A DNA stretch of 64,000 nucleotides. It comes from Candidatus Palauibacter soopunensis. Lineage in GTDB: Bacteria; Gemmatimonadota; Gemmatimonadetes; Palauibacterales; Palauibacteraceae. The notes under the pieces were generated by a model. It was not told the DNA's origin. It worked only from the letters and a program-made list of their open reading frames with translations, and made no database searches. The position numbers were made by a program, and so were the translations under genes. Shown piece after piece: positions 1 to 64,000 of this stretch (position 1 is its first letter; every line of letters starts with the position of its first letter). The stretch is taken from positions 52,243-116,242 of the forward strand of contig NZ_CANPVT010000024.1 in NCBI RefSeq assembly GCF_947581735.1, in the 5' to 3' direction.

Positions 1-190
1 TGAGCCCATCCCGGATTTCTTCGGCGATGCGCTCCCCGAAACGGCGGTCGACCGGCTCGGTCGCCGCGACGGGCGCGACAAGGATCGTCAGGTCGCTCGT
101 CTGCGCTTCGAGCGCCCGAGGCGCCGCCGGAAGGGAGAGGACGGCGACCCCGGCCGCCACCCACGGGAGAATGTTCCGCGTGCTTCTCAT
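1..190 (-). CDS. Partial CDS (N-terminus only, runs off the window edge): exported protein of unknown function
   Basis: Reverse-strand ATG at 190-188, preceded by GAGG 6 nt upstream. It reads MRSTRNILPWVAAGVAVLSLPAAPRALEAQ..., a signal-peptide-like start. The frame is open to position 1. It is absent from the ORF track because there is no stop in the window. Confidence 0.35.
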   Translation of the reverse strand, partial: MRSTRNILPWVAAGVAVLSLPAAPRALEAQTSDLTILVAPVAATEPVDRRFGERIAEEIRDGL

Positions 191-332
191 CGATTACCTC
201 GGACCGTTCGTGCAACAGACAGCGCACGGATCACAGGGCCGTGCGACACACCAAAACCGGCATTACTTCGAAACAAGGGTATCAAGGTCGATTAATGCAA
301 GCCGCCGCCGCGCGCAAGTCGCGATCCGAGGA

Positions 333-800
333 TCACTGCGCCAGCTTCTCACGCACACAGCCCGTGAAGCGATTGAACATAACATTCGAGACCGATTGAA
401 TCACGCCGCCGCGCCCGAACGACGCCAGCCGTCCGGTCAGCGCGATGGACTGCGACACCCATATCCGGGTTCCTCCGACCCCCTCCTCTTCTACAGACCG
501 GAGTTGACTCAACATCGTCATTCTCACGTTGCCGCTGCCGCGGCGATCCCGTCCCTCTCCCGTCATCTTCATGTGATGCCGCCGGGCATCGAGTTCGTCG
601 AAGCGGATCTCGCCCAGGAAGCGGGTCCCGATGGGGCCGAGCTTGAGCCCGATCTCGCCCCGGTACGTACGCTCGTCAACGGCTTCGAGCAGTGTCGCGC
701 CCGGCAGGCACTCGACGATGCGCTCGGGATCCGTCAGAAAGCTCCAGACCTCGTCCACGCTCTGCGGGACATCGAAACTCTTTTCTATCTCGATCGCCAT
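333..800 (-). CDS. SRPBCC-family protein, CoxG-like (carbon monoxide dehydrogenase subunit G family)
   Basis: 155 aa with an ATG start. The N-terminus MAIEIEKSFDVPQSVDEVWSFLTDPERIVECLPGA is typical of the CoxG/SRPBCC fold. It lies divergent to a CoxD/CoxE-like pair. Confidence 0.8.
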   Translation of the reverse strand: MAIEIEKSFDVPQSVDEVWSFLTDPERIVECLPGATLLEAVDERTYRGEIGLKLGPIGTRFLGEIRFDELDARRHHMKMTGEGRDRRGSGNVRMTMLSQLRSVEEEGVGGTRIWVSQSIALTGRLASFGRGGVIQSVSNVMFNRFTGCVREKLAQ

Positions 801-975
801 CGTCGTTCCTCGGAGGTTTGCGTGTGCGTGGAGCGAAGCCGGACGGGAACGGATCGCGGGTCGGGCGTCGTCTCCGGGGGAGCGGTTATATTGCCGGGAG
901 CGGCTCTACCGCGGATCGGCTTCCACCGGAAGCTGAGATCGCCGCGTCGCACCCGCAACCGGGGAGGTCGTCGCC

Positions 976-1860
976 TTGCAACCGGACATCGCGAAGATCA
1001 TCGAGGAACTCGAAGCGGTGGGCTACATCGCCGACCGCGGGATCGCGACGGCCGTCCATCTCGGCCTCGCCATGGAGAAACCGCTCCTCGTCGAGGGGGC
1101 CGCCGGCGTCGGCAAGACCGAGATCGCCAAGGCGGTCTCCATGTGGCTCGGGGCGGAACTCATTCGTCTCCAGTGCTACGAGGGGCTCGACCTTCCCACG
1201 GCCCTCTACGAGTGGAACTACCAGAAGCAGCTCCTCCACATCCGCCTTCAGGACGGCGACGGCGATGCCGAGGCGGTCCAGCGTACGATCTTCGGGCCGG
1301 ACTTTCTTCTCGAGCGGCCGCTCCTGCGCGCGATTCGCTGCGAGACGCGTCCGGTCCTTCTCATCGATGAGGTGGACCGGGCGGACGAGGAGTTCGAGGC
1401 GTTCCTGCTCGAGTTGCTGTCGGACTTCCAGGTCTCGATTCCGGAACTGGGCACGGTCGAGGCGCGGACGCGGCCCGTCGTCGTGCTCACATCGAACGGG
1501 ACGCGCGAGCTGTCCGACGCGCTGCGGCGGCGCTGTCTCTATCTGTGGATCGATTATCCGGAGCCGAAGCGAGAGGTCGAGATCCTGCGGCGGCGACGCC
1601 CGGACATCGCGGCCGCCCGGGCGCGGGAGGCCGTGAAGCTGGCCCAGCGGCTGCGGCGCGAACGGCTCGCGAAGCCCCCCGGTGTGGCGGAGACGCTGGA
1701 TTTCGCCGCGGCTCTGGAGCACCTGGGGCCGGACCCCCTGCGCCCGGCGACGGCGCGCGACGCGATCGGGGCGCTCGTGAAGGACCCGAACGACCTCGCC
1801 GGGCTGACGGAGGAGCGGCTGGAGGAATTGCTCGCCCCGCCGGGGGACGGGGGGCGTTGA
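976..1860 (+). CDS. MoxR/CoxD-like AAA+ ATPase
   Basis: 294 aa. Walker A is GAAGVGKTEIAK and Walker B is VLLIDEVDRAD. The TTG start has GGGGAGG about 9 nt upstream. Confidence 0.9.
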   Translation: MQPDIAKIIEELEAVGYIADRGIATAVHLGLAMEKPLLVEGAAGVGKTEIAKAVSMWLGAELIRLQCYEGLDLPTALYEWNYQKQLLHIRLQDGDGDAEAVQRTIFGPDFLLERPLLRAIRCETRPVLLIDEVDRADEEFEAFLLELLSDFQVSIPELGTVEARTRPVVVLTSNGTRELSDALRRRCLYLWIDYPEPKREVEILRRRRPDIAAARAREAVKLAQRLRRERLAKPPGVAETLDFAAALEHLGPDPLRPATARDAIGALVKDPNDLAGLTEERLEELLAPPGDGGR

Positions 1861-2996
1861 CGCCGGAGCGCGTCGTCGACCTGGGCCGGCGACTGCGCGG
1901 CGAAGGCGTGGCCTGCGCGCTCTCCGAGTCCACGGCGGCCATCGCCGCGCTCCCGCATATCGACACGGAGGACATGGAGGACGTCAGAGCGGGCCTCCGC
2001 GCGGCCTTCTGCTCGAGCGCCGCGGACCTCGAGATCTTCGAGCGCTGCTTCCCCGCGTGGTGGCGGGGAGGGCAACCGTCATCCGCTGTCGAGGATCTCC
2101 TGTCGAAGGCCGCGGCGGACCGGGGGGACCGGCCAGCGGCCAGCGCGCTTTCCGTGCCGGACGGGCCCATGGCGGTGGCCCGCGACGATTTCGGGGAGCA
2201 GATGCGCGACGAGCCGGACTCCCGGGAGCGCCCGATCGGCGCCGTGTACAGCGCCGCCCACTCGCTCGCGCGGCGCTCCTTCGCCTCGATCGGCGACGAG
2301 GAACTGCGCGAGGTCGACGCCTGGCTCGAGCGGCTGATGGTGCGGCTGTCCACGCGACGCAGCCGCCGACTGGAGCCCGGAGGCCGCCGGGGGCCGATCG
2401 ACGTGCGGAGAACGCTGAGGTCGCTCGTCGCGCACGAGGGCGAGCTCGTTCGCCTGGCGCGGCGGCGACGACGGCACGTACCACCGCAACTGGTCGTCCT
2501 GTGCGACGTGAGCGGCTCGATGGAGCGCTACAGTCGCTTCCTGCTGCGTTTCCTTCTGGGGTGCGGCCGAGCGCGAGACATCCAGACCTTCGCGTTCAGC
2601 ACCCGTCTCACGCACCTCACGCCGTGGCTGGCCGGCGAAGAGATCGATCCCGCGCTGGATCGCCTGCGGGCCCGCGGCTGGTCGAGCGGGACCCGGATCG
2701 GCGAGTGCCTGGAGACGTTCGTGACCCGGCACGGCCAGCGGATGCTCAGCCGGCGGACGCTCGTCATCATCCTCTCCGACGGACTCGACCAGGGCGAGGT
2801 CGAACCCCTCCGGCGCGCCTTGGGTTGGATTCCGCGGCGCGCGCGCCGGGTGATCTGGCTCAATCCCCTGCTCGAGAGTTCGCGCTACGCGCCCGAAGCC
2901 AGGGGCATGCGCACCGCGCTCCCGTACGTGGACTACTTCCAGTCAGGGCACAGCCTCGAAGCGCTGAGGACGCTCCCGGGGCTGCTCAGATTGTGA
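1857..2996 (+). CDS. VWA domain protein, CoxE-like
   Basis: MIDAS-type motif LVVLCDVSGSMERYSRF, and the C-terminal NPLLES...YAP is typical of VWA_CoxE. The TTG at 1857 overlaps the moxR stop as TTGA. The ORF-track start at 1545 would overlap moxR by more than 300 nt, so the start is uncertain. Confidence 0.8.
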   Translation: MTPERVVDLGRRLRGEGVACALSESTAAIAALPHIDTEDMEDVRAGLRAAFCSSAADLEIFERCFPAWWRGGQPSSAVEDLLSKAAADRGDRPAASALSVPDGPMAVARDDFGEQMRDEPDSRERPIGAVYSAAHSLARRSFASIGDEELREVDAWLERLMVRLSTRRSRRLEPGGRRGPIDVRRTLRSLVAHEGELVRLARRRRRHVPPQLVVLCDVSGSMERYSRFLLRFLLGCGRARDIQTFAFSTRLTHLTPWLAGEEIDPALDRLRARGWSSGTRIGECLETFVTRHGQRMLSRRTLVIILSDGLDQGEVEPLRRALGWIPRRARRVIWLNPLLESSRYAPEARGMRTALPYVDYFQSGHSLEALRTLPGLLRL

Positions 2997-3026
2997 CTGG
3001 AGAAGGAAGGAACGGAGTTGGAGACG

Positions 3027-3066
3027 ATCGCGACGGGACCCGGACGACTCCGAGTCCCGTCGCGAT
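3027..3066. terminator. Perfect 13-bp inverted repeat (ATCGCGACGGGAC / GTCCCGTCGCGAT, 14-nt loop) between convergent genes; candidate bidirectional terminator hairpin
   Basis: Arms are at 3027-3039 and 3054-3066, between the VWA stop (2996) and the HU stop (3073). There is no U-tract on either side. Confidence 0.45.
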
Positions 3067-3072
3067 GCCGTT

Positions 3073-3366
3073 CTAGGCTCGGACGCGGTCCTTGAGCCCC
3101 TTGCCCGCCTTGAACGTGGGAACGTTCATGGCCGCGATCTGAATCGACGCGCCGGTCTGAGGGTTCCGACCCATGCGCGCCTTGCGGTGCCGGGTCCCGA
3201 ACGTGCCGAAGCCTGTGACCGTGAAGTCGCGGCCGGCGTCAAGCTCGCCTGCGATGATCCCCTTGCCTGCATCCGTCGAGAAAATGCAGTCGATCACATC
3301 CCGCGCGCTGGCTTTGCTCAGGCCGGCCTGCGAGGCGAGCTTCGCCGCGAAATCGTCTTTGGTCAT
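3073..3366 (-). CDS. hup: HU/IHF-family nucleoid-associated DNA-binding protein
   Basis: 97 aa. GFGTFGTRHRKARMGRNPQTGASIQIAAMNVPTFKAGKGLKD is the HU beta-arm signature. GGGAGAA lies upstream of the ATG. Confidence 0.9.
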   Translation of the reverse strand: MTKDDFAAKLASQAGLSKASARDVIDCIFSTDAGKGIIAGELDAGRDFTVTGFGTFGTRHRKARMGRNPQTGASIQIAAMNVPTFKAGKGLKDRVRA

Positions 3367-3414
3367 CCTGGGTTCTCCCTGTTGAAAGTAAGCTCCGACC
3401 AGCGATCCGGGCGC

Positions 3415-3443
3415 ATAATTCGCCCACCATGGCCGGATTGCAA
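3415..3443 (-). promoter_or_regulatory. Candidate sigma70-type promoter for the HU gene
   Basis: On the reverse strand: TTGCAA (3443-3438), a 17-nt spacer, then AATTAT (3420-3415), about 50 nt upstream of the HU ATG. This is a pattern match only. Confidence 0.3.
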
Positions 3444-3478
3444 GTGCGGCGCGCGATTCCGCCCGCGGAAGGGTCCGG

Positions 3479-3802
3479 CTAGTGGGCGTCCGCCGAGAAC
3501 ACTTTCCGCGTCATCGTGACGCCCGCGAGCTTGAAGACCACCTTCCCGATCCGGCCCAGCAGCATTGTCGGCAGGGCCGTGGGCACGACGGTCCCCCACA
3601 CCGTGCGCAGGAATCCACTCTCTCCTCCCAGGCCGCCGAGGGCGAGCCGCAGCACCGCGAAGATGCCGAGGAACACGACGAAATTGAGCAGAAGCCCCAG
3701 CACCTGGCGGCCGGGTGATCCGGTCTCCGCGTCGTAGAGGCCGCCGAAGAAGACCGCAGCCACAAGCCAGAAGATGCAGATTGCCAAGAGCCAGTCGATC
3801 AA
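3479..3802 (-). CDS. Small multi-pass membrane protein, unknown function
   Basis: Hydrophobic segments IDWLLAICIFWLVAAVFFGG, VLGLLLNFVVFLGIFAVL and VWGTVVPTALPTMLL. The TTG at 3802 has GGAGG 5 nt upstream. The ORF-track ATG at 3856 lacks an SD. Confidence 0.45.
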   Translation of the reverse strand: MIDWLLAICIFWLVAAVFFGGLYDAETGSPGRQVLGLLLNFVVFLGIFAVLRLALGGLGGESGFLRTVWGTVVPTALPTMLLGRIGKVVFKLAGVTMTRKVFSADAH

Positions 3803-3926
3803 TGGTGCCTCCGTGTCGGAAAAACAGGTCGGATCGGATCGGGGACGGAGGAACATACATGGCTTCCGGCGATCCTCGAAAGTAGCTTGCCCCCGCGGCT
3901 CCGAAACGCTCTCTCGAGAGGGTCAC

Positions 3927-5030
3927 ATGAAAGCGCCTTCACTTACGCTCGGGATCGAAGAGGAATACCAGGTCGTCCATCCGGAGACCGGCGAACTCAC
4001 GTCGTTCATCACCGAGATTCTCGAAGGTGATGAGGAGACGCGCGAGCAGATTCACCCGGAGCTTCATCAGGCCTGCGTGGAGACGGCGAGCGAGGTCTGC
4101 CGGGATGTGGCGGAGGCGCGCGAGGAGGTGCTGCGCATGCGCCGCCTCGTCAGCGGCACGGTCGCCGAAAAGGGGCTCGCCATCGTGGCCGCGGGCACCC
4201 ATCCCTTCTCGACCTGGGAGCAGCAGGACATCACGCCGCTCGCGCGCTACGTCGGGTTGCGCGAGGACCTGCAGCAGGTCGCCGAGCGGAACCTGATCTT
4301 CGGCACCCACATCCATGTGGGCATCGAGGACCGGGACTTCATGGTCGACGCGATGAACGTCTCGCGGTACTTCCTCCCCCACGTGCTCGCGCTCTCCACG
4401 AGTTCCCCCTTCTGGGAAGGGTCGAAGACGGGGCTGCACTCCTACCGCAGCATCATCTGGCGGAACTTTCCGCGCACGGGCATCCCGATGAGCTTCGGAA
4501 GCTGGAACGAGTACGAGCACTTCATCGAGACGATGGTCCGCTCGAACACGATCCCGGATTCGAGCAAGATCTGGTGGGACGTCCGTCCCAATCACAAGTT
4601 CCCGACCCTCGAGTTCCGCGTGTGCGACATGTGCACGCGCGTGGAGGAAGTCGTGTGCATCGCCGCCATCTTCCAGGGGATCGTGGCGAAGCTGTGGAAG
4701 CTGCGGCGGGACAACCTCACCTTCCGCCAGTACCCCGAAGTCCTGCTCGCGGAGAACAAGTGGCGCGCGGCCAGGTACGGGCTGACCGGCAAGCTCATCG
4801 ATTTCGGGCGGCAGAGCGAGCATCCGGCGGCGGATCTGATCATCGAGATCATCGAGTGGTTCCTCGACGACGTGGTCGACGAACTCGGCACCCGGGCGGA
4901 GGTGGAATACGCGCTCCGGATCCTCCGGGAAGGGTCGAGTTCGCAGCGGCAGATCGCCGTGTACGAGGAGACCGGCGACGTGCGGGCCGTGGTCCGACAC
5001 CTGATCGCGGAGACCGCCGAAGGCGTCTAG
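3927..5030 (+). CDS. ybdK: Carboxylate-amine ligase, YbdK / glutamate-cysteine ligase family 2
   Basis: The start MKAPSLTLGIEEEYQVVHPETGEL and the internal HIHVGIEDRD are typical of GCS2. The ATG at 3927 lies inside the longer track ORF (3774). Confidence 0.85.
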   Translation: MKAPSLTLGIEEEYQVVHPETGELTSFITEILEGDEETREQIHPELHQACVETASEVCRDVAEAREEVLRMRRLVSGTVAEKGLAIVAAGTHPFSTWEQQDITPLARYVGLREDLQQVAERNLIFGTHIHVGIEDRDFMVDAMNVSRYFLPHVLALSTSSPFWEGSKTGLHSYRSIIWRNFPRTGIPMSFGSWNEYEHFIETMVRSNTIPDSSKIWWDVRPNHKFPTLEFRVCDMCTRVEEVVCIAAIFQGIVAKLWKLRRDNLTFRQYPEVLLAENKWRAARYGLTGKLIDFGRQSEHPAADLIIEIIEWFLDDVVDELGTRAEVEYALRILREGSSSQRQIAVYEETGDVRAVVRHLIAETAEGV

Positions 5031-5053
5031 CGGGCCGCCCGCCAGACGCCGGA

Positions 5054-5479
5054 TCAGGGGACGCGGAACTCCGCCTCGGCAAGGATCCAGCTGCAGCGGG
5101 AACCCGACGGCGGGCGCTCGACGTGCTCGGCCACGATGTCCGCCCCCATCCGGATCTCGACCCTCACGGCCTTCGGGGGACAACCGCCGGCGCCGGCGCG
5201 CACCCAGAGCCGCGCCCCCCGGTTCGCGCCCAGATCCAGTTCCCACTCGCCGACGATGTCGCGGGCGCGGAGTGCGCCTGTCTCGTCGATGTACTGGACG
5301 CGGCAGTCGTCGCTCACGCTGCACGAGACGTGGTAGCCGAGCCGGAAGTCATGGCCCGCCGTCTCCGGCCGCGGTCCGCCCTCCGGCCGGTCGCCCCCGC
5401 CGGCGCAGGCGGCCGAAATCGCGCACAGCACCGCTCCGAGGGCGGCCCGATGCGCCCGCCGGCCGTGCAGTCCCATCAC
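5054..5479 (-). CDS. Hypothetical exported protein / possible lipoprotein
   Basis: The N-terminus MMGLHGRRAHRAALGAVLCAISAACAGGGD is signal-like with Cys candidates. The start (GTG 5479 / ATG 5476) overlaps the aminotransferase stop. Confidence 0.5.
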   Translation of the reverse strand: MMGLHGRRAHRAALGAVLCAISAACAGGGDRPEGGPRPETAGHDFRLGYHVSCSVSDDCRVQYIDETGALRARDIVGEWELDLGANRGARLWVRAGAGGCPPKAVRVEIRMGADIVAEHVERPPSGSRCSWILAEAEFRVP

Positions 5480-6891
5480 ATCATGCCGAGATCCCGCGCC
5501 GTCCGATCGATGCCCGCACGGGCCTTGGTCACGAGCTCGTCGATCTCGTCGCGCGTGATCGTGAGCGGCGGACTCGTGCAGATGACGTCGCGCATGGCGC
5601 GGAATACGACCCCCTCGTCATAGAGATGCTCGTGACAGAGGGCTCCCACCTCGCCCATGGGCTCGAACAGCTCCCGGGCCGTCTTGTCCTTCGAGAGTTC
5701 GACGCTGGCCACGAGTCCGACGCCCCGCACTTCGCCCACGAGCGGGTGGTCGTTCAATTCCCTCAACCGCGCCTGGAAGTAGGGGCCGGTGTCATCTCTC
5801 ACGCGGTCGACGACGCCTTCCTCCTGCATGAGCCGGAGATTCTCCAGGGCCACGGCGGCGGAGACCGGATGGCCCGAATAGGTGTACCCGTGCGGGATCA
5901 CCCCCCCTTCGGCCAGAACGTCGAACACCGCATCGGTCATGAGCACGGCGGACATCGGGAGATAGCCGGAGGTGAGTCCCTTGGCGATCGTCATGAGATC
6001 CGCCTCGATCCCGAACTTCTGGGCGCCGAACCACTCGCCCGTGCGGCCGAAGCCGGTGATCACCTCGTCGCAGACCACGAGCACATCGTTCTCGCGGCAG
6101 ATGCGCTGCACCTCGGGCCAGTAGTTGTCCGGCGGCACGATGACGCCTCCGGCGCCGATGACGGGCTCGCCGATGAACGCCGCCACGCGATCCGCGCCGA
6201 GTTCCGCAATCTTCTCCTCCACCGCCCGCGCCGCCCGCGCCCCGGTCTCCTCCGGCGTCTCGTCCTGCGCTCCCATGGCGAACCAGTAAGGGGGCATGAC
6301 GTGCTCGAAGCCGGGCAGCGGCAGGTCGCCCACCGCGTGCATGGCCTCGAAGCCGCCCAGGCTGGCGGCCGCCATCGTGCTGCCGTGATACGCGTAGGTG
6401 CGGCTGATGAACGTCTTCTTTTCGGGTTTCCCGCGGAGGTCCCAGTATCGGCGGACGAGGCGGACGATGGTGTCGTTCGCCTCGGAGCCGGAACTCGAGA
6501 AGAAGGTGTGCGCGATCGCGCCGGGCGTGAGTTTCGCGAGGACCCGCGACAGCTCGATCGTGGCCGGGGGCGCCGAACGGAAGAACGTGTTGTAGTAGGG
6601 AAGCTCGACCATCTGGTCGTACGCGGCCCTCGCCAGTTCCTCCCGTCCGTAGCCGAGATTCACGCACCACAGGCCACCCATGCCATCGAGGATGCGCCGG
6701 CCGTCGGAGTCGATGAGGTGGCGACCCTCGGCGCCCACGATCACGCGCGTCCCCTTCTCGGCCACGATCCGGGGGTCGATGAAGGGGTGGACGTGATGGC
6801 GTCGGTCGAGGTCCTGCCATTGAGCCGTGGCGGTCCCGGCGGGGGTCGCCGCGGCAGGGCTCTTCGTGGCGGTGTTCGTCGTGGCGGTCAC
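5476..6891 (-). CDS. Class-III (omega) aminotransferase, PLP-dependent
   Basis: 471 aa. SGSEANDTIVRL, VCDEVITGFGRTGEWFG and TIAKGLTSGY (PLP lysine) are present. The GTG start overlaps the upstream stop as GTGA. Confidence 0.9.
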   Translation of the reverse strand: MTATTNTATKSPAAATPAGTATAQWQDLDRRHHVHPFIDPRIVAEKGTRVIVGAEGRHLIDSDGRRILDGMGGLWCVNLGYGREELARAAYDQMVELPYYNTFFRSAPPATIELSRVLAKLTPGAIAHTFFSSSGSEANDTIVRLVRRYWDLRGKPEKKTFISRTYAYHGSTMAAASLGGFEAMHAVGDLPLPGFEHVMPPYWFAMGAQDETPEETGARAARAVEEKIAELGADRVAAFIGEPVIGAGGVIVPPDNYWPEVQRICRENDVLVVCDEVITGFGRTGEWFGAQKFGIEADLMTIAKGLTSGYLPMSAVLMTDAVFDVLAEGGVIPHGYTYSGHPVSAAVALENLRLMQEEGVVDRVRDDTGPYFQARLRELNDHPLVGEVRGVGLVASVELSKDKTARELFEPMGEVGALCHEHLYDEGVVFRAMRDVICTSPPLTITRDEIDELVTKARAGIDRTARDLGMM

Positions 6892-8189
6892 GCGGCGCCT
6901 CCTGGTTGGTTTGTCGGCGCGGACAACATATCAGCCGGCGTCGGCTCCACGAGTCCGAGCGCCGCGTGGAGGAGGACGTTGGCGCCCGCCTCCGCCTGCG
7001 CGGGCGTGATGTTCTCCGCCTCGTTGTGACTGATGCCGCCTTCGCAGGGGACGAAGATCATCCCCGTCGGCGCGACGTCGTTCGTGTGCACGGAGTCGTG
7101 GCCGGCGCCGGCCACCATCGGCATGGAGGAATAACCGCACAGATCCGCCGCCGCGCGGACTGCGTCGATGCACCGGCCGGAAAACTGGACGGGAGGCGAG
7201 CGCCAGACGTCATCGAGCCGCCACGCCGCCCCGCGTTCGAGGCAGGCGTGGTTCGCCGTCTCGCGCAGACACTCTTCCATGTCGTCGAGGGTCGGATCAT
7301 CGGGGTGACGGAGGTCCACGCTGACGGTGACGCTCCCGGGCACCGTGTTCCGCGACGCCGGCTCTGCCGCCATAACGCCGAAGGTCAGCCGTCCGTGCGG
7401 CGCGAAGTCGCGTTCGATGCGGCGATACGCGTCGACGAGGAACCGCCCGAGCACGGCCGCCGGATCCGTCCGCCGGGACATCGGCGTCGACCCCGCGTGC
7501 GCCTCTTCTCCCACGATCGTCAGGTCGAACCAGCGGGCGCCCTGTACGCCCGTCACCACGCCGATCTCGCATCCGCTCTCCTCGAGGATCGGGCCCTGCT
7601 CGATGTGCAGCTCAAGCGCGGCGGCGATCGGGCGGCCCCCGACGGGAACCGCGCCGCGATAGCCGATGCGGTCGATGGCGTCGGACACCGTGACCCCGTC
7701 CGGGTCCGTAGCGCCGAGGGCGTCCGCGAGGTCGAAGCGGGCCGAAAACACGCCCGAGCCCATCATGGCGGGCGGAAAACGGGCGCCTTCCTCGTTCGTC
7801 CAGTTCACCACCTCGATCGGACGAGCCGTCCGGACCCCGTGCTCCTCGAGCGTTTCCGCGACCTCCAGCGCCGCGAGGACGCCGAGCGGCCCGTCGAACC
7901 GGCCCCCCGTAGGCTGGCTGTCGAGGTGGCTCCCGAGCACGAGAGGGGGTCGGCTCTCGGCCGCCCCGGCGCCGCTTGCTTCCCGGCGGGCGAACATGTT
8001 GCCGATCCCGTCGACGGACACCGCGAGGCCCAGCGACTCGGCCCACGACCGGAAGAGATCGCGGGCTCGACGGTCCTCGTCGCTCAGCGCGAGGCGGTGG
8101 ACGCCCCCGGCAGGAGTGGCTCCGATGCGCGCCATCTCCTCGAGGCGTCCCCAGAGCCGGTCTCCGTTCACCCGGAGTGAGGAGATCAA
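6888..8189 (-). CDS. M20-family Zn amidohydrolase (allantoate amidohydrolase / N-carbamoyl-amino-acid / beta-ureidopropionase type)
   Basis: LWGRLEEMARIGATPAGGVHRLALSDEDRRARDLF...GSHLDSQPTGGRFDGPLGV...HNEAE. The track ORF (to 8810) is an over-extension across copD. The TTG at 8189 forms TTGA with the copD stop, and a GTG at 8171 is an alternative start. Confidence 0.85.
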   Translation of the reverse strand: MISSLRVNGDRLWGRLEEMARIGATPAGGVHRLALSDEDRRARDLFRSWAESLGLAVSVDGIGNMFARREASGAGAAESRPPLVLGSHLDSQPTGGRFDGPLGVLAALEVAETLEEHGVRTARPIEVVNWTNEEGARFPPAMMGSGVFSARFDLADALGATDPDGVTVSDAIDRIGYRGAVPVGGRPIAAALELHIEQGPILEESGCEIGVVTGVQGARWFDLTIVGEEAHAGSTPMSRRTDPAAVLGRFLVDAYRRIERDFAPHGRLTFGVMAAEPASRNTVPGSVTVSVDLRHPDDPTLDDMEECLRETANHACLERGAAWRLDDVWRSPPVQFSGRCIDAVRAAADLCGYSSMPMVAGAGHDSVHTNDVAPTGMIFVPCEGGISHNEAENITPAQAEAGANVLLHAALGLVEPTPADMLSAPTNQPGGAA

Positions 8190-9115
8190 TGGGCGGGGGG
8201 TGTCGTACCGGTGAGGATGGCCGTGACGAGGAGAAGCAGGCCCGCCGCGCTCAACTCGACCGTTACGGTCGGCGGGAGGCGGGGCGGATCCCCGGCGTCC
8301 GCGACTCGGCCGCGAGCGCGCCGCCAGTTGTACGCGCCGCAACCCACGATCGCGAGGAGGACGAGGAGCTTCAGACTCAGCGTCCGGCCGTAGGGTTCGG
8401 TCCAGAGCGCCGAGACCGCCCCGAGATGGAGCCACGCCGCGAAGAGTCCGGTGACCGCGATGACCGCCGCCGAGCCCAGCGCGAGCGGCGAGAAGGCCGA
8501 GATCCAGTCGACGACGCGTCGCTTCGATACCGAACCCCCCCGGCGCCGGCCGAAATAAAGGACTCCTGCCATCACGGCCAACGTGCCCAGCCACGCGCCT
8601 CCCGCCACCATGTGGAAGATGTCGGCGGTAATCGCGGGAGTGACGAAGTGTTCGGCACCCGCTGCATGCCCGGCCAACGCCGGCGTGTACGCGAGAAGAG
8701 CCACACACGCCGTCGCCGCGATCCAGCCGAATTCCGCTCGCGCGCCCCGCGTGGCGGCGAGCGCGAAAGCCAGCCCGGAGAGAACGACCGCGGCGACCTG
8801 TGTGAGCCACGCCCGACCCCAGGAAGTCCCGGCCACGAGCAGCCGAACCTCCGCCACCAGGGGTTCGAACGGATCGCGAAAGATGCTCGCCTCCGCCGCG
8901 AGGCGACCCAGGGCGCCCGCGCCGGCGAGCAGGACCGCGAGGGCGCCGATCCGCGCGGCCAGCCTTTCGGGCGCCACGCCGCCGGCTTCATCCTCCTCCG
9001 GCGCGAACCCGGGGAAACGCCGGAGGACGACCAGCTTGAAGGCCACCGCTCCGACCGCGACGAGGAGGCCCGCGAACAGCGCCCAACGCGAGAGCGTGCC
9101 GATCAGAAACCACAT
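8186..9115 (-). CDS. CopD-family polytopic membrane protein
   Basis: About 8 predicted TM segments, and ALAGHAAGAEH...DIFHMVAGGAWLGTL resembles the CopD family. The ATG is at 9115; the TTG at 9127 would abut the tRNA. Confidence 0.6.
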   Translation of the reverse strand: MWFLIGTLSRWALFAGLLVAVGAVAFKLVVLRRFPGFAPEEDEAGGVAPERLAARIGALAVLLAGAGALGRLAAEASIFRDPFEPLVAEVRLLVAGTSWGRAWLTQVAAVVLSGLAFALAATRGARAEFGWIAATACVALLAYTPALAGHAAGAEHFVTPAITADIFHMVAGGAWLGTLAVMAGVLYFGRRRGGSVSKRRVVDWISAFSPLALGSAAVIAVTGLFAAWLHLGAVSALWTEPYGRTLSLKLLVLLAIVGCGAYNWRRARGRVADAGDPPRLPPTVTVELSAAGLLLLVTAILTGTTPPAH

Positions 9116-9128
9116 GTCGGTAACCAAA

Positions 9129-9203
9129 TGGGCGAAGAGGGATTCGAACCCCCGACCTCCTGCTTGTAAGGCAGGCGCTCTGAACCGGCTGAGCTATTCG
9201 CCC
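9129..9203 (-). tRNA. tRNA-Val (anticodon TAC)
   Basis: Hand-folded cloverleaf of 75 nt. Acceptor GGGCGAA/TTCGCCC, D-arm GCTC...GAGC, anticodon stem CCTGC/GCAGG with loop CTTACAA, T-arm GGGGG-TTCGAAT-CCCTC, discriminator A. No CCA is encoded. Confidence 0.9.
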
Positions 9204-9214
9204 CGAATCGCCCG

Positions 9215-9439
9215 CTAGCTGAGCTTGCGCCAGCCGAGGATCAATCCGGCGGGCAGGAACACCACATAGCCCAGGACGAGCAGGAGCGGTGCGGCCGTCA
9301 CGGACCCCCGGTCGAGCAGCACGTACCCGGCGGCGATCGACGTGAGGCCGAGCGCGAACGCCACGTAGTTGGCCACTCCGAACTGGAGGCCTCGGGCGGG
9401 GGCGTCCCCGCTCCGCCGGTCGCGTCTTCCCTGATTCAT
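9215..9439 (-). CDS. Small two-TM membrane protein, unknown function
   Basis: 74 aa, ATG start. It has a basic N-terminus followed by FGVANYVAFALGLTSIAAGYVLL and AAPLLLVLGYVVFLPAGLILG. Confidence 0.5.
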   Translation of the reverse strand: MNQGRRDRRSGDAPARGLQFGVANYVAFALGLTSIAAGYVLLDRGSVTAAPLLLVLGYVVFLPAGLILGWRKLS

Positions 9440-9512
9440 GTGCGGACGCTAGACGTCCCTCCGACATGCGTCAACCGCCACGGAGGCGCGTTCCCGGCCC
9501 GCCGGGAGCACG

Positions 9513-10505
9513 TCACGAACTCGCCCGGGCCCATTCCGCGGCCTCCCGGAGCGGCGAAGGCAACGGCGAGGCGAAGGACAGCGCCTCGCCGGTTCCGGGG
9601 TGCTCGAACGCGAGGTGCGCGGCGTGCAGGAAGAGCCGCCCGGCCCGGCGCCGGAGCGCGGTGGCCCAGCGGCCGCCCGCGCCGCCGAACCCCCGTTCCC
9701 AGTCCGGCCCGTAGATGGGATCCGCGACGACCGGGTGTCCGAGCGATCCGAGGTGTACCCGAATCTGGTGCGTCCTCCCCGTGGCGAGCCGCACGGCGAG
9801 CAGTTCCGCGGCGTTCCAGCGTTCCAAGCGCTTGAAGTGCGTCACCGCGGGCCGTCCGGCCTCGCGCACGGCCATCCGCTTCCGGTCGCGCGGGTCGCGC
9901 CCGATCGGGCGATCCACCGTGAAGCGTTCTTCGTCGAGGTGTCCCCAGGCCGCCGCGACGTACCCGCGCTCGACCTCGCGGCGCCGGAGCGCGGCGGACA
10001 GCGCCCGATGCGCCTCGTCCCGGCGCGCGACGAGCATGAGCCCGCTCGTGTCCTTGTCCAGCCGGTGCACGATCCCGGGCCGGCGGTCTCCCCCGATGCT
10101 CGACAGGCCGCCGAGGTGAAAGAGGAGGGCGTTCACGAGCGTGCCTCCCGGATGACCGGGCGCGGGGTGGACGACGAGTCCGGCGGGTTTCTCGACGACC
10201 GCGAGGTCGTCGTCCGCGTATCGGATCGCGACGGGGATGTCCTCGGGCTCCAGCCGGGTGGAGACCGGGGGCGGCAGTTCGATCTCGATTCGATCTCCCG
10301 CCCGCGGCCGGTACCGCTTCCGCATGACCTGTCCACCGACGGTCACGTGGCCGTCGGCGATGAGTTGCGCGACCCGGGCCCGGCTCAGGGAGAGACGTTC
10401 GGCCAGCAGGCGGTCGAGCCGGTCGGGGGCCGCGTCCTCGCCCTCGCCGATCTCGATGAGCCGCCGCCCGCCCGCGCCCTCCGCATCGGATTCGGGCGGA
10501 CTCAC
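9513..10505 (-). CDS. rluD: RluA-family 23S rRNA pseudouridine synthase (RluD-like) with S4 domain
   Basis: S4 region RLDRLLAERLSLSRARVAQLIADGHVTVGG and catalytic motif GIVHRLDKDTSGLML. Confidence 0.9.
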   Translation of the reverse strand: MSPPESDAEGAGGRRLIEIGEGEDAAPDRLDRLLAERLSLSRARVAQLIADGHVTVGGQVMRKRYRPRAGDRIEIELPPPVSTRLEPEDIPVAIRYADDDLAVVEKPAGLVVHPAPGHPGGTLVNALLFHLGGLSSIGGDRRPGIVHRLDKDTSGLMLVARRDEAHRALSAALRRREVERGYVAAAWGHLDEERFTVDRPIGRDPRDRKRMAVREAGRPAVTHFKRLERWNAAELLAVRLATGRTHQIRVHLGSLGHPVVADPIYGPDWERGFGGAGGRWATALRRRAGRLFLHAAHLAFEHPGTGEALSFASPLPSPLREAAEWARASS

Positions 10506-10506
10506 T

Positions 10507-11064
10507 TCACTCGGGGGTCGCCTCCGCCGCCGCAGCCGCCACTTCCCTCTCGCGCCGGCCCTCGAGCCAGAACGAGATCAGCAGCAGCACCGCGCCGACC
10601 GTCACGGCGGAATCCGCGATGTTGAAGATGGGGAAACGGCTGGCCCCGATGCCGAAGTCGAGGAAGTCCACGACCCCCGCTTCCAGCCGGATGCGATCCC
10701 AGATGTTGCCGAGCGCGCCGGCCGATACGAGCGAGATGGCGAGGACGCGAAGCCGATCGGAGGACGGGGTGCCGCGATAGAGGACGCCGAGCACGCCGAG
10801 CGCGATCAGGGAGAGGATGAGAAAGAAGATCCGGGAATGTTCGCCGATGTCGAGCCCGAAGGCGGCGCCGCGGTTGTGCGTGTAGGTGAAGCGGAAGAAG
10901 TCGCCGATCACCGGCGTCCGTTCGTACAGTTCGAACGTGTTCATGACCCACGCCTTGGTCGCGATGTCCAGCGCGAGGATGACCACGATCGGGACGAGCG
11001 TCAGCCAGAGGCGGGCGGCGAGATCGCCGTTGCCCGGCAGAGCGGACGACTCCTGGTCACGCAC
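10507..11064 (-). CDS. lspA: Lipoprotein signal peptidase (signal peptidase II)
   Basis: 185 aa membrane protein with NRGAAFG and FPIFNIADSAVTVGAVLLL motifs. Confidence 0.9.
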   Translation of the reverse strand: MRDQESSALPGNGDLAARLWLTLVPIVVILALDIATKAWVMNTFELYERTPVIGDFFRFTYTHNRGAAFGLDIGEHSRIFFLILSLIALGVLGVLYRGTPSSDRLRVLAISLVSAGALGNIWDRIRLEAGVVDFLDFGIGASRFPIFNIADSAVTVGAVLLLISFWLEGRREREVAAAAAEATPE

Positions 11065-11443
11065 CCGTCTCCTCCTTCTCCTTGCACCGGATACAGAGCC
11101 GCGCGTGCGGGAGGGCGTCGAGCCGCTCGAAGCTGATCTCGTCGCCGCAGTGCTCGCACTGGCCGAATTGCTCCGGGTTCCGATAGAGCCGCCTCAGCGC
11201 CTCGTCGATGTGGTAGAGCAGCCGACCCTCCTTGCTCGCGAACAGGAACGCCTTCTCCCGCTCCATGGCGTCCGTCCCCTGGTCCGCCATATGGAAGCTG
11301 TAGGCGGCCAGATCGCTATCCGCGCCCTGGAGGGAACTCGTGAACGAGTCGTCGTACTGGCCGAGCTCCCGCGTCGCGCGCGACCGGGCCGCCAGCAGTC
11401 TCTTCTCGATGTGTTTCCGTTGTTCCGCGTTCATCCTTCTCAA
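11057..11443 (-). CDS. DksA/TraR-family C4 zinc-finger protein
   Basis: CEHCGDEISFERLDALPHARLCIRCKE. The TTG at 11443 forms TTGA with the ileS stop, and an ATG at 11434 is an alternative start. Confidence 0.8.
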   Translation of the reverse strand: MRRMNAEQRKHIEKRLLAARSRATRELGQYDDSFTSSLQGADSDLAAYSFHMADQGTDAMEREKAFLFASKEGRLLYHIDEALRRLYRNPEQFGQCEHCGDEISFERLDALPHARLCIRCKEKEETGA

Positions 11444-14400
11444 GCGCGTTCGCCGACCCCGCCGATTCCGATGCGGACCTCGACGTCGTCGATCTTCACC
11501 ACGGCCGTATTCAGGCCTTCCCCGGGGGCCGACCCGGTCTGCACTTCCACAGCCAGCGTCTCGCCGGCGATGTAGTCCGCATGAGTCGAAACGGCCCGTT
11601 CCAGATCCCGCGGACCCGCCACGCCGAGGCGGATGCGGTCGGCGACCTCGAGCCCCGCATCGCGCCGCAGCCGCTGGACGCGGTTCACGATCTCCCGCGC
11701 GTAACCTTCGTCGCGCAGCGCGTCATCGATATCGGTATCCAGGGCCGCGAGGTAACCGCCTCCGGTCGCCACGGCGAGGTCGGTGAGCGTTTCCTCCTGA
11801 ATCACGAGGTCTTCGGGCGTCACCCGAACCCGCGCGCCTCCGATCTCGATGTCGAGCGTTCCCCCGTCCCTGAGCCGTCTCAGGGCAGCCGCATCCAGGT
11901 TCGCGATCCCGGCCGCGACCGCCGGCGTACGCGCTCCGTGTTTCGGACCCAGCGCCCCGAACCGCGGCTTCGCGTATAGCCGGGTAAGATCTTCGCTGTC
12001 CCCCAGCGACACAACCTTTTTTACGTTGAGTTCTTCCATCGCCAGCGCCGCCATCGGGTCCGTGAGCACCCGCCCCTCCGGCAAAACCGCGTGCAAGGTG
12101 CGCAGCGGCTGCCGAATCCGGACCCCCGCCTTTTCCCGCGCGGCGCGGCCCAGCGCCACCAGGCGCCGAACGTCGTCCATCGCCTGTTCGAGTTCGGGCT
12201 CCGAATGCCCCTCGGGCTTCGGGAAATCCGCCAGGTGGACGGACGTTTCGTCCGTGAGCGCCCGATACAGCCAGTCGGACATGAACGGGGCGTACGGGGC
12301 GAGCAGCCGCGCGGTCGTGGCGAGACAATCGTGGAGCGTCGCGAAGGCATCGGCGCTCGCGGCCGCCACCCCCGGCTGCGTCGCCCAAAAGCGGTCGCGG
12401 CTCCGGCGCACGTACCAGTTCGACACGTCGTCGAGCACGAACTCCTGGATGGTGCGCGCGCCGGCCGTGAGATCGAACGACTCCAGCGCCTCCCCCACGA
12501 GCCGCACGACCCGGTCGAGGCGGGCGAGCACCCAGCGGTCGAGGTCGCCGCGGTCGGAAACGGGGACCGCCGCGGACGCGGCGTGGGACCAGCCCTCCTC
12601 GTTCGCATAGAGGGCGAAGAAGCGATACGTGTGACGAAGCGTGGCGAACAGCTTGCGGTCGGTTTCACGCAGCGCCGAAGGGTCCCACCGTTTCGGTACC
12701 CACGGGTTGGACCCCGAGAGAAAGTAGAAGCGCGTGACGTCGGCCCCGTAGGTGTCGAGCGCGTCACGCGGATCCACGGCGTTGCCCCGCGACTTCGACA
12801 TCTTGCGTCCCTTTGCGTCGAGCACCTGGTCGTTGACGACGACGGCCCGGAACGGCGCGCGGTCGAAGAGGATCGTGGACAGCGCGATGAGCGAGTAGAA
12901 CCAGCCGCGTGTCTGGTCGACGCCCTCGGCGATGTAGTCGGCCGGGAAGTAGCGCTCGAAGGTGTCCCGGTTCTCGAACGGATAGTGCCACTGGGCGTAG
13001 GGCATGGATCCGGAGTCGAACCACGCGTCGGCGACTTCCGGCACGCGCCGCATCGTGCCGCCGCACGCGTCGGCCGTGCAGCTCCACTCGTATCCGTCGA
13101 TCCCCGGGCGGTGGGGATCGAAGTCCTCGGGGAGGCCGCCGACGCGGCGTCCCAGTTCCGCAAAGGACCCGAGCACCTCGCGGTGTCCGTCATCCTCGGA
13201 GCAGAGCCAGATGGGGAGGGGGGTTCCCCAGTACCGCTCGCGCGAGAGCGCCCAGTCGACGTTGTTCTGCAACCACTCGCCCATGCGGCCGGATCCCGTC
13301 TCGGGCGGATGCCAGTCGATGGACGCGTTGTGCTCGAGCAGGCGCGACTTCACGGCGGTCGTCCGGATGTACCACGAGTCGCGCGCCATGTAGAGAAGCG
13401 CGCTGTCGCAGCGCCAACAGTGGGGATAGCTGTGCTCGTACATCTCGCGCAGGTACAGCTGGTCATGCGCGACGGCCCAGTCGCGGAGCGCGCGTTCGGT
13501 CTCTCGATCCTTCACGTGCATGCCGGCGAGTCCGCCCGGCACGGCGTCGAGAAAGCGCCCATCTTCGCCGACCGTGTGCTGCATCGGCAGTCCCGCCGCC
13601 TCGCCCAGCCGAAAGTCGTCCTCCCCGTACATCACCGCGGTGTGGACGACACCCGTCCCTTCGTCGACCGTGACGAAGTCCGCCTCGAGCACCGTCCACG
13701 CGGTATCGGAGCCGGCCCCGTCCACCGCTCCCGGGAAGAGCGGGCGGTAGCGTCGCCCGGCGAGTTCACCGGCGCGCACTTCCCCGACGATCTCGTACGG
13801 GTGCCGCAGCACCGCGGAGACGCGGTCGCGGGCCAGGATGAGTACTTCTCCCGGCGACGCCCCGCCGGGCCCGTCGTGCGCCCGCGCGGGAGTCGTGCCA
13901 CCGTCCGCGCCCTCGGGCAGGACGCGTACGCGGACATAGGGGATGTCGAGCCCCACCGCGAGGCCGAGGTTGCCCGGAAGCGTCCACGGGGTCGTGGTCC
14001 AGCTCAGGATCCGCGCGCCGTCCGGGTCGTCCACGAGATGGAACTTGATGAAGACCGCGGGCTCGGTGACGTCCCGGTAGCCCTGAGCCACCTCGTGGCT
14101 CGAGAGGCCCGTGCCGCAGCGCGGACACGTCGGGATGACGCGGTATCCTCGGTACAGCAGACCCCGCTTCTCGATCTCCGAGAGCGCCCACCAGCCCGAC
14201 TCGATGAACTCGCTCGAGTACGTGACGTAGGGGTCGCCGTAGTCCAGCCAGTAGCCGATGTCCCGCGACAGCCGCTCCCAGGCGTCCTGGTAGCGGAACA
14301 CGTTGTTCCGGCACTTGTCGTTGAACTTTCGGATGCCGTAGCGCTCGATGTCCGGCTTGCCGGAGATGCCGAGCGAACGCTCGACCTCGAGCTCCACCGG

Positions 14401-14667
14401 CAGCCCATGGGTGTCCCAGCCCGCCTTCCGCGGCACGTGGTAACCGGACATGGTGCGGTATCGCGCCACCGTGTCCTTGATCGTGCGGGCCAGGATGTGA
14501 TGGACGCCGGGCGCGGCGTTCGCGGTCGGCGGCCCCTCGTAGAACACGAAGTCCGGCGCCTCCGCTCGGGCCGCGAGGCTGCGCTCGAAGGTCTTCTCTT
14601 CCTCCCAGCGTCCGAGGACTTCGGCTTCGAGCCCGCGTACGGACTCCGGTATCGGCCGGTAGGCCAT
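11440..14667 (-). CDS. ileS: Isoleucyl-tRNA synthetase (long, type-2-like form)
   Basis: 1075 aa. HIGH-region PPTANAAPGVHHILARTIKD, KMSKS present, and the class-I editing-domain length. Confidence 0.97.
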   Translation of the reverse strand: MAYRPIPESVRGLEAEVLGRWEEEKTFERSLAARAEAPDFVFYEGPPTANAAPGVHHILARTIKDTVARYRTMSGYHVPRKAGWDTHGLPVELEVERSLGISGKPDIERYGIRKFNDKCRNNVFRYQDAWERLSRDIGYWLDYGDPYVTYSSEFIESGWWALSEIEKRGLLYRGYRVIPTCPRCGTGLSSHEVAQGYRDVTEPAVFIKFHLVDDPDGARILSWTTTPWTLPGNLGLAVGLDIPYVRVRVLPEGADGGTTPARAHDGPGGASPGEVLILARDRVSAVLRHPYEIVGEVRAGELAGRRYRPLFPGAVDGAGSDTAWTVLEADFVTVDEGTGVVHTAVMYGEDDFRLGEAAGLPMQHTVGEDGRFLDAVPGGLAGMHVKDRETERALRDWAVAHDQLYLREMYEHSYPHCWRCDSALLYMARDSWYIRTTAVKSRLLEHNASIDWHPPETGSGRMGEWLQNNVDWALSRERYWGTPLPIWLCSEDDGHREVLGSFAELGRRVGGLPEDFDPHRPGIDGYEWSCTADACGGTMRRVPEVADAWFDSGSMPYAQWHYPFENRDTFERYFPADYIAEGVDQTRGWFYSLIALSTILFDRAPFRAVVVNDQVLDAKGRKMSKSRGNAVDPRDALDTYGADVTRFYFLSGSNPWVPKRWDPSALRETDRKLFATLRHTYRFFALYANEEGWSHAASAAVPVSDRGDLDRWVLARLDRVVRLVGEALESFDLTAGARTIQEFVLDDVSNWYVRRSRDRFWATQPGVAAASADAFATLHDCLATTARLLAPYAPFMSDWLYRALTDETSVHLADFPKPEGHSEPELEQAMDDVRRLVALGRAAREKAGVRIRQPLRTLHAVLPEGRVLTDPMAALAMEELNVKKVVSLGDSEDLTRLYAKPRFGALGPKHGARTPAVAAGIANLDAAALRRLRDGGTLDIEIGGARVRVTPEDLVIQEETLTDLAVATGGGYLAALDTDIDDALRDEGYAREIVNRVQRLRRDAGLEVADRIRLGVAGPRDLERAVSTHADYIAGETLAVEVQTGSAPGEGLNTAVVKIDDVEVRIGIGGVGERA

Positions 14668-14727
14668 GGAGGTGCTCCGTCTGGTTATTCCTGGATCGTC
14701 GACGTAGTCGTCGGAACGGCGGGCGCG

Positions 14728-14744
14728 CGCAGCGGGGCGCTGCG
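14728..14744 (-). terminator. 7-bp GC stem-loop (CGCAGCG-CCC-CGCTGCG) just after the divIVA stop; possible terminator/processing hairpin without U-tract
   Basis: Seen directly in the 78-nt divIVA-ileS spacer. There is no T-run, so function is uncertain. Confidence 0.25.
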
Positions 14745-14745
14745 G

Positions 14746-15372
14746 TCAGGTCGACGCGGCGCCCGAACCGCCGACGTCGACCCGGCTAATCGATGGCGGC
14801 GGGGGTTCGGGATTGGATTCCGGAGCCACGGACTCGGCGGCAACGTCGCGGGCCCCGTCTCCTATCGCTCGCAGCCGTTCGATGAACCCATCGAGATCGC
14901 TCGATCCCTCCCCGAACCGTTCATCTTCGAAGTCGAGGTATTCGTCGAAGCGCTCGAACAGTTTCCGCAGCGAGGCGAGAAAGCGGCCCCGGGTCGCCTT
15001 CAGGTCTTCGACCTTCTCGTGGCAGAGGCGGACGGCGCGCTCCGCGTCGGCGAGAACCGCACCCGCGCGAATCTCGGCCTCGCGGACCCGCACGCCCGCA
15101 TCGCGCTCGGACTGCAGGCGGGCTTCCTCGCGCAGCTCCTGTGCGGCCAGAAGCGCTTCGTTGAGCGCCCTCTCGCGGGCCCTGTAGCTCTCCAACTGGT
15201 GTTTCTGCTGCTCGATCCGGTCGCTGAGTACGACCTGCTCGCGCACGTACCGTTCGAGGCAATCCGCCACGACCGCGAGAAACGCATCGACCTGCTGTGC
15301 GTCGTATCCGCGCACGGAACGCCTGAAGTCGTCCTTCTTCTTGCGGACGTCGAGCGGTGTCAGGTCGATCAT
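14746..15372 (-). CDS. divIVA: DivIVA-domain cell-division/polarity protein
   Basis: The N-terminus MIDLTPLDVRKKKDDFRRSVRGYDAQQVDAFL is the DivIVA signature, followed by a coiled-coil-rich region. The ATG overlaps the yggS stop as ATGA. Confidence 0.85.
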   Translation of the reverse strand: MIDLTPLDVRKKKDDFRRSVRGYDAQQVDAFLAVVADCLERYVREQVVLSDRIEQQKHQLESYRARERALNEALLAAQELREEARLQSERDAGVRVREAEIRAGAVLADAERAVRLCHEKVEDLKATRGRFLASLRKLFERFDEYLDFEDERFGEGSSDLDGFIERLRAIGDGARDVAAESVAPESNPEPPPPSISRVDVGGSGAAST

Positions 15373-16145
15373 CTCTCCCCCAGTAGCACCGTGCCGAGCC
15401 GCACCCGCGTGCTCCCCTCCTCGATCGCGATCTCGAAGTCGTTGCTCATCCCCATCGAGAGCGCCCGGCCCTCGAAGCCCGGGATCTCCGCCCGGCAGCG
15501 CTCCAGCAGCCGCGCGGCGCCACGAAACGCGGGCCGGACCACGGCTTCGTCCGCCGTGAAGGGCGCCATCGTCATCAGTCCGGCCACGCGCAGACCGGGC
15601 AGCTCACAGATCTCGGCCGCGGCGTCGAGCGCCGCATCCGGGCCCAGGCCGGCCTTCGCGGCCTCCCCCGACGTGTTCACCTGCACGAGCACTTCGACCG
15701 GCTTGCAACCCTCCTCCTCGATGATCCGGCTCAGCGCGCCCGCGAGCCGCACGCTGTCCACGGACTCGACGACATCGAACAGCCGGACCGCGCGCCGCGC
15801 CTTGTTGCGCTGCAGCCGACCGATCAGGTGCCACGCGACGCCGGGCGTCGGCCCCAGCTCCGACCGCTTGGCTTCGGCCTCCTGCACCCGGTTTTCGCCG
15901 ATCCGGCCCACGCCGAGCGCCTTCACGATCTCGATCCCCCGAGCGGGATGTCCCTTCGTCACGGGGAGGATCTCGACGTCGCTCGCGCGCCGTCCGGCCC
16001 GACTCGCCGCGGCCTCGATGCGCTCCGTCACCCTGGCCAGCCGGGCCTCGACCTGAGAGCGCCCGGCGTCGCGTTGGCGTCGCCGGGCGCTCTGTCGTCG
16101 CCTCGAGTCCGCGGGACGGGCTAGATCACCTGGAACGTCACCCAC
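15369..16145 (-). CDS. yggS: YggS-family pyridoxal-phosphate homeostasis protein
   Basis: ILPVTKGHP (PLP lysine), GENRVQEA and LSMGMSNDFEIAIEEGSTRVRLGTVLLG. The only canonical start (GTG 16145) adds an Arg-rich ~25-aa extension overlapping tonB, so the start is uncertain. Confidence 0.85.
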   Translation of the reverse strand: MGDVPGDLARPADSRRRQSARRRQRDAGRSQVEARLARVTERIEAAASRAGRRASDVEILPVTKGHPARGIEIVKALGVGRIGENRVQEAEAKRSELGPTPGVAWHLIGRLQRNKARRAVRLFDVVESVDSVRLAGALSRIIEEEGCKPVEVLVQVNTSGEAAKAGLGPDAALDAAAEICELPGLRVAGLMTMAPFTADEAVVRPAFRGAARLLERCRAEIPGFEGRALSMGMSNDFEIAIEEGSTRVRLGTVLLGER

Positions 16146-16783
16146 TGCGAGACCCAGACCGCCGTGACCTTGTCGCGGTTCTTTGCAGGCGTGAATCGCA
16201 TCTGCTGCACGACTTTCCCCGCGGCCTCGTCGAGCAGGCCGTTACCGGAGGAGGTTTTGACCTCGAAGTTCTCGACGGCCCCGCCCTCCGTCACGTAGAG
16301 CCAGAGTTCGACGCGACCGCCGATGCCGGCATCCTTCAGCGTGCGCGGATACTCCCGCTGCAGAATCTGCTGAATCTCACCCCCGTTCAGCATCACCGGA
16401 GGCGTATCGTACGCGATGAAGGACGGCCGGTCCGCCGGGCTCCCGGTCTCGGGAGGCGGAGGCAGGGCGTTGTCCGTCGTGAACGACTCGAACGTCGTTT
16501 CCGCGATCGTGATGTCCTCGGAGATGTCGACCGAGGCGACCCGCGGGGTGGCCGGACGGGCGATCTGCTCCGGCGGCGGCGGGATCTTCACCTCGGGCGG
16601 CAACGCCACCGCCTCGATTTCATCGACCACGACGCCCAGGTCCGCGGCCTCGAACGGACGTACGAGGACGAACAGCCCGAAGTGGAGCGTGACGGCAACC
16701 ATCAGGCCGATCTGTGTCCAGTTGGTGCTCGCTCGCTTGAACTGATCGTTCGCGGTGAGCCGAATGCCGGTCTCTTCCATCAT
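16121..16783 (-). CDS. tonB: TonB-family energy transducer
   Basis: N-terminal TM segment IGLMVAVTLHFGLFVLV, Pro-rich PPEVKIPPPPEQ, and the C-terminal TonB_C-like YPRTLKDAGIGGRVELWLYV...FTPAKNRDKVTAVWV. Confidence 0.8.
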   Translation of the reverse strand: MMEETGIRLTANDQFKRASTNWTQIGLMVAVTLHFGLFVLVRPFEAADLGVVVDEIEAVALPPEVKIPPPPEQIARPATPRVASVDISEDITIAETTFESFTTDNALPPPPETGSPADRPSFIAYDTPPVMLNGGEIQQILQREYPRTLKDAGIGGRVELWLYVTEGGAVENFEVKTSSGNGLLDEAAGKVVQQMRFTPAKNRDKVTAVWVSQWVTFQVI

Positions 16784-16824
16784 TTCTCTCCCGGTCTCCA
16801 GAAGCCCGTGGTGTGCCGCTACCG

Positions 16825-17271
16825 CTAGCGCCGTGCCCGCATGGCGCGCTGCTCGAGTCGCGTGGCGAAGGTGACGCGAACCGCGCCGGACGCCTGCAAT
16901 TCTTCCGTAATCGTATTGATCTGCTGATAAGGTACCTCGGAGTCGCCGCGAATCGCGATCACGAGTTCACGGTTCTCCGCGTAGATCGGCCGAACGGTTT
17001 CCGAGATGTCCTCGAACGGCGTCAGCACGTCGTTGATCCAGACCGACCCGTCGCGCTGAACCCAGAGGTGGAGGATGTTCTGCCGTTTCTCGTCGATCTT
17101 CTCCGTGGCCTCGGCGGTCGTCCACTCGATCTGCCGGTTCCGGTCCTTCCGGAAGACGGTCGTGACCATGAAGAAGATGAGCAGGAGGAACGCGATGTCG
17201 GCCATGGACGAGGTGGGGATCGACCCGTCCGACCCGGACTTTTTCTTGAAGCCGCTGTCCTTGATGGCCAT
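16825..17271 (-). CDS. exbD: ExbD/TolR-family biopolymer transport protein
   Basis: IPTSSMADIAFLLLIFFMVTTVF is the ExbD TM signature with its conserved Asp. Confidence 0.85.
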   Translation of the reverse strand: MAIKDSGFKKKSGSDGSIPTSSMADIAFLLLIFFMVTTVFRKDRNRQIEWTTAEATEKIDEKRQNILHLWVQRDGSVWINDVLTPFEDISETVRPIYAENRELVIAIRGDSEVPYQQINTITEELQASGAVRVTFATRLEQRAMRARR

Positions 17272-17694
17272 CTAGTTCTCCATCTCCTGTAGCGAGATTC
17301 GCTCGGCGCCCGCCAGCTTCACCTCATCGAGCACGTTGACCATGTGACGGTAGGGCGCGTTGGGGTGCGTCTGAATGGCGGCGATGAGGTTCTCGTTGCC
17401 CGCCAGTTCGGTGCGCAGGATGTTCGCCACCTGCGTGTGCGCCACGACCTGTTCCTGTTCGCTCTCGCCCCGGCGCACGATGACGCGGCCGTCAGGCTGC
17501 ACGATGAAGAAGATCAGGTTCCGCCCCGACACATCCTGCTCCTCGGACTGTTCCGGGAGCACGATCGGCAGTCCCCGCTCCTCGTTGAACACCGTCGTCG
17601 TGAGGAAGAAGACCAGGAGGAGGAACGCGATGTCCGCCATCGAAGAGGTCGGGATCTCGTCCGACACCTTCTGCTTGCGTTTCATGATCGCCAT
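17272..17694 (-). CDS. exbD: ExbD/TolR-family biopolymer transport protein (second copy)
   Basis: IPTSSMADIAFLLLVFFLTTTVF. It sits directly abutting the downstream exbD copy. Confidence 0.85.
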   Translation of the reverse strand: MAIMKRKQKVSDEIPTSSMADIAFLLLVFFLTTTVFNEERGLPIVLPEQSEEQDVSGRNLIFFIVQPDGRVIVRRGESEQEQVVAHTQVANILRTELAGNENLIAAIQTHPNAPYRHMVNVLDEVKLAGAERISLQEMEN

Positions 17695-17742
17695 TGTGGA
17701 CTTCTTTCTCCGTTTGTCGCCCCGGGGTACGACCCGGGCTCG

Positions 17743-18408
17743 TCAGCTCGCCCGCGCGCCCCGGTCCTCGAGGTCCCAGATGAGCCCGAGCACCTCCTGC
17801 GCCCCTTCCTCCATGTCGAGGATGAGACGATCGATGCGGGTGACGAAAAAGTTGTAGCCGATGTTGACGGGGATCGCGATCGAAAGCCCCGTCGCGGTCG
17901 TAATGAGCGCCACCTTGATGCCGCCGGCGACGAGGCCCGGCTCGACCTGTCCCGCGATCTCGATGGCCTGGAAGGCGAGAATCATCCCGATCACGGTTCC
18001 GAGGAACCCCAGCATGGGGGCGACGTTGGCGATCGTGCCCAGGACCGTGAGGCCGCGTTCGAGGAAGTCGAGCTCGATCACGCCCGTCGTGGCGATCGCC
18101 TTCTGGATGTCCTTTCCATCGGAGCGCGCATCGCCGCCGCGGTCGCGGAGCCGGCGCAGACCGGCGAGGAGGATGGCCGCGACGGGTCCCCGTGTTTCTT
18201 CAGCCGTCGTGATCGCTTCGCCGAGGCGGCCGCTCACGCCGAGGTTCTCGATCTCCTGGAGCAGCTTCTTCGAGTCGCGGTGGGCAATCGTGAGGGTCCA
18301 CGCCTTGGCCAGCATCACGCCGATCGCGATCAGCGAGCAGAGGACGAGGGGGTACATCATGAACCCGCCATCGGTGAACAGAGTCAGCAGCTCGTACTGA
18401 TTGCCCAT
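17743..18408 (-). CDS. exbB: MotA/TolQ/ExbB proton-channel protein
   Basis: MGNQYELLTLFTDGGFMMYPLVLCSLIAIGV and LGTIANVAPMLGFLGTVIGMILAF. I prefer the ATG at 18408 to the track start at 18510. Confidence 0.85.
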   Translation of the reverse strand: MGNQYELLTLFTDGGFMMYPLVLCSLIAIGVMLAKAWTLTIAHRDSKKLLQEIENLGVSGRLGEAITTAEETRGPVAAILLAGLRRLRDRGGDARSDGKDIQKAIATTGVIELDFLERGLTVLGTIANVAPMLGFLGTVIGMILAFQAIEIAGQVEPGLVAGGIKVALITTATGLSIAIPVNIGYNFFVTRIDRLILDMEEGAQEVLGLIWDLEDRGARAS

Positions 18409-18469
18409 ATCGCCTGCCCGTGAGGGATTTGTCGCCCGATTCCCGGCCTGGTCGTAACTCGCAAAAAGT

Positions 18470-19339
18470 TTAGGGGACGGACGGAGCCTCGTCAAACCGT
18501 TTGGGACCATCCGGCCGATCCGCGGACTCCGCGTCGAGATCGGCGCCGGGGCGGCTCAGTTCGGGCGCCGGGACGTCGGCGGCCAGGTGGTCCCGGAGCT
18601 GGTGCGCCGCGAGGTTCCGGCGCAGGACGCCGCGACGGGCGAGCGAAATCTGGCTTGTCTCCTCGGACACCACGACAACGTACGCGTCGGTCTCCTCGGA
18701 AAGGCCGAGCGTGGCGCGGTGCCGGGTCCCCAGCGTCCGGTCGCTGAGGGGATACTGCGTGAGCGGGAGATGGACGCCGGCGGCGACGATCTGCCCGTCG
18801 CGCACGACGACCGCCCCATCGTGGAGGGGCGACTTGGGCGTGAACAGAGACACGAGCAGGCTGGACGACACGTCGGCCCGGAGGCGCGTCCCCGTCTTCT
18901 CTATATACTCTTCGAGAGACAGTTCGCGTTCGATCGCGATGATCGCCCCCGTCCGGGTGCGGGACAGTTCGGCGGCCGCCTTCGCGATCTCATCCGCGAC
19001 CGCCTCGCTCCGCTCCTGCAGGCGCGTGAGCGCGCTCAGCACGCGGCTGCGGCCGAGCCGGGCGAGCGCGTTCCGCAGTTCGGGGTGAAAGACGACGATG
19101 AGCGCGAAGGCGCCGTAGGTGAAGGCCTGCGAGAGAATCGACCGGATGAGGTCGAGGCTCAGCCAGCCCGCCGCCGCGTATACCGCCGCGAGCAGGACGA
19201 GGCCGAACAGCATCTGGAACGCCCTCGTGCCGGACCAGAGGATGAGCACCCGGTAGATGAGGACCGCGACGACGGTGATCTCGAAGACGTCCAGAAGATC
19301 GATCTGAAGGAGGCCCAGGTAGTTCCAGAAGGCATCCAT
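18470..19339 (-). CDS. cdaA: Diadenylate cyclase CdaA (membrane-anchored DAC domain)
   Basis: Three N-terminal TM helices followed by GAIIAIE, PLHDGAVVV, LGTRHRATLGLSEETDAYVVVVSEETSQISLA. Confidence 0.85.
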   Translation of the reverse strand: MDAFWNYLGLLQIDLLDVFEITVVAVLIYRVLILWSGTRAFQMLFGLVLLAAVYAAAGWLSLDLIRSILSQAFTYGAFALIVVFHPELRNALARLGRSRVLSALTRLQERSEAVADEIAKAAAELSRTRTGAIIAIERELSLEEYIEKTGTRLRADVSSSLLVSLFTPKSPLHDGAVVVRDGQIVAAGVHLPLTQYPLSDRTLGTRHRATLGLSEETDAYVVVVSEETSQISLARRGVLRRNLAAHQLRDHLAADVPAPELSRPGADLDAESADRPDGPKRFDEAPSVP

Positions 19340-20256
19340 CAGTTGCGGCCTCCAGCCGCGCGCGGACGGGCGGACGGACGGGCGCCGCGAACGTCGCCGG
19401 CGCGACGGGCATCGATCGCTCCCTCGACGTCGAGCGCCTGACGCATTTCACGCACATCGTGCACGCGGAGCACATCGGCGCCGCGCCGCGCCGCGGCCAG
19501 ACACGCCGTGACGGAGGCGGTCACGCGCTCGGCCGGCCCCACATCGAGCAGCGCTCCGAGAAAGGACTTGCGCGACGGGCCGACCCACACCGCCGCTCCG
19601 AGCGATGCGATCTCGTCGAGCCGCGCCAGCAGCTCGAGATTGCCGCCCAGGGACTTGCCGAAGCCGATCCCCGGGTCGACCGCGATCTGATCCGGCTCGC
19701 AGCCGGCCTCGAGCGCCGTCCGCCGGGCCTCGGCGAGGGCGCCGCGGACCTCCGCCGCGACGTCGCCGTAGGCGGTGTCGAGCTGCATGGTGCGTGGCGT
19801 GCCGCGCATGTGCATGAGAACGAGCCCGACGCCCGTCCGGGCCGCGAGCCTCGCCAACGCCGGATCGGCGCGCAGGGCCGTCACGTCGTTGATCGCCGCG
19901 GCGCCCGCGTCCACCGCCCGCTCCGCCACCTCGAGCTTGTGCGTATCCACGGAAACGGGGATCGGGAGGTCACGCAGTCCGCGGAGTACCGGTTCGAGCC
20001 TGGCCCACTCCTCGTCCGCCGGCACCGGATCGGCGCCGGGGCGGGTGGACTCGGCTCCGATATCGAGGATCGCCGCTCCCTCTTCCGCGATTTGCCGGCC
20101 TCTCGCAATCGCCTTCCGAGGCTGCTCGAACCGGCCGCCATCCGAAAACGAATCGGGCGTGACGTTCAGGATCCCCGCGATCACGGGTGATTTCAGAGAG
20201 ATCTCGCGATCGCCTGTCCGCCAGGTGCGCGCCGGCCCGACCGTCGAGAGCCCCAT
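19339..20256 (-). CDS. folP: Dihydropteroate synthase
   Basis: IAGILNVTPDSFSDGG, ILDIGAESTRPG and DPGIGFGK are present. Confidence 0.9.
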   Translation of the reverse strand: MGLSTVGPARTWRTGDREISLKSPVIAGILNVTPDSFSDGGRFEQPRKAIARGRQIAEEGAAILDIGAESTRPGADPVPADEEWARLEPVLRGLRDLPIPVSVDTHKLEVAERAVDAGAAAINDVTALRADPALARLAARTGVGLVLMHMRGTPRTMQLDTAYGDVAAEVRGALAEARRTALEAGCEPDQIAVDPGIGFGKSLGGNLELLARLDEIASLGAAVWVGPSRKSFLGALLDVGPAERVTASVTACLAAARRGADVLRVHDVREMRQALDVEGAIDARRAGDVRGARPSARPRAAGGRN

Positions 20257-20271
20257 CCGCGCGCCGGGCTG

Positions 20272-22272
20272 CTAAGCCGGAGCCGGGGCGGGCTCGCCGC
20301 CCGCACCCTCCAGGGGACGCTCGCGCTGCGGCGCCGGTTCGATGGCCGCCGGCTGCGGCGCCGGCGGGGCGGGTTCCGACACCAAGGCCGGCAACTCCTT
20401 GCCCTCCTCGAGCAGCTTGATGTCTTCCGAATCCAGCGTTTCCCGCTCCAGCAGCGCCTCCGCGATCGCCTCGAGCAGCGCCTGATTCTCGTCGAGGACG
20501 ACTCGCGTGGCGTCATACGATTCATCGAGGATGCGCTTGATCTCGCCGTCCACGAGTTCGGCCGTCTTCTCGCTGACCTCGCGGCGTTGAGAGAGGTCCC
20601 GGCCCAGAAAGACTTCCTGTTCCCGGTCCCCCACCGACATCGCGCCCACGGCCGGCGACATCCCGAACTGCGTGACCATGCGGCGCGCGAGATCCGTCGC
20701 GCGCTCAATGTCGTTGCCCGCGCCGGTCGTGATCTTGCCGTCGCCGAACATCGTTTCTTCGGCCACGCGCCCGCCGAACAGCATCTTGAGCTGGCCCTCG
20801 AGCCACTCCTTGGTGTAGTTGTGGCGGTCCTCCTCGGGGAGCGAGGCCGTGATGCCGAGGGCACGTCCGCGCGGGACGATCGTCACCTTGTGGAGCGGGT
20901 CCAGGCCCGGGACGCGGAGGGCAACCACGGCATGCCCCGCCTCGTGGTAGGCCGTGACCCGGCGCTCTTCCTCGGAGATCACCATGCTCCGGCGCTCGGT
21001 GCCGAGCATGACCTTGTCCTTGGCCCGCTCGAACTCCTCCATGTAGACGCGATCCTTGTCGTCCCGCGCCGCGATGAGCGCGGCCTCGTTGACGACGTTC
21101 TCGATATCCGCGCCGGAGAGCCCCGGAGTCCCCTTCGCCAGCACCGCGAGGTCGACATCGTCGGCAAGCGGGATGTCCTGCGTGTGCACCTGGAAGATGC
21201 CCTCGCGCCCCTTGATATCGGGATTGTCGACGACGATCTGGCGGTCGAAGCGACCCGGACGCAGGAGCGCGGGATCGAGCACATCGGGCCGGTTCGTCGC
21301 CGCGAGGAGGATCACCCCTTCGTTCGATTCGAACCCGTCCATTTCCACGAGCAGCTGGTTGAGGGTCTGTTCCCGCTCGTCGTGCCCGCCCCCGAGACCG
21401 GCCCCCCGGTGGCGCCCGACCGCGTCGATCTCATCGATGAAGATGATGCAGGGCGCCTGGGCCTTCCCCTGCTCGAAGAGGTCGCGCACGCGGGAAGCGC
21501 CCACGCCGACGAACATCTCCACGAAGTCGGAGCCGGACATCGAGAAGAACGGTCGTCCGGCCTCCCCGGCCACGGCTCTCGCGAGGAGCGTTTTTCCGGT
21601 CCCCGGCGGCCCGACGAGGAGCGCGCCCTTCGGCAGGCGCCCCCCCAGGCGCGAGAACTTCCGCGGATCCTTGAGGAACTCGATGATCTCCTGCAGTTCG
21701 TCCTTCGCTTCATCGCACCCCGCGACGTCGGCGAAGGTGATCTTCGGCGTGTCTCCGCTCAGGAGTCGGGCCTTCGACTTCCCGAAACTGAACGCCCGCG
21801 ACCCTCCGGCCTGCATCTGCCGGATGACGAACAGCCAGAGCCCGATGATGAAGATCCAGGGAAGGATCGAGATGAATACGTTGAGCCAGTTGCTCCGCGC
21901 GGGAAGCGTCTCGATCGTGATGTCGGCCTCGAGGAGTTCGCTCATGAGCGCGTCGCTGATCTCCCGCGTCGGCAACAGGAGATGGAAGTTCGCGATTTCC
22001 GCCTCGTCGACGGTGATCGCACTCCTGAGGCTGCCCTCGACCTCGCCGGTGCCGAGGCGCACCTGAATCGACTCGATGTTCCGCTGGGTGATCTGCTGGC
22101 GGAACTGCGTATAGCTCAGCGTCTCCCGGCTCTCCCTGGCGCCCCCCATGAACTGGAGGAGGGCGACGGGAATCAGAATCAGCAGGGCCCAGAACGACGC
22201 CGTCCTGAGCCAGCGATGCATGCGGCCCGAAGGGTCGCTGCCGTCCGGCCTCTGCGGCTGGTCTTGTCTCAT
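20272..22272 (-). CDS. ftsH: ATP-dependent zinc metalloprotease FtsH
   Basis: 666 aa with two N-terminal TM helices. Walker [25 protein letters not shown], the SRH region, and the HEAGHAV zinc site. Confidence 0.97.
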
Positions 22273-22333
22273 TTTTATCTATTCCGGCCTGTTCCGGCTC
22301 CGATGTCTCGCCTGCGGCTGTCTCGCGTACGGC

Positions 22334-22897
22334 TCACGTACGAAGAGACGCGATAAACGGAAGGTGACGAAAATCCTCCGCCTGATCCAATCCATACCCC
22401 ACAAGGAACTCATTTGGTGCATCGAAGCCAACCCACCGCGGCTCCCACTCGAGATCCGGCGCGATGCGCTTGTGGAGGAGCGCGCAGATCTCGAGAGAAG
22501 CGGGACCTCGCTCGACGATCCCGCCGCACAACTGATTCAACGTGGTGCCGCTGTCGACGATGTCTTCGACGATGATGATGTGCCGGCCGGCCATCGGAGC
22601 CCGCGGATCGTAGAGCAGTTCCACGATGCCCGAACTCTTCGTGCCCTTGCCATAGCTCGACGCGACGAGGAAGTCGACCTGCAGCGGACGCCGGATCTGA
22701 CGGACCAGGTCGCCGAGGAACACGAACGAGCCCTTGAGCAGGCCCAGCAGCAGTACATCGGCGTCCCGCGGGTATGCGGCGGCGATATCCGCACCCATGC
22801 GGGCGACGCGGTCCGCGATCTCCGCTGCGGAGTAGACGATGTGCTCGAGGGCCTCGCTCCCGGTGTACGCCGTGAACTCACGTTCCGCGGCGTTCAT
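22334..22897 (-). CDS. hpt: Hypoxanthine phosphoribosyltransferase
   Basis: PRPP motif IIIVEDIVDSGTTL and GFDAPNEFLVGYGLD. I prefer the ATG at 22897 to the TTG at 22927. Confidence 0.9.
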   Translation of the reverse strand: MNAAEREFTAYTGSEALEHIVYSAAEIADRVARMGADIAAAYPRDADVLLLGLLKGSFVFLGDLVRQIRRPLQVDFLVASSYGKGTKSSGIVELLYDPRAPMAGRHIIIVEDIVDSGTTLNQLCGGIVERGPASLEICALLHKRIAPDLEWEPRWVGFDAPNEFLVGYGLDQAEDFRHLPFIASLRT

Positions 22898-24323
22898 CGT
22901 GCCGATCCCGGCGCTTTGTGAATCCAATGGCGAACCACGCTCCTCCGGGGTCGGCCGGCTCCACCGCCGCCCGGGAGTGTCCGGCTACCCACAGCACTCT
23001 CCGGTCGGCGTCCACGACGACCGGCACGCCTGAACGATTCGAGGCCGGCACGCGGCGCTCCATCAGGAGCTTCGCGACCTTTCGCGACCCGGCCCGCGTG
23101 CGGATCCGGTCTCCGGGTCGCGGCCCCCGTACACGGATCGGAAATCGGACCCGGTCAACTGGGAAAGAGGTCGCCCAGCGTTCCGTGCCTTCGAGGGCGC
23201 TCCAGCACACCTCCCAGGCGCTCCCGCCGAGGCGGATCGGCCCCCGACCCGCCCGCCGCGCCCGCGCTCGATCAATGTCGAGTTCGCGGTCGAGCGGCAC
23301 CTCTCGCGCGCACCGTACGTGAATCCGGTCGAACTCCCGCTCGACCCGCAGGCCCGCCGCGATGTCCACCCCGCGACCGCTCTCCCCCGTGTCTACGAAG
23401 GATGCGCCCACGTGGGTTCCGCGCCGGGACAGCTGGAAGCCCATGTCCCGGGCGAGCTGCCGCAACATGCGCCCGCGAGCCGCCCGATCATACCCCAGCA
23501 GTCGGGACCGGGCAATTTGCGCTCCGTCGGCGCTTTCCCGGTATCCCGCGGCGGAGAGGAACCGCCTGGCGCCCGCTTCCAGCCCGCCTTCGGCCACGAG
23601 GGCATTCCGTCCGAGTTCCGCCAGCAGCCGGCGGACGGACGGCTCCTCATCGGCCAGCGCCGGCAGCAGCCCGTACCGCACCCGCGAGCGCCGGTAACGA
23701 GGATTCCGGTTCGCGGGGTCCTTCACCCACTCCCGTCCGGTGGCCCGCAGATAGCTTCTCAGGTCGGCGCGCGCGAAGCCGAGCAGCGGACGCACGAAGG
23801 CGCCGCGGCGCACCGGGATGCCGGCCAGCCCGCGAAAGCCGGGGCCGCGCAGGAGGTGCAGCAACACCGTCTCCACGTGGTCATCGCGCTGGTGGGCGAG
23901 GGCAACGCGATCCGCCCCGGCCCGACGCCGTGCCTCGGCCAGGAAGGCATATCGGGCCGCCCGCCACTCCGCAGGGCCGCCCGTGAGTCCGTTCGCGCGG
24001 CCCACGTCGCACGGCACTTCGGCCTGGCGGCAGAGTTCCGCCGCTCTCGCGGCCCATGCGGCGCTGTCCGGCTGAATGCCATGGTCGAAATGGGCCGCGC
24101 TCAGCTTCAGCGGCCAGGACTCGCCAAGCGCGCGGAGGAGATGCAGGAGCGCGAGCGAGTCCGATCCGCCGGAAAAGGCCACGAGGACGCACGAGCCTCG
24201 CGGCAGAAGCTCCGGAGCCGCCCGGAGCACACCCCGCAGGCGCGCCGCCACGCCGGCGCCCGCGGCTGACGGGGCTTCAGCGCGGAGCGTCAGGACTCTC
24301 CGGGAGGGGGGCGGTCGCGCCAC
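22878..24323 (-). CDS. tilS: tRNA(Ile)-lysidine synthetase
   Basis: PP-loop VAFSGGSDSLALLHLL. The start is uncertain: GTG at 24323, or an internal GTG near 24251. Confidence 0.85.
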   Translation of the reverse strand: MARPPPSRRVLTLRAEAPSAAGAGVAARLRGVLRAAPELLPRGSCVLVAFSGGSDSLALLHLLRALGESWPLKLSAAHFDHGIQPDSAAWAARAAELCRQAEVPCDVGRANGLTGGPAEWRAARYAFLAEARRRAGADRVALAHQRDDHVETVLLHLLRGPGFRGLAGIPVRRGAFVRPLLGFARADLRSYLRATGREWVKDPANRNPRYRRSRVRYGLLPALADEEPSVRRLLAELGRNALVAEGGLEAGARRFLSAAGYRESADGAQIARSRLLGYDRAARGRMLRQLARDMGFQLSRRGTHVGASFVDTGESGRGVDIAAGLRVEREFDRIHVRCAREVPLDRELDIDRARARRAGRGPIRLGGSAWEVCWSALEGTERWATSFPVDRVRFPIRVRGPRPGDRIRTRAGSRKVAKLLMERRVPASNRSGVPVVVDADRRVLWVAGHSRAAVEPADPGGAWFAIGFTKRRDRHDERRGT

Positions 24324-24541
24324 GCCGCCGGGCCACGGCGGAAGTCCAGTTGCTCGGCCACGGAGACGCCGAACTTCGGTCGCGCCGGCAACTCCCCGAA
24401 CGCGATCTCGCGCGGGGCGCCGGGAGAGGGATCCTCGGCGGCGGTCCCGGATCGGCCGAGCTTGCGCCCGTGCTCCCAGACGCGATCCCGCCCGGTGACG
24501 TATGCGCGCAGCGCGCCCGCGACGCTCTTCGATCCGTTCAA
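24290..24541 (-). CDS. Hypothetical small protein (83 aa), speculative
   Basis: The TTG start forms TTGA with the frr stop. By my codon-by-codon read, third positions are overwhelmingly G/C as in true genes here. No recognisable motif. Confidence 0.25.
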   Translation of the reverse strand: MNGSKSVAGALRAYVTGRDRVWEHGRKLGRSGTAAEDPSPGAPREIAFGELPARPKFGVSVAEQLDFRRGPAAWRDRPPPGES

Positions 24542-25095
24542 ACCTCCATCACCTCCGCTTCCCTGCGCGCGAGCATCGCGTCGATCTTCCCGACGTATTC
24601 GTCGGTATGCGTCTGAACTTCGGTCATCGTGCGGCGGGCGATGTCTTCACCGACTTCCCCGTCCCGCTGCATCTTGAGAAGTCGGTCGCGCGCTTCGTGT
24701 CTCGCGTGCCGAATCGACACCCGCCCCTCCTCCGCCATGCGGTGGAGGATCTTGACGAGGTCGCGCCGGCGCTCCTCGGTCAGCGGTGGAATGGGCACCC
24801 GGACGACGGCGCCGTCCACGGAAGGGTTGAGCCCCAGGTCGCCGCTCTGGATCGCGCGCGCGACATCGCGGGCGATGTTCGGGTCGTACGGCTGTACGAG
24901 AAGCATGGTCGGCTCGGGGGCGCTGACGTTCGCCACCTGCCGCAGTTGCACGATCGAGCCGTACGCCTCGACCCTCACGCCGTCGAGGATCGCGGTCGTC
25001 GCCTTGCCCGTACGAACGGTGGCGAATTCGCGCGCGATCGCCTCGATCGCGCTTTCCATCGCCAGGACCGCATTCTCCAGCGTCTCCTCCGGCAC
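24538..25095 (-). CDS. frr: Ribosome recycling factor
   Basis: 185 aa. FATVRTGKATTAILDGVRVEAYGS and PIPPLTEERRRDLVK. GTG start with GGAGGGG upstream. Confidence 0.95.
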   Translation of the reverse strand: MPEETLENAVLAMESAIEAIAREFATVRTGKATTAILDGVRVEAYGSIVQLRQVANVSAPEPTMLLVQPYDPNIARDVARAIQSGDLGLNPSVDGAVVRVPIPPLTEERRRDLVKILHRMAEEGRVSIRHARHEARDRLLKMQRDGEVGEDIARRTMTEVQTHTDEYVGKIDAMLARREAEVMEV

Positions 25096-25117
25096 CGTCC
25101 CCTCCGATCGTGGCTAC

Positions 25118-25861
25118 CTACCCGACGAGCGTCCCGATCCTCTCGCCTTGCAACGCTGCCAGGATTGCACCCGGCCGCTTGATGTTCAAGACGACGATGG
25201 GCAGCGCGTTTTCCTTGCACAGGGAGATCGCCGCCGCGTCCATGACGGCGAGTTCACGCGTCATCACCTCGAGATAGCCGATCTCGTCGATGAGCGAGGC
25301 CTCCGGGTCGGTCTCCGGATCCGCGGTGTACACGCCGTCGACCCGCGTCGCCTTCATGATCACGTCGGCTTCCATCTCGATCGCCCGGAGCACGGCCGCC
25401 GTATCGGTGGAAAAATACGGGTTTCCCGTACCTCCGGCGAAGATCACGACCCTTCTCTTCTCGAGATGGCGCAGCGCGCGACGCCGGATGTAGGGCTCCG
25501 CGAGTTCTTCCATCCGGATGGCGGACATGACCCGCGTCTCCACGCCGGACTGTTCGAGCATGTCCTGCAGCGCCATCGCGTTGATCACGGTCGCGAGCAT
25601 GCCCATGTAATCCGCGCTCACGCGATCCATGCCGCGCTCGCTCGCGACCGTGCCGCGCATGATGTTCCCGCCGCCCACGACGAGTCCCAGGCTCACGCCG
25701 CTCTGGTGGACGCGACGGATTTCACGCGTGAGTTCCTCGATGACCGGCGGGTCGATGCCGAACCCGCGATTCCCGGCGAGCGACTCGCCGGAGAGCTTCA
25801 CGAGGGCGCGGCGATACTTCAGGTCGCCCGCGTCCCCGGGAATCCGGCCCGCGGAACTCAG
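25118..25861 (-). CDS. pyrH: UMP kinase
   Basis: [26 protein letters not shown] and [22 protein letters not shown]. The start is unresolved: CTG 25861, ATT 25843 or GTG 25801 (see findings). The track 562-aa ORF is a read-through of the tsf antisense-free frame. Confidence 0.9.
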
Positions 25862-26706
25862 CCGCCCACCTCGAAGCGGACGAACCGCCGAACCGCCAGA
25901 TCCTGCCCCGCGTTGCGCAGGACGTCCTTCACCGTCAGGTCCGGATCCCGCACGTAGGCCTGCCAGAGGAGCGCGTTCTCCTCGTAGAACTTGCGCATGC
26001 GGCCCTCCACGATCTTCTCCGTGATCGAGGCCGGCTTGCCCTGCTCCAGCGCCTGTTCGGTCAGCAGCTTGCGCTCGCGTTCGACCTCCGCCTCCGGAAT
26101 GTCGTCCGGCGACACGCCCCGGGGGTTCGTGGCCGCGGCGTGCATCGCGATCCCGCGCGCCGCCTCCAGCGCCGCCTCGCCGGAGTCCGAGACCTCCACC
26201 AGCACGCCGATGCGATTCCCGAAGTGGACGTAGGACGCGAAGGCCCCGTCCGCGCCGAGATCGAAGCGCACCGCGCGTCCGACCTGGACGTTCTCCCCGA
26301 CCTGCACCCGCAGCTCGTTGAGGTGGCTCTCGACCGCCTCTCCCCCCTCGAGCTGGAGCAGCGCCGCGCCCTGGACGGTCTCCCCATCCTGCACCGGGAG
26401 GTCGAACAGCCGGTCCGCCAGCTCCCGCGAGAAATCCTCGAACGCCTCGCTGCGCGCGACGAAGTCGGTTTCGCTCAGCACCTCGACCATCGAGGCGGCG
26501 CCGTCGCGCAGGGCGATGCGGATCGTGCCTTCCGACACCGTGCGCGCCTCGCGCTTCGCCGCCTTCGCCGCGCCCGCCTTCCTGAGCAGGTCGATGGCCC
26601 GCTCCGTATCTCCCTCCGATTCGATGAGCGCGCGCTTGCAGTCCATCATCCCGGCGCCTGTCCGGTCGCGGAGAGCCTTCACCGCCCCGGCCGTGATCTG
26701 CGTCAT
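25858..26706 (-). CDS. tsf: Elongation factor Ts
   Basis: [27 protein letters not shown] is the canonical EF-Ts N-terminus. The ATG at 26706 has AAGGAG about 11 nt upstream. Confidence 0.95.
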
Positions 26707-26726
26707 GGTCTCCATGTCTCCTTCCC

Positions 26727-26753
26727 AAAAAAAAGGGCCACCGAAGTGGCCCC
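26727..26753 (-). terminator. Intrinsic terminator/attenuator between rpsB and tsf
   Basis: Reverse strand: GGGCCAC-TTCG-GTGGCCC (7-bp GC stem, UUCG loop) followed immediately by TTTTTTTT. It starts 6 nt after the rpsB stop and ends before the tsf SD. Confidence 0.8.
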
Positions 26754-26759
26754 TTGCGG

Positions 26760-27815
26760 TCACTTCTCTTCCGACTCCACCTCTCCGACGACTGCCGCTT
26801 CGGCATCCTCCGATCCGGCGTCCGCCGCGGGCTCCGGGTTCTCGTCCGCCGCGGGCTCCGGGTTGTCGGCCACCTCGGCCTCCGCCGCGGGCTCGGGATT
26901 GTCGGCTACTTCGGCATCGCTCTCGGCAGCCTTCGCATCGCTCTCGGCCGGCTCGGCTTCCCCGTCGGCGCCCTCTATCACGGCCGGGTGGTGCAGCCGC
27001 TGAGCGATGACCTCCGGACGCGGCTTTCGCCTCGGCCTGCGGCGGCGCGAACTGCCGGCAGCGTCGGCGACCCCGCCGGCGTCGCTCGAATACGTGTACG
27101 CCTGCGACTCGGCCTCTTCCCGTCCCGCCTCCGGAATCTCGCGCCGCGACGCCTCCACGACATCGGCGACCGAGCGCGTGATCAACGAGACGGAGCGAAT
27201 CGCGTCATCGTTGCCCGCGATGGCGATCGTGAGGAGATCGGGGTCCGCATTCGTGTCCGCGATCGCGACGACCGGGATGCCGAGGCGGTTCGCCTCGCGC
27301 ACCGCGATGTCCTCGCGGGTCGAATCCACGACGAACACGAGCCCGGGCAGCCGCGACATCTCCTTGATGCCGGACAGATAGCGGTCGAGCTTCTGGCGCT
27401 CCCGCTCGAGGAGCAGCCGCTCCTTCTTCGTGTAGAACTCGAACGCCCCCTCCTCGACGCCCCGCTCGAGCTCCTTCAGGCGTGCGATGTTCTTCTTGAT
27501 CGTCTGGAAGTTGGTGAGCATCCCGCCGAGCCACCGTTCCGTGACGTAGAAGGAACCGCACCGCTCGGCCTCTCCCCGCACGACGCGGGCGAGCTGGGGC
27601 TTCGTGCAGACGAAGAGCACGGACTTGCCCCCGACGATCGTCTCGCGCACGAGTTCGTGAGCCCGTTCGAGCTCCCGCTGCGTCTTCTTGAGATCGATAA
27701 GGTAGATTCCGCCGCACTCGGCGAAGATGTATTTCCGCATCTTCGGGTTCCAGCGGTGTGTCTGGTGCCCGAAGTGTACGCCCGCCTTCAAGAGGTCCTG
27801 CAGCTCGACGCCCAT
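26760..27815 (-). CDS. rpsB: 30S ribosomal protein S2 with a long acidic repeat-containing C-terminal extension
   Basis: [19 protein letters not shown] is the S2 signature. At 351 aa the protein is roughly 90-100 aa longer than typical S2. Confidence 0.95.
26822..26959 (-). repeat. In-frame tandem DNA repeats inside the rpsB 3' region
   Basis: The unit CCGCCGCGGGCTC(C/G)GG(G/A)TT... recurs at about 26822, 26846 and 26882. A 21-nt unit CGCTCTCGGC... occurs twice at 26918/26939. Together they encode AESDA.. and [10 protein letters not shown].. repeats. Confidence 0.8.
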
Positions 27816-27838
27816 GCGCTCGGCTTTCCGCCTTCCCG

Positions 27839-28234
27839 CTATCGTTTGGAGAACTGGAAGCGCTTGCGCGCCTTGGGACGACCCGGCTTCTTCCGCTCGA
27901 CGATGCGGGGATCGCGGGTCAGCATGCCGTGGGACCGCAGGGTGCGCCGTCGGTCCTCATCCATCGCGAGCAGGGCGCGCGCGATGCCCAGGCGGGTGGC
28001 CTCCGCCTGGCCGGTGATTCCTCCCCCGCGAACCCGGACGGCGATGTCGTACGACGCTCGCGTGCCGGTAACGTCGAGCGGCGCCGCGACGAGCGAACGG
28101 TGCCGCGGGATCGTGAAATACTCTTCGAACGCCCGGCCGTTCACATTCACGACGCCCACGCCACGCTTCATCGTGATGCGGGACACCGACTTCTTCCGAC
28201 GTCCGACCGACTGGACCTGTTCCGTTTCCGCCAA
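27839..28234 (-). CDS. rpsI: 30S ribosomal protein S9
   Basis: GRRKKSVSRITMKRGVGVVNVNG...C-terminal RKRFQFSKR. TTG start with GGGAG upstream. Confidence 0.95.
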   Translation of the reverse strand: MAETEQVQSVGRRKKSVSRITMKRGVGVVNVNGRAFEEYFTIPRHRSLVAAPLDVTGTRASYDIAVRVRGGGITGQAEATRLGIARALLAMDEDRRRTLRSHGMLTRDPRIVERKKPGRPKARKRFQFSKR

Positions 28235-28270
28235 CTCTCGTCTCCCTGGCAGTCGCTGTGCGCGCCGTCG

Positions 28271-28708
28271 CTATTCCGCGATCGTTTCGAAGGGGCGGGG
28301 GTGCTGAGGCGCGTGCGGATGCTCCGGCCCCGCGTACACTCTCAACTTTCCGAGCATCTGCCGGCCGAGCGTGTTCTTCGGCAGCATGCCCTTCACGGCC
28401 AGCTTGATCACCCGGTCGGGGTGTCGATCGAGCATGCGCCGGAAGGGGATGAAGCGCTCTCCGCCCATATAGCCGGAATGCCGGAAGTATTCCTTCTGAT
28501 CCGCCTTGTTCCCGGTCAGCCGCACACGCTCCGCGTTCACTACGACGACGTAGTCGCCGGTGTCGAGGTGCGTGCTGTAGATCGGCTTGTGTTTTCCGCG
28601 AAGGACGCTCGCGATCCTCGTCGCGAGACGGCCGAGAACCTGATCCGCGGCGTCGACCACGTACCAGTCCCGTTCGATCTCCCCCGCCTTCACCGAGTAC
28701 GTCTTCAT
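28271..28708 (-). CDS. rplM: 50S ribosomal protein L13
   Basis: [29 protein letters not shown]. The ATG at 28708 has GAGGTGG upstream, whereas the track start at 28726 is a TTG. Confidence 0.95.
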
Positions 28709-28724
28709 TCGTTCTGCCCACCTC

Positions 28725-28747
28725 AAAAAAACCGCCCGGCGGGACGG
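28725..28747 (-). terminator. Weak candidate terminator after the sigma-factor gene
   Basis: Reverse strand: a short GC palindrome (CCCGCCGGGCGG) followed by TTTTTTT, about 35 nt after the stop at 28781. The stem is very short. Confidence 0.3.
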
Positions 28748-28780
28748 ATGCCGAGCGCGTGAAAATGATAGCCCGTGAAG

Positions 28781-29536
28781 CTATTCAGCGCCTCGCACGA
28801 AGTCAATCGCGTGGAAAGGCGCATCCTGGCTTTCGGCGCGGGGCGCGCCGTCGTTGACGAAGCGAACGAGCCCGGACCGCTCGGCGCCCGCGCGCAGCCG
28901 CGAGAGGCCGCGCTCCTTGAGCCGGCGTGTCCGCTCGCGGGACACGTCGAGCGCCGCCGAAATCTCGGCGGGCGTCTGCGGTCTCCTGAACCCGAGACCG
29001 AAGTAGCGGCGCACGACCTCCGATTCGAGCGGCGGGAGGTCGGCCAGACTCGTCTCGATGGCCGCCCGCAGCCGCTCCCGAATCAGCCCGGCTCCGGGTT
29101 CGGGCGCGTGTTCGTCGGGCAGCAGTTCCTCGAAGGTGCAGGCGCGGCCGGGAGCCATCTCGTCGAGGGAGAAGCGGTGCGCGACGGGTTCGCCGGGCAC
29201 CCGGTGATCGCCCTGATCGACGATGGCCTGCCTCATGGCCCGCCGCACCCAGTAGTGTGCGTAGCTGATGAAACGGACGCCGCGCTCCGGATCGAAGCGA
29301 TCCGCGGCGCGCACGAGCCCCAGGTTCCCCTCGTTCACGAGATCGGCCAGCGGGACGCCACGGCCGCGGTAGCCGCGCGCGACCGACACGACGAAGCGGA
29401 GATTCGCGCTGACGAGCCGCCTCCGCGCCGCCTGGTCGCCGGCCCGACTCCGCCGCGCCAGTTCCACTTCGGTCTTCGCGTCGAGCAGGCTCTCGCGACC
29501 GATGTCCGCCAGGTAGCGTTCGAATATGCGGACCAT
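28781..29536 (-). CDS. Sigma-70-family RNA polymerase sigma factor (about 250 aa, no region 1)
   Basis: Region 2 is LADLVNEGNLGLVRAADRFDPERGVRFISYAHYWVRRAMRQAI. Region 4 HTH is PAEISAALDVSRERTRRLKERGLSRLR. Confidence 0.85.
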   Translation of the reverse strand: MVRIFERYLADIGRESLLDAKTEVELARRSRAGDQAARRRLVSANLRFVVSVARGYRGRGVPLADLVNEGNLGLVRAADRFDPERGVRFISYAHYWVRRAMRQAIVDQGDHRVPGEPVAHRFSLDEMAPGRACTFEELLPDEHAPEPGAGLIRERLRAAIETSLADLPPLESEVVRRYFGLGFRRPQTPAEISAALDVSRERTRRLKERGLSRLRAGAERSGLVRFVNDGAPRAESQDAPFHAIDFVRGAE

Positions 29537-29547
29537 CCGGGTCGACC

Positions 29548-30321
29548 TCAGTCGACGCCGCGCAGAATCCGGTCCCAGCGGATCTCGGTGAGCCAGGCCA
29601 GGGGGCCCTGCGGCTCGCGCGCGTACGAATAGTACACGAGGAAGGGTCTTCCCCGTATCGCATCCCTGGGCACGAAGCCCCAGTAGCGGGAATCCTCGGA
29701 GTTCGACCGGTTGTCGCCCATGACGAAGTAGCTGTCCTCCGGCACGACGAGAGGCCCCCAGTTGTTTCGCGTCGTCACGGCCCCGGAGCGGCGCGCGCCA
29801 TCGGTCAGGTACCGGCGCTGCCAGGCGAACTTCGGGCTCGGGGCGTCGGGGAAGTTCGACGCCGCCTTCACATAGGGTTCCTCGAACGGGACTCCGTTCA
29901 CGAAGAGCCGTGCCCGCCGCATGCGCAGGGTGTCTCCCGGCATCCCGACGATTCGCTTCACGTAGTTCGTGCGCGGGGGCTGCTCGGCGGAGTCGGGCGG
30001 CTCGAACACGATGACGTCACCGCGCGAGGGCTCGCCGAACGCGGGAAACTCCAGGTCGGTACCGGGGATTTCGGCTCCGTACACCATCTTGTTGACGAGG
30101 AGAAAGTCGCCGATCAGAAGCGTGTTCTCCATGGAGGCGGTCGGGATCTGGAAGGCCTCCACGACGAAGGTCCGGATGAAGAGAAACAGGACGAGGGCGA
30201 TGAAGATGGACTTCGTCCACTCCCACATCCATCGGCCCACGGACGCGTCGCGACCCCGGCGCCCCCGCCCCGTGGGAGCGCGAAACCTGCGGACGGTTCT
30301 CTCAGTCGATTGTTTTTCCAT
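29548..30321 (-). CDS. lepB: Signal peptidase I
   Basis: The catalytic Ser box IPTASMENTLLIGDFLLVNK, GDVIVF and GDNRSNSEDSRYWGFVP are present. The ATG at 30321 has GGGAAGGG upstream. Confidence 0.9.
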   Translation of the reverse strand: MEKQSTERTVRRFRAPTGRGRRGRDASVGRWMWEWTKSIFIALVLFLFIRTFVVEAFQIPTASMENTLLIGDFLLVNKMVYGAEIPGTDLEFPAFGEPSRGDVIVFEPPDSAEQPPRTNYVKRIVGMPGDTLRMRRARLFVNGVPFEEPYVKAASNFPDAPSPKFAWQRRYLTDGARRSGAVTTRNNWGPLVVPEDSYFVMGDNRSNSEDSRYWGFVPRDAIRGRPFLVYYSYAREPQGPLAWLTEIRWDRILRGVD

Positions 30322-30426
30322 CCCACCCTTCCCTGTTCCACAACCCGGTGACTGGCGGTCCCGCGAGCGGGCCGGCCGCACCCTCTGATGTACGGGCGAT
30401 GCTCAACGGGGTCTCACCTCCCTGCC

Positions 30427-31917
30427 TCACCAGTCGACGTCGATCTGCGCGCGCTGCAGCGTGCCGCTGTAATCGACGTACGCCACCTTCGTTTCCGTGT
30501 AGAACTCGTAGACTTCCCACCCCCCTTCACGGTGCCCGTTGCCCGTGTTCTTGACGCCGCCGAAGGGGAGGTGCGCCTCCGCGCCGATGGTGGGCGCGTT
30601 CACATAGGTGATCCCGTTGTCGAGTTCCTCCACGGCGCGGAAGGATGCGGTCACGTCCCGCGTGTAGATCGACGACGAGAGTCCGTAGGGAACTTCGTTG
30701 TTGATGTCGAAAGCTTCGTCGATCGTGTCGAAGCGGATCACCGAGAGCACCGGCCCGAAAATCTCCTCGCGCGCGGCCCGGTGTTCCCGGTCGACGCCCG
30801 CGAGGACCGTCGGCTCGAAGAACCAGCCGTCGCCGAGGCCGCTCTCCGCCGGCCGTCCGCCCCCCGTCGCGACCGTCGCCCCCTCGTCGCGGGCGATCGC
30901 GATGTAGCGTTCGCACTTCTCGCGCGCGGCCTCGTGGATGAGGGGGCCCACGTCGACGCCGGCCTCCTGCCCGTCGCCGAGGCGGAGGGAGCGCGCTTCG
31001 TAGCACAGTCTCTCCACGAACTCGTCGTGGACCTCGCTCTGCACCAGGAGTCGGCTCGTCGCGGTGCAGCGCTGTCCCGTCGTGCCGAAGGCGCCCCACA
31101 GCACGCCCTCGAGGGCAAGGTCGAGATCCGCGTCCGCCATGACGATCTGTGCGTTCTTGCCGCCCATCTCGAGGGAGAGGCGCTTGTGCATGCGGCCCGC
31201 GACCTCGCCGATCCGGCTGCCCGTCTCCGTGGATCCGGTGAAGGAGAGGCCGGGGACGCCGGGGTGTTCGACGATGGCGTTCCCGATCGTCTCGCCGCGG
31301 CCGTGCAGCAACTGCACGCACTCGGGCGGCAGGCCGGCCTCGAGCAGGATTTCCACGAACCGGTGCGCGCTGTGGGGCACATCCTCCGAGGGCTTGTAGA
31401 TGATGCTGTTCCCGCACAGCAGCGCGGGAAAGATCTTCCAGCTCGGGACCGCGACCGGGAAGTTGAAGGGGGTGATGATCCCGAACACGCCGATCGGACG
31501 CCGGAATGACATGGCCCACTTGCTCCTCAGCTCGGAGGGCGCCGTGCGTCCGAAGAGGCGCCGGCCCTCGACCGCCGCGTAGTAGGCCGTGTCGATGGCC
31601 TCCTGGACGTCGCCGCGCGTTTCGTCGAGCACCTTCCCCATCTCGCGCGTGGCCGTGCGCGCGAGGTCCTCCTTGTGCCGCGTGAGGAGGTCCCCCGCAG
31701 TCTTCAGGACCAGGCCCCGCTCCGGGGCCGGCGTCCTGGACCAGCGCTCGAAGCCGCGCTGCGCCGAGGCCACGGCCGCGTCCAGTTCCGCCGCGCCGGT
31801 GTCAGGGAAGAGGCCGATGAGGTCCGACGTGCGCGCCGGGTTTCGGTTCTCGATGTATGCGCCCGTGGCGGGCGCAGTCCACTCACCCGCGATGTAGTTG
31901 AGGAACTTCTCAGCCAT
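30427..31917 (-). CDS. NAD(P)+-dependent aldehyde dehydrogenase family protein
   Basis: 496 aa. LEMGGKNAQIV (Glu box), GQRCTATSRLLV (catalytic Cys) and EEIFGPVLSV. Confidence 0.9.
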   Translation of the reverse strand: MAEKFLNYIAGEWTAPATGAYIENRNPARTSDLIGLFPDTGAAELDAAVASAQRGFERWSRTPAPERGLVLKTAGDLLTRHKEDLARTATREMGKVLDETRGDVQEAIDTAYYAAVEGRRLFGRTAPSELRSKWAMSFRRPIGVFGIITPFNFPVAVPSWKIFPALLCGNSIIYKPSEDVPHSAHRFVEILLEAGLPPECVQLLHGRGETIGNAIVEHPGVPGLSFTGSTETGSRIGEVAGRMHKRLSLEMGGKNAQIVMADADLDLALEGVLWGAFGTTGQRCTATSRLLVQSEVHDEFVERLCYEARSLRLGDGQEAGVDVGPLIHEAAREKCERYIAIARDEGATVATGGGRPAESGLGDGWFFEPTVLAGVDREHRAAREEIFGPVLSVIRFDTIDEAFDINNEVPYGLSSSIYTRDVTASFRAVEELDNGITYVNAPTIGAEAHLPFGGVKNTGNGHREGGWEVYEFYTETKVAYVDYSGTLQRAQIDVDW

Positions 31918-31941
31918 GGCCGGAGGAACTCCGCGCTTGGA

Positions 31942-32589
31942 TTAGCGATCCATGAGGAGGACGACCTCCTCGTTTTCCACCCGGACGTCGACGACGGTCT
32001 CGGGGATGTCGAAGAGCACGGTTCGTCCGTCCGCACGCAACCCCATTTGCTGCGCGGCCATGCCCAGCATCATCGGGGGCACCGGGAGGATGCCCGCCTG
32101 GAGACTCACGAGGTCGAGGCGTCCTTCGCCGCTCTCCCCCACTCGCGGGAGGACCTCTCCGGCGACCCGGGCGGAATCCCCGAGCGTCCTCGCCAGGCTC
32201 GACGCCATGTCCGCGGCGATCGGGAGTTGCGTGAAGTTGAGCATGACGGTGAAGGCGACGGTCGAGTCGCGCAGTTCGACGGCGGGCTCGCCGACGCCGG
32301 CCGGCAGCAGGGAGGTCAGCCGGTAGCGTACGTAGCTCTGGAGTTCCGTCTCTGTGAACCGCGTCTCGGCCGCCCCGCCGCCGGCCGCCAGCTCCCGCAG
32401 GGCCGCGTCCACCCGCGCCGCCGCCTCGGGACCGAATTCCGGCGTGGATTCCGCGACGACGATTTCATCCGCGCCCGCGTTCGCGAGCCACGCTTCGATG
32501 TCTCCGCGAAAGATCCAGCCGACGATCAGCAGAATCAGAAGGAAGATGAGAAAGCCCAGGCCCTTGAAGAGCTTTCGGAAAACACCCAT
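31942..32589 (-). CDS. Hypothetical N-terminally membrane-anchored protein
   Basis: MGVFRKLFKGLGFLIFLLILLIVGWIF forms a TM anchor, followed by a soluble domain with no motif I recognise. Confidence 0.5.
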   Translation of the reverse strand: MGVFRKLFKGLGFLIFLLILLIVGWIFRGDIEAWLANAGADEIVVAESTPEFGPEAAARVDAALRELAAGGGAAETRFTETELQSYVRYRLTSLLPAGVGEPAVELRDSTVAFTVMLNFTQLPIAADMASSLARTLGDSARVAGEVLPRVGESGEGRLDLVSLQAGILPVPPMMLGMAAQQMGLRADGRTVLFDIPETVVDVRVENEEVVLLMDR

Positions 32590-32628
32590 GTCGACCGCCT
32601 CCGACCGGAATCGGGGAAAGAGGAAAAG

Positions 32629-33261
32629 CTAGCGCCGTGCGCGGCGGGCGTCATCGGTGCCGCCCGCGTCATCGGCGCCGCCCGCCAGCCGGGAGGCGGC
32701 GACTTCCGTGTGCCGCGCGCCGCGGGGGAGAAGTTCGCTCCGCATCAGTGACACGCGCCGAACGTCCACCGTGGTCTCGAAGCGGACGCGCGCGATGGCG
32801 CCCGCCAAACCTACGGGTGGCGGGGGGCGGCGGATTCGTCCCACCGTCACGTGCGGGCGGAAGCGGCGCGGGTCGGGGGCCACGCCGGCGCGGACCACGG
32901 CTTCCTCCACGGAGCGCTGCAGCGCGGCGAGGTCGGGCGTCTCCTCGACACCGACCCAGACGACGCGCGCGCGACGGTGGGAGGGGAAGACGCCGGCACC
33001 GCCCAGCCGGATCGGGAAGCCCGGCTGCGCCTCCGTCGCGGCGGCGATCTCCCGCGCGAGCGGCGCCTCGAGGCCGCGGTCGACCTCCCCGATGAAGCGC
33101 AGCGTGAGGTGCAGTTGCTCCGCGCGCACCGGCCGCACGCCCTCGAGCGCCCGCAGCGCCGCGGTCGCGCGTGCCAGGTCGGCGCGGATCGCGGAGGGGA
33201 GGAGGATGGCCACGAAGAGCCTCGACCGGACGTCGGGGGCGACATATCCTGCGCCTGCCAT
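32629..33261 (-). CDS. thpR: RNA 2',3'-cyclic phosphodiesterase (ThpR/LigT 2H family)
   Basis: Two HxT motifs, HLTLRFIGE and HVTVGRI. The nearest start giving the expected RLFVAILLP N-terminus is the ATG at 33261. Confidence 0.8.
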   Translation of the reverse strand: MAGAGYVAPDVRSRLFVAILLPSAIRADLARATAALRALEGVRPVRAEQLHLTLRFIGEVDRGLEAPLAREIAAATEAQPGFPIRLGGAGVFPSHRRARVVWVGVEETPDLAALQRSVEEAVVRAGVAPDPRRFRPHVTVGRIRRPPPPVGLAGAIARVRFETTVDVRRVSLMRSELLPRGARHTEVAASRLAGGADDAGGTDDARRARR

Positions 33262-33898
33262 GATCCTCCTCATCGACAACTACGATTCGTTCGCCTTCAA
33301 CCTCTCTAGGTACCTCGAGGAACTTGGGGAGACGGTGCGGGTGCGGCGCAACGATGACGTCGATCCGGGAACGCTGGGGGACGAAGGCTTCTCGCACATC
33401 GTCATCTCGCCGGGTCCCTGCACGCCCGCCGAAGCCGGCGTTTCCGTCGAGGTGATCCGGGCGGTGGGCGCGGAGATCCCGATTCTCGGCGTCTGTCTCG
33501 GACACCAGTGTATCGCCGCGGCGACCGGCGGACGCGTCGTCCGGGCCGCGCGTCCGATGCACGGCCGCCTGTCGGCGATCCGGCACGAAGGGCGCGGGCT
33601 GTTCGCGGGCCTCCCCTCGCCGCTCGAGGTCACCCGCTACCATTCGCTGGTCGTGGATCCCGGCGAGCCGGGGGCCGGCCTGCGGGTCACGGCCCGTACG
33701 GAGGAGGGCGAAGTCATGGCCCTCGAGCACGCGTCGTGGCCCCTGTGGGGCGTGCAGTTCCACCCCGAAGCCGTACTCACGGCGGGGGGACGCCGCCTGC
33801 TCGAGAACTTCCTCGCGCTCGGAAGGGGGGATGTTCCCGCCTCTGAGCCCGTGGAGGCGGCCCCCTGCCCCGAACTCCCGGCCGACGCGCTGCCCTAG
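33260..33898 (+). CDS. Glutamine amidotransferase component II of anthranilate / aminodeoxychorismate synthase
   Basis: MILLIDNYDSFAFNLSRYL, GVCLGHQ (catalytic Cys) and GVQFHPE. The ATG at 33260 lies inside a longer spurious track ORF. Confidence 0.9.
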   Translation: MILLIDNYDSFAFNLSRYLEELGETVRVRRNDDVDPGTLGDEGFSHIVISPGPCTPAEAGVSVEVIRAVGAEIPILGVCLGHQCIAAATGGRVVRAARPMHGRLSAIRHEGRGLFAGLPSPLEVTRYHSLVVDPGEPGAGLRVTARTEEGEVMALEHASWPLWGVQFHPEAVLTAGGRRLLENFLALGRGDVPASEPVEAAPCPELPADALP

Positions 33899-35430
33899 CA
33901 GGGTCCGCGGAAACGAATCGCCTCGGCGACGTGGTCCTCGGATACGCCGACCCGTTCCTCCAAATCCGCGATAGTGCGTGAGACGCGAAGCGCGCGGTGG
34001 TAGCCGCGGGCCGTGAGGCCGAGATGCGTCACGGCCTTCCGCAGGAGCGAACGGCCGCCCCGGTCGACCCGGCACGCCTCCTCGAGACGGACCGGCGGGA
34101 TCCGCGCGTTGGTCGTTCCGTGGCGGCGGGCCGCGCGGGCACGGGCCTTCGACACCCGGGCCCGCACGACGGCGCTCGTCTCGCCGGGTGCCGCGTCCGC
34201 GAGTTGCTCCCAGCGCAGGGCCGGAACGTCGACGAGCATATCGATCCGGTCGAGAAGCGGCCCGCTGACCCGGCGGCGGTAGCGCAGCACCGTGTCCTCG
34301 GGACAGCGGCAGCGGCCCGGCACGCCCAGGAAGCCGCACGGACACGGGTTCATCGCGGCCACGAGCGTGAACTCGGAGGGAAAGCTGGCCGACCCGGCGG
34401 CGCGGACGATCCGCACCTGTCCCTCCTCGATCGGCTGGCGCAGCGCCTCCAGCGTGCGGCGCCCGAACTCCGGAAGTTCATCGAGAAAGAGCACGCCGTG
34501 ATGCGCGAGAGAGGCCTCGCCCGGCCGCGGACGAGTCCCGCCGCCGATGAGCCCGGCCTCGCTGATCGAATGGTGCGGCGCGCGGAAGGGCCGGGCCCGC
34601 TTGAGCCCCGAGCCGTCGGCCACGAGGCCGGCGACGCTGTGAATCACCGTCACGTCCACCGCCTCTCTGACGTCGAGGACAGGGAGGAGACCGGGGAGGC
34701 AGCGCGCGAGACTCGTCTTTCCGGAGCCCGGGCAGCCCGAAAGGAGGAGGTTGTGCCCTCCGGCGGCCGCGATCTCCAGCGCCCGCTTGGCGACGGGCTG
34801 CCCCTTCACGGCGGACAGATCGAACCCGCCGTCGTCCGGCCCGCGGCCGCCCGTCGTCCCAACGGCGGGAGACACGAGAGCCAGTGGTGCGCGGAGCCGG
34901 ACTTCGCCATTCAGAGCAGCGAGAATATGGGTCAGCGACTCCGAGCCACCCACGGCGATCCCTTCCGCCGCCGCCGCTTCCCGCAGGTTCGCGACCGGCA
35001 GGAGGAGGCGCGCGACGCGCGGGTTCGCGGCCGCGAAGAGCGCGATCGGAAGGGCGCCCCGGATGGACCGCAGGGAACCGTCGAGCCCGAGTTCGCCCAC
35101 GGCCAGCGTCCCGTCGAGGGCATCCTGAGGGAGGTCCCCCTTCGCGCACAGGATTCCGAGCATGATCGGCAGGTCCAGCGCGGCCCCGGTCTTGGGAAGA
35201 TCCGCCGGCGCCAGGTTCACCGTGATGCGAAGCCCGGGAACGTGAAGGCCCAACTGCGCCGCCGCGGCCCGGATTCGCTCGCGGCCCTCGCGCACCGCGC
35301 TCTGCGCGAGACCGACGATCTGCATGATCGGCGTCCCCCTGATCAGCGACACCTCCACGCTCACCGGCCGCACGTCGAGCCCCATCACCGCCGCCGACAT
35401 TACCGAGGCCGACCCCACCCACTCCGGCAT
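33895..35430 (-). CDS. comM: YifB/ComM-family Mg-chelatase-like AAA+ ATPase
   Basis: N-terminal Lon-like domain (SAAVMGLDVRPVSVEV), Walker A LSGCPGSGKT, GVLFLDELPEF and a C-terminal ChlI-like region. An ATG at 35430 gives about 511 aa. Confidence 0.9.
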   Translation of the reverse strand: MPEWVGSASVMSAAVMGLDVRPVSVEVSLIRGTPIMQIVGLAQSAVREGRERIRAAAAQLGLHVPGLRITVNLAPADLPKTGAALDLPIMLGILCAKGDLPQDALDGTLAVGELGLDGSLRSIRGALPIALFAAANPRVARLLLPVANLREAAAAEGIAVGGSESLTHILAALNGEVRLRAPLALVSPAVGTTGGRGPDDGGFDLSAVKGQPVAKRALEIAAAGGHNLLLSGCPGSGKTSLARCLPGLLPVLDVREAVDVTVIHSVAGLVADGSGLKRARPFRAPHHSISEAGLIGGGTRPRPGEASLAHHGVLFLDELPEFGRRTLEALRQPIEEGQVRIVRAAGSASFPSEFTLVAAMNPCPCGFLGVPGRCRCPEDTVLRYRRRVSGPLLDRIDMLVDVPALRWEQLADAAPGETSAVVRARVSKARARAARRHGTTNARIPPVRLEEACRVDRGGRSLLRKAVTHLGLTARGYHRALRVSRTIADLEERVGVSEDHVAEAIRFRGPC

Positions 35431-35546
35431 TCTTCTTTCGCTCCCGTCCGCGCAGCCTTGTAACTTCACCGTGAGTCATGATCGGGGCCGGTCTCAACCG
35501 GTCCTCAAGAACGGCCCAGGAACAAGGCGGAAGAGTGGAGAAGAGG

Positions 35547-36254
35547 GTGAGATGCGGCGCCGCTCGAACGCAGCGGGGCTTTTGCCGCGGGCTGCTCGGA
35601 GTGCTCCTGCTGAGTCCGCTGCTCGCCGCCCTGCCGAATCCCCTCCCGCTGGCCGCGCAGGAACTGGACTCCGGCCACCTCTACCTGCGCGAAGCGGGGC
35701 GCCGCGTGGGGACGGAGCGCTTCCGGGTCTGGCAGACCGGATCCACGGTTAACGCGTTCGCCACCGTCGAGATGGTGCAGCGGGCCGCATGGCAGATACG
35801 CCTGCAGATGGATCTCAACCTGCTTCCGGTGAAATATGAGATTCGCGACGGGGTATCGGCTCTCGTGAGCGGGGAGCGTTTCCCCGACCGGATCCGCTTC
35901 CACTTCGCGACGCCGGACGGCGAGCGCTGGAAGGAGTACCCGGTCCAGGATGTGGCCGCGATCCTGCAGCCGGGGATCGCGCATCACTATCTCGTGCTCG
36001 TGCGTGCGCTCAGAGAAGCGCCGGATGGGCGGCTGAAGGCGATCCTGCCCCTCGATGGCCGGACCGTGACCGTGCGCCTCGCGGCGCGGACGGAGGAACG
36101 GGTTTCGCTCGACGAGGAGTCGGTGGACGCGACCCGCTACGATGTGGACATGGAAGGCGCCCGGCACCAGGTGTGGCTCGACGCGGACGACCGGCTGCTC
36201 CGCGTCCTGGACGCCGCGGGACGCGAGGCCCTGCGCGCCCCGGCCGGGAGCTGA
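35547..36254 (+). CDS. Hypothetical secreted protein
   Basis: The GTG at 35547 has GGAGAAGAGG upstream. The signal-like start is RCGAARTQRGFCRGLLGVLLLSPLLAALPNPLPLAAQE. I recognise no family. Confidence 0.5.
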   Translation: MRCGAARTQRGFCRGLLGVLLLSPLLAALPNPLPLAAQELDSGHLYLREAGRRVGTERFRVWQTGSTVNAFATVEMVQRAAWQIRLQMDLNLLPVKYEIRDGVSALVSGERFPDRIRFHFATPDGERWKEYPVQDVAAILQPGIAHHYLVLVRALREAPDGRLKAILPLDGRTVTVRLAARTEERVSLDEESVDATRYDVDMEGARHQVWLDADDRLLRVLDAAGREALRAPAGS

Positions 36255-36279
36255 GACAGGCTGCCGGGAGCTGAGACAG
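36243..36279 (+). repeat. 17-bp direct repeat with 20-bp period (GCCGGGAGCTGAGACAG x2) spanning the stop codon of the preceding CDS
   Basis: The copies are at 36243-36259 and 36263-36279. The first contains the TGA stop at 36252-36254. Confidence 0.85.
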
Positions 36280-36292
36280 ACTGGAGGAGAAG

Positions 36293-37039
36293 ATGGAACA
36301 CCATCCGGAATCGTCCGAGGCATCGGTGGAGGAGCACGGGATCCCCTCGCTGCCCGTGCGCATCGTGCAGGTCTTCGTCTCGCCGGCGAAGCTGTTCGAC
36401 GCCCTGCGTCACCAGCCCGCCTGGATGGGCGCCGTTCTGGCGCTGATCGGCGTGAGCATTGCGCTTCAGTTCCTTACGCCGGTCGTCGTCCCCGAGGACG
36501 TCTTGCGGAGGGCGGCGGAGGCCCGGATCTCGGACTTCATACCGGCGGGAACCGACCCCGCGGTGCTGGAGCAGCAGGTCGATGCGGCCGTTTCGCCCGG
36601 AGCGGTCGGGGTCATCGCGGGTGCGGTCATCGCGACGCCTCTCATACTCTCGCTCATCGCGGGACTTCTCCTCATCGCGTTCAACGTCATCATGGGGGGC
36701 GAGGCCAGCTTCAGGCAGCTGTTCAGCGCCGGCGCGCACGCCATGTACGTCTACACGGCGGGAGGGATCGTCTCCATCGGCCTGATGGCGGCCGGCGCGG
36801 AGATCGTGACCCTCACGCCCGGTCTCTTCCTGCCCGAGATGGAGGGGTTCATCGGCAGGTTCCTAAACGGAATCAACATCTTCTCTGTTTGGACGTGCGG
36901 GGTGCTCGGGGTGGCGGTGAGCCGCTTCTATCCGGGGCGGTCCGTGGCGGCGGGCACGACGTATCTGCTCGTGCTCTACCTGATCCTGGTGGCGGCGCTC
37001 GCGGGGTTCGCGGGTCTCCTCGCCGGTCTGGCGGGCTAG
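36293..37039 (+). CDS. Yip1-domain-like polytopic membrane protein
   Basis: 248 aa. It has a cytoplasmic acidic N-terminus, then VFVSPAKLFDALRHQPAWMGAVLALIGVSIALQFL and four further TM segments. This is family recognition by eye only. Confidence 0.6.
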   Translation: MEHHPESSEASVEEHGIPSLPVRIVQVFVSPAKLFDALRHQPAWMGAVLALIGVSIALQFLTPVVVPEDVLRRAAEARISDFIPAGTDPAVLEQQVDAAVSPGAVGVIAGAVIATPLILSLIAGLLLIAFNVIMGGEASFRQLFSAGAHAMYVYTAGGIVSIGLMAAGAEIVTLTPGLFLPEMEGFIGRFLNGINIFSVWTCGVLGVAVSRFYPGRSVAAGTTYLLVLYLILVAALAGFAGLLAGLAG

Positions 37040-37065
37040 CAAGTGAAACCGCGCACGTCGCGCCA

Positions 37066-37098
37066 ACGTACCCGTGACGTACCCATGACGTACCCCCG
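37066..37098 (+). promoter_or_regulatory. Three tandem 11-bp direct repeats (ACGTACCCGTG ACGTACCCATG ACGTACCCCCG) upstream of the efflux operon; candidate transcription-factor binding array
   Basis: Read directly from the sequence. The array lies 64-96 nt upstream of the MFP ATG (37162), in the 122-nt spacer after the Yip1-like gene. Confidence 0.5.
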
Positions 37099-37161
37099 GG
37101 CGCGGGCCATGCGGTTGCCCGAACCGCCCGCCGAGTCTCGAAATAAAGGTCCTTGTACAGG

Positions 37162-38475
37162 ATGAAGAAAGCGATCATCGCGGTCGTCGTGGTTGTACTT
37201 CTCGCGACCATGGGATTCCTCGCCACGCAGCGGGAGGGGCGCGGCGCCGTCGAGGTCCGCGTGGAGGCCGTCGGGCTGCGGGATCTCATCGACGACGTCT
37301 CCGCGACGGGCCACATAGAACCGAAGACGCACGTGGACATCACCACGGACGTCGCCGGGCGGATCATCGAACTCCCGGTGGAGGAAGGGCAGGACGTGGA
37401 GGAGGGAGACCTCCTGCTTCAGATCGATCCGGCCCTCTTCAGGGCGGCCGTGGAACGGGCCGAGGCCGGTCTCGCCCAGGCGCAGGCCAACCTCGCCCAG
37501 CAGGGGGCGACCTACCGGCAGGCGCAGCGGGACGCGGACCGGCTCACGGCGTTGCAGGCGCGGGGGACCGACTTCGTGACCGAGGCGGAAGTCGAGCAGG
37601 CGGTGACGAACGCCGACGTCCAGAACCGGCTGCTCGAGGCCTCGGAGCACCAGGTCCACCAGGCCGAGGCGAGCCTCGACCAGGAACGGGACCGGCTCGG
37701 GAAGACGACGATCCGGGCGCCCATGTCGGGCCGGATCACGCGGCTCAACGTCGAGCGCGGCGAGACCGCGATCGTCGGGACGATGAACAATCCGGGCAGC
37801 CTGCTCCTCACCGTCGCGGACCTTTCCGTCATGGAGGCCGTGATCGAGGTGGACGAAACGGACGTGCCCGATATCACCATCGGCGACTCGGCCTACGTGG
37901 AGATCGACGCCTTCCCGAACCGGCGCTTCGTGGGAACCGTCACCGAGATCGGCAACAGCTCGATCGTCCCCCTGAATCCGGCCACGTCCGGCGGTTCGGC
38001 CCAGGCGATCGACTTCGAGGTGCGCATCGAACTTCGTGAGCCGCCCGAAGGGATCAGGCCGGACCTGTCGGCCACGGCCGACGTGATCACGGCCACCCGC
38101 GACCAGGTACCCAGCATCCCGATCACGGCGCTCACGCTGATGGATGCGGACGAGTACGAGGAGATCCCGAACGAGAACCTGCCGAGCGCTCCGCGATCCG
38201 ACGCGGCGCGGGACATCGAGGGCGTCTTCGTCGTGGAGGGCGACATCGTCCGCTTCCGGCCCGTGGAGATCGGTATCGCGGGCGAGAACTACTTCGAGGT
38301 CATGTCCGGGATCGAACTCGGGACGACCGTCGTCTCGGGCTCGTTCCAGGCGATCCGCGAACTCAGCGACGGGAGCCGGATCCGGATCGACGCGCCGGCC
38401 GGTGGCGGCGCGGCCAACCGCGAAGACGGTAGCGGGGGGAGCGACGCCGCGGTCAACGGAGAGGACGGACGATGA
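37162..38475 (+). CDS. Efflux periplasmic adaptor (membrane fusion protein, HlyD/MacA-like)
   Basis: [16 protein letters not shown] forms the anchor, followed by lipoyl/hairpin coiled-coil regions ([14 protein letters not shown]...) and the beta-barrel [19 protein letters not shown]. Confidence 0.85.
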
Positions 38476-39461
38476 GCGGGAACGGACACATGAAGTCGAT
38501 CATCGTCACGCGCGATCTGAGGAAGGAGTACGTGATGGGCACGGAGACGGTGCACGCGCTGGCGGGCGTGGACATCGAGATTCTCCGCAACGAGTACGTG
38601 TCGATCATGGGGCCGTCGGGTTCGGGCAAGTCGACGCTCATGAACATGATCGGCTGCCTCGATTCCCCGACGAGCGGGGAGTACGTGCTCAACGGACAGG
38701 CGGTCCAGGACCTGAGCGACGACAGCCTGGCCCGGATTCGAAACCGGGAGATCGGTTTCGTGTTCCAGACGTTCAACCTCCTGCCGCGGGCGACGGCGCT
38801 GCACAACGTGGAGCTGCCGCTCATCTACGCGGGCGTGTCGAGCCGGGACCGGCAGCAGAGGGCGGAGCAGGCGCTCGAGGTCGTTCAGCTGGCCGACCGG
38901 ATGGACCACAAACCGAACGAGCTGTCCGGCGGTCAGCGCCAGCGCGTGGCCATCGCGAGGGCGCTCGTCAACGACCCCTCGATCCTCCTCGCGGACGAGC
39001 CGACAGGGAACCTCGACTCCTCGACCTCCGAGGAGATCATGGATGTGTTCGACACGCTGCACGAGAACGGCCAGACCATCATCATGGTCACGCACGAGTA
39101 CGACATCGCGGCCCGCTCGCAGCGCGTGATCACGCTCGTCGACGGCAAGGTCGAGGCGCAGATGTCGGTGGACGAATACCTCGCGCGCGGCATCCAGCAG
39201 CCCACGGCGGCTTCGGTCGCGGACGGCGCATCGGCGAGCCCGGAGGCCCAGCCGGCGCCGGAGGCGACGCCCGAGCCGACACCGCCCCCTGAGACCGCTC
39301 CGTCGCCGCCCCCGGAGATCACCCCGTCGGCACCGCCACCGACGGCCGCTCCGATGGACCCGGTGCCGCCCGAGGCCGCCCCTCCGGCCCCGGGAACGCC
39401 GCGCCCCATCTCGAACCCGTGGGCGCCCCCGCCCACGCCGCCCGTCGATGGCGGCCGCTAG
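38472..39461 (+). CDS. ABC transporter ATP-binding protein (MacB/LolD class) with Pro-rich C-terminal tail
   Basis: Walker [13 protein letters not shown], signature [15 protein letters not shown], Walker [13 protein letters not shown]. The ATG overlaps the MFP stop as ATGA. The final ~100 aa are low-complexity P/A/E/T. Confidence 0.9.
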
Positions 39462-39482
39462 CGGCCGAGCGACGTTCCGCCG

Positions 39483-40727
39483 ATGAGATTCTGGGAGGGC
39501 ATTCGCCTTTCGCTCCAACAGGTATGGGCGCAGAAGCTGAAGTCGTTCTTCGCGCTCCTCGGCATCATCATCGGGATCACCTTCCTCATGGCGGTCATCA
39601 CGATCGTCGAGGGCATGAACAGCTACGTACGGGACGACTTCGCGGGTTCCCTCTTCGGCGTGAACACGTTCACCGTCGTGCGACGGCCGCAGATTCAGAC
39701 CGGCCGTGTCGATGAGGCCGAGCGACGCCGGCAGCGCCGCAATCCCCAACTCACGATGGAGGACGTGGCGGTGGTGCAGGCCGCGGCGCCCGACGCCCAA
39801 TACCTGGCCTACTATGCGCGAGATGTCGCGGGCTCGGCTCGCTACGGGCAGTACGAGCGGCGCAATGTCCTCATGGTCGGGGGTTCGCCGGAGTACGAGG
39901 CGGTCCAGGGGTGGAAGGTGGTGGATGGGCGGGGCCTGACGCCGATCGATGACCAGCAGGCGCTCCCGGTCGCCGTCATCGGCGCCCAGATCGCCGAACG
40001 GCTCTTCCCCACGACCTCGCCCATCGACAAGCGCATCCGGGCGGGCGGGCACGGTTTCAGGGTCGTCGGCGTGCTGGAGGCGCAGGGCGGCCTCGCGGGG
40101 AATCTGCGCGATGCGGCCATACTCGTTCCCTTCGAGACGTTTCAGCGCACCGTGGCGCGCCGGCGGCTGGAGGTCGACGGGATCACCGTCAAGATGGGGT
40201 CGATCGACGAACTGGAACCGGCCATGGCGGAGGTGGAGGGCGCGATGCGCTCCAACCGGCGCCTGCGGCCCTCCGAGCCGAACAATTTCGGCATCGACAC
40301 TTCGGGTGGACTGCTCGATGCGTGGGAGACGATCAACCGGGTTCTGATGACGGCGCTGCCCGGCCTGGTCGGGATCTCGCTGGTGGTGGGCGGCATCGTG
40401 ATCATGAACATCATGCTGCTCTCGGTCACGGACCGGACGCGGGAGATCGGGCTCCGCAAGTCCCTCGGCGCGAAGCGGCGGGACGTCCTGTTCCAGTTCC
40501 TGACCGAGGCATCGACCCTCTCGATTCTGGGGGCGGCATTGGGTATCGGCTCCGGATTCGGGATGGCGCTGCTCGTCGAACAACTCACGCCGCTGCCGGC
40601 CGCCGTATCGGTGCCGGCGATGATCATCTCCCTCATTCTCGGGCTCGGGGTAGGGATCGTTTCCGGCCTCTATCCCGCCTATCGAGCCGCCCGGCTCGAC
40701 CCGATCGAAGCCCTCAGGTTCGAGTGA
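39483..40727 (+). CDS. ABC transporter permease, FtsX/MacB-type (copy 1, divergent)
   Basis: N-terminal TM, a large periplasmic domain, then the FtsX bundle MLLSVTDRTREIGLRKSLGAKRRDVLFQFLTEA...YPAYRAARLDPIEALRFE. Confidence 0.85.
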   Translation: MRFWEGIRLSLQQVWAQKLKSFFALLGIIIGITFLMAVITIVEGMNSYVRDDFAGSLFGVNTFTVVRRPQIQTGRVDEAERRRQRRNPQLTMEDVAVVQAAAPDAQYLAYYARDVAGSARYGQYERRNVLMVGGSPEYEAVQGWKVVDGRGLTPIDDQQALPVAVIGAQIAERLFPTTSPIDKRIRAGGHGFRVVGVLEAQGGLAGNLRDAAILVPFETFQRTVARRRLEVDGITVKMGSIDELEPAMAEVEGAMRSNRRLRPSEPNNFGIDTSGGLLDAWETINRVLMTALPGLVGISLVVGGIVIMNIMLLSVTDRTREIGLRKSLGAKRRDVLFQFLTEASTLSILGAALGIGSGFGMALLVEQLTPLPAAVSVPAMIISLILGLGVGIVSGLYPAYRAARLDPIEALRFE

Positions 40728-40755
40728 GGTTGCGGTGAGCCCGGGAGGACGGCGC

Positions 40756-42030
40756 ATGCGAGGCATGGGGTTCATCGCGACGGTCACAGAAGGGATCGCC
40801 GTCGCCTTCGACTCGCTCGGGGCGAACAAGGTGCGGAGCGGTCTCACGATCCTCGGCGTGACGATCGGAGTCCTCGTCGTCATGGTGATGGCGGCGGTGA
40901 TCACCGGGATCAACCGGAGCTTCTCGGAGCTGATGGCCCCGGAGGGGATCACGACGTTCTGGGTGGCGCACTTCGACTTTTCCTCGATGCAAATCAGCGG
41001 CCCGCTCGAAGAAGGGGAGGACGCTTTCTTCAGGAACCCCCCGCTGAAACCGGAATGGGCGAAGGAACTGGGTCGGGTCGAGGGGATCCAGAGCGCGGCG
41101 CCCATCGTGGATCTGGCGGGGTCGGGCTACGAGGCCTCCTCCGAGGGCGACCGGGTCGAGATCGGACTCTACGGGGTGGGCGCCGACTATATCGAGATCT
41201 CTGGCGGCGATATCATCTCCGGCCGCTGGTTCACCCAGTCGGAGGCCGAGCGGCGCGCGGCGGTCACCGTGATCGACTCGGCCACCGCCGTGGAGCTGTT
41301 CGGGACCCGGGATCCGATCGGACGGGACATTCGCGTCAGCAGGGGCAGCGAGAACGCGAGGGTTCGCGTGGTCGGCATCTACAGGGTGCCCGCCAACCTC
41401 TTCGCCGGCCTCGTCTCGCACTACGTGTGGATGCCCTTCGCGACGGCGGACAAGCTGCTGCGGGTGTGGGACCGGCAGATCAGTTTCGTCGTGCGGCCGG
41501 AACCGGAAACGGAGCTGCAGACCGCGCTCGACGCGACCCGCGCCCGCATGCGGCAACTGCGGGGACTGCAGGTCGGCGAGGAAGACGACTTCGCCATCAT
41601 GACCCCCGATCAGATGATGGAGCTGTGGGGCCAGCTGACGAACGTGCTGTTCGCCGCAATGGTCGGCCTGTCGAGCATCGGGCTCATGGTCGGTGGCGTC
41701 GGCGTCATCGGCATCATGATGATCTCCGTCACGGAGCGGACCCGGGAGATCGGGCTCCGCAAGGCGATGGGCGGGCGCCGCCGCGACATCATGTGGCAGT
41801 TCCTCGTCGAAGCGGCCACGCTCACGCTGCTGGGCGGGGCGACCGGCATGCTGCTCGGGGGCGGGCTCGTGTGGGTCGTGAACCAGGCCACGCCGCTCAC
41901 CGCCGTCGTGCCGCTGTGGTCGATCGTGGCCGCGCTGGCCGCCTCGATCCTGACCGGCGTCGGCTTCGGACTCTACCCCGCCTCCCGGGCCGCGGGTCTG
42001 GACCCCATCGACGCGTTGCGTTACGAGTAG
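40756..42030 (+). CDS. ABC transporter permease, FtsX/MacB-type (copy 2)
   Basis: The ATG at 40756 has GGGAGGA 6 nt upstream. SVTERTREIGLRKAMGGRRRDIMWQFLVEAATLTLLGG...YPASRAAGLDPIDALRYE. Confidence 0.85.
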   Translation: MRGMGFIATVTEGIAVAFDSLGANKVRSGLTILGVTIGVLVVMVMAAVITGINRSFSELMAPEGITTFWVAHFDFSSMQISGPLEEGEDAFFRNPPLKPEWAKELGRVEGIQSAAPIVDLAGSGYEASSEGDRVEIGLYGVGADYIEISGGDIISGRWFTQSEAERRAAVTVIDSATAVELFGTRDPIGRDIRVSRGSENARVRVVGIYRVPANLFAGLVSHYVWMPFATADKLLRVWDRQISFVVRPEPETELQTALDATRARMRQLRGLQVGEEDDFAIMTPDQMMELWGQLTNVLFAAMVGLSSIGLMVGGVGVIGIMMISVTERTREIGLRKAMGGRRRDIMWQFLVEAATLTLLGGATGMLLGGGLVWVVNQATPLTAVVPLWSIVAALAASILTGVGFGLYPASRAAGLDPIDALRYE

Positions 42031-42104
42031 TCATCTCCCGCGGCAGGAAACGCGCGACCTGACTCCGGCAGGCGATCGAAGCCGCGGGCGACGGGGAGGC
42101 GCGT

Positions 42105-43409
42105 ATGACCGCTCGGGCACGCGGCGGCATGGGGTTCCTTTCGACGGTCACCGAAGGGATCGCGGTCGCCTTCGACTCGATCAGGGCCAACAAGGTTCGG
42201 AGCGGCCTCACGATCCTGGGCGTCACCATCGGCGTGCTCGTCGTGATGGTGATGGCGGCCGCGATCACCGGCATCAACCAGAGCTTCGAAGACGCGATGT
42301 CCCCGAACGGCGTCGAGACGTTTTACGTGGCGCACTGGGACTTCACGTCGGCGGGCTTCGGTGGCGGCCCTCTGGGCGAGGAGGAGCCGGACCTCTTCAG
42401 GAACAAGCCGCTCGATCCGCGGTGGGCCAGGGACCTCGGGCGCATCCCGGGCATCCGAAGCGCGTCGCCGTTCGTCGAACTCACCGGCGATTTCGGTCCG
42501 GGGGCCTTCGAGGCGAGCGTCGGGTCGGACCGGGTCGAGATCTCGTTCTACGGCGTCGGGGCCGACTATCTCGAGATCTACAGCGGCGACATCATCTCGG
42601 GACGTTGGTTCACGCACCCCGAGGCCGAACGGCGGGCGCCCGTCGCCGTGATCGATTCCACCGTGGCGGCCGACCTGTTCGGGTCGCTCGATCCGCTCGG
42701 CCGCGAGATCCGGATCGGCGAAGGCAGCCGCGGAGCCATGTTTCGCGTGGTCGGCGTGTACCGGGTGCCGGCCAACCTGTTCGCCGGCCTCGCGTCGCAC
42801 TACGTGTGGGTACCGTTCGCGAGCGCGGACAAGCTGCTGCCCGTCTGGGACCGGGCCGTCAGCATCATCGTGCGGCCGGAACCCGAAGCCGACCTTCAGA
42901 TAGCGCTCGACGCGACGCACGCGCGGATGCGGCAGCTTCGCCAACTGGAGCCGAGCGAGGAGGACGACTTCGCGGTGCTGAGCCAGGAGCAATTGCTGAG
43001 TCTCTGGGGTCAGCTGACGAACGTCCTGTTCGCGGCGATGCTCGGGTTGTCGAGCATCGGGCTCATGGTCGGCGGCGTGGGGGTCATCGGCATCATGATG
43101 ATCTCCGTGACGGAGCGGACTCGCGAGATCGGGCTGCGGAAAGCGATGGGCGGGCGACGCCGGGACATCATGTGGCAGTTCCTGGTCGAAGCGGCCACGC
43201 TCACGCTGCTCGGCGGCGCGACGGGGATGCTGCTGGGTGGCGCGATGGTATGGGCCGTGAATCAGTTGACGCCGCTGCCGGCGGTCGTGCCGCTGTGGTC
43301 GATCCTGGCCGCCCTTGCGGCATCGGTGCTGACCGGGATCGGTTTCGGGCTCTACCCGGCCTCCCGGGCCGCGGGGTTGGACCCCATCGACGCGCTGCGC
43401 TACGAGTAG
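42105..43409 (+). CDS. ABC transporter permease, FtsX/MacB-type (copy 3, close tandem paralog of copy 2)
   Basis: The ATG at 42105 has GGGGAGG upstream. The C-terminal TM bundle is nearly identical to copy 2, down to the same final YPASRAAGLDPIDALRYE. Confidence 0.85.
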   Translation: MTARARGGMGFLSTVTEGIAVAFDSIRANKVRSGLTILGVTIGVLVVMVMAAAITGINQSFEDAMSPNGVETFYVAHWDFTSAGFGGGPLGEEEPDLFRNKPLDPRWARDLGRIPGIRSASPFVELTGDFGPGAFEASVGSDRVEISFYGVGADYLEIYSGDIISGRWFTHPEAERRAPVAVIDSTVAADLFGSLDPLGREIRIGEGSRGAMFRVVGVYRVPANLFAGLASHYVWVPFASADKLLPVWDRAVSIIVRPEPEADLQIALDATHARMRQLRQLEPSEEDDFAVLSQEQLLSLWGQLTNVLFAAMLGLSSIGLMVGGVGVIGIMMISVTERTREIGLRKAMGGRRRDIMWQFLVEAATLTLLGGATGMLLGGAMVWAVNQLTPLPAVVPLWSILAALAASVLTGIGFGLYPASRAAGLDPIDALRYE

Positions 43410-43438
43410 GCGGCTGAAAGCGAGCGGCTGACCACCCG

Positions 43439-44164
43439 ATGACCGAATCACCGCTGGACCTCCTTGCCATCGCGGCGCATCCGGACGACGCCGAGCTCAC
43501 CTGCGGCGGGACGCTGGCGCGCGCCGCCGAACAGGGTCGCCGGACCGGAATCCTGGACCTGACGCGGGGCGAGATGGGCTCGCGCGGGACGCCCGAGTTG
43601 CGGGCGGAGGAGGCGGGCCGGGCGGCGGCGGCGCTTGGCGTCGGGGTGCGGGTCAACGCCGGGCTGCCGGATGCGCGGCTCGAAAACTCGCTGGAGGCGC
43701 GGGGCGTCGTCGTGGAGCACCTGAGGCGTCTCGCCCCCCGGACGGTGATCCTTCCCTATCCGCGCGGCCGCCATCCCGATCACCGGGTCGCCTCGGAACT
43801 CGCGCGCGACGCCTGTTTCCTCGCGGGACTGCGGGAGTACGAAGGCGGACCGGGGCGGCGGCCGGAGAAGGTCCTCTATGCGATGGCGTACCGGGAGGAT
43901 GCGGTGAAGCCGACCTTCGTCGTACCGCTCACGGAAGCGCAGTTCCAGCGGAAGGTCGAGGCGGTGCGGTGCTACGCGTCACAGTTCGAGGGCGCGACGG
44001 CGGCGGGCGAGATCTTCCCCACCGGACAGCCGCTCGTCGAACGCATCGAAACCGCGTCGCGGCACTACGGTTCGCTGGTCCGGGCCCCGCACGGCGAACC
44101 GTTCCATACCGATGAGACGATGCGCGTGAGCGATGTCACACGCCTCGGAGTTCGCTCGTTATAG
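43439..44164 (+). CDS. bshB1: PIG-L/LmbE-family deacetylase, BshB1-like (bacillithiol biosynthesis)
   Basis: LDLLAIAAHPDDAELTCGGTLARAAEQGRRTGILDLTRGEMGSRGTPELRAEEA closely resembles the BshB1 N-terminus, and the HPDH motif is present. Confidence 0.75.
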   Translation: MTESPLDLLAIAAHPDDAELTCGGTLARAAEQGRRTGILDLTRGEMGSRGTPELRAEEAGRAAAALGVGVRVNAGLPDARLENSLEARGVVVEHLRRLAPRTVILPYPRGRHPDHRVASELARDACFLAGLREYEGGPGRRPEKVLYAMAYREDAVKPTFVVPLTEAQFQRKVEAVRCYASQFEGATAAGEIFPTGQPLVERIETASRHYGSLVRAPHGEPFHTDETMRVSDVTRLGVRSL

Positions 44165-44165
44165 A

Positions 44166-44195
44166 AAGGCGCCTTTCACGGACGCCGGGCGCCTT
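44166..44195. terminator. 8-bp inverted repeat (AAGGCGCC ... GGCGCCTT, 14-nt loop) between convergent genes; candidate bidirectional terminator
   Basis: Arms are at 44166-44173 and 44188-44195, between the bshB1 stop (44164) and the HIRAN-like stop (44203). Flanking A/T residues are few. Confidence 0.35.
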
Positions 44196-44202
44196 GAAGG
44201 CG

Positions 44203-44637
44203 TCAGCCGCAGCGAACCTCGACGAGGAGGCGCTTCCAGCTCGGGACCGACTCGGCGCCCACCTTGATCACCTGCACGCGTGCCGCGCCGCCGCGCCGCA
44301 TCCACGGGGCGAGCCAGGCGCCGATCTCCCGGGGAAGGTGGCCGACGGGGTCACCATCGCGGATATGGACCCACACATCGTCGGGTTCGCCTCCGGGCGG
44401 GTCGGGAATCAGGAGGAGTTCCTCCTTCGGGCCTACGGCGTCGAGGTGGCGGGCGCGGTCTTCGAAGGCGAGTCCGTGGACGGTGGTGCGGAACACCGGG
44501 GCCCCGCGCGGCGGTATGCTCTGTGGGTCGGACGTGGGCCCCGTGGGGTTTGGCGCCGGCGGGGTGCCCCCCGGCGCGGAACGTGGTGGTTCCATGTACT
44601 CCATCCCGAGTTGCGGCGTCGTTTGAAGCTTCGACAC
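44203..44637 (-). CDS. Stand-alone HIRAN-domain-like protein with Pro-rich N-terminus
   Basis: VHGLAFEDRARHLDAVGPKEELLLIPDPPGGEPDDVWVHIRDGDPVGHLPREIGAWLAPWMRRGG fits the HIRAN pattern (VAG..y...g..l.L.reP.N..D.nAi.V....g..iGylpr..a..la) by eye. GTG start with AGAGGG upstream. Confidence 0.55.
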   Translation of the reverse strand: MSKLQTTPQLGMEYMEPPRSAPGGTPPAPNPTGPTSDPQSIPPRGAPVFRTTVHGLAFEDRARHLDAVGPKEELLLIPDPPGGEPDDVWVHIRDGDPVGHLPREIGAWLAPWMRRGGAARVQVIKVGAESVPSWKRLLVEVRCG

Positions 44638-44684
44638 AATAGACCCTCTTTGCTCGGCGGGCGAATCCTGACCGAAAAAGGGCG

Positions 44685-45857
44685 ATGATACAGCCGGAAG
44701 AAGAGCGGCTTTACCTCGATTACGCGGCGACCTGGCCCATGCGGCCGGAGGTGTGGGATGCCATGGGAGCGGAGCTGCGGGACGGCTTCAATCCCGCGAG
44801 CGCGCACGCCCCCGGGCGCCGGGCGCATCGCTGCCTGGAGGTCGCGCGCGGGCGGATCGCGGATCTGCTCGGGGGCCCGCGCTCGTCCATCTACTTCACG
44901 GGCGGCGGCACGCAGTCGGACAACCTCGCGATCCTCGGCTTCGTCCGGGCGAACCCGGGGCGCAGCCCGCGCGTGTTCGTGTCCGCGATCGAGCACAAGG
45001 CGTGCCTCGAGGCGGCGGACCGCGGGGCCGTTGAGGGGGCCCGCGCGGCGCGGATTCCCGTGGACCGCTCGGGGACGATCGATCTCGCGTGGCTGCGGCG
45101 GGAACTCGCGGCGGACCCGGACGCGCCGACGCTGATTTCGGTGATGTGGGCGAACAACGAGATCGGCACGGTCCAGGCGATGGGGGACATCGTCGAACTG
45201 GGCCACGAATACGGGGCCCTCGTACACACGGACGCCGTGCAGGCGCTGGGGAAGGTGGACTGCGATCTCGAGCGGACGCCGGTCGATCTCCTGTCGGCGA
45301 CGGCGCACAAGCTCGGCGGGCCCGTGGGGATCGGCCTCCTCTACCGGCGGCCGGGGGTGACGCTGGAGCCGCTGAGCTATGGCGGCGGCCAGGAACGGTC
45401 CATGTGGCCGGGCACGCAGAACCCGGTCGGCGCGACGGGCTTCGCGGCCGCGCTCGCGCTCGCGCTCGAGGACCGCGAGGCGGCGGTCGCGCGCTGGACC
45501 GGCTTGCGCGATCACCTCGAGGCGCGGATCCGGGCGGAGATTCCGGATGCCCGGATCCATGCCGGGGACGCGCCGCTGCGGATGCCGAATCTCGTCAGCG
45601 TCGGGATTCCGGGGTGTGACAGCGGAGCCGTGCTCGTTTCCCTCGACTTCGAGGGGATCGCGGTCTCGGGCGGGTCGGCGTGCGGCTCCGACTCGAGCGT
45701 CGGCTCCGACGTGCTGGACGCAATCGGGATCACCAGCGATGTCCCGTATGCGGCCGTGCGCTTCAGCTTCGGCCACGACACGTCCCGGGCGGACGTCGAC
45801 GCGGCGGCGGATGCGCTCGCGCGGGTCGCCGCGCGGGTCGTCGCCATTACGGCCTGA
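44685..45857 (+). CDS. Cysteine desulfurase (class V aminotransferase, NifS/IscS/YrvO-like)
   Basis: SATAHKLGGPVGIG (PLP lysine) and SGGSACGS (catalytic Cys loop). It sits immediately upstream of mnmA. Confidence 0.9.
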   Translation: MIQPEEERLYLDYAATWPMRPEVWDAMGAELRDGFNPASAHAPGRRAHRCLEVARGRIADLLGGPRSSIYFTGGGTQSDNLAILGFVRANPGRSPRVFVSAIEHKACLEAADRGAVEGARAARIPVDRSGTIDLAWLRRELAADPDAPTLISVMWANNEIGTVQAMGDIVELGHEYGALVHTDAVQALGKVDCDLERTPVDLLSATAHKLGGPVGIGLLYRRPGVTLEPLSYGGGQERSMWPGTQNPVGATGFAAALALALEDREAAVARWTGLRDHLEARIRAEIPDARIHAGDAPLRMPNLVSVGIPGCDSGAVLVSLDFEGIAVSGGSACGSDSSVGSDVLDAIGITSDVPYAAVRFSFGHDTSRADVDAAADALARVAARVVAITA

Positions 45858-45869
45858 GATCGCGCGTCC

Positions 45870-46967
45870 ATGATCGCCCCGACCCGCCTCGCGGACTCCG
45901 TGCTCGTCGCCATGTCGGGCGGCGTGGACTCTTCGCTCACCGCGGCGCTGCTCGCGCGCGAGGGCCGTCCGATCATCGGCGTGACGATGAAGACCTTCTG
46001 CTACACCGGCAGCGAGGGCCCGACGCGCACCTGCTGCGGCCTCGACGGGATCGCGGACGCCAAGTCCGTCGCGGCCCAGCTCGACATGCCGCACCACGTG
46101 TTCGATGTCGAGGAGGAGTTCACGCGCGACGTGATCGACGACTTCGTGTCGGAGTACGCGGCCGGCCGCACGCCGATCCCGTGCGTCCGCTGCAACAGCT
46201 TCACGAAGTTCCGGGACCTCCTCGTGCGGGCGGACGCGCTGGGCTGCCGCTGGCTGGCGACGGGGCACTACGCGCGCGTGATCCGGCCCCGCTCCGGGCC
46301 GCCGGAACTCCACCTCGGCGCGGACGACCACAAGGACCAGACCTACTTCCTGTGGGGGATGCCGCGCGAGGCGCTCGACCGCCTTCTCCTGCCGGTCGGC
46401 GAGCTCACGAAGCCGCAGGTCCGCGCGGAGGCGCGGCGGCTCGGCCTCGACACGGCGGACAAGCCGGAGTCGTTCGAGATCTGCTTCGTCCCCGACAACG
46501 ACTACGCCGGGGTCCTGCGCCGGTACCTGCCGGAAGACCACCCTGCCCTCTCGCCCGGCGCCATCCGCTTGGAGGACGGCTCGGACGCGGGGGAACACCC
46601 GGGCTACGCGCACTACACGGTGGGGCAGCGCAAGGGGCTTCCGGGCGGTTTCGCCGAGCCGATGTTCGTGCTCGAGATCCGGCCGGAGTCGCGCGACGTC
46701 ATCATCGGGCCGCGGACCTCCCTGGCTCGCTCGCGCATCGGCGCCCGGGGCGTGAACTGGCTCGCCGAGCCTCCGGCCAGTGGCGAGCGCATCGGCGTTC
46801 GGATCCGGCACGGGGCCGCGATCGTCGACGCGGATGTCATCGAGGCGACGCCGGCCGGATTCTCGCTGGAGCTGCCCGTCCCGCAGTCGGCGATCACGCC
46901 CGGACAGAGCGCCGTGCTCTACCGGGACGACCTCGTCCTCGGCGGCGGCGTCATCGTCTCGAACTGA
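45870..46967 (+). CDS. mnmA: tRNA 2-thiouridine(34) synthase
   Basis: PP-loop VAMSGGVDSSLTAALL, CCGLD, IPCVRCN and DQTYFLW are present. Confidence 0.93.
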   Translation: MIAPTRLADSVLVAMSGGVDSSLTAALLAREGRPIIGVTMKTFCYTGSEGPTRTCCGLDGIADAKSVAAQLDMPHHVFDVEEEFTRDVIDDFVSEYAAGRTPIPCVRCNSFTKFRDLLVRADALGCRWLATGHYARVIRPRSGPPELHLGADDHKDQTYFLWGMPREALDRLLLPVGELTKPQVRAEARRLGLDTADKPESFEICFVPDNDYAGVLRRYLPEDHPALSPGAIRLEDGSDAGEHPGYAHYTVGQRKGLPGGFAEPMFVLEIRPESRDVIIGPRTSLARSRIGARGVNWLAEPPASGERIGVRIRHGAAIVDADVIEATPAGFSLELPVPQSAITPGQSAVLYRDDLVLGGGVIVSN

Positions 46968-46997
46968 CGGTGGGCGGCGAGGCAGCCGACCCGCGGG

Positions 46998-48098
46998 TCA
47001 GTAGGAGAGGCCCTCCTGCTGCGCGAGGTCCTTCACCTTCCGCAGGCCCTCGCCGGAGAGGTCGGGCGTCTCCACGACGACCTTGACGAGCTGGTCGCCC
47101 CGGTTCTCGCCGCGCCGGATGCCCTGGCCGCGAATCCGGAACGTGGTCCCGCTCTGCGTACCCGGCGGGATTCTGAGCACGACCTTGTTCCCGCCGATCG
47201 TCCTCACCTTGACCTTCGAGCCGAGAATCGCCTGCGCCACGTTGATCGGCACCTCGCAGGCGAGATCGAGCCCGTCGCGGGTGAAGAAGCGGTCGAGGTC
47301 GACCTGGAACTTGATGATGAGGTCGCCCGCGGGGCCACCGCCCGGACCGCGCTCGCCCTTGCCGGAGATGCGGACGCGCGAACCGTTCTCGACTCCCGCG
47401 GGCACCTTGACGCTGAGCTTGCGCCGCGTGTTCACCTGGCCGCGCCCGGAGCAACTCGAGCACGGCGTCTCCGGCACCATCCCGCGCCGCACGCACACGG
47501 GACACGGGCGCGTGACGGAGAACCCGCCCTGCCCGAACGTGACTTCGCCCCGGCCGTCACACTCGGGGCAGCGTTTCAGCGACGTGCCGGGAGCGGCGCC
47601 GTCCCCGTCGCACGTCGCGCACTCCTCGTTGATCGGCACCGTGACCGAGACCCGGCCACCGCGCGCCGCGGTGCGGAGCCGAACCGTGACCAGGTATTCG
47701 ACGTTGCGGCCGCGCTTCGGCCCCTCCTTCTCCGGCTTCGCCTTCTTCCCGAAATCGAAGATCGACGAGAAGATGCCGCCGATGCCGCCCAGGTCGGACA
47801 GGTCCTCGAACTTGAAGTTGCCCGCGCCCCCGGGCGCTCCGCCCGCCTGGCCGGGCCCGAACGCTCCGATGCCGCCGTACTTCCGCACGCGATCGTACTT
47901 CTTGCGCTTGTCGGGATCGGAGAGGACGCCGTGCGCCTCCGACACCTCCTTGAACTTCTCCGTCGACGTCGGATCGCCCGCGTTCGCGTCCGGGTGGTGC
48001 TCCTTCGCGAGCCTGCGGTAGGCCTTCCGGATCTCGTCCGCGCTCGCGTTCTCCGCGACCCCGAGAATCTTGTAGTAGTCCTTCGCCTGCGTCGCCAT
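46998..48098 (-). CDS. dnaJ: Molecular chaperone DnaJ (type I, with zinc-finger domain)
   Basis: J-domain [31 protein letters not shown], a G-rich linker, and four CxxCxGxG-type boxes ([32 protein letters not shown]). Confidence 0.9.
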
Positions 48099-48102
48099 CG
48101 GA

Positions 48103-48750
48103 TCAGGAAGCTTCGGTTTCGTGGCGGTAGACCGTGACGCGCGCGGGGCGGAGCAGCCGGTCGCCGAGCCGGTATCCGATGAGGACGACGTGCGACACGA
48201 GTTCGTCCTGCTCCGGGTCGTCGGTCGGGGTCATCATGAGCGCGTCGTGGAGGTTGGGGTCGAAGCGCTCGTCCACGGGGTTCACCGGCTCCACTCCGGC
48301 GTCGGAGAGGACCTTCGCGAACTTCCGGGCCACGAGCCCGATGCCCTCGTGCAGCGCCTCGGTCGTCGTGCCCTCGAGCGGCGACTCGGCCACGCGCTGC
48401 AGGTCATCGATCAGTTCGAGGAGCTTGCCGGCGAGTTCCGCCCGCGCCCGCTCTCCCGCATCGCCCAACTCCCGTCTCGTCCGGCGCCGGAAGTTGTCGA
48501 ACTCCGCCGCGAGCCGGAGGTGGCGGTCCTGCAGGGACGCGAGTTCTCCGGCCGGCCCCGGGTCCTCGCCGGACTCGGGCGGGTGGACTTCGTCCACGTG
48601 CCCGGGCGTCTCCGATTCCGAGGCGGCCTCGGGCGCGTCCGGCTCGGCGGCGGCGTCCTCCGGAGCGGCATCTTCCGGAGCGCCGTCCCCCGGAACGGCA
48701 TCCTCCGGCGCCGCGCTCTCCATCTCCTGCTCCAGATCCCTCGTTCCCAT
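48103..48750 (-). CDS. grpE: Nucleotide exchange factor GrpE
   Basis: [17 protein letters not shown] and the C-terminal beta-domain [19 protein letters not shown], preceded by an acidic N-terminus. Confidence 0.9.
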
Positions 48751-48772
48751 CGAATATCCTCGAGTATGCTCG

Positions 48773-49258
48773 TCAGAGCCGTGAATCCAGCCAGCGTATC
48801 GCTTCCAGCGCGGCCGCTTCCCGGATCTCGTCCCGGCTTCCCGCGAAACGGTGACGCCGCGCGTCGCGAGAGGGGCCGTCGTGCGCGATCCACACGGTGC
48901 CCACGGGTTTGTCGGCGGATCCGCCCGAGGGCCCGGCGATGCCCGTGACCGCGATGGACCAGGTGCTCTCCGCCACGCGCCGTGCCCCGGCAGCCATCTC
49001 CTCCGCCACGGCCCGCGAGACGGCGCCGTGCCGGCGGAGCGAGGCCTCCGACACGTTCAGCAGCGCCCTCTTGGCGGCGTCATCGTAGCTTATCAGCCCA
49101 CCCCACAACACCTCCGAAGCTCCGGGTACGGAGGTGAGGGCGGCGCCGATCAGGCCGCCGGTGCAACTCTCGGCGAGCACCAGCGTGTGACCCCTCTCCC
49201 GCAGGCCTTCGATGAGCGTCGCGGCGGCCTCGAACAGCGACGGACCGCGCTTACGAAT
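48773..49258 (-). CDS. CinA C-terminal-domain / PncC-like nicotinamide-nucleotide amidase
   Basis: LAESCTGGLIGAALTSVPGAS, ISYDDAAKRALL and ITGIAGPSGGSADKPVGTVWIA. The first canonical start (GTG 49180) truncates the conserved N-terminal helix. The coordinates given use the in-frame ATT at 49258 (see findings). Confidence 0.8.
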   Translation of the reverse strand: MRKRGPSLFEAAATLIEGLRERGHTLVLAESCTGGLIGAALTSVPGASEVLWGGLISYDDAAKRALLNVSEASLRRHGAVSRAVAEEMAAGARRVAESTWSIAVTGIAGPSGGSADKPVGTVWIAHDGPSRDARRHRFAGSRDEIREAAALEAIRWLDSRL

Positions 49259-49880
49259 GGCGACCCGCCATGACGCGCGAGAACATGCCCAGGTAGGTCA
49301 CGGCGGAGGCCAGGGTGAGCAGCACGGCGAGGGTGAGGAAGGTCGTGGTGAACCAGCCGTGGAAGGTGGAGAACGCCTGCCACGCCCAGCCGCCCGGGGC
49401 CACGAAGCCGGGGGTCAGGAACGCGACCCAGAGGATCGCGGAGCCGATGAAGATGTTCTGCGCGAGCGCCTTCCTCTTGCCCAGGATCTGCGCCGCGACG
49501 ATGCGGCCCCGCCGCGCGGCGAAGGAGCGGAGCAGCGTGATCAGCGCCTCGCGCCCCAGGAAGATGACGATGGCCCAGAGCGGGATGACGCTGAACACGG
49601 GGAGAGACGGGGTTCCCGCCTGCCCGAGATTGATGCTGTAGACGGGGATGAGGGCGGCGACGAGCAGCAGCTTGTCGGCCAGCGGGTCGACGATCTTGCC
49701 GAAGGAGGTCACCTGGCCGCGGGCCCGGGCCAGGTGTCCGTCCCACAGATCCGAGAGCGCGGCGAAGACGAACACGACGAACGCGATCATGCGAGGCGCC
49801 GGCCGGGGCTGCAGGAGCAGCGCCGTCACGACGGGAGCCGCGAGGATCCGGCCGGTGGTAATCGCGTTCGGGAGATTCAG
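49251..49880 (-). CDS. pgsA: CDP-diacylglycerol--glycerol-3-phosphate 3-phosphatidyltransferase
   Basis: NLPNAITTGRIL N-terminus and the CDP-alcohol motif DLWDGHLARARGQVTSFGKIVDPLAD. The start is either CTG 49880 (CTGA overlap) or ATG 49982 (a 106-nt overlap with the upstream gene). Confidence 0.85.
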   Translation of the reverse strand: MNLPNAITTGRILAAPVVTALLLQPRPAPRMIAFVVFVFAALSDLWDGHLARARGQVTSFGKIVDPLADKLLLVAALIPVYSINLGQAGTPSLPVFSVIPLWAIVIFLGREALITLLRSFAARRGRIVAAQILGKRKALAQNIFIGSAILWVAFLTPGFVAPGGWAWQAFSTFHGWFTTTFLTLAVLLTLASAVTYLGMFSRVMAGRHS

Positions 49881-50227
49881 TGTGGGTCTCCGCTCTCCAG
49901 TGTGGCGTCGCTCGCGAGCACGCTCTCGAGACTCTCCAGGACCGCCATGGCGCGCTTGCGGAGGAGCGGCCGCTCCTCCCATGCAAGATAGTCTCTCAGC
50001 AGCGGCAGATCGTCCACGGACGGGTGCGATTTCAGGTATCCGAGGGCGCCCAGGCGCCGGAGCGGGTGCGGACTGAACAGTTCGCGCCGGTGGCGGCGCA
50101 TCTGGTCCCGCGCCAGGTAGATCCCGAGGCCGACGGCCGCGGCGGCGCCCAGCAGGGCGGCGGCAGCGATCTTCCAGCCCGTCGCGGACCGGCGGTCCGC
50201 TTCCTCGTATTCGATTCGAGTCATCAT
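49877..50227 (-). CDS. Hypothetical membrane-anchored protein with a HEAT-like repeat
   Basis: MMTRIEYEE..., then the TM segment WKIAAAALLGAAAAVGLGIYL, then LGALGYLKSHPSVDDLPLLRDYLAWEERPLLRKRAMAVLESL. GC3 is high. Confidence 0.5.
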   Translation of the reverse strand: MMTRIEYEEADRRSATGWKIAAAALLGAAAAVGLGIYLARDQMRRHRRELFSPHPLRRLGALGYLKSHPSVDDLPLLRDYLAWEERPLLRKRAMAVLESLESVLASDATLESGDPH

Positions 50228-50232
50228 CGGCA

Positions 50233-50820
50233 CTACATCTCCCGTCGGCCGGCGAAGGCTTCGGCGATCGTCACTCCGTCGGCGTACTCGAGGTCCCCCC
50301 CCACGGGCAGCCCGCGGGCGAGCCGCGTGACCGTGACGTCGGCGGCCGAGGCGAGCAGGCGCTGCAGGTACGTCGCCGTCGCCTCGCCTTCGACGCTCGC
50401 GTTCGTCGCGATGATCACCTCCCGGACCGGGGTGTCGAGACGCCGAAGCAGGGCCTTGATGTTCAGGTCTTCGGGTCCGACCCCATCGAGAGGGGACAAT
50501 CGTCCGCCAAGTACATGATACATACCCCCGAAGTTCCCCGAGTTCTCGATCGCCGGAATGTCCGAGGCTTCCTCCACGACGCACACCTGTGCCGGATCGC
50601 GCCGCGGACTGCGGCAGTATTCGCACGGCTCCATGTCGCTGAGGTTGCCGCAGTCGCCACACACGCGGACCTCCGCCGCGACCCGTTCCAGGGCCCGCGC
50701 CAGCCGCCGGGCATCGTCCTTCGAACTCTTGAGAAGATGATACGTGAGCCGCCGCGCGGTCTTGCGGCCGATCCCGGGGAGCCGGCCAAGCTCGCCGACG
50801 AGGGCTTCGATCGCGTTCAC
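50233..50820 (-). CDS. recR: Recombination protein RecR
   Basis: LGRLPGIGRKTARRL (HhH), the C4 zinc finger CGDCGNLSDMEPCEYC, and Toprim VCVVEEASD. The GTG start overlaps the ybaB stop as GTGA. Confidence 0.95.
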   Translation of the reverse strand: MNAIEALVGELGRLPGIGRKTARRLTYHLLKSSKDDARRLARALERVAAEVRVCGDCGNLSDMEPCEYCRSPRRDPAQVCVVEEASDIPAIENSGNFGGMYHVLGGRLSPLDGVGPEDLNIKALLRRLDTPVREVIIATNASVEGEATATYLQRLLASAADVTVTRLARGLPVGGDLEYADGVTIAEAFAGRREM

Positions 50821-51152
50821 GGGCGGCCGAGGAAGTTGCCGATGCCCGGCAACGGCAGGCCTCCCGCCGCCTGACGCATCTCGCTCTCCATTCGGTCCTT
50901 GGCCCGGCGCTGCGCCGCGGAGGCCGCGGCGACGATGAGGTCCTCGAGCATCTCGACCTCTGCCGGGTCCACGACGGCGGGGTCGATGGAGACGCTCTTG
51001 ATGTTGCCCTGGCCGTCCACCGTCACCTCGACCATCCCGCCGCCCGAAGCCGCCGTCATCGTCTCGCGCTCGAGCTTCTCCTGCATCTCGCTCATGCGCG
51101 ACTGCATCTGCTTGCTGAGTTGAATCAACTGCTGGATGTCTACGCCGTCCAC
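50817..51152 (-). CDS. ybaB: YbaB/EbfC-family nucleoid-associated protein
   Basis: 111 aa. LSKQMQSRMSEMQEKLE...ASGGGMVEVTVDGQGNIKSVSIDPAVVDP...EMLEDLIVAA. AGGAGAA lies upstream of the GTG. Confidence 0.9.
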   Translation of the reverse strand: MDGVDIQQLIQLSKQMQSRMSEMQEKLERETMTAASGGGMVEVTVDGQGNIKSVSIDPAVVDPAEVEMLEDLIVAAASAAQRRAKDRMESEMRQAAGGLPLPGIGNFLGRP

Positions 51153-51162
51153 TCCGATTCTC

Positions 51163-52872
51163 CTACTCCTTCAGGGTGAGGTCGAGTTCCTTCACGGCCT
51201 CCCGCAGCTGCGGGTTTCCGTCGAGCAGCCGCTCGACCCGCGTGCGGGCCGCTTCCCCCGCAGTCATGCGGCCGCCGTTGTGGTCGACGATCGCGAACCG
51301 GACGGCCGGCAACCCCAGGCGCTCCGCGAGATTCGCGCGCAGAGGGTCGGAACGCGACTCGTCCTTGAACAGTTTCTCGAGTTCCTCCCGCAGCCCGGCG
51401 GGCACGCGGAGCCGAACCTCGTCCTTCACGAGGCCGTCGACCTCGGCGCCGCGCAGAGCCAGCCCGGGCACGCCGCCCAGTCCCGGCGTCTCGGCGACCG
51501 CCGCGGCCCACGCGTCGCGGACGCGGGCTGCGGACGCCGAGCCGGAGCGACTGGGCGGCGGCGGGGCTTCCGGCGGGGCCGGCTCCGGCGGCGGACGCTT
51601 CGGCGGCGGGGACGGGTCCGCGGGAGCGGCGGCGGGCGGCGAAGGACGCTTCTCGCGCGGGCGCGGGGGCCGCTCCGGCGGTCGCGGACGGGGCGCGGGC
51701 TCGCGGGCCGGGGCGCCCAGCGCCGCGAGGAGTTCTTCGAGTTCGACGGTCGATTCCATGCGGACGAGACGCAGAAGCAGGACCTCGAGCTGGATGCGCG
51801 GCTGCGAGGACCGGTGAAGCATGCCGGAGGCCTCGAACTCGCTGAGTGCGGCCAGCATCCTCAGCAGGTCCGCCGGGACCAGGGCCTCGGCGGCGGCGAG
51901 GAAACGCTCGCGCGACTCGGGCAGGAGTTCGACCGCCTCGGCCTCCGGATCGAGCCTCAGCACGAGGAGGGTTCGCAGCGCGTCACCGAGTCCGCGCAGA
52001 AACTCCGCGGGGTCGTGCCCGTCGTCGAGGAGGTCCTGGACGAAGGCGAACACGCCGGCCCGGTCCCCGTTCGCCGCGATCTCGAAGAACGCCAGATATC
52101 GATCTTCGTCGACGAGCCCGAGCATGCGGCGGACGTCCGCGATCTCGACCGCGTCTCCCCTGAAGGAGAGCACCTGGTCGAGGGACGAAAGCGCGTCCCG
52201 GACGCCGCCTTCGGCCCGGCGCGCGATCGCCCGCAGCGCCCCCGGCTCGGCGGGGATCCCCTCCGCCTCGAGCACGGTCTCCAGCCGGCTCGCGATGTCC
52301 GGCACGGACACCCGCCGGAAGTCGAATCGCTGGCAGCGGGACATGACGGGGGCCGCGCCGCGCTCGATCTTCTGCGGCTCGGTGGTGGCGAAGGCGAAGA
52401 TCACGCGCGGTGGCGGCTCCTCGAGGATCTTCAGGAGCGCGTTCCACGCGTCTCGCGTGAGCATGTGCGCTTCGTCGAGGATGTAGATCTTGTAGCGCTC
52501 CTCGCTCGTGGGAGCGTACGCGGCCCGGCGGCGGAGATCCCGCGCGTCCTCGACGCCCCGGTGGCTCGCCGCATCGATTTCCACGACGTCGAGCGAGGCG
52601 CCTCCGGACCAGATCCGCTCGCACGACGTACACGCGCCGCACGGTTCGCCGGCGGAGCGGTCGGGGCAATTCAGGGCCATCGCGAGGATGCGCGCCGTCG
52701 TCGTCTTCCCGACGCCGCGCGGGCCGCAGAAGAGATATGCGTGGCCGACCCGTCCGGACTCGATCGCGGCCTTCAGCGTGGGCCCGATGTGGTCCTGCCC
52801 GATCAGCTCCGAGAAGCCTCGGGGCCGGTAGGTTCTGGCCAGCGCGGTGCGGTACAAGGGCTCGTGAGCCAT
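51163..52872 (-). CDS. dnaX: DNA polymerase III subunit gamma/tau
   Basis: MAHEPLYRTALARTYRPRGFSELIGQDH, Walker A GPRGVGKTTTARILA, zinc module CGACTSC, YILDEAHML. The ATG at 52872 lies inside the longer track ORF. Confidence 0.93.
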   Translation of the reverse strand: MAHEPLYRTALARTYRPRGFSELIGQDHIGPTLKAAIESGRVGHAYLFCGPRGVGKTTTARILAMALNCPDRSAGEPCGACTSCERIWSGGASLDVVEIDAASHRGVEDARDLRRRAAYAPTSEERYKIYILDEAHMLTRDAWNALLKILEEPPPRVIFAFATTEPQKIERGAAPVMSRCQRFDFRRVSVPDIASRLETVLEAEGIPAEPGALRAIARRAEGGVRDALSSLDQVLSFRGDAVEIADVRRMLGLVDEDRYLAFFEIAANGDRAGVFAFVQDLLDDGHDPAEFLRGLGDALRTLLVLRLDPEAEAVELLPESRERFLAAAEALVPADLLRMLAALSEFEASGMLHRSSQPRIQLEVLLLRLVRMESTVELEELLAALGAPAREPAPRPRPPERPPRPREKRPSPPAAAPADPSPPPKRPPPEPAPPEAPPPPSRSGSASAARVRDAWAAAVAETPGLGGVPGLALRGAEVDGLVKDEVRLRVPAGLREELEKLFKDESRSDPLRANLAERLGLPAVRFAIVDHNGGRMTAGEAARTRVERLLDGNPQLREAVKELDLTLKE

Positions 52873-52969
52873 CTGGGTCGGCCGGGTCACGGCCCCGGCC
52901 GGCTTCGACTCCTTCGGGTCTGAGGGCGCCCGCGTCTCGCGACGCGAGGACGCCGCCGACATCGGGCGA

Positions 52970-53070
52970 ACGACCCCAGGCGGGCCGTGGCGACCGTCAC
53001 ACGCTTACCGCTGCTACCTTCACGGTCCTGACGGGATTCACGCGCTCCGGCCCCACGGGCCTGGGGCACC
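52970..53070 (-). ncRNA. ffs: Signal recognition particle RNA, small (4.5S) type
   Basis: The reverse strand contains GUCAGGACC-GUGA-AGGUAGCAGC, matching the conserved domain IV (E. coli GUCAGGUCC-GGAA-GGAAGCAGC) with a GNRA tetraloop. The terminal helices CCCCAGG/CCUGGGG and CCGUGG/CCACGG close the hairpin. It holds the classic position upstream of dnaX, and an AT-rich TAAGAT lies just upstream. The ends are approximate. Confidence 0.75.
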
Positions 53071-53094
53071 GTTATCTTACATGTATCGCTGGCG

Positions 53095-53424
53095 TCACGC
53101 ATCGTCGCCGTAGAAGGCGTCCGGGATGTGCCGGACCCGGCATCTCCCGCGGCGATCGACCTCCACCGCGACAATGTCGAAGCGGGCTTCCGGGGCGGCG
53201 CCGGGATGCCGGCTGAGCCACGCTCCGGCCGCTCGGCGGATCCGCCCCCGCTGCGCCCGCGAGAGCGCCTCCTCGGGCGCCTGTACGCCGGGGCGGCGGG
53301 TCTTCACTTCGACGAAGGCCACCGTGTCCCCGTCCCTGACGACCAGGTCGATCTCCAGCCGCCCCACGCGCCAGTTGCGGTCGAGGATCTCGTATCCCTC
53401 GTCCGCCAGGTGGCGCGCGGCGAT
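53095..53424 (-). CDS. yraN: YraN-family (UPF0102) endonuclease-like protein
   Basis: GSLGERIAARHLADEGYEILDRNWRVGRLEIDLVVRDGDTVAFVEVKTR is the PD-(D/E)xK YraN pattern. The canonical GTG at 53367 truncates it. The coordinates use the in-frame ATC at 53424 behind GGAGAG (see findings), so the start is uncertain. Confidence 0.75.
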   Translation of the reverse strand: MAARHLADEGYEILDRNWRVGRLEIDLVVRDGDTVAFVEVKTRRPGVQAPEEALSRAQRGRIRRAAGAWLSRHPGAAPEARFDIVAVEVDRRGRCRVRHIPDAFYGDDA

Positions 53425-53452
53425 CCGCTCTCCGAGGCTGCCGAGGCCGCGG

Positions 53453-54496
53453 TCAGCCGTGGGCGGGGACCGGGGCGCGCGCGATCCGGCGGCCGATGGC
53501 GTTCGCGATGGGGTGAAGCTCGGCCATCAGCGCATCGAACTGATCGAGCGTGAGCGACTGCTGGCCGTCGGACGCCGCCGTCGGCGGATCCGGGTGGACC
53601 TCCAGGATCAGCGCGTCCGCGCCCGCCGCGACCGCGGCCCGCGCCAACGGTCCGACCTTCGACCGGGCCCCCGTGCCGTGGCTGGGGTCCGCGACGACCG
53701 GGAGGTGCGACAACTCGTGGATCGTCACGATGGCGGTGAGGTCGAAGAGGTTCCGCGCGTGCGTGTCGAAGTTGCGGACGCCGCGCTCGCACAGCATCAC
53801 CCGCGATTCACCCTCGGCGACGATGTACTCCGCCGCGAGCAGCAACTCCTTGATCGTCGCGGACATCCCCCGCTTGAGGAGCACCGGTTTGCCGGCGCGG
53901 CCCGCCGCCCGCAGCAGGGAGTAGTTCTGCATGTTCCGCGCGCCGATCTGGATGACATCGGCGTATTCCGCGACGAGGCCCATGCTCTCCGTGTCCAGCG
54001 CCTCGGTGACGACCGCGAGGCCCGTCTCCTCCCGCGCGCGGGCGAGCAACTGCAACCCCTCTTCGCCCAGCCCCTGGAAGGAATAGGGCGAGGTCCGCGG
54101 CTTGAAGGCTCCGCCGCGCAGCACGGTCGCCCCGGCTTCCGCGACCCGGTGGGCGGTCTCCAGAATCTGCTCGCGCGATTCCACGGAGCACGGACCGGCC
54201 ATGACGACGACATCCTTTTCGCCGATCCGCACGCCGTTGGACAACTCGATGACCGTGTTCTCGGGCCACCATTCCCGGCTGACCTGCTTGTACGGCGGCG
54301 ACACGTGGATGACGCGGAGCACGCCATCGATCCCCACGAGCCGGCTCTCCTCGACGCGTCCATCGTTGCCGACCAGACCCACGGTCGTGCGCTGGGCGCC
54401 GGGCATGGGCCGGGCCCGATATCCCATATCTTCGATCGCGCGGACCACGTCCTCGACCTGCCCGTCCGTGGCGCCGTGCTTCATGACCACCAGCAT
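53453..54496 (-). CDS. 3-deoxy-7-phosphoheptulonate (DAHP) synthase, type I-beta with N-terminal ferredoxin-like regulatory domain
   Basis: The N-terminal [26 protein letters not shown] resembles the Thermotoga-type regulatory domain. It is followed by [36 protein letters not shown] and ADPSH. Confidence 0.9.
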
Positions 54497-54607
54497 CGTT
54501 CCCCCTGTGAGTGACTCTCGCCCGCAACGCGCGCGACGGCGCGGCGGGGCCGTGACTCTCCGGTCCGCTCCCCGCGGCGCCGGCAGGAGCAGGATACTCC
54601 ACTGGCG

Positions 54608-55408
54608 TCACCCGTTCGTCAACGAGACCCGGAGTCCCTCCGTGGCGACGCGCGTAGCGCCGGCGTATCCGGCCTCGGCCACGAGACGGGGAACGTCGTG
54701 GCCTGTTCGGAGGTGCGGGTAGACGTGCGTGAGCACGAGAAGACGCGGGCACGCGGCGGCCGCCAACTCGGCGACGCGGGCGGGCGACAGGTGGTTGTCC
54801 GTCGCCTGCGCGTCGGGGAGCGAGCACTCGCAGACGAGGGCGCTCACGCCACGCATGAACGAGCCCAGTTCCGTGGACGGCCCCGTGTCGCCCGTGTACC
54901 CGAAGCTGAACGACTCGCCGTCGAGCCGCCACGCCACGCTCTCGTCGGTGTGCGGCGTCTTGTGGGCTTCGAGCCGCGGACCTCCACTCAGATCGCGGGC
55001 CTCGCCCGGCGAGAGTTCCTCGATGAGGACGGAGAAACCGGGATTCAGGACGAAGTCGCCATAGGCCCCCGCAAGCTTCTCGAAGAACCGGCGCGTGCCC
55101 GCGGGGCCCCACACCGTGAGCGGCCGGCCGCGGGGCCGGGGGAGGCCGTGTTTCAGCGCGAAGAAGAGTCCCGGCAGCGCGCCGACGTGATCCGCGTGAA
55201 AGTGGGTGATCGCAAGGTCGGTGATCTTCCCCCAGGGCAGACCGAGCCGGGCAAGCGCCTGCAGCGCTCCGGGACCGCAGTCGAAGAGGACGCGTGTGCG
55301 CGCCGCGGATTCCGTGCCCGGGGACGAGATCCAGTAGGAGGAGGCCGCCCGGTCCGCTTCGGGGACGACCGTCCCGCACCCGACGACGGTGAGTTCCGCT
55401 TCGCTCAC
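54608..55408 (-). CDS. MBL-fold metallo-hydrolase (RNase Z/ElaC-like small form)
   Basis: The HxHxDH motif ITHFHADHVGALP is present. The GTG start overlaps the smc stop as GTGA. Confidence 0.75.
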   Translation of the reverse strand: MSEAELTVVGCGTVVPEADRAASSYWISSPGTESAARTRVLFDCGPGALQALARLGLPWGKITDLAITHFHADHVGALPGLFFALKHGLPRPRGRPLTVWGPAGTRRFFEKLAGAYGDFVLNPGFSVLIEELSPGEARDLSGGPRLEAHKTPHTDESVAWRLDGESFSFGYTGDTGPSTELGSFMRGVSALVCECSLPDAQATDNHLSPARVAELAAAACPRLLVLTHVYPHLRTGHDVPRLVAEAGYAGATRVATEGLRVSLTNG

Positions 55409-58400
55409 GCCACCTGCGTGGCGGAGTTGAACTCCACGCCGACGATCGAGGAGACGCCCGCCTCCTGCATCGTCACGCCGTAGATCCAGTCGGCGTTCTC
55501 GATGGTCCGCGGATTGTGCGTGATGACGATGAACTGCGTCTCCTCCTTGAATTCCTTCAGCATGCCGACGAACCGCAGGATGTTCGTTTCGTCCAGCGGC
55601 GCGTCGACCTCGTCCAGCAGGCAGAAGGGGCTCGGCTTCGCGAGGTAGATCGCGAACAGCAGGGCGAGCGCGGTCAGGGCCCGTTCACCGCCGGAAAGCA
55701 GGTGGATCCGCTGCGTCTTCTTGCCGCGGGGGCTGGCGGAGATCTCGATCGGGGAATCCAGGGCGTCGTCGGGATTCTCGAACCGCAGGTCGCACTGTCC
55801 GCCCTCGAACAGGGAGTCGAAGGTGCGGTGGAAGTTCGTCCTCACCTGCTCGAACGTCTCCATGAGCGCGGAGGTCGCCTCCCGGTTGATCCGGCGGATC
55901 GAGGTGCGGAGGTCGTCGCGCGCGCGGGTCAGGTCGTCGCGCTGTCCGGTCAGGAATTCGAGACGCTTCTGTTCTTCCTCGTATTCCTGCTGCGCGAGAA
56001 GATTGACGGCGCCGATGCGGGCGATCGAGCGCCGCACGCGCTCCAGCTCGGGTTCCCATTCGGCGGGGTCCGCATCGTCGACGGGGTCGACGCGCTCCCG
56101 GAGTTCCGCGAGCGGCGCGTCCCACTCCGCCTCGACGCGGCCCCGAATCGCGGACTCCAGGGCCTCGAGTTGCGTAATCTCCAGTTCGAGCTGATGCCGG
56201 GCGTCCACGCGCTCGCGCTCGCGCCGCCGCGCCTCGCTCAGTTCCGACTCGAGCCGGTCCAGTTGTCCGCGGCGTTCGGTGATTCGTCGCTCCAGCGCGG
56301 CGAGGTCCGCTTCGTGCCGCGTCCTGGTTTCGAGCGCGGCGCCGATGGACGCCTCCACTTCCTCCGACTGCGCCCGGCTGTCGGCGATCACCGCCTGAAG
56401 CCCGTCCACTTCCCGCACCAGCGTCCGCGACCGCTCCTCCGCGTCGTCCGCGGCCTCGGCGAGGCGGCTCTCCACGCCGCGTCGATTCTCGACCTCGGCT
56501 TCCCGCCGCGCCTGCGCCAGCTCCGCGTTGTGCAGTTCGGCTTTCCCCGCTTCGGCGGCCGCGCGGGCGACACCGGCCTCCTTTCGTGCCTCCTCGTACG
56601 CGGAGGACAACCGCGAGACCTTCCGGTCGAGGTCGCCGCCGCGGGCGTCGTCGTCCGCCGAGAGCGACACCTCATCCTCGCTGAACGCTTCGAGTTGTTC
56701 GATGCGGCCGGCGAGTTCGCGACGCTCCTCGTCCAGCCGGACGAGCCGCGCCTCCGCGGAGGTCCGGTCGGCTTCGGCTTCGCGGCGGGTCGACTCCGCA
56801 TCGGACACCGAGCGCTGCAGCGCGTCCACCTGCGTGAGCGCCTCGGCGGCTCCGGCCCCCAACGCCTCCACGTCCTCCCGCGACCGCGCGCGATCCTCCT
56901 CCAGCGCCTCCACTTCCTCGCGCAGAGCCCGGAGTTCGGCCCGCCGGCTCAGGAGTCCCTCCGAGGTGGCGCCTCCCAGGTAGACCCCGCCCCACCGATC
57001 CTGGCGCCGCCCCTCCGGGTCCACCCAGGGGTGCGGGCGCGGCGTCAAGTCGCCTGCCGGGGGGGCCGCGATGCCCGCGAGCAGCGCCTCCACCCAGACG
57101 GCGCCGGCCCCTTTCGCGTCAACGTGTCGCAGGAGCGGCGCGTCGGCCTCCGCCGGCCCCGGGAGCGGGCCCGGATCGAGCGGGAGCACGAGGATGCCTT
57201 CCTCTCCGTCGCGCCGTTCGAGCCACGCCTCGACCGCGCGGACCGCGGACCAGTCGCGCACGACGACCGCGTGCAGGTACGGGCCGAGATGAGACTCGAC
57301 CGCGGATGCCCACGGAGCGGATACCTCCATGAACTCCGACAGCGCGCCGTGAAGCCCGGGGATCGCGCTCCGGTCCTTCAGCAGCCGGGCGACGGCGTCG
57401 GGGAGCAGGGCGCTCGACCCCACCAGGGAACCGAGACTCGAGGTGCGGGCGCGCGCCGTGGCGAGGCGGCCCTCGAGGTCGGCCGCCTCCTCGCGGGCCC
57501 GACGCAGCGCTCCGTCCGCGGAGGAGGCGGCGTCACGCGCCGCCTCCAGCCGTTCGCGCGCTTCCTCCAGCGTCCGGCCCGCCTGCGCCTCGCGTTCCGA
57601 CGCACTCTCCGCCTCCGTTCGAAGCCCGTCCTCCTGGGCGGCCAGCGCATCGAGGGCGGGCCGTCGCCGCTCGAGTTCCTCGCTGCGGTCGCGGGCCCGC
57701 ACTTCCTTCACGCTGAGTTCGATCCTCCAGCGCTCCACCTCGCGGTGCGCCTCTTCGAGCGCTTCCCTCGCGTCAGCGCGCTCGCGCGCGGCAGCATCGG
57801 CCGTCTCGGCCAGGGTCTCCGCGTGACGCTCGAGTCGAGCCGCCGCGGCGGCGCCCTCGGCGGCGAGCGACTGCCCCTCCTTCAGGGCCAACCGTGCTTC
57901 CGCCACGCGCTCACGGAGGTCCTCGCGCCGGCGTTTGTTTCGGCGCACTTCCTCCTCGAGGGTCCCCAGCCGGTCGCGCGCGCTCGAAGCTCTCGCCTCG
58001 GCAAGGAGGCGGGTCCGTTCCTGCTCCTCCACGGCGCGCCGGGCCTCCTCGAGGCGCCGCGCGAGACCGGCCCGTTCCCGCTCCATGTCGGTGTACTCCA
58101 GGCGAAGCGTCTCCGCCCGGGTCTCCGCCGTACCCAGATCCACGTGATCCGGCCCCGTGTCCGGCTCGAGGCGCTCGAGTTCCGCCCGTGCCTCGGCCAG
58201 CCGACCGGTCGTCTCCTCGAGCTTGGCGTCCGCGACCGCGACCTCGAGTTGCAGGAGCCGGGCTCGCAGCGTCGCGTGCCGCTCCGCCCGTCCGCGCTGC
58301 TGCGCGAGCGAGCGGACCTTCGACCCCACCTCGACCAGCACGTCATCGAGCCGCTGCAGATCGCTGTCCGCCTGTTCGAGCCGGCGGGTCGCGATCCGGC

Positions 58401-58920
58401 GGCGGTCCTTGTAGCGGCCGATGCCGGCCGCTTCCTCGAACAGCGTGCGGCGCTCCTCGGCGCGGTCCGAGAGGATCGCGTCGACCATGCGGCCCTCGAT
58501 CATCGCGTAGGCGTTCGAGCCCAGCCCGGTGTCCCGGCACAGATCCAGGATGTCCTTGAGCCGGCAGGCCGTTCCGTTGAGCGTGTATTCGCTCTCGCCT
58601 CCGCGGTAGACCGTGCGGCCGATGGCGACGTCGGCGTAGGGCACCGGGAGCACGCCGTCCTCGTTCGAGAGTTCGAGCAGGACTTCGGCCCGGTGGATGG
58701 GCTGCCGCGCCTCCGTGCCCCCGAAGATCGCCTCCTCCATGCGGGACCCGCGGATGGCGGTGGGACGCTGTTCGCCCAGAACCCAGCGCAGCGCGTCGGA
58801 GAGGTTCGATTTTCCGCAGCCGTTCGGGCCGACGACGGCGGTGATGCCGTCGTGCAATTCAATCCGCGTCCGGTCGGCGAACGACTTGAATCCGCGCAGC
58901 GTCAGAGCCTTGATCTTCAC
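55405..58920 (-). CDS. smc: Chromosome segregation protein SMC
   Basis: 1171 aa. Walker A VVGPNGCGKSNLSDAL, long coiled coils flanking a hinge, signature LSGGERALTALALLFA and Walker B FCLLDEVDAPLD. Confidence 0.95.
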   Translation of the reverse strand: MKIKALTLRGFKSFADRTRIELHDGITAVVGPNGCGKSNLSDALRWVLGEQRPTAIRGSRMEEAIFGGTEARQPIHRAEVLLELSNEDGVLPVPYADVAIGRTVYRGGESEYTLNGTACRLKDILDLCRDTGLGSNAYAMIEGRMVDAILSDRAEERRTLFEEAAGIGRYKDRRRIATRRLEQADSDLQRLDDVLVEVGSKVRSLAQQRGRAERHATLRARLLQLEVAVADAKLEETTGRLAEARAELERLEPDTGPDHVDLGTAETRAETLRLEYTDMERERAGLARRLEEARRAVEEQERTRLLAEARASSARDRLGTLEEEVRRNKRRREDLRERVAEARLALKEGQSLAAEGAAAAARLERHAETLAETADAAARERADAREALEEAHREVERWRIELSVKEVRARDRSEELERRRPALDALAAQEDGLRTEAESASEREAQAGRTLEEARERLEAARDAASSADGALRRAREEAADLEGRLATARARTSSLGSLVGSSALLPDAVARLLKDRSAIPGLHGALSEFMEVSAPWASAVESHLGPYLHAVVVRDWSAVRAVEAWLERRDGEEGILVLPLDPGPLPGPAEADAPLLRHVDAKGAGAVWVEALLAGIAAPPAGDLTPRPHPWVDPEGRRQDRWGGVYLGGATSEGLLSRRAELRALREEVEALEEDRARSREDVEALGAGAAEALTQVDALQRSVSDAESTRREAEADRTSAEARLVRLDEERRELAGRIEQLEAFSEDEVSLSADDDARGGDLDRKVSRLSSAYEEARKEAGVARAAAEAGKAELHNAELAQARREAEVENRRGVESRLAEAADDAEERSRTLVREVDGLQAVIADSRAQSEEVEASIGAALETRTRHEADLAALERRITERRGQLDRLESELSEARRRERERVDARHQLELEITQLEALESAIRGRVEAEWDAPLAELRERVDPVDDADPAEWEPELERVRRSIARIGAVNLLAQQEYEEEQKRLEFLTGQRDDLTRARDDLRTSIRRINREATSALMETFEQVRTNFHRTFDSLFEGGQCDLRFENPDDALDSPIEISASPRGKKTQRIHLLSGGERALTALALLFAIYLAKPSPFCLLDEVDAPLDETNILRFVGMLKEFKEETQFIVITHNPRTIENADWIYGVTMQEAGVSSIVGVEFNSATQVA

Positions 58921-58926
58921 GCGCGC

Positions 58927-60486
58927 TCAGGGGGTTGAAGGGGCGGCGGCGCCGCGCCTCGTGGTGAGCGTCGCGATTTCGCCGGCGGCGTCCAGGGCAT
59001 CGCTCATCGGGGCGGCCGCCTCCTCGTTCTCGTACGCGCCGCCATATACCCGGAAGACGGGCATGCCGTCGAGCGTCGTCTCCAGGCTGTAGGCGGGGAT
59101 GCCGAGCGATGCGAGTTCGGCAATCCGCGCCTCCATCGCCGGGCGATCCGTGAACACGCCGAGATCGTAGGCGAGGCTCACGGGACGGAGGAGCCATGTA
59201 TTCGCCTCCTCGGCCACGCCGGCCGCCACAAGTTCGTCCATGAGGACGGAAGCCTCCGCCTCGCTCGCGACGGCGCCGGCGAGGATCCGTTGATACCGAA
59301 CCTCCCGAATCGTCGTGGGAGCCATGAAGTACAGCACGCCTCCGTGAAGCGCGCGGATTTCCGCCACGCGCTCCGACGCCTCGGCCGGATCCACGAAGCT
59401 CCCCAGGAGCACGGAGTACGGTCGCTCGGCGGCCGATTCGAACGCGGCGGCGACCGCGGTGTCATCCGGCGGCTGCGGGGTGGAGGCCGGCGCGGCGACG
59501 TCCGCCGGAGCCGCCGGGGTGCCCCCGTCCTCGGCCACCGGACTCCCATCTTCGGCGGCCGGACTCCCATCCTCGGCGACCGGGTCCCCAGCCTCGGCAA
59601 CCGGGCCATCCTCGACGGGCGTCGTCACCGCCGCCGGAGCCTCGTCCGAACCCCCGATCATCGACCCGACACGGGAAATCGCGCGGTCGAACCACCCGTT
59701 CCGGTACGCCCACCCATTCCCGACCACCAACGCCGCGATGACCAGCGCCGCGACGAGCGGCCCGCGCGGGCGGCGGCTCGGGGTCTTTCCGGGCGTCGGC
59801 CGCGCATCCGCCTGAGCTGTGTCCGCCGGAGCCGCGTCGGGCTCGGGCTCCGGGGCCGGCTCGAGCGCGGGTTCCGGTAGGGGCTCGGGTTCCGGTAGGG
59901 GTTCGGCCTCCTCTTCCACGGGCTCCGCGGGGGGGGCCACCCGCAGATCGCTCGACTCGAAGGGCACGTGGCCGTAGCAGCGCAGGCCGTGATCCTCGTC
60001 GGGGACCCTTCCCACGGCGATGTACCCGTCGAGAAGATCGAGCAGACCCGGGGAGGGCCGTCCGCGTTCGGACATGACGATGAAGAGCGTCCCGTCCTGC
60101 TCCTTCACGCGAGCAACGAAGCGCCCGAGCGCGGGGGATTCCAGCAGACCGACGACGCCTTCCGGCACCTGTCCCGCCGGGAGATAAACGTAGGGACAAT
60201 CCGCGCGCCGCACGGCTACCCGGGCCAGCGCGGACTGCCCCGCGAGGAACTCCGCCATGCCGCGGGAGTCGGCCCGTTCGGCCGCGCCGGCCAGCTCATC
60301 GAGGGGCGATGGCTCCGTTTCGGAGTTCAGGACGAGCGTCCGTCCCCGGCGGCGGGCGAAGGAGGTCGCGATCGCGTCAACCGCCGTCGCGCTCCTCTCG
60401 GCCTCCGAGCGCTCGAACACGAGCGCCACGACCCGCGCATCCCCGGGCAGTTCCCACGTGAACGGGGCCGGGGCGCCGCTGCTCAC
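58927..60486 (-). CDS. Bitopic membrane protein: degenerate P-loop-NTPase-like cytoplasmic domain + Pro/acidic linker + TM + two C-terminal SPOR repeats
   Basis: TM segment LVAALVIAALVVGNGW. SPOR-like units are YSVLLGSFVDPAEASERVAEI...YQRILAGAVASEAEA and AYDLGVFTDRPAMEARIAEL...VFRVYGGAYENEEAA. The GTG at 60486 overlaps the upstream stop as GTGA. The N-terminal domain assignment is by eye (see findings). Confidence 0.7.
   Translation of the reverse strand: MSSGAPAPFTWELPGDARVVALVFERSEAERSATAVDAIATSFARRRGRTLVLNSETEPSPLDELAGAAERADSRGMAEFLAGQSALARVAVRRADCPYVYLPAGQVPEGVVGLLESPALGRFVARVKEQDGTLFIVMSERGRPSPGLLDLLDGYIAVGRVPDEDHGLRCYGHVPFESSDLRVAPPAEPVEEEAEPLPEPEPLPEPALEPAPEPEPDAAPADTAQADARPTPGKTPSRRPRGPLVAALVIAALVVGNGWAYRNGWFDRAISRVGSMIGGSDEAPAAVTTPVEDGPVAEAGDPVAEDGSPAAEDGSPVAEDGGTPAAPADVAAPASTPQPPDDTAVAAAFESAAERPYSVLLGSFVDPAEASERVAEIRALHGGVLYFMAPTTIREVRYQRILAGAVASEAEASVLMDELVAAGVAEEANTWLLRPVSLAYDLGVFTDRPAMEARIAELASLGIPAYSLETTLDGMPVFRVYGGAYENEEAAAPMSDALDAAGEIATLTTRRGAAAPSTP
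59531..59611 (-). repeat. In-frame 21-nt tandem repeats (about 3.8 units) in the periplasmic linker of the SPOR protein
   Basis: Plus-strand units TCGGC(C/G/A)(A/G)CCGG(A/G)(C/T)(T/C)CCCA.. start at 59531, 59552, 59573 and 59594. They encode PVAEDGS/PAAEDGS heptads. Confidence 0.75.
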
Positions 60487-62075
60487 GGGCCTCGCCTCCT
60501 CGCCTGATCTCCCTCCTCGTGAACCCACGCGTCGATCCCCCTCTCCCGCCTCAACTCGAGCGCCGCCTCCTCCGCATCGGGGCGCGTCTCATACGGGCCC
60601 ACCAGGAGCCGATACCAGATGTCGCTCGCTTCGTCCACCCGGCGCAACACGTGCGTCGCATAGCCCGAGCCGTCGAGGAGTTGGCGGGTCGGTCCGAGCT
60701 CGGCCAATTGCCGCGAGGAGAGGGCGACCGCGTAGAAGCCGCCGGGAAGTTCGGGCAGCGGCGTCGCCGCCGGCTCATCCGGGACTGGTGTGACCTCCTC
60801 CCCCGCCGCCGGATCACCGGGGGGGTCCGGAGTCCCGTTCGACAGCCTTCCCACCCTCCCCACCGTCAACAGTCCGATGCGGCCGGGCGCGACGCTGTCG
60901 GCGAGCGCGTCCAGCGCCTCTTCGGCATCTTCCAGCGTGTCCTCGGGCACGACGGCGGCGGACGCGACGGGCAGGCGGCGCCCCCATCGGAACGGGAGCC
61001 ACCAGGCGTCGGCGGGGCCCTCGACGGCGGCGACGTCGCCGTCCGGGCGAAGGAGGCCGAGGCCGCTCTCCGCGGACAACAGGACCGCTCCACCCGGCAG
61101 CGCGAGCGGCAGGTCCGCCCGCCACTCTCCGGGCACCGCGTCCAGACCGGCTTCCCCCGCCCTCGCGGACCACGCGTTCGAGCCGTCCCAGGCCACGAGG
61201 CGGTCGCCAGTCATGCCGGGCCGCAGCGTCTCGAGAGGCGCCTCCGGTCGCGACGAGCCGACTTCGCGCCAGTCGTAGCGATCGATGACGACGAAACGCG
61301 GCCGGTCGACCGACGCCGCGAACACGCGGTGCTGCGAGGGAGAGATGGCCAGGGCCGACGGCGCGCCGCCGATCTCCGCCCCTTCGGCCGGCTCGAGTTC
61401 GGGAATCGACCACTCCGTGAGTCCCCGGCCATCCTCGGACGCCGTCACGATCGTCCGACCCCAGCCGGCGAGCGTGACGGGGCCTCTCGCGCCGACGGCC
61501 CGCGTCGTCGCGGGCCGCGATTCCCCGGCTTCCCATACCGCGAGTTCAGGTCCGTCCGCGCCTTCGACGAGGGCGACGACCCGGTCGCCGGCGGCGGGGG
61601 CCGCCCAGAGCACGACGCCGTCGGCCGCGACCTCCGCAGCGTCGGTGGCGGTGATGGCGAGAATCCGCTCGCCCGACACGAACGCGCCCCCCTGGGGCGA
61701 GGCGATCCAGCGCGCGTCGGCGGGCGCGTCGGGAAGCGGGGTCTCGGCCTCCACCGGCGACGTCGTGTAGAGGCGAAGCTGCCGCCCCCGCCGCAGCACG
61801 ACCGCCGAACCGAGGGAATGGGCCGCCGTGACGCCTCCCAGCGACAGGCGTCCGGTCCAGCGCACGGTGGACGGACTCTCGATCGAGCGGAACTGCGCGA
61901 CTCCGCCGTCGCGCGGAATGACGAGAAGCCCGTACCGGTCGAGCGACGAGCCGGAGACGAGGGTCGGGCCTTCGAGGGGGGCGGGCTGATCTTCCGGGGG
62001 GCTGCCGCAGGCGCCCGAAGCGCCCCCGATGCCGAGCACGAGAAGGAGCGCCACCGGCAACTGCGCATGATTCAT
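60483..62075 (-). CDS. Lipoprotein with large beta-rich repeat region and a C-terminal SPOR domain
   Basis: The ATG at 62075 gives MNHAQLPVALLLVLGIGGASGACGS (lipobox-like ASGAC). The C-terminal GGFYAVALSSRQLAELGPTRQLLDGSGYATHVLRRVDEASDIWYRLLVGPYETRPDAEEAALELR is SPOR-like. The track ORF start (62492) overlaps rsfS and is rejected. Confidence 0.65.
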   Translation of the reverse strand: MNHAQLPVALLLVLGIGGASGACGSPPEDQPAPLEGPTLVSGSSLDRYGLLVIPRDGGVAQFRSIESPSTVRWTGRLSLGGVTAAHSLGSAVVLRRGRQLRLYTTSPVEAETPLPDAPADARWIASPQGGAFVSGERILAITATDAAEVAADGVVLWAAPAAGDRVVALVEGADGPELAVWEAGESRPATTRAVGARGPVTLAGWGRTIVTASEDGRGLTEWSIPELEPAEGAEIGGAPSALAISPSQHRVFAASVDRPRFVVIDRYDWREVGSSRPEAPLETLRPGMTGDRLVAWDGSNAWSARAGEAGLDAVPGEWRADLPLALPGGAVLLSAESGLGLLRPDGDVAAVEGPADAWWLPFRWGRRLPVASAAVVPEDTLEDAEEALDALADSVAPGRIGLLTVGRVGRLSNGTPDPPGDPAAGEEVTPVPDEPAATPLPELPGGFYAVALSSRQLAELGPTRQLLDGSGYATHVLRRVDEASDIWYRLLVGPYETRPDAEEAALELRRERGIDAWVHEEGDQARRRGP

Positions 62076-62128
62076 GGCACTCCAAGTTAGCGACGCACGT
62101 CCGGTCGCGGAACGGCCCCGAACCCGAT

Positions 62129-62524
62129 TCACTCCAGTTCGAAGAGGGGGGCGTCGCCCCACAGCCGCTCGAGCTGATAGAACTCCCTGACTTCGCCCAG
62201 GAAGACGTGCACGATGAGGCCCACGTAGTCCATCAACACCCAGCGACCCGCGTTGAGCCCTTCCACGCCGACGGGACGGAACCCGTCCGCGCGCGTTCGA
62301 TCGAGGATGTTCTCGCTGATCGCGCGGGCGTGCGTGTCGGAGTCGCCCGTCGCGATGACGAAGAAGTCGGTGACGTCCGACAGCCCCCGCAGGTCGAGGA
62401 TCGTCGGGAAGCGCGCGTTTCGCTCGAGCGCGGCCTCCGCCGCGCTGCGGAGTTCCGGGGAAGGCGTCCCCCGTTCCGAGAGCCGGCGCCACACTTCCTC
62501 CAGCGGGAGCGGACCGTCCGTCAT
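62129..62524 (-). CDS. rsfS: Ribosome silencing factor RsfS (iojap family)
   Basis: DFFVIATGDSDTHARAISENI...WVLMDYVGLIVHVFLGEVREFYQLERLWGDAP. Confidence 0.9.
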   Translation of the reverse strand: MTDGPLPLEEVWRRLSERGTPSPELRSAAEAALERNARFPTILDLRGLSDVTDFFVIATGDSDTHARAISENILDRTRADGFRPVGVEGLNAGRWVLMDYVGLIVHVFLGEVREFYQLERLWGDAPLFELE

Positions 62525-62537
62525 CGGTGGCGGACCG

Positions 62538-62987
62538 CTATTCCTCGGCGACCACGGACACCTTGATCACGGGCTCGACGTCCATGTGGACTCTCACCGG
62601 GACTTCGTGGTCGCCGAGGTCCTTGATCGGGTCGTCCAGCCGGATCGCGCGGCGGTCCACGGAGACGCCCTCCTTCTCCAGTTCGTCCGCGACGTCCGCG
62701 GCCGTGACCGAGCCGAACAGGCGTCCGCCCTCGCTCGCCCGGCGCACGAAGCTCAGCTCCCTGCCCTCGAGTTCGCCCGCCAGTTGCTGGGCCGCTTCGC
62801 GCTCCCGCTCGGCGGACTGTTCGATCTGGCGCCGCTCCTCCTCGAACCGCTTCCGGTTCCCCTCCGTCGCCACGAGCGCGATCCCCTGCGGAACCAGGTA
62901 GTTCCGCGCATACCCCGCCCGCACGTTCACCATCTCGCCGGCGAGGCCGAGGTCCGCGACGTCCTTTCTCAGAATCACTTCCACCAT
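62538..62987 (-). CDS. rplI: 50S ribosomal protein L9
   Basis: MVEVILRKDVADLGLAGEMVNVRAGYARNYLVPQGIA. GGAGGG lies upstream of the ATG. Confidence 0.95.
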   Translation of the reverse strand: MVEVILRKDVADLGLAGEMVNVRAGYARNYLVPQGIALVATEGNRKRFEEERRQIEQSAEREREAAQQLAGELEGRELSFVRRASEGGRLFGSVTAADVADELEKEGVSVDRRAIRLDDPIKDLGDHEVPVRVHMDVEPVIKVSVVAEE

Positions 62988-63009
62988 CGATCCCTCCAGT
63001 TTCCGGGGT

Positions 63010-63975
63010 TCACGCCCCGTCCGTTTTCACCCCCGGACGCGACCGCAGATCCAGCCACGTATCGCTGATTCCCATGACGAGGGCCGCGCCCGCCGTCACC
63101 GGGTAGAGGATCAGCGCCGCGAGCACCCACGCGCCGATCGCCCAGCCCGAGCTTAGCACGGAAGCCCCCAGCCACACGAGCACCGCAAGGCCTCGGAGCA
63201 GATAGAGGCCGCCCATCACCGTCACCATGTTGCCGCCCGCGCGGTCCGCCCACGCCCCCGCGGGGAGGACCAGCAGCGCGAGCCCCAGGACGAGCACCCA
63301 CGCCAGGTGGTCGCCGAACCGGAACTCCCGCAGCGGCGGAAGCGGTCTCGGTTCTCCCCGGACTCGCCCGACGATGTAGCCGACGACCCCGAGGGCCGAG
63401 AGCGAAGCGAGCGCGAGCAGGGCCGGGTAGACGGCTGCCCAGGCGCTCGCGATGCCGCGCACCGTCGCTTCCACCGACCGGCCGCCCCACGCGTTGAAGT
63501 CGTACCCGGCCAGCGCCGCGCTGAACTGCGCCGTGATCCGCCAGTCGAGATCCGCGGGAAGCCCGGGTCGCAGCACGGCGAGGGCCGCGACCGTGGCTCC
63601 GGCGATCGCGACCGCCGCCAGCGACCGGTCGAACAACCCCCGGCCCGGCGCCAGTGCCGTGCCGAGGGCGAACCCGCCGGCCAGGAGCAGCGCCCACCCG
63701 CGTTCCATGAACCACAGTGGCTCCGCCTCCCGAAACCCGAGCCCGGCTCCGGCCAGGAGCAGCAGCGCCAGAGCGGCCGACCCGGACTGGGGCGGTTCGA
63801 AGGTCAGAATCGCCACGGCCGCGGGCACGCCGACGATGGCCATGAGCCCGAGCGGCGACGAACTCAGCGGCGACAGCAGCATGACCAGCAAGAGGAGACC
63901 CGCGGCCGGCCAGAGACCGCGCCAGCGTTCCCTCAGCCGTTCCCTCAGCGGCCCCGCGGCGGGCCCGGGCCCCAC
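63010..63975 (-). CDS. Polytopic membrane protein, DUF2232/YybS-like
   Basis: About 8 hydrophobic segments, in a position immediately upstream of rplI as for yybS in Bacillus. The GTG start is uncertain, and the family call rests on topology and synteny only. Confidence 0.5.
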   Translation of the reverse strand: MGPGPAAGPLRERLRERWRGLWPAAGLLLLVMLLSPLSSSPLGLMAIVGVPAAVAILTFEPPQSGSAALALLLLAGAGLGFREAEPLWFMERGWALLLAGGFALGTALAPGRGLFDRSLAAVAIAGATVAALAVLRPGLPADLDWRITAQFSAALAGYDFNAWGGRSVEATVRGIASAWAAVYPALLALASLSALGVVGYIVGRVRGEPRPLPPLREFRFGDHLAWVLVLGLALLVLPAGAWADRAGGNMVTVMGGLYLLRGLAVLVWLGASVLSSGWAIGAWVLAALILYPVTAGAALVMGISDTWLDLRSRPGVKTDGA

Positions 63976-64000
63976 GCCGGGGCTGCCCTAGTCGTAGTAG

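Follow-up and report, generated by a model that had tools for sequence, protein, structure and literature searches.

The window, as we call the whole 64,000-nt stretch of Candidatus Palauibacter soopunensis DNA that was analyzed, carries on its minus strand the ribosomal silencing factor gene rsfS (positions 62129..62524; Pfam RsfS, E = 1.3e-27), which is followed 53 nt further on by an ORF encoding 530 aa, here referred to as gene A (60483..62075). The GTG start of the next gene, gene B (58927..60486; 519 aa), overlaps the TGA stop of gene A as GTGA. The smc gene (55405..58920; 1,171 aa) begins with a GTG 6 nt past the gene B stop, its product matching TIGR02168 along with the Pfam SMC_N and hinge models, and a second GTGA overlap joins the smc stop to a gene for an MBL-fold hydrolase (54608..55408), which is RNase Z-like with scores under all curated cut-offs. 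A sequence-only reading of the same DNA had proposed this gene order and these four junctions, all of which were borne out by the coordinates. All features described below lie on the same strand.

Gene B is preceded by an AGGAGG Shine-Dalgarno (SD) sequence 8 nt upstream of its start, and the sequence upstream of the smc start contains no SD of its own. In related loci, smc is devoid of an SD when the gap separating it from gene B is between −4 and 14 nt, and a GAGG-like SD is present when the gap is 80 to 112 nt. The 4-nt overlaps and the SD-less smc starts imply that smc translation would depend on translation of gene B in many lineages. Judging from the junctions, gene A, gene B, smc, and the MBL-fold hydrolase gene appear to be at least partly translationally coupled. 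A scan of the locus for promoters and terminators returned no promoters, and terminators were at the level found in shuffled sequence. An alternative start for gene B at 60528 (533 aa) was rejected, given that homolog P0002 and the product of the 60486 start align from the first residue of both. The 60528 start was also disfavored by homolog P0001, which starts at the residue equivalent to the 60486 start, by the NTGA overlap with the gene A stop in 19 of 23 loci, and by the good SD before 60486.

The gene A product is a lipoprotein in which a disordered linker joins a seven-bladed beta-propeller to one SPOR domain, in line with the lipoprotein-SPOR assignment made earlier. Its N terminus, MNHAQLPVALLLVLGIGGASGAC, is compatible with a lipoprotein signal. 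The signal peptide and lipobox (ASGAC, Cys23; 62007..62075) were delimited by the hydrophobic residues 4 to 26 and by the conservation of Cys23, found in at least 90% of 48 homologs. Structure prediction with AF2, fed with database homologs, gave a pLDDT of 82.9 overall, with an all-beta region at pLDDT >94 spanning residues 45 to 365 (60981..61943), for which Foldseek retrieved WD40, PROPPIN, and YVTN propellers (E ~1e-11). The SPOR domain (residues 444 to 521; 60513..60746) was assigned from the model, in which it adopts the beta-alpha-beta-beta-alpha-beta fold, and from Pfam PF05036, which matches residues 444 to 518 (E = 1.4e-8; 35.4 bits versus a gathering cut-off of 21). The gene A family comprises 74 homologs, and every one with a named source is labeled Gemmatimonadota, Gemmatimonadales, or Palauibacter. 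The taxonomic range of the locus was read from locus titles and from these source names.

Gene B encodes a bitopic inner-membrane protein in which a cytoplasmic pseudokinase domain is followed by a disordered acidic and proline-rich linker, a transmembrane (TM) helix, and, on the periplasmic side, another disordered linker that leads to two SPOR domains. The N-terminal domain covers residues 8 to 178 (59953..60465) and was delimited by profile, alignment, AF2, and Foldseek; the acidic/Pro-rich cytoplasmic linker, evident from the sequence, covers residues 179 to 240 (59767..59952). A Kyte-Doolittle scan detected a single TM helix at about residues 244 to 261 (59704..59757), preceded by RRPRGP, and TRF identified in the periplasmic linker a 21-nt (7-aa) tandem repeat of 3.9 copies (PVAEAGD, PVAEDGS, and so on; 59524..59604). 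Pfam PF05036 matched two SPOR stretches (E = 2.4e-14; 53.9 bits versus a cut-off of 21), the best one at residues 354 to 424 (59215..59427) and the second at approximately residues 436 to 512 (58951..59181), with boundaries taken from sequence landmarks. The TM helix, the acidic/Pro linker, the 7-aa repeats, and the two SPOR repeats had all been recognized by eye in the sequence-only reading. Of 23 related genome loci, 22 have an intact gene B. In divergent orthologs, identity is 53% in the N-domain and 45 to 54% in the SPOR domains (54% in SPOR domain 2), versus 8 to 20% in the linkers (20% in the acidic/Pro linker), a pattern which suggests that purifying selection is acting on the domains of gene B and not on its linkers.

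The N-terminal domain of gene B had been likened by eye to the P-loop NTPases of the MinD, ParA, and BY-kinase types. Pfam gave no match to this domain even at an E value of 10, and a PDB search with the single sequence returned only Wzc (E = 1.4). The NCBIfam BY-kinase model TIGR01007 matched it in register (E = 1e-3), and a profile built from 47 N-domains of the family retrieved Wzc (2.9e-11), BceF (7.6e-11), VpsO (7.8e-9), Etk (7.9e-7), and CapA1B1 (2.9e-6), whereas MinD (0.007), FleN (0.027), and Soj (0.029) were matched only weakly. BY-kinases thus match the family profile better than ParA/MinD by at least 8 orders of magnitude when Wzc is set against MinD. An AF2 model of the domain (pLDDT, 91.6; pTM, 0.89) has the BY-kinase fold with a degenerate Walker A, and the top 50 Foldseek matches of this model were all BY-kinases, with a TM-score of about 0.7 (TMq, 0.66 to 0.76). 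The P-loop NTPase assignment was therefore upheld by the in-register model, the family profile, and the predicted structure, and the likeness held for BY-kinases but not for generic ParA/MinD proteins. Among P-loop NTPases, these profile and model comparisons place the cytoplasmic domain of gene B in the BY-kinase (Wzc/CapB) branch in particular.

Alignment of this domain with kinase P0056 places SEAERSAT opposite PSEGKST at Walker A, with no glycines left and GKS replaced by ERS; LVLNSETEP opposite ILDTDLKRS at Walker A′ (DTDLKR to NSETEP); and LFIVMSER opposite IIIDSPPS at Walker B (IIDSPP to IVMSER). The loss of the Walker A glycines and of the Walker B aspartate, already suspected from the sequence, was borne out by this alignment. 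The accompanying proposal that both Walker A lysines are arginines applies to this sequence only, as the first Arg is not conserved in the family and the second becomes Trp in distant members. No C-terminal tyrosine cluster is present, since the 62-residue stretch after the domain (residues 179 to 240) contains zero Tyr. A basic motif, RRR-x-[HR]-T, is near-invariant and specific to the family. Ring formation by BY-kinases involves the EX2RX2R motif, carried by an N-terminal helix. The gene B domain begins at beta-1 and leaves no room for such a helix; Wzc-like octamerization is therefore doubtful. BY pseudokinases are defined by the BYK fold minus Walker A, A′, B, and the Tyr tail (PMC12004946). 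Given that all of these motifs are absent, the N-domain of gene B can be described as a BY pseudokinase, of which, on sequence grounds, ATP binding, ATP hydrolysis, and autophosphorylation cannot be expected.

An exhaustive phmmer search of 1.8 billion representatives with the gene B N-domain retrieved 57 proteins, 38 of which carry SPOR, whereas word-index searches with the same domain found 1 protein (single sequence) or 4 (profile). Three of the 57 matches are true BY-kinases with AAA_31/Wzz domains; in all, 4 sequences are of the genuine kinase type, and the other 53 are clusters, at 50% identity, of the pseudokinase type. A metagenome scan with a 10-sequence subset of the family alignment gave nine loci. 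The pseudokinase family of gene B is unannotated, i.e., without a Pfam or NCBIfam model.

The order A-B-smc was retained in approximately 36 Gemmatimonadota loci (L001 to L023, L031 to L039, L026, L029, L042, and L047), among which identity falls to 52% for SMC and to 31% for the N-domain of B. P-loop similarity, the SPOR domains, and conserved adjacency to smc, the three points on which the sequence-only reading had rested its proposal, were thus all found. The Gemmatimonadota group that carries the A-B-smc operon is marine. In all, the co-directional block comprises the genes for H+-PPase, rpsR, DUF2232, rplI, rsfS, A, B, smc, MBL, DAHP synthase, yraN, dnaX, ybaB, and recR, and this entire housekeeping block of about 12 genes is syntenic, with flanking genes as well conserved as A-B-smc. 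Conservation of A-B-smc therefore argues only weakly for a functional link specific to these genes. A reduced arrangement was observed in a more distant relative, L024 (SMC identity, 44%), where a 241-aa gene encoding a pseudokinase and a TM helix overlaps smc by ATGA and where neither the propeller-SPOR gene nor the MBL gene nor any SPOR domain is left. This 241-aa ORF scores 43 bits against the family profile, a score about equal to that of genuine BY-kinases, so that its orthology rests mainly on position; pairwise BLASTP between gene B and this ORF was not significant. In addition, short paralogs consisting of the pseudokinase and TM helix only are present in unrelated contexts away from smc, twice behind TonB-dependent receptor genes, and a SPOR-bearing family member is also located away from smc (L030). 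The pseudokinase domain therefore has no inherent tie to SMC. Neither scpA nor scpB was found within about 10 kb in L001 or L047, or between 53 and 64 kb of the window, as the sequence-only reading had remarked.

SPOR proteins such as FtsN, DamX, DedD, and RlpA bind denuded septal glycan and in this way reach the division site. On balance, we favor an explanation in which A and B probably form a lineage-specific SPOR envelope pair of Palauibacter-like Gemmatimonadota, co-transcribed with smc and the MBL-fold hydrolase gene and, at least in part, coupled to them in translation. By analogy with these SPOR proteins, A and B would be recruited to the division site via denuded septal glycan. The dead kinase domain of B may then serve as a cytoplasmic protein-protein scaffold, as proposed for EcpK and HfsB, and the operon shared with smc would co-regulate late division functions with chromosome compaction; direct contact between B and SMC is possible. 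Adjacency to smc may also reflect the inertia of a syntenic block, which counts against this septal and operon-based explanation, as do the missing room for the EX2RX2R helix and the family members located away from smc.

Several features of the pair resemble those of known SPOR proteins. Like FtsN, DamX, and DedD, B is an N-in bitopic protein whose periplasmic linker is disordered and whose SPOR domains are C-terminal, but unlike these E. coli proteins it has two SPOR domains and a folded cytoplasmic pseudokinase of 170 residues. The gene A product is a SPOR lipoprotein like RlpA, which has a DPBB where A has a beta-propeller. No sequence similarity was found between A or B and FtsN, DamX, DedD, or RlpA outside the SPOR domains. 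FtsN has a short cytoplasmic FtsA-binding peptide and an essential periplasmic helix (EFtsN), whereas the cytoplasmic part of B is a folded domain of 170 residues, and no FtsN model matched gene B in Pfam/NCBIfam-type searches.

The scaffold role proposed for B draws on EcpK of Myxococcus xanthus and HfsB of Caulobacter, two BY pseudokinases that act as phosphorylation-independent scaffolds and are encoded in Wzx/Wzy polysaccharide clusters (PMC12004946). Gene B fits the description of these proteins, with the BY-kinase fold and the loss of all motifs, and would likewise act as a scaffold on the cytoplasmic side of the inner membrane. However, EcpK and HfsB are stand-alone cytoplasmic proteins or C-terminally fused to PCP-2, whereas the domain of B is N-terminal, is followed by a TM helix and periplasmic SPOR, and gene B shares its housekeeping operon with smc. 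The BY pseudokinases known so far work with a PCP-2 protein in polysaccharide clusters, and no PCP-2 gene was found in the window neighborhood of gene B or in the syntenic loci, which counts against the scaffold analogy; no Wzz/GNVR domain was found in gene B or its neighbors either. Wzc, Etk, CapB, VpsO, and BceF, the best profile and structure matches, are similarly membrane-associated P-loop proteins, but B differs from active BY-kinases in lacking the catalytic motifs, the Tyr cluster, and room for the EX2RX2R helix. The topology is also inverted, as the kinase domain of Wzc is C-terminal to the TM and the kinase-like domain of B is N-terminal to it, and the periplasmic part is SPOR in B and a PCP/Wzz domain in active BY-kinases. 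With ParA and MinD, B shares the SIMIBI P-loop superfamily and the weak profile matches mentioned above, but it has no deviant Walker A (KGGxGK[ST]), and an ATP-dependent dimer sandwich is not expected.

An unlikely explanation, yet one to be taken seriously, is that smc adjacency is historical synteny without a functional link and that B, as a membrane scaffold, serves the envelope, for example in assembling peptidoglycan or polysaccharide or, together with A, in tethering the outer membrane. This would agree with known BY pseudokinases scaffolding envelope polysaccharide machinery (PMC12004946), with paralogs that adjoin genes for outer-membrane TonB-dependent receptors, with A being an envelope propeller lipoprotein, and with flanking ribosomal and housekeeping genes that are conserved equally well. 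However, the 4-nt overlaps and SD-less smc starts, with the dependence on B translation that they imply in many lineages, argue against it, and the neighborhood yielded no gene for a PCP, for Wzx/Wzy, or for a glycosyltransferase.

Rather doubtful is the view closest to the sequence-only proposal, according to which B is a physical tether whose SPOR domains anchor it at the closing septum while the pseudokinase binds SMC (or ParB or DNA), thereby coupling nucleoid organization or clearance to constriction. Tight or overlapping, SD-less B-smc junctions in lineages down to 44 to 52% SMC identity are consistent with it, as are the near-invariant basic motif of the family and L024, which keeps a pseudokinase and TM gene overlapping smc though the other partners are gone. 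A precedent is CpsD of Streptococcus pneumoniae, an active BY-kinase that binds ParB, is linked to ParB(-RocS), and affects chromosome segregation in an autophosphorylation-dependent manner (PMC4574921). In both cases a BY-kinase-fold protein at the division site would be joined to the segregation machinery, the place of B there being predicted by analogy. CpsD is nevertheless active, encoded in a capsule locus, and brought to the septum via CpsC, whereas B is dead and its predicted route to the septum is SPOR. Moreover, whole-block synteny accounts for the adjacency equally well, same-module paralogs adjoin TonB-dependent receptor genes and other unrelated genes, and the L024 ORF scores like genuine BY-kinases. 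A more specific version, to which we give somewhat less credence still, makes B a septum-anchored adaptor whose dead BY-kinase domain binds SMC (or ScpAB, ParB, or DNA) and so links condensin or the nucleoid physically with the constricting septum, with smc translation slaved to B by termination-reinitiation. If true, this would be a Gemmatimonadota-specific way to coordinate chromosome clearance with division. We treat septum-to-SMC coupling as a hypothesis.

That the N-domain of B is an active, unusual NTPase or kinase with Arg replacing the Walker A Lys is very improbable. In the window sequence, as in those of close relatives, an Arg does stand where the Lys would be, but it gives way to Trp or other residues in distant family members, every P-loop glycine is lost, and there is no Tyr cluster; this reading was rejected based on the loss of catalytic motifs in the alignment. 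SMC-family ATPases also occur with nucleases in defense systems. The idea that the cluster is such an SMC-like anti-phage system, of the Lamassu or Wadjet kind or similar, in which the MBL protein would be the nuclease and the membrane proteins the sensors, could appeal to the generic head-domain matches of the SMC protein in PADLOC, but it is effectively refuted. The SMC protein matches the chromosomal equivalog TIGR02168 end to end (residues 3 to 1163; 900.9 bits versus a cut-off of 567) and is, as judged by this match, a canonical chromosomal SMC. PADLOC returned nothing for A, B, or the MBL protein, and in all relatives the locus is part of the core housekeeping genes kept in synteny.

The proposal that the locus is a novel module thus stands for the protein architecture, as a BY pseudokinase N-terminal to a TM helix and SPOR, beside smc, is new. 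It was overstated for the underlying concepts, both scaffold BY pseudokinases (PMC12004946) and a CpsD-ParB link (PMC4574921) having been described. In the gene B family, a BY-kinase fold turned pseudoenzyme is fused in inverted topology to SPOR domains, which bind septal peptidoglycan, and this extends the BY-pseudokinase scaffold concept, itself of recent date, beyond polysaccharide export. If the link with smc is only syntenic, the family is still likely to be an FtsN/DamX-type late-division component of these bacteria. Its partly coupled position before smc provides a testable lead on the coordination of division and chromosome organization in an almost uncultured phylum.

The region (G+C ~72%) carries, all on the minus strand, rplI (62538-62987), rsfS (62129-62524; Pfam E 1.3e-27), gene A (60483-62075; 530 aa), gene B (58927-60486; 519 aa), smc (55405-58920; 1171 aa) and an MBL-fold hydrolase gene (54608-55408), with the genes for DAHP synthase, yraN and dnaX downstream. 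The junctions are operon-like: gene A follows rsfS after 53 nt, its TGA stop overlaps the GTG start of gene B within a GTGA, the GTG start of smc lies 6 nt from the gene B stop, and a GTGA at the end of smc joins its stop to the GTG of the MBL gene. GGAG-like Shine-Dalgarno (SD) sequences precede the A, B, MBL and DAHP synthase genes, and inspection of the window sequence revealed none upstream of the smc start. The gene order and junctions given in the sequence-only reading were all correct according to the ORFs, Pfam, TIGR02168 and the junction sequences. Judged by the score of its product against NCBIfam TIGR02168 (900.9 bits, cut-off 567), smc is the canonical chromosomal gene. The MBL-fold product is RNase Z-like or cyclic-nucleotide-phosphodiesterase-like, far under every curated cut-off.

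Gene B encodes a folded N-domain (residues 8-178; window 59953-60465, minus strand), an acidic/Pro linker devoid of tyrosine (residues 179-240), a single transmembrane (TM) helix (residues 244-261) with RRPRGP just before it, a periplasmic linker containing 3.9 copies of a 7-aa repeat, and two SPOR domains, matched by Pfam as two stretches (E 2.4e-14). Since SPOR domains act in the periplasm, we infer that the N-domain must be cytoplasmic. The N-domain had no Pfam match, its NCBIfam matches were weak, in register and confined to BY-kinase models (TIGR01007, E 1e-3), and its sole PDB match as a single sequence was Wzc (E 1.4). Run exhaustively against 1.84 billion representatives, phmmer returned 57 proteins at the threshold of E ≤1e-3; 38 of them contain SPOR, and three, which carry AAA_31, ParA, CbiA and Wzz domains, are true BY-kinases. 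A profile of 47 family N-domains searched against PDB sequences matched Wzc (E 2.9e-11), BceF (E 7.6e-11), VpsO (E 7.8e-9), Etk (E 7.9e-7) and CapA1B1 (E 2.9e-6), followed by MinD (E 0.007), FleN (E 0.027) and Soj (E 0.029). The AF2 model built from the same alignment (pLDDT 91.6, pTM 0.89) retrieved BY-kinase domains as all of its best 50 Foldseek PDB matches (probability 1.00, TMq 0.66-0.76).

Alignment with the true kinases from the phmmer search showed that the catalytic motifs are lost. Walker A (PSEGKST in a true kinase) reads SEAERSAT in gene B, with no glycine and with the lysine replaced by arginine here and by tryptophan in distant members; Walker A' (ILDTDLKR) reads LVLNSETE, Walker B (IIIDSPP) reads LFIVMSE, and no tyrosine tail was found in residues 179-240. 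The family keeps the fold's structural motifs (GL..L.G, YLPAG and DG..LG) in near-invariant form, so the N-domain is a BY pseudokinase rather than a generic ParA/MinD relative. The degenerate P-loop domain proposed earlier, of ParA/MinD/BY-kinase type, is borne out as a BY-kinase fold with dead Walker motifs. As the domain starts at beta-1, it has no equivalent of the EX2RX2R helix through which BY-kinases form rings, and Wzc-like octamers would not be expected. A basic RRR-x-[HR]-T motif (residues 45-50) and an LD dipeptide are near-invariant in the family alignment, but true BY-kinases do not conserve them, and the two may form an interaction surface specific to the family.

Gene A begins with a hydrophobic signal ending in ASGAC, whose Cys23 is conserved in at least 90% of 48 homologues. 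In the AF2 model from 48 sequences (pLDDT 82.9), an all-beta domain (residues 45-365, pLDDT >94) is followed by a disordered linker (residues 368-436) and a SPOR domain (residues 446-521; beta-alpha-beta-beta-alpha-beta; Pfam E 1.4e-8). Foldseek placed the N-terminal domain among 7-bladed WD40/PROPPIN/YVTN propellers (E ~1e-11). The family comprises 74 database proteins (~460-566 aa), and its named homologues are all "SPOR domain-containing protein" from Gemmatimonadota, Gemmatimonadales or Palauibacter.

An SMC-based genome scan yielded 24 loci, and all 22 with SMC identity of at least 62% (Palauibacter species and related Gemmatimonadota MAGs) have the order rplI-rsfS-A-B-smc, followed by the MBL and DAHP synthase genes wherever the contig reaches far enough. 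Adding the closed Ca. Palauibacter irciniicola genome (L001) gave 23 loci; A and B share an NTGA overlap in 19, and gene B is intact in 22, 19 of which have a B-smc gap of 6-7 nt. Only in L001 (10001-15925) is gene B broken into two ORFs (252 and 228 aa), and the smc call there runs together with the MBL gene into a fusion of 1447 aa; in a MAG of the same species (L009) gene B is intact and the smc match unbroken over residues 1-1169, and the L001 breaks are probably assembly indel errors rather than pseudogenes. A-B-smc was also found in 9/9 metagenome loci; one of these, L031, and L018 are apparently a single contig. The context agrees in the distant representatives L026 (N-domain 36% identical, 4-nt overlap with smc), L029 (31%) and L042, and in L047 (A 31% and SMC 52% identical), where GTGA overlaps flank smc on both sides. 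In L047, a cytoplasmic linker that is acidic, of low complexity and very long brings gene B to 627 aa, and a FakA/DegV-like (Dak2/DegV) gene (6589-8409) is inserted between rplI and rsfS. Seven divergent orthologues show 53% identity over the N-domain and 45-54% over the SPOR domains, against only 8-25% over the linkers and TM helix, indicating that selection acts on the folded domains. A serious alternative is that the adjacency is pure synteny and that the envelope role has nothing to do with SMC: synteny extends over the whole block from H+-PPase to recR, so conserved adjacency is by itself no proof of a functional link.

B/smc junctions were compared in the window (58915-58945) and in L026, L029, L031-L039, L042 and L047. 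With gaps of -4 to 14 nt, smc starts with GTG or TTG and lacks an SD, whereas a GAGG-like SD is present with gaps of 80-112 nt, as would be expected for translational coupling. The best hint that the conserved smc partner is the pseudokinase and TM part comes from L024, a Gemmatimonadota MAG (SMC 44% identical) with the order rplI-rsfS, a 241-aa ORF, smc and DAHP synthase. This neighborhood lacks a propeller-SPOR gene, SPOR domains and the MBL gene, which accompanies smc in every locus where SMC is at least 52% identical. The ORF has an ATGA overlap with smc, a TM helix at its end and tryptophan at the Walker A lysine position, like distant family members. It matches BY-kinase models (E 3e-6 to 2e-5) and the gene B-family profile (E 9e-12). 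Real BY-kinases, however, score at least as well against that profile, and a pairwise BLAST comparison with gene B was not significant.

Family members also occur away from smc. Short pseudokinase and TM forms without SPOR (250-339 aa) occur in L027 (546-3383), L040 (4800-8020) and L041 (2-2388), and in the first two the gene immediately upstream encodes a TonB-dependent receptor. The L040/L041 protein (P0047) is a paralogue, since its assembly also holds an A-B-smc locus (L022). Other short forms occupy unrelated contexts (L028, L045 and L046), and L030 has one SPOR-bearing member not beside smc. L044 carries a tandem pair (1226-2104 and 3550-5604) ~1.4 kb apart, with a beta-helix/NosD-like gene between them.

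The SPOR domains of FtsN, DamX, DedD and RlpA bind denuded septal glycan, and A and B would do likewise through theirs. The dead kinase domain of gene B may act as a scaffold in the cytoplasm, a role proposed for the BY pseudokinases EcpK and HfsB (PMC12004946), and co-expression with SMC would coordinate chromosome compaction with late division. Direct contact of B with SMC or ParB is hypothetical, with the CpsD-ParB link (PMC4574921) as a precedent of kind. An active kinase or ATPase was rejected on the motif losses in the alignment, and an anti-phage SMC-like system on the TIGR02168 score and the PADLOC result. The literature searched described neither a SPOR/BY-kinase fusion nor a SPOR-smc module, and no model in Pfam, NCBIfam or PADLOC covers the gene B N-domain; the two components, like the idea of a pseudokinase scaffold, are already known. 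With its intriguing, unproven tie to smc, gene B represents a new architecture and family, apparently restricted to Gemmatimonadota.
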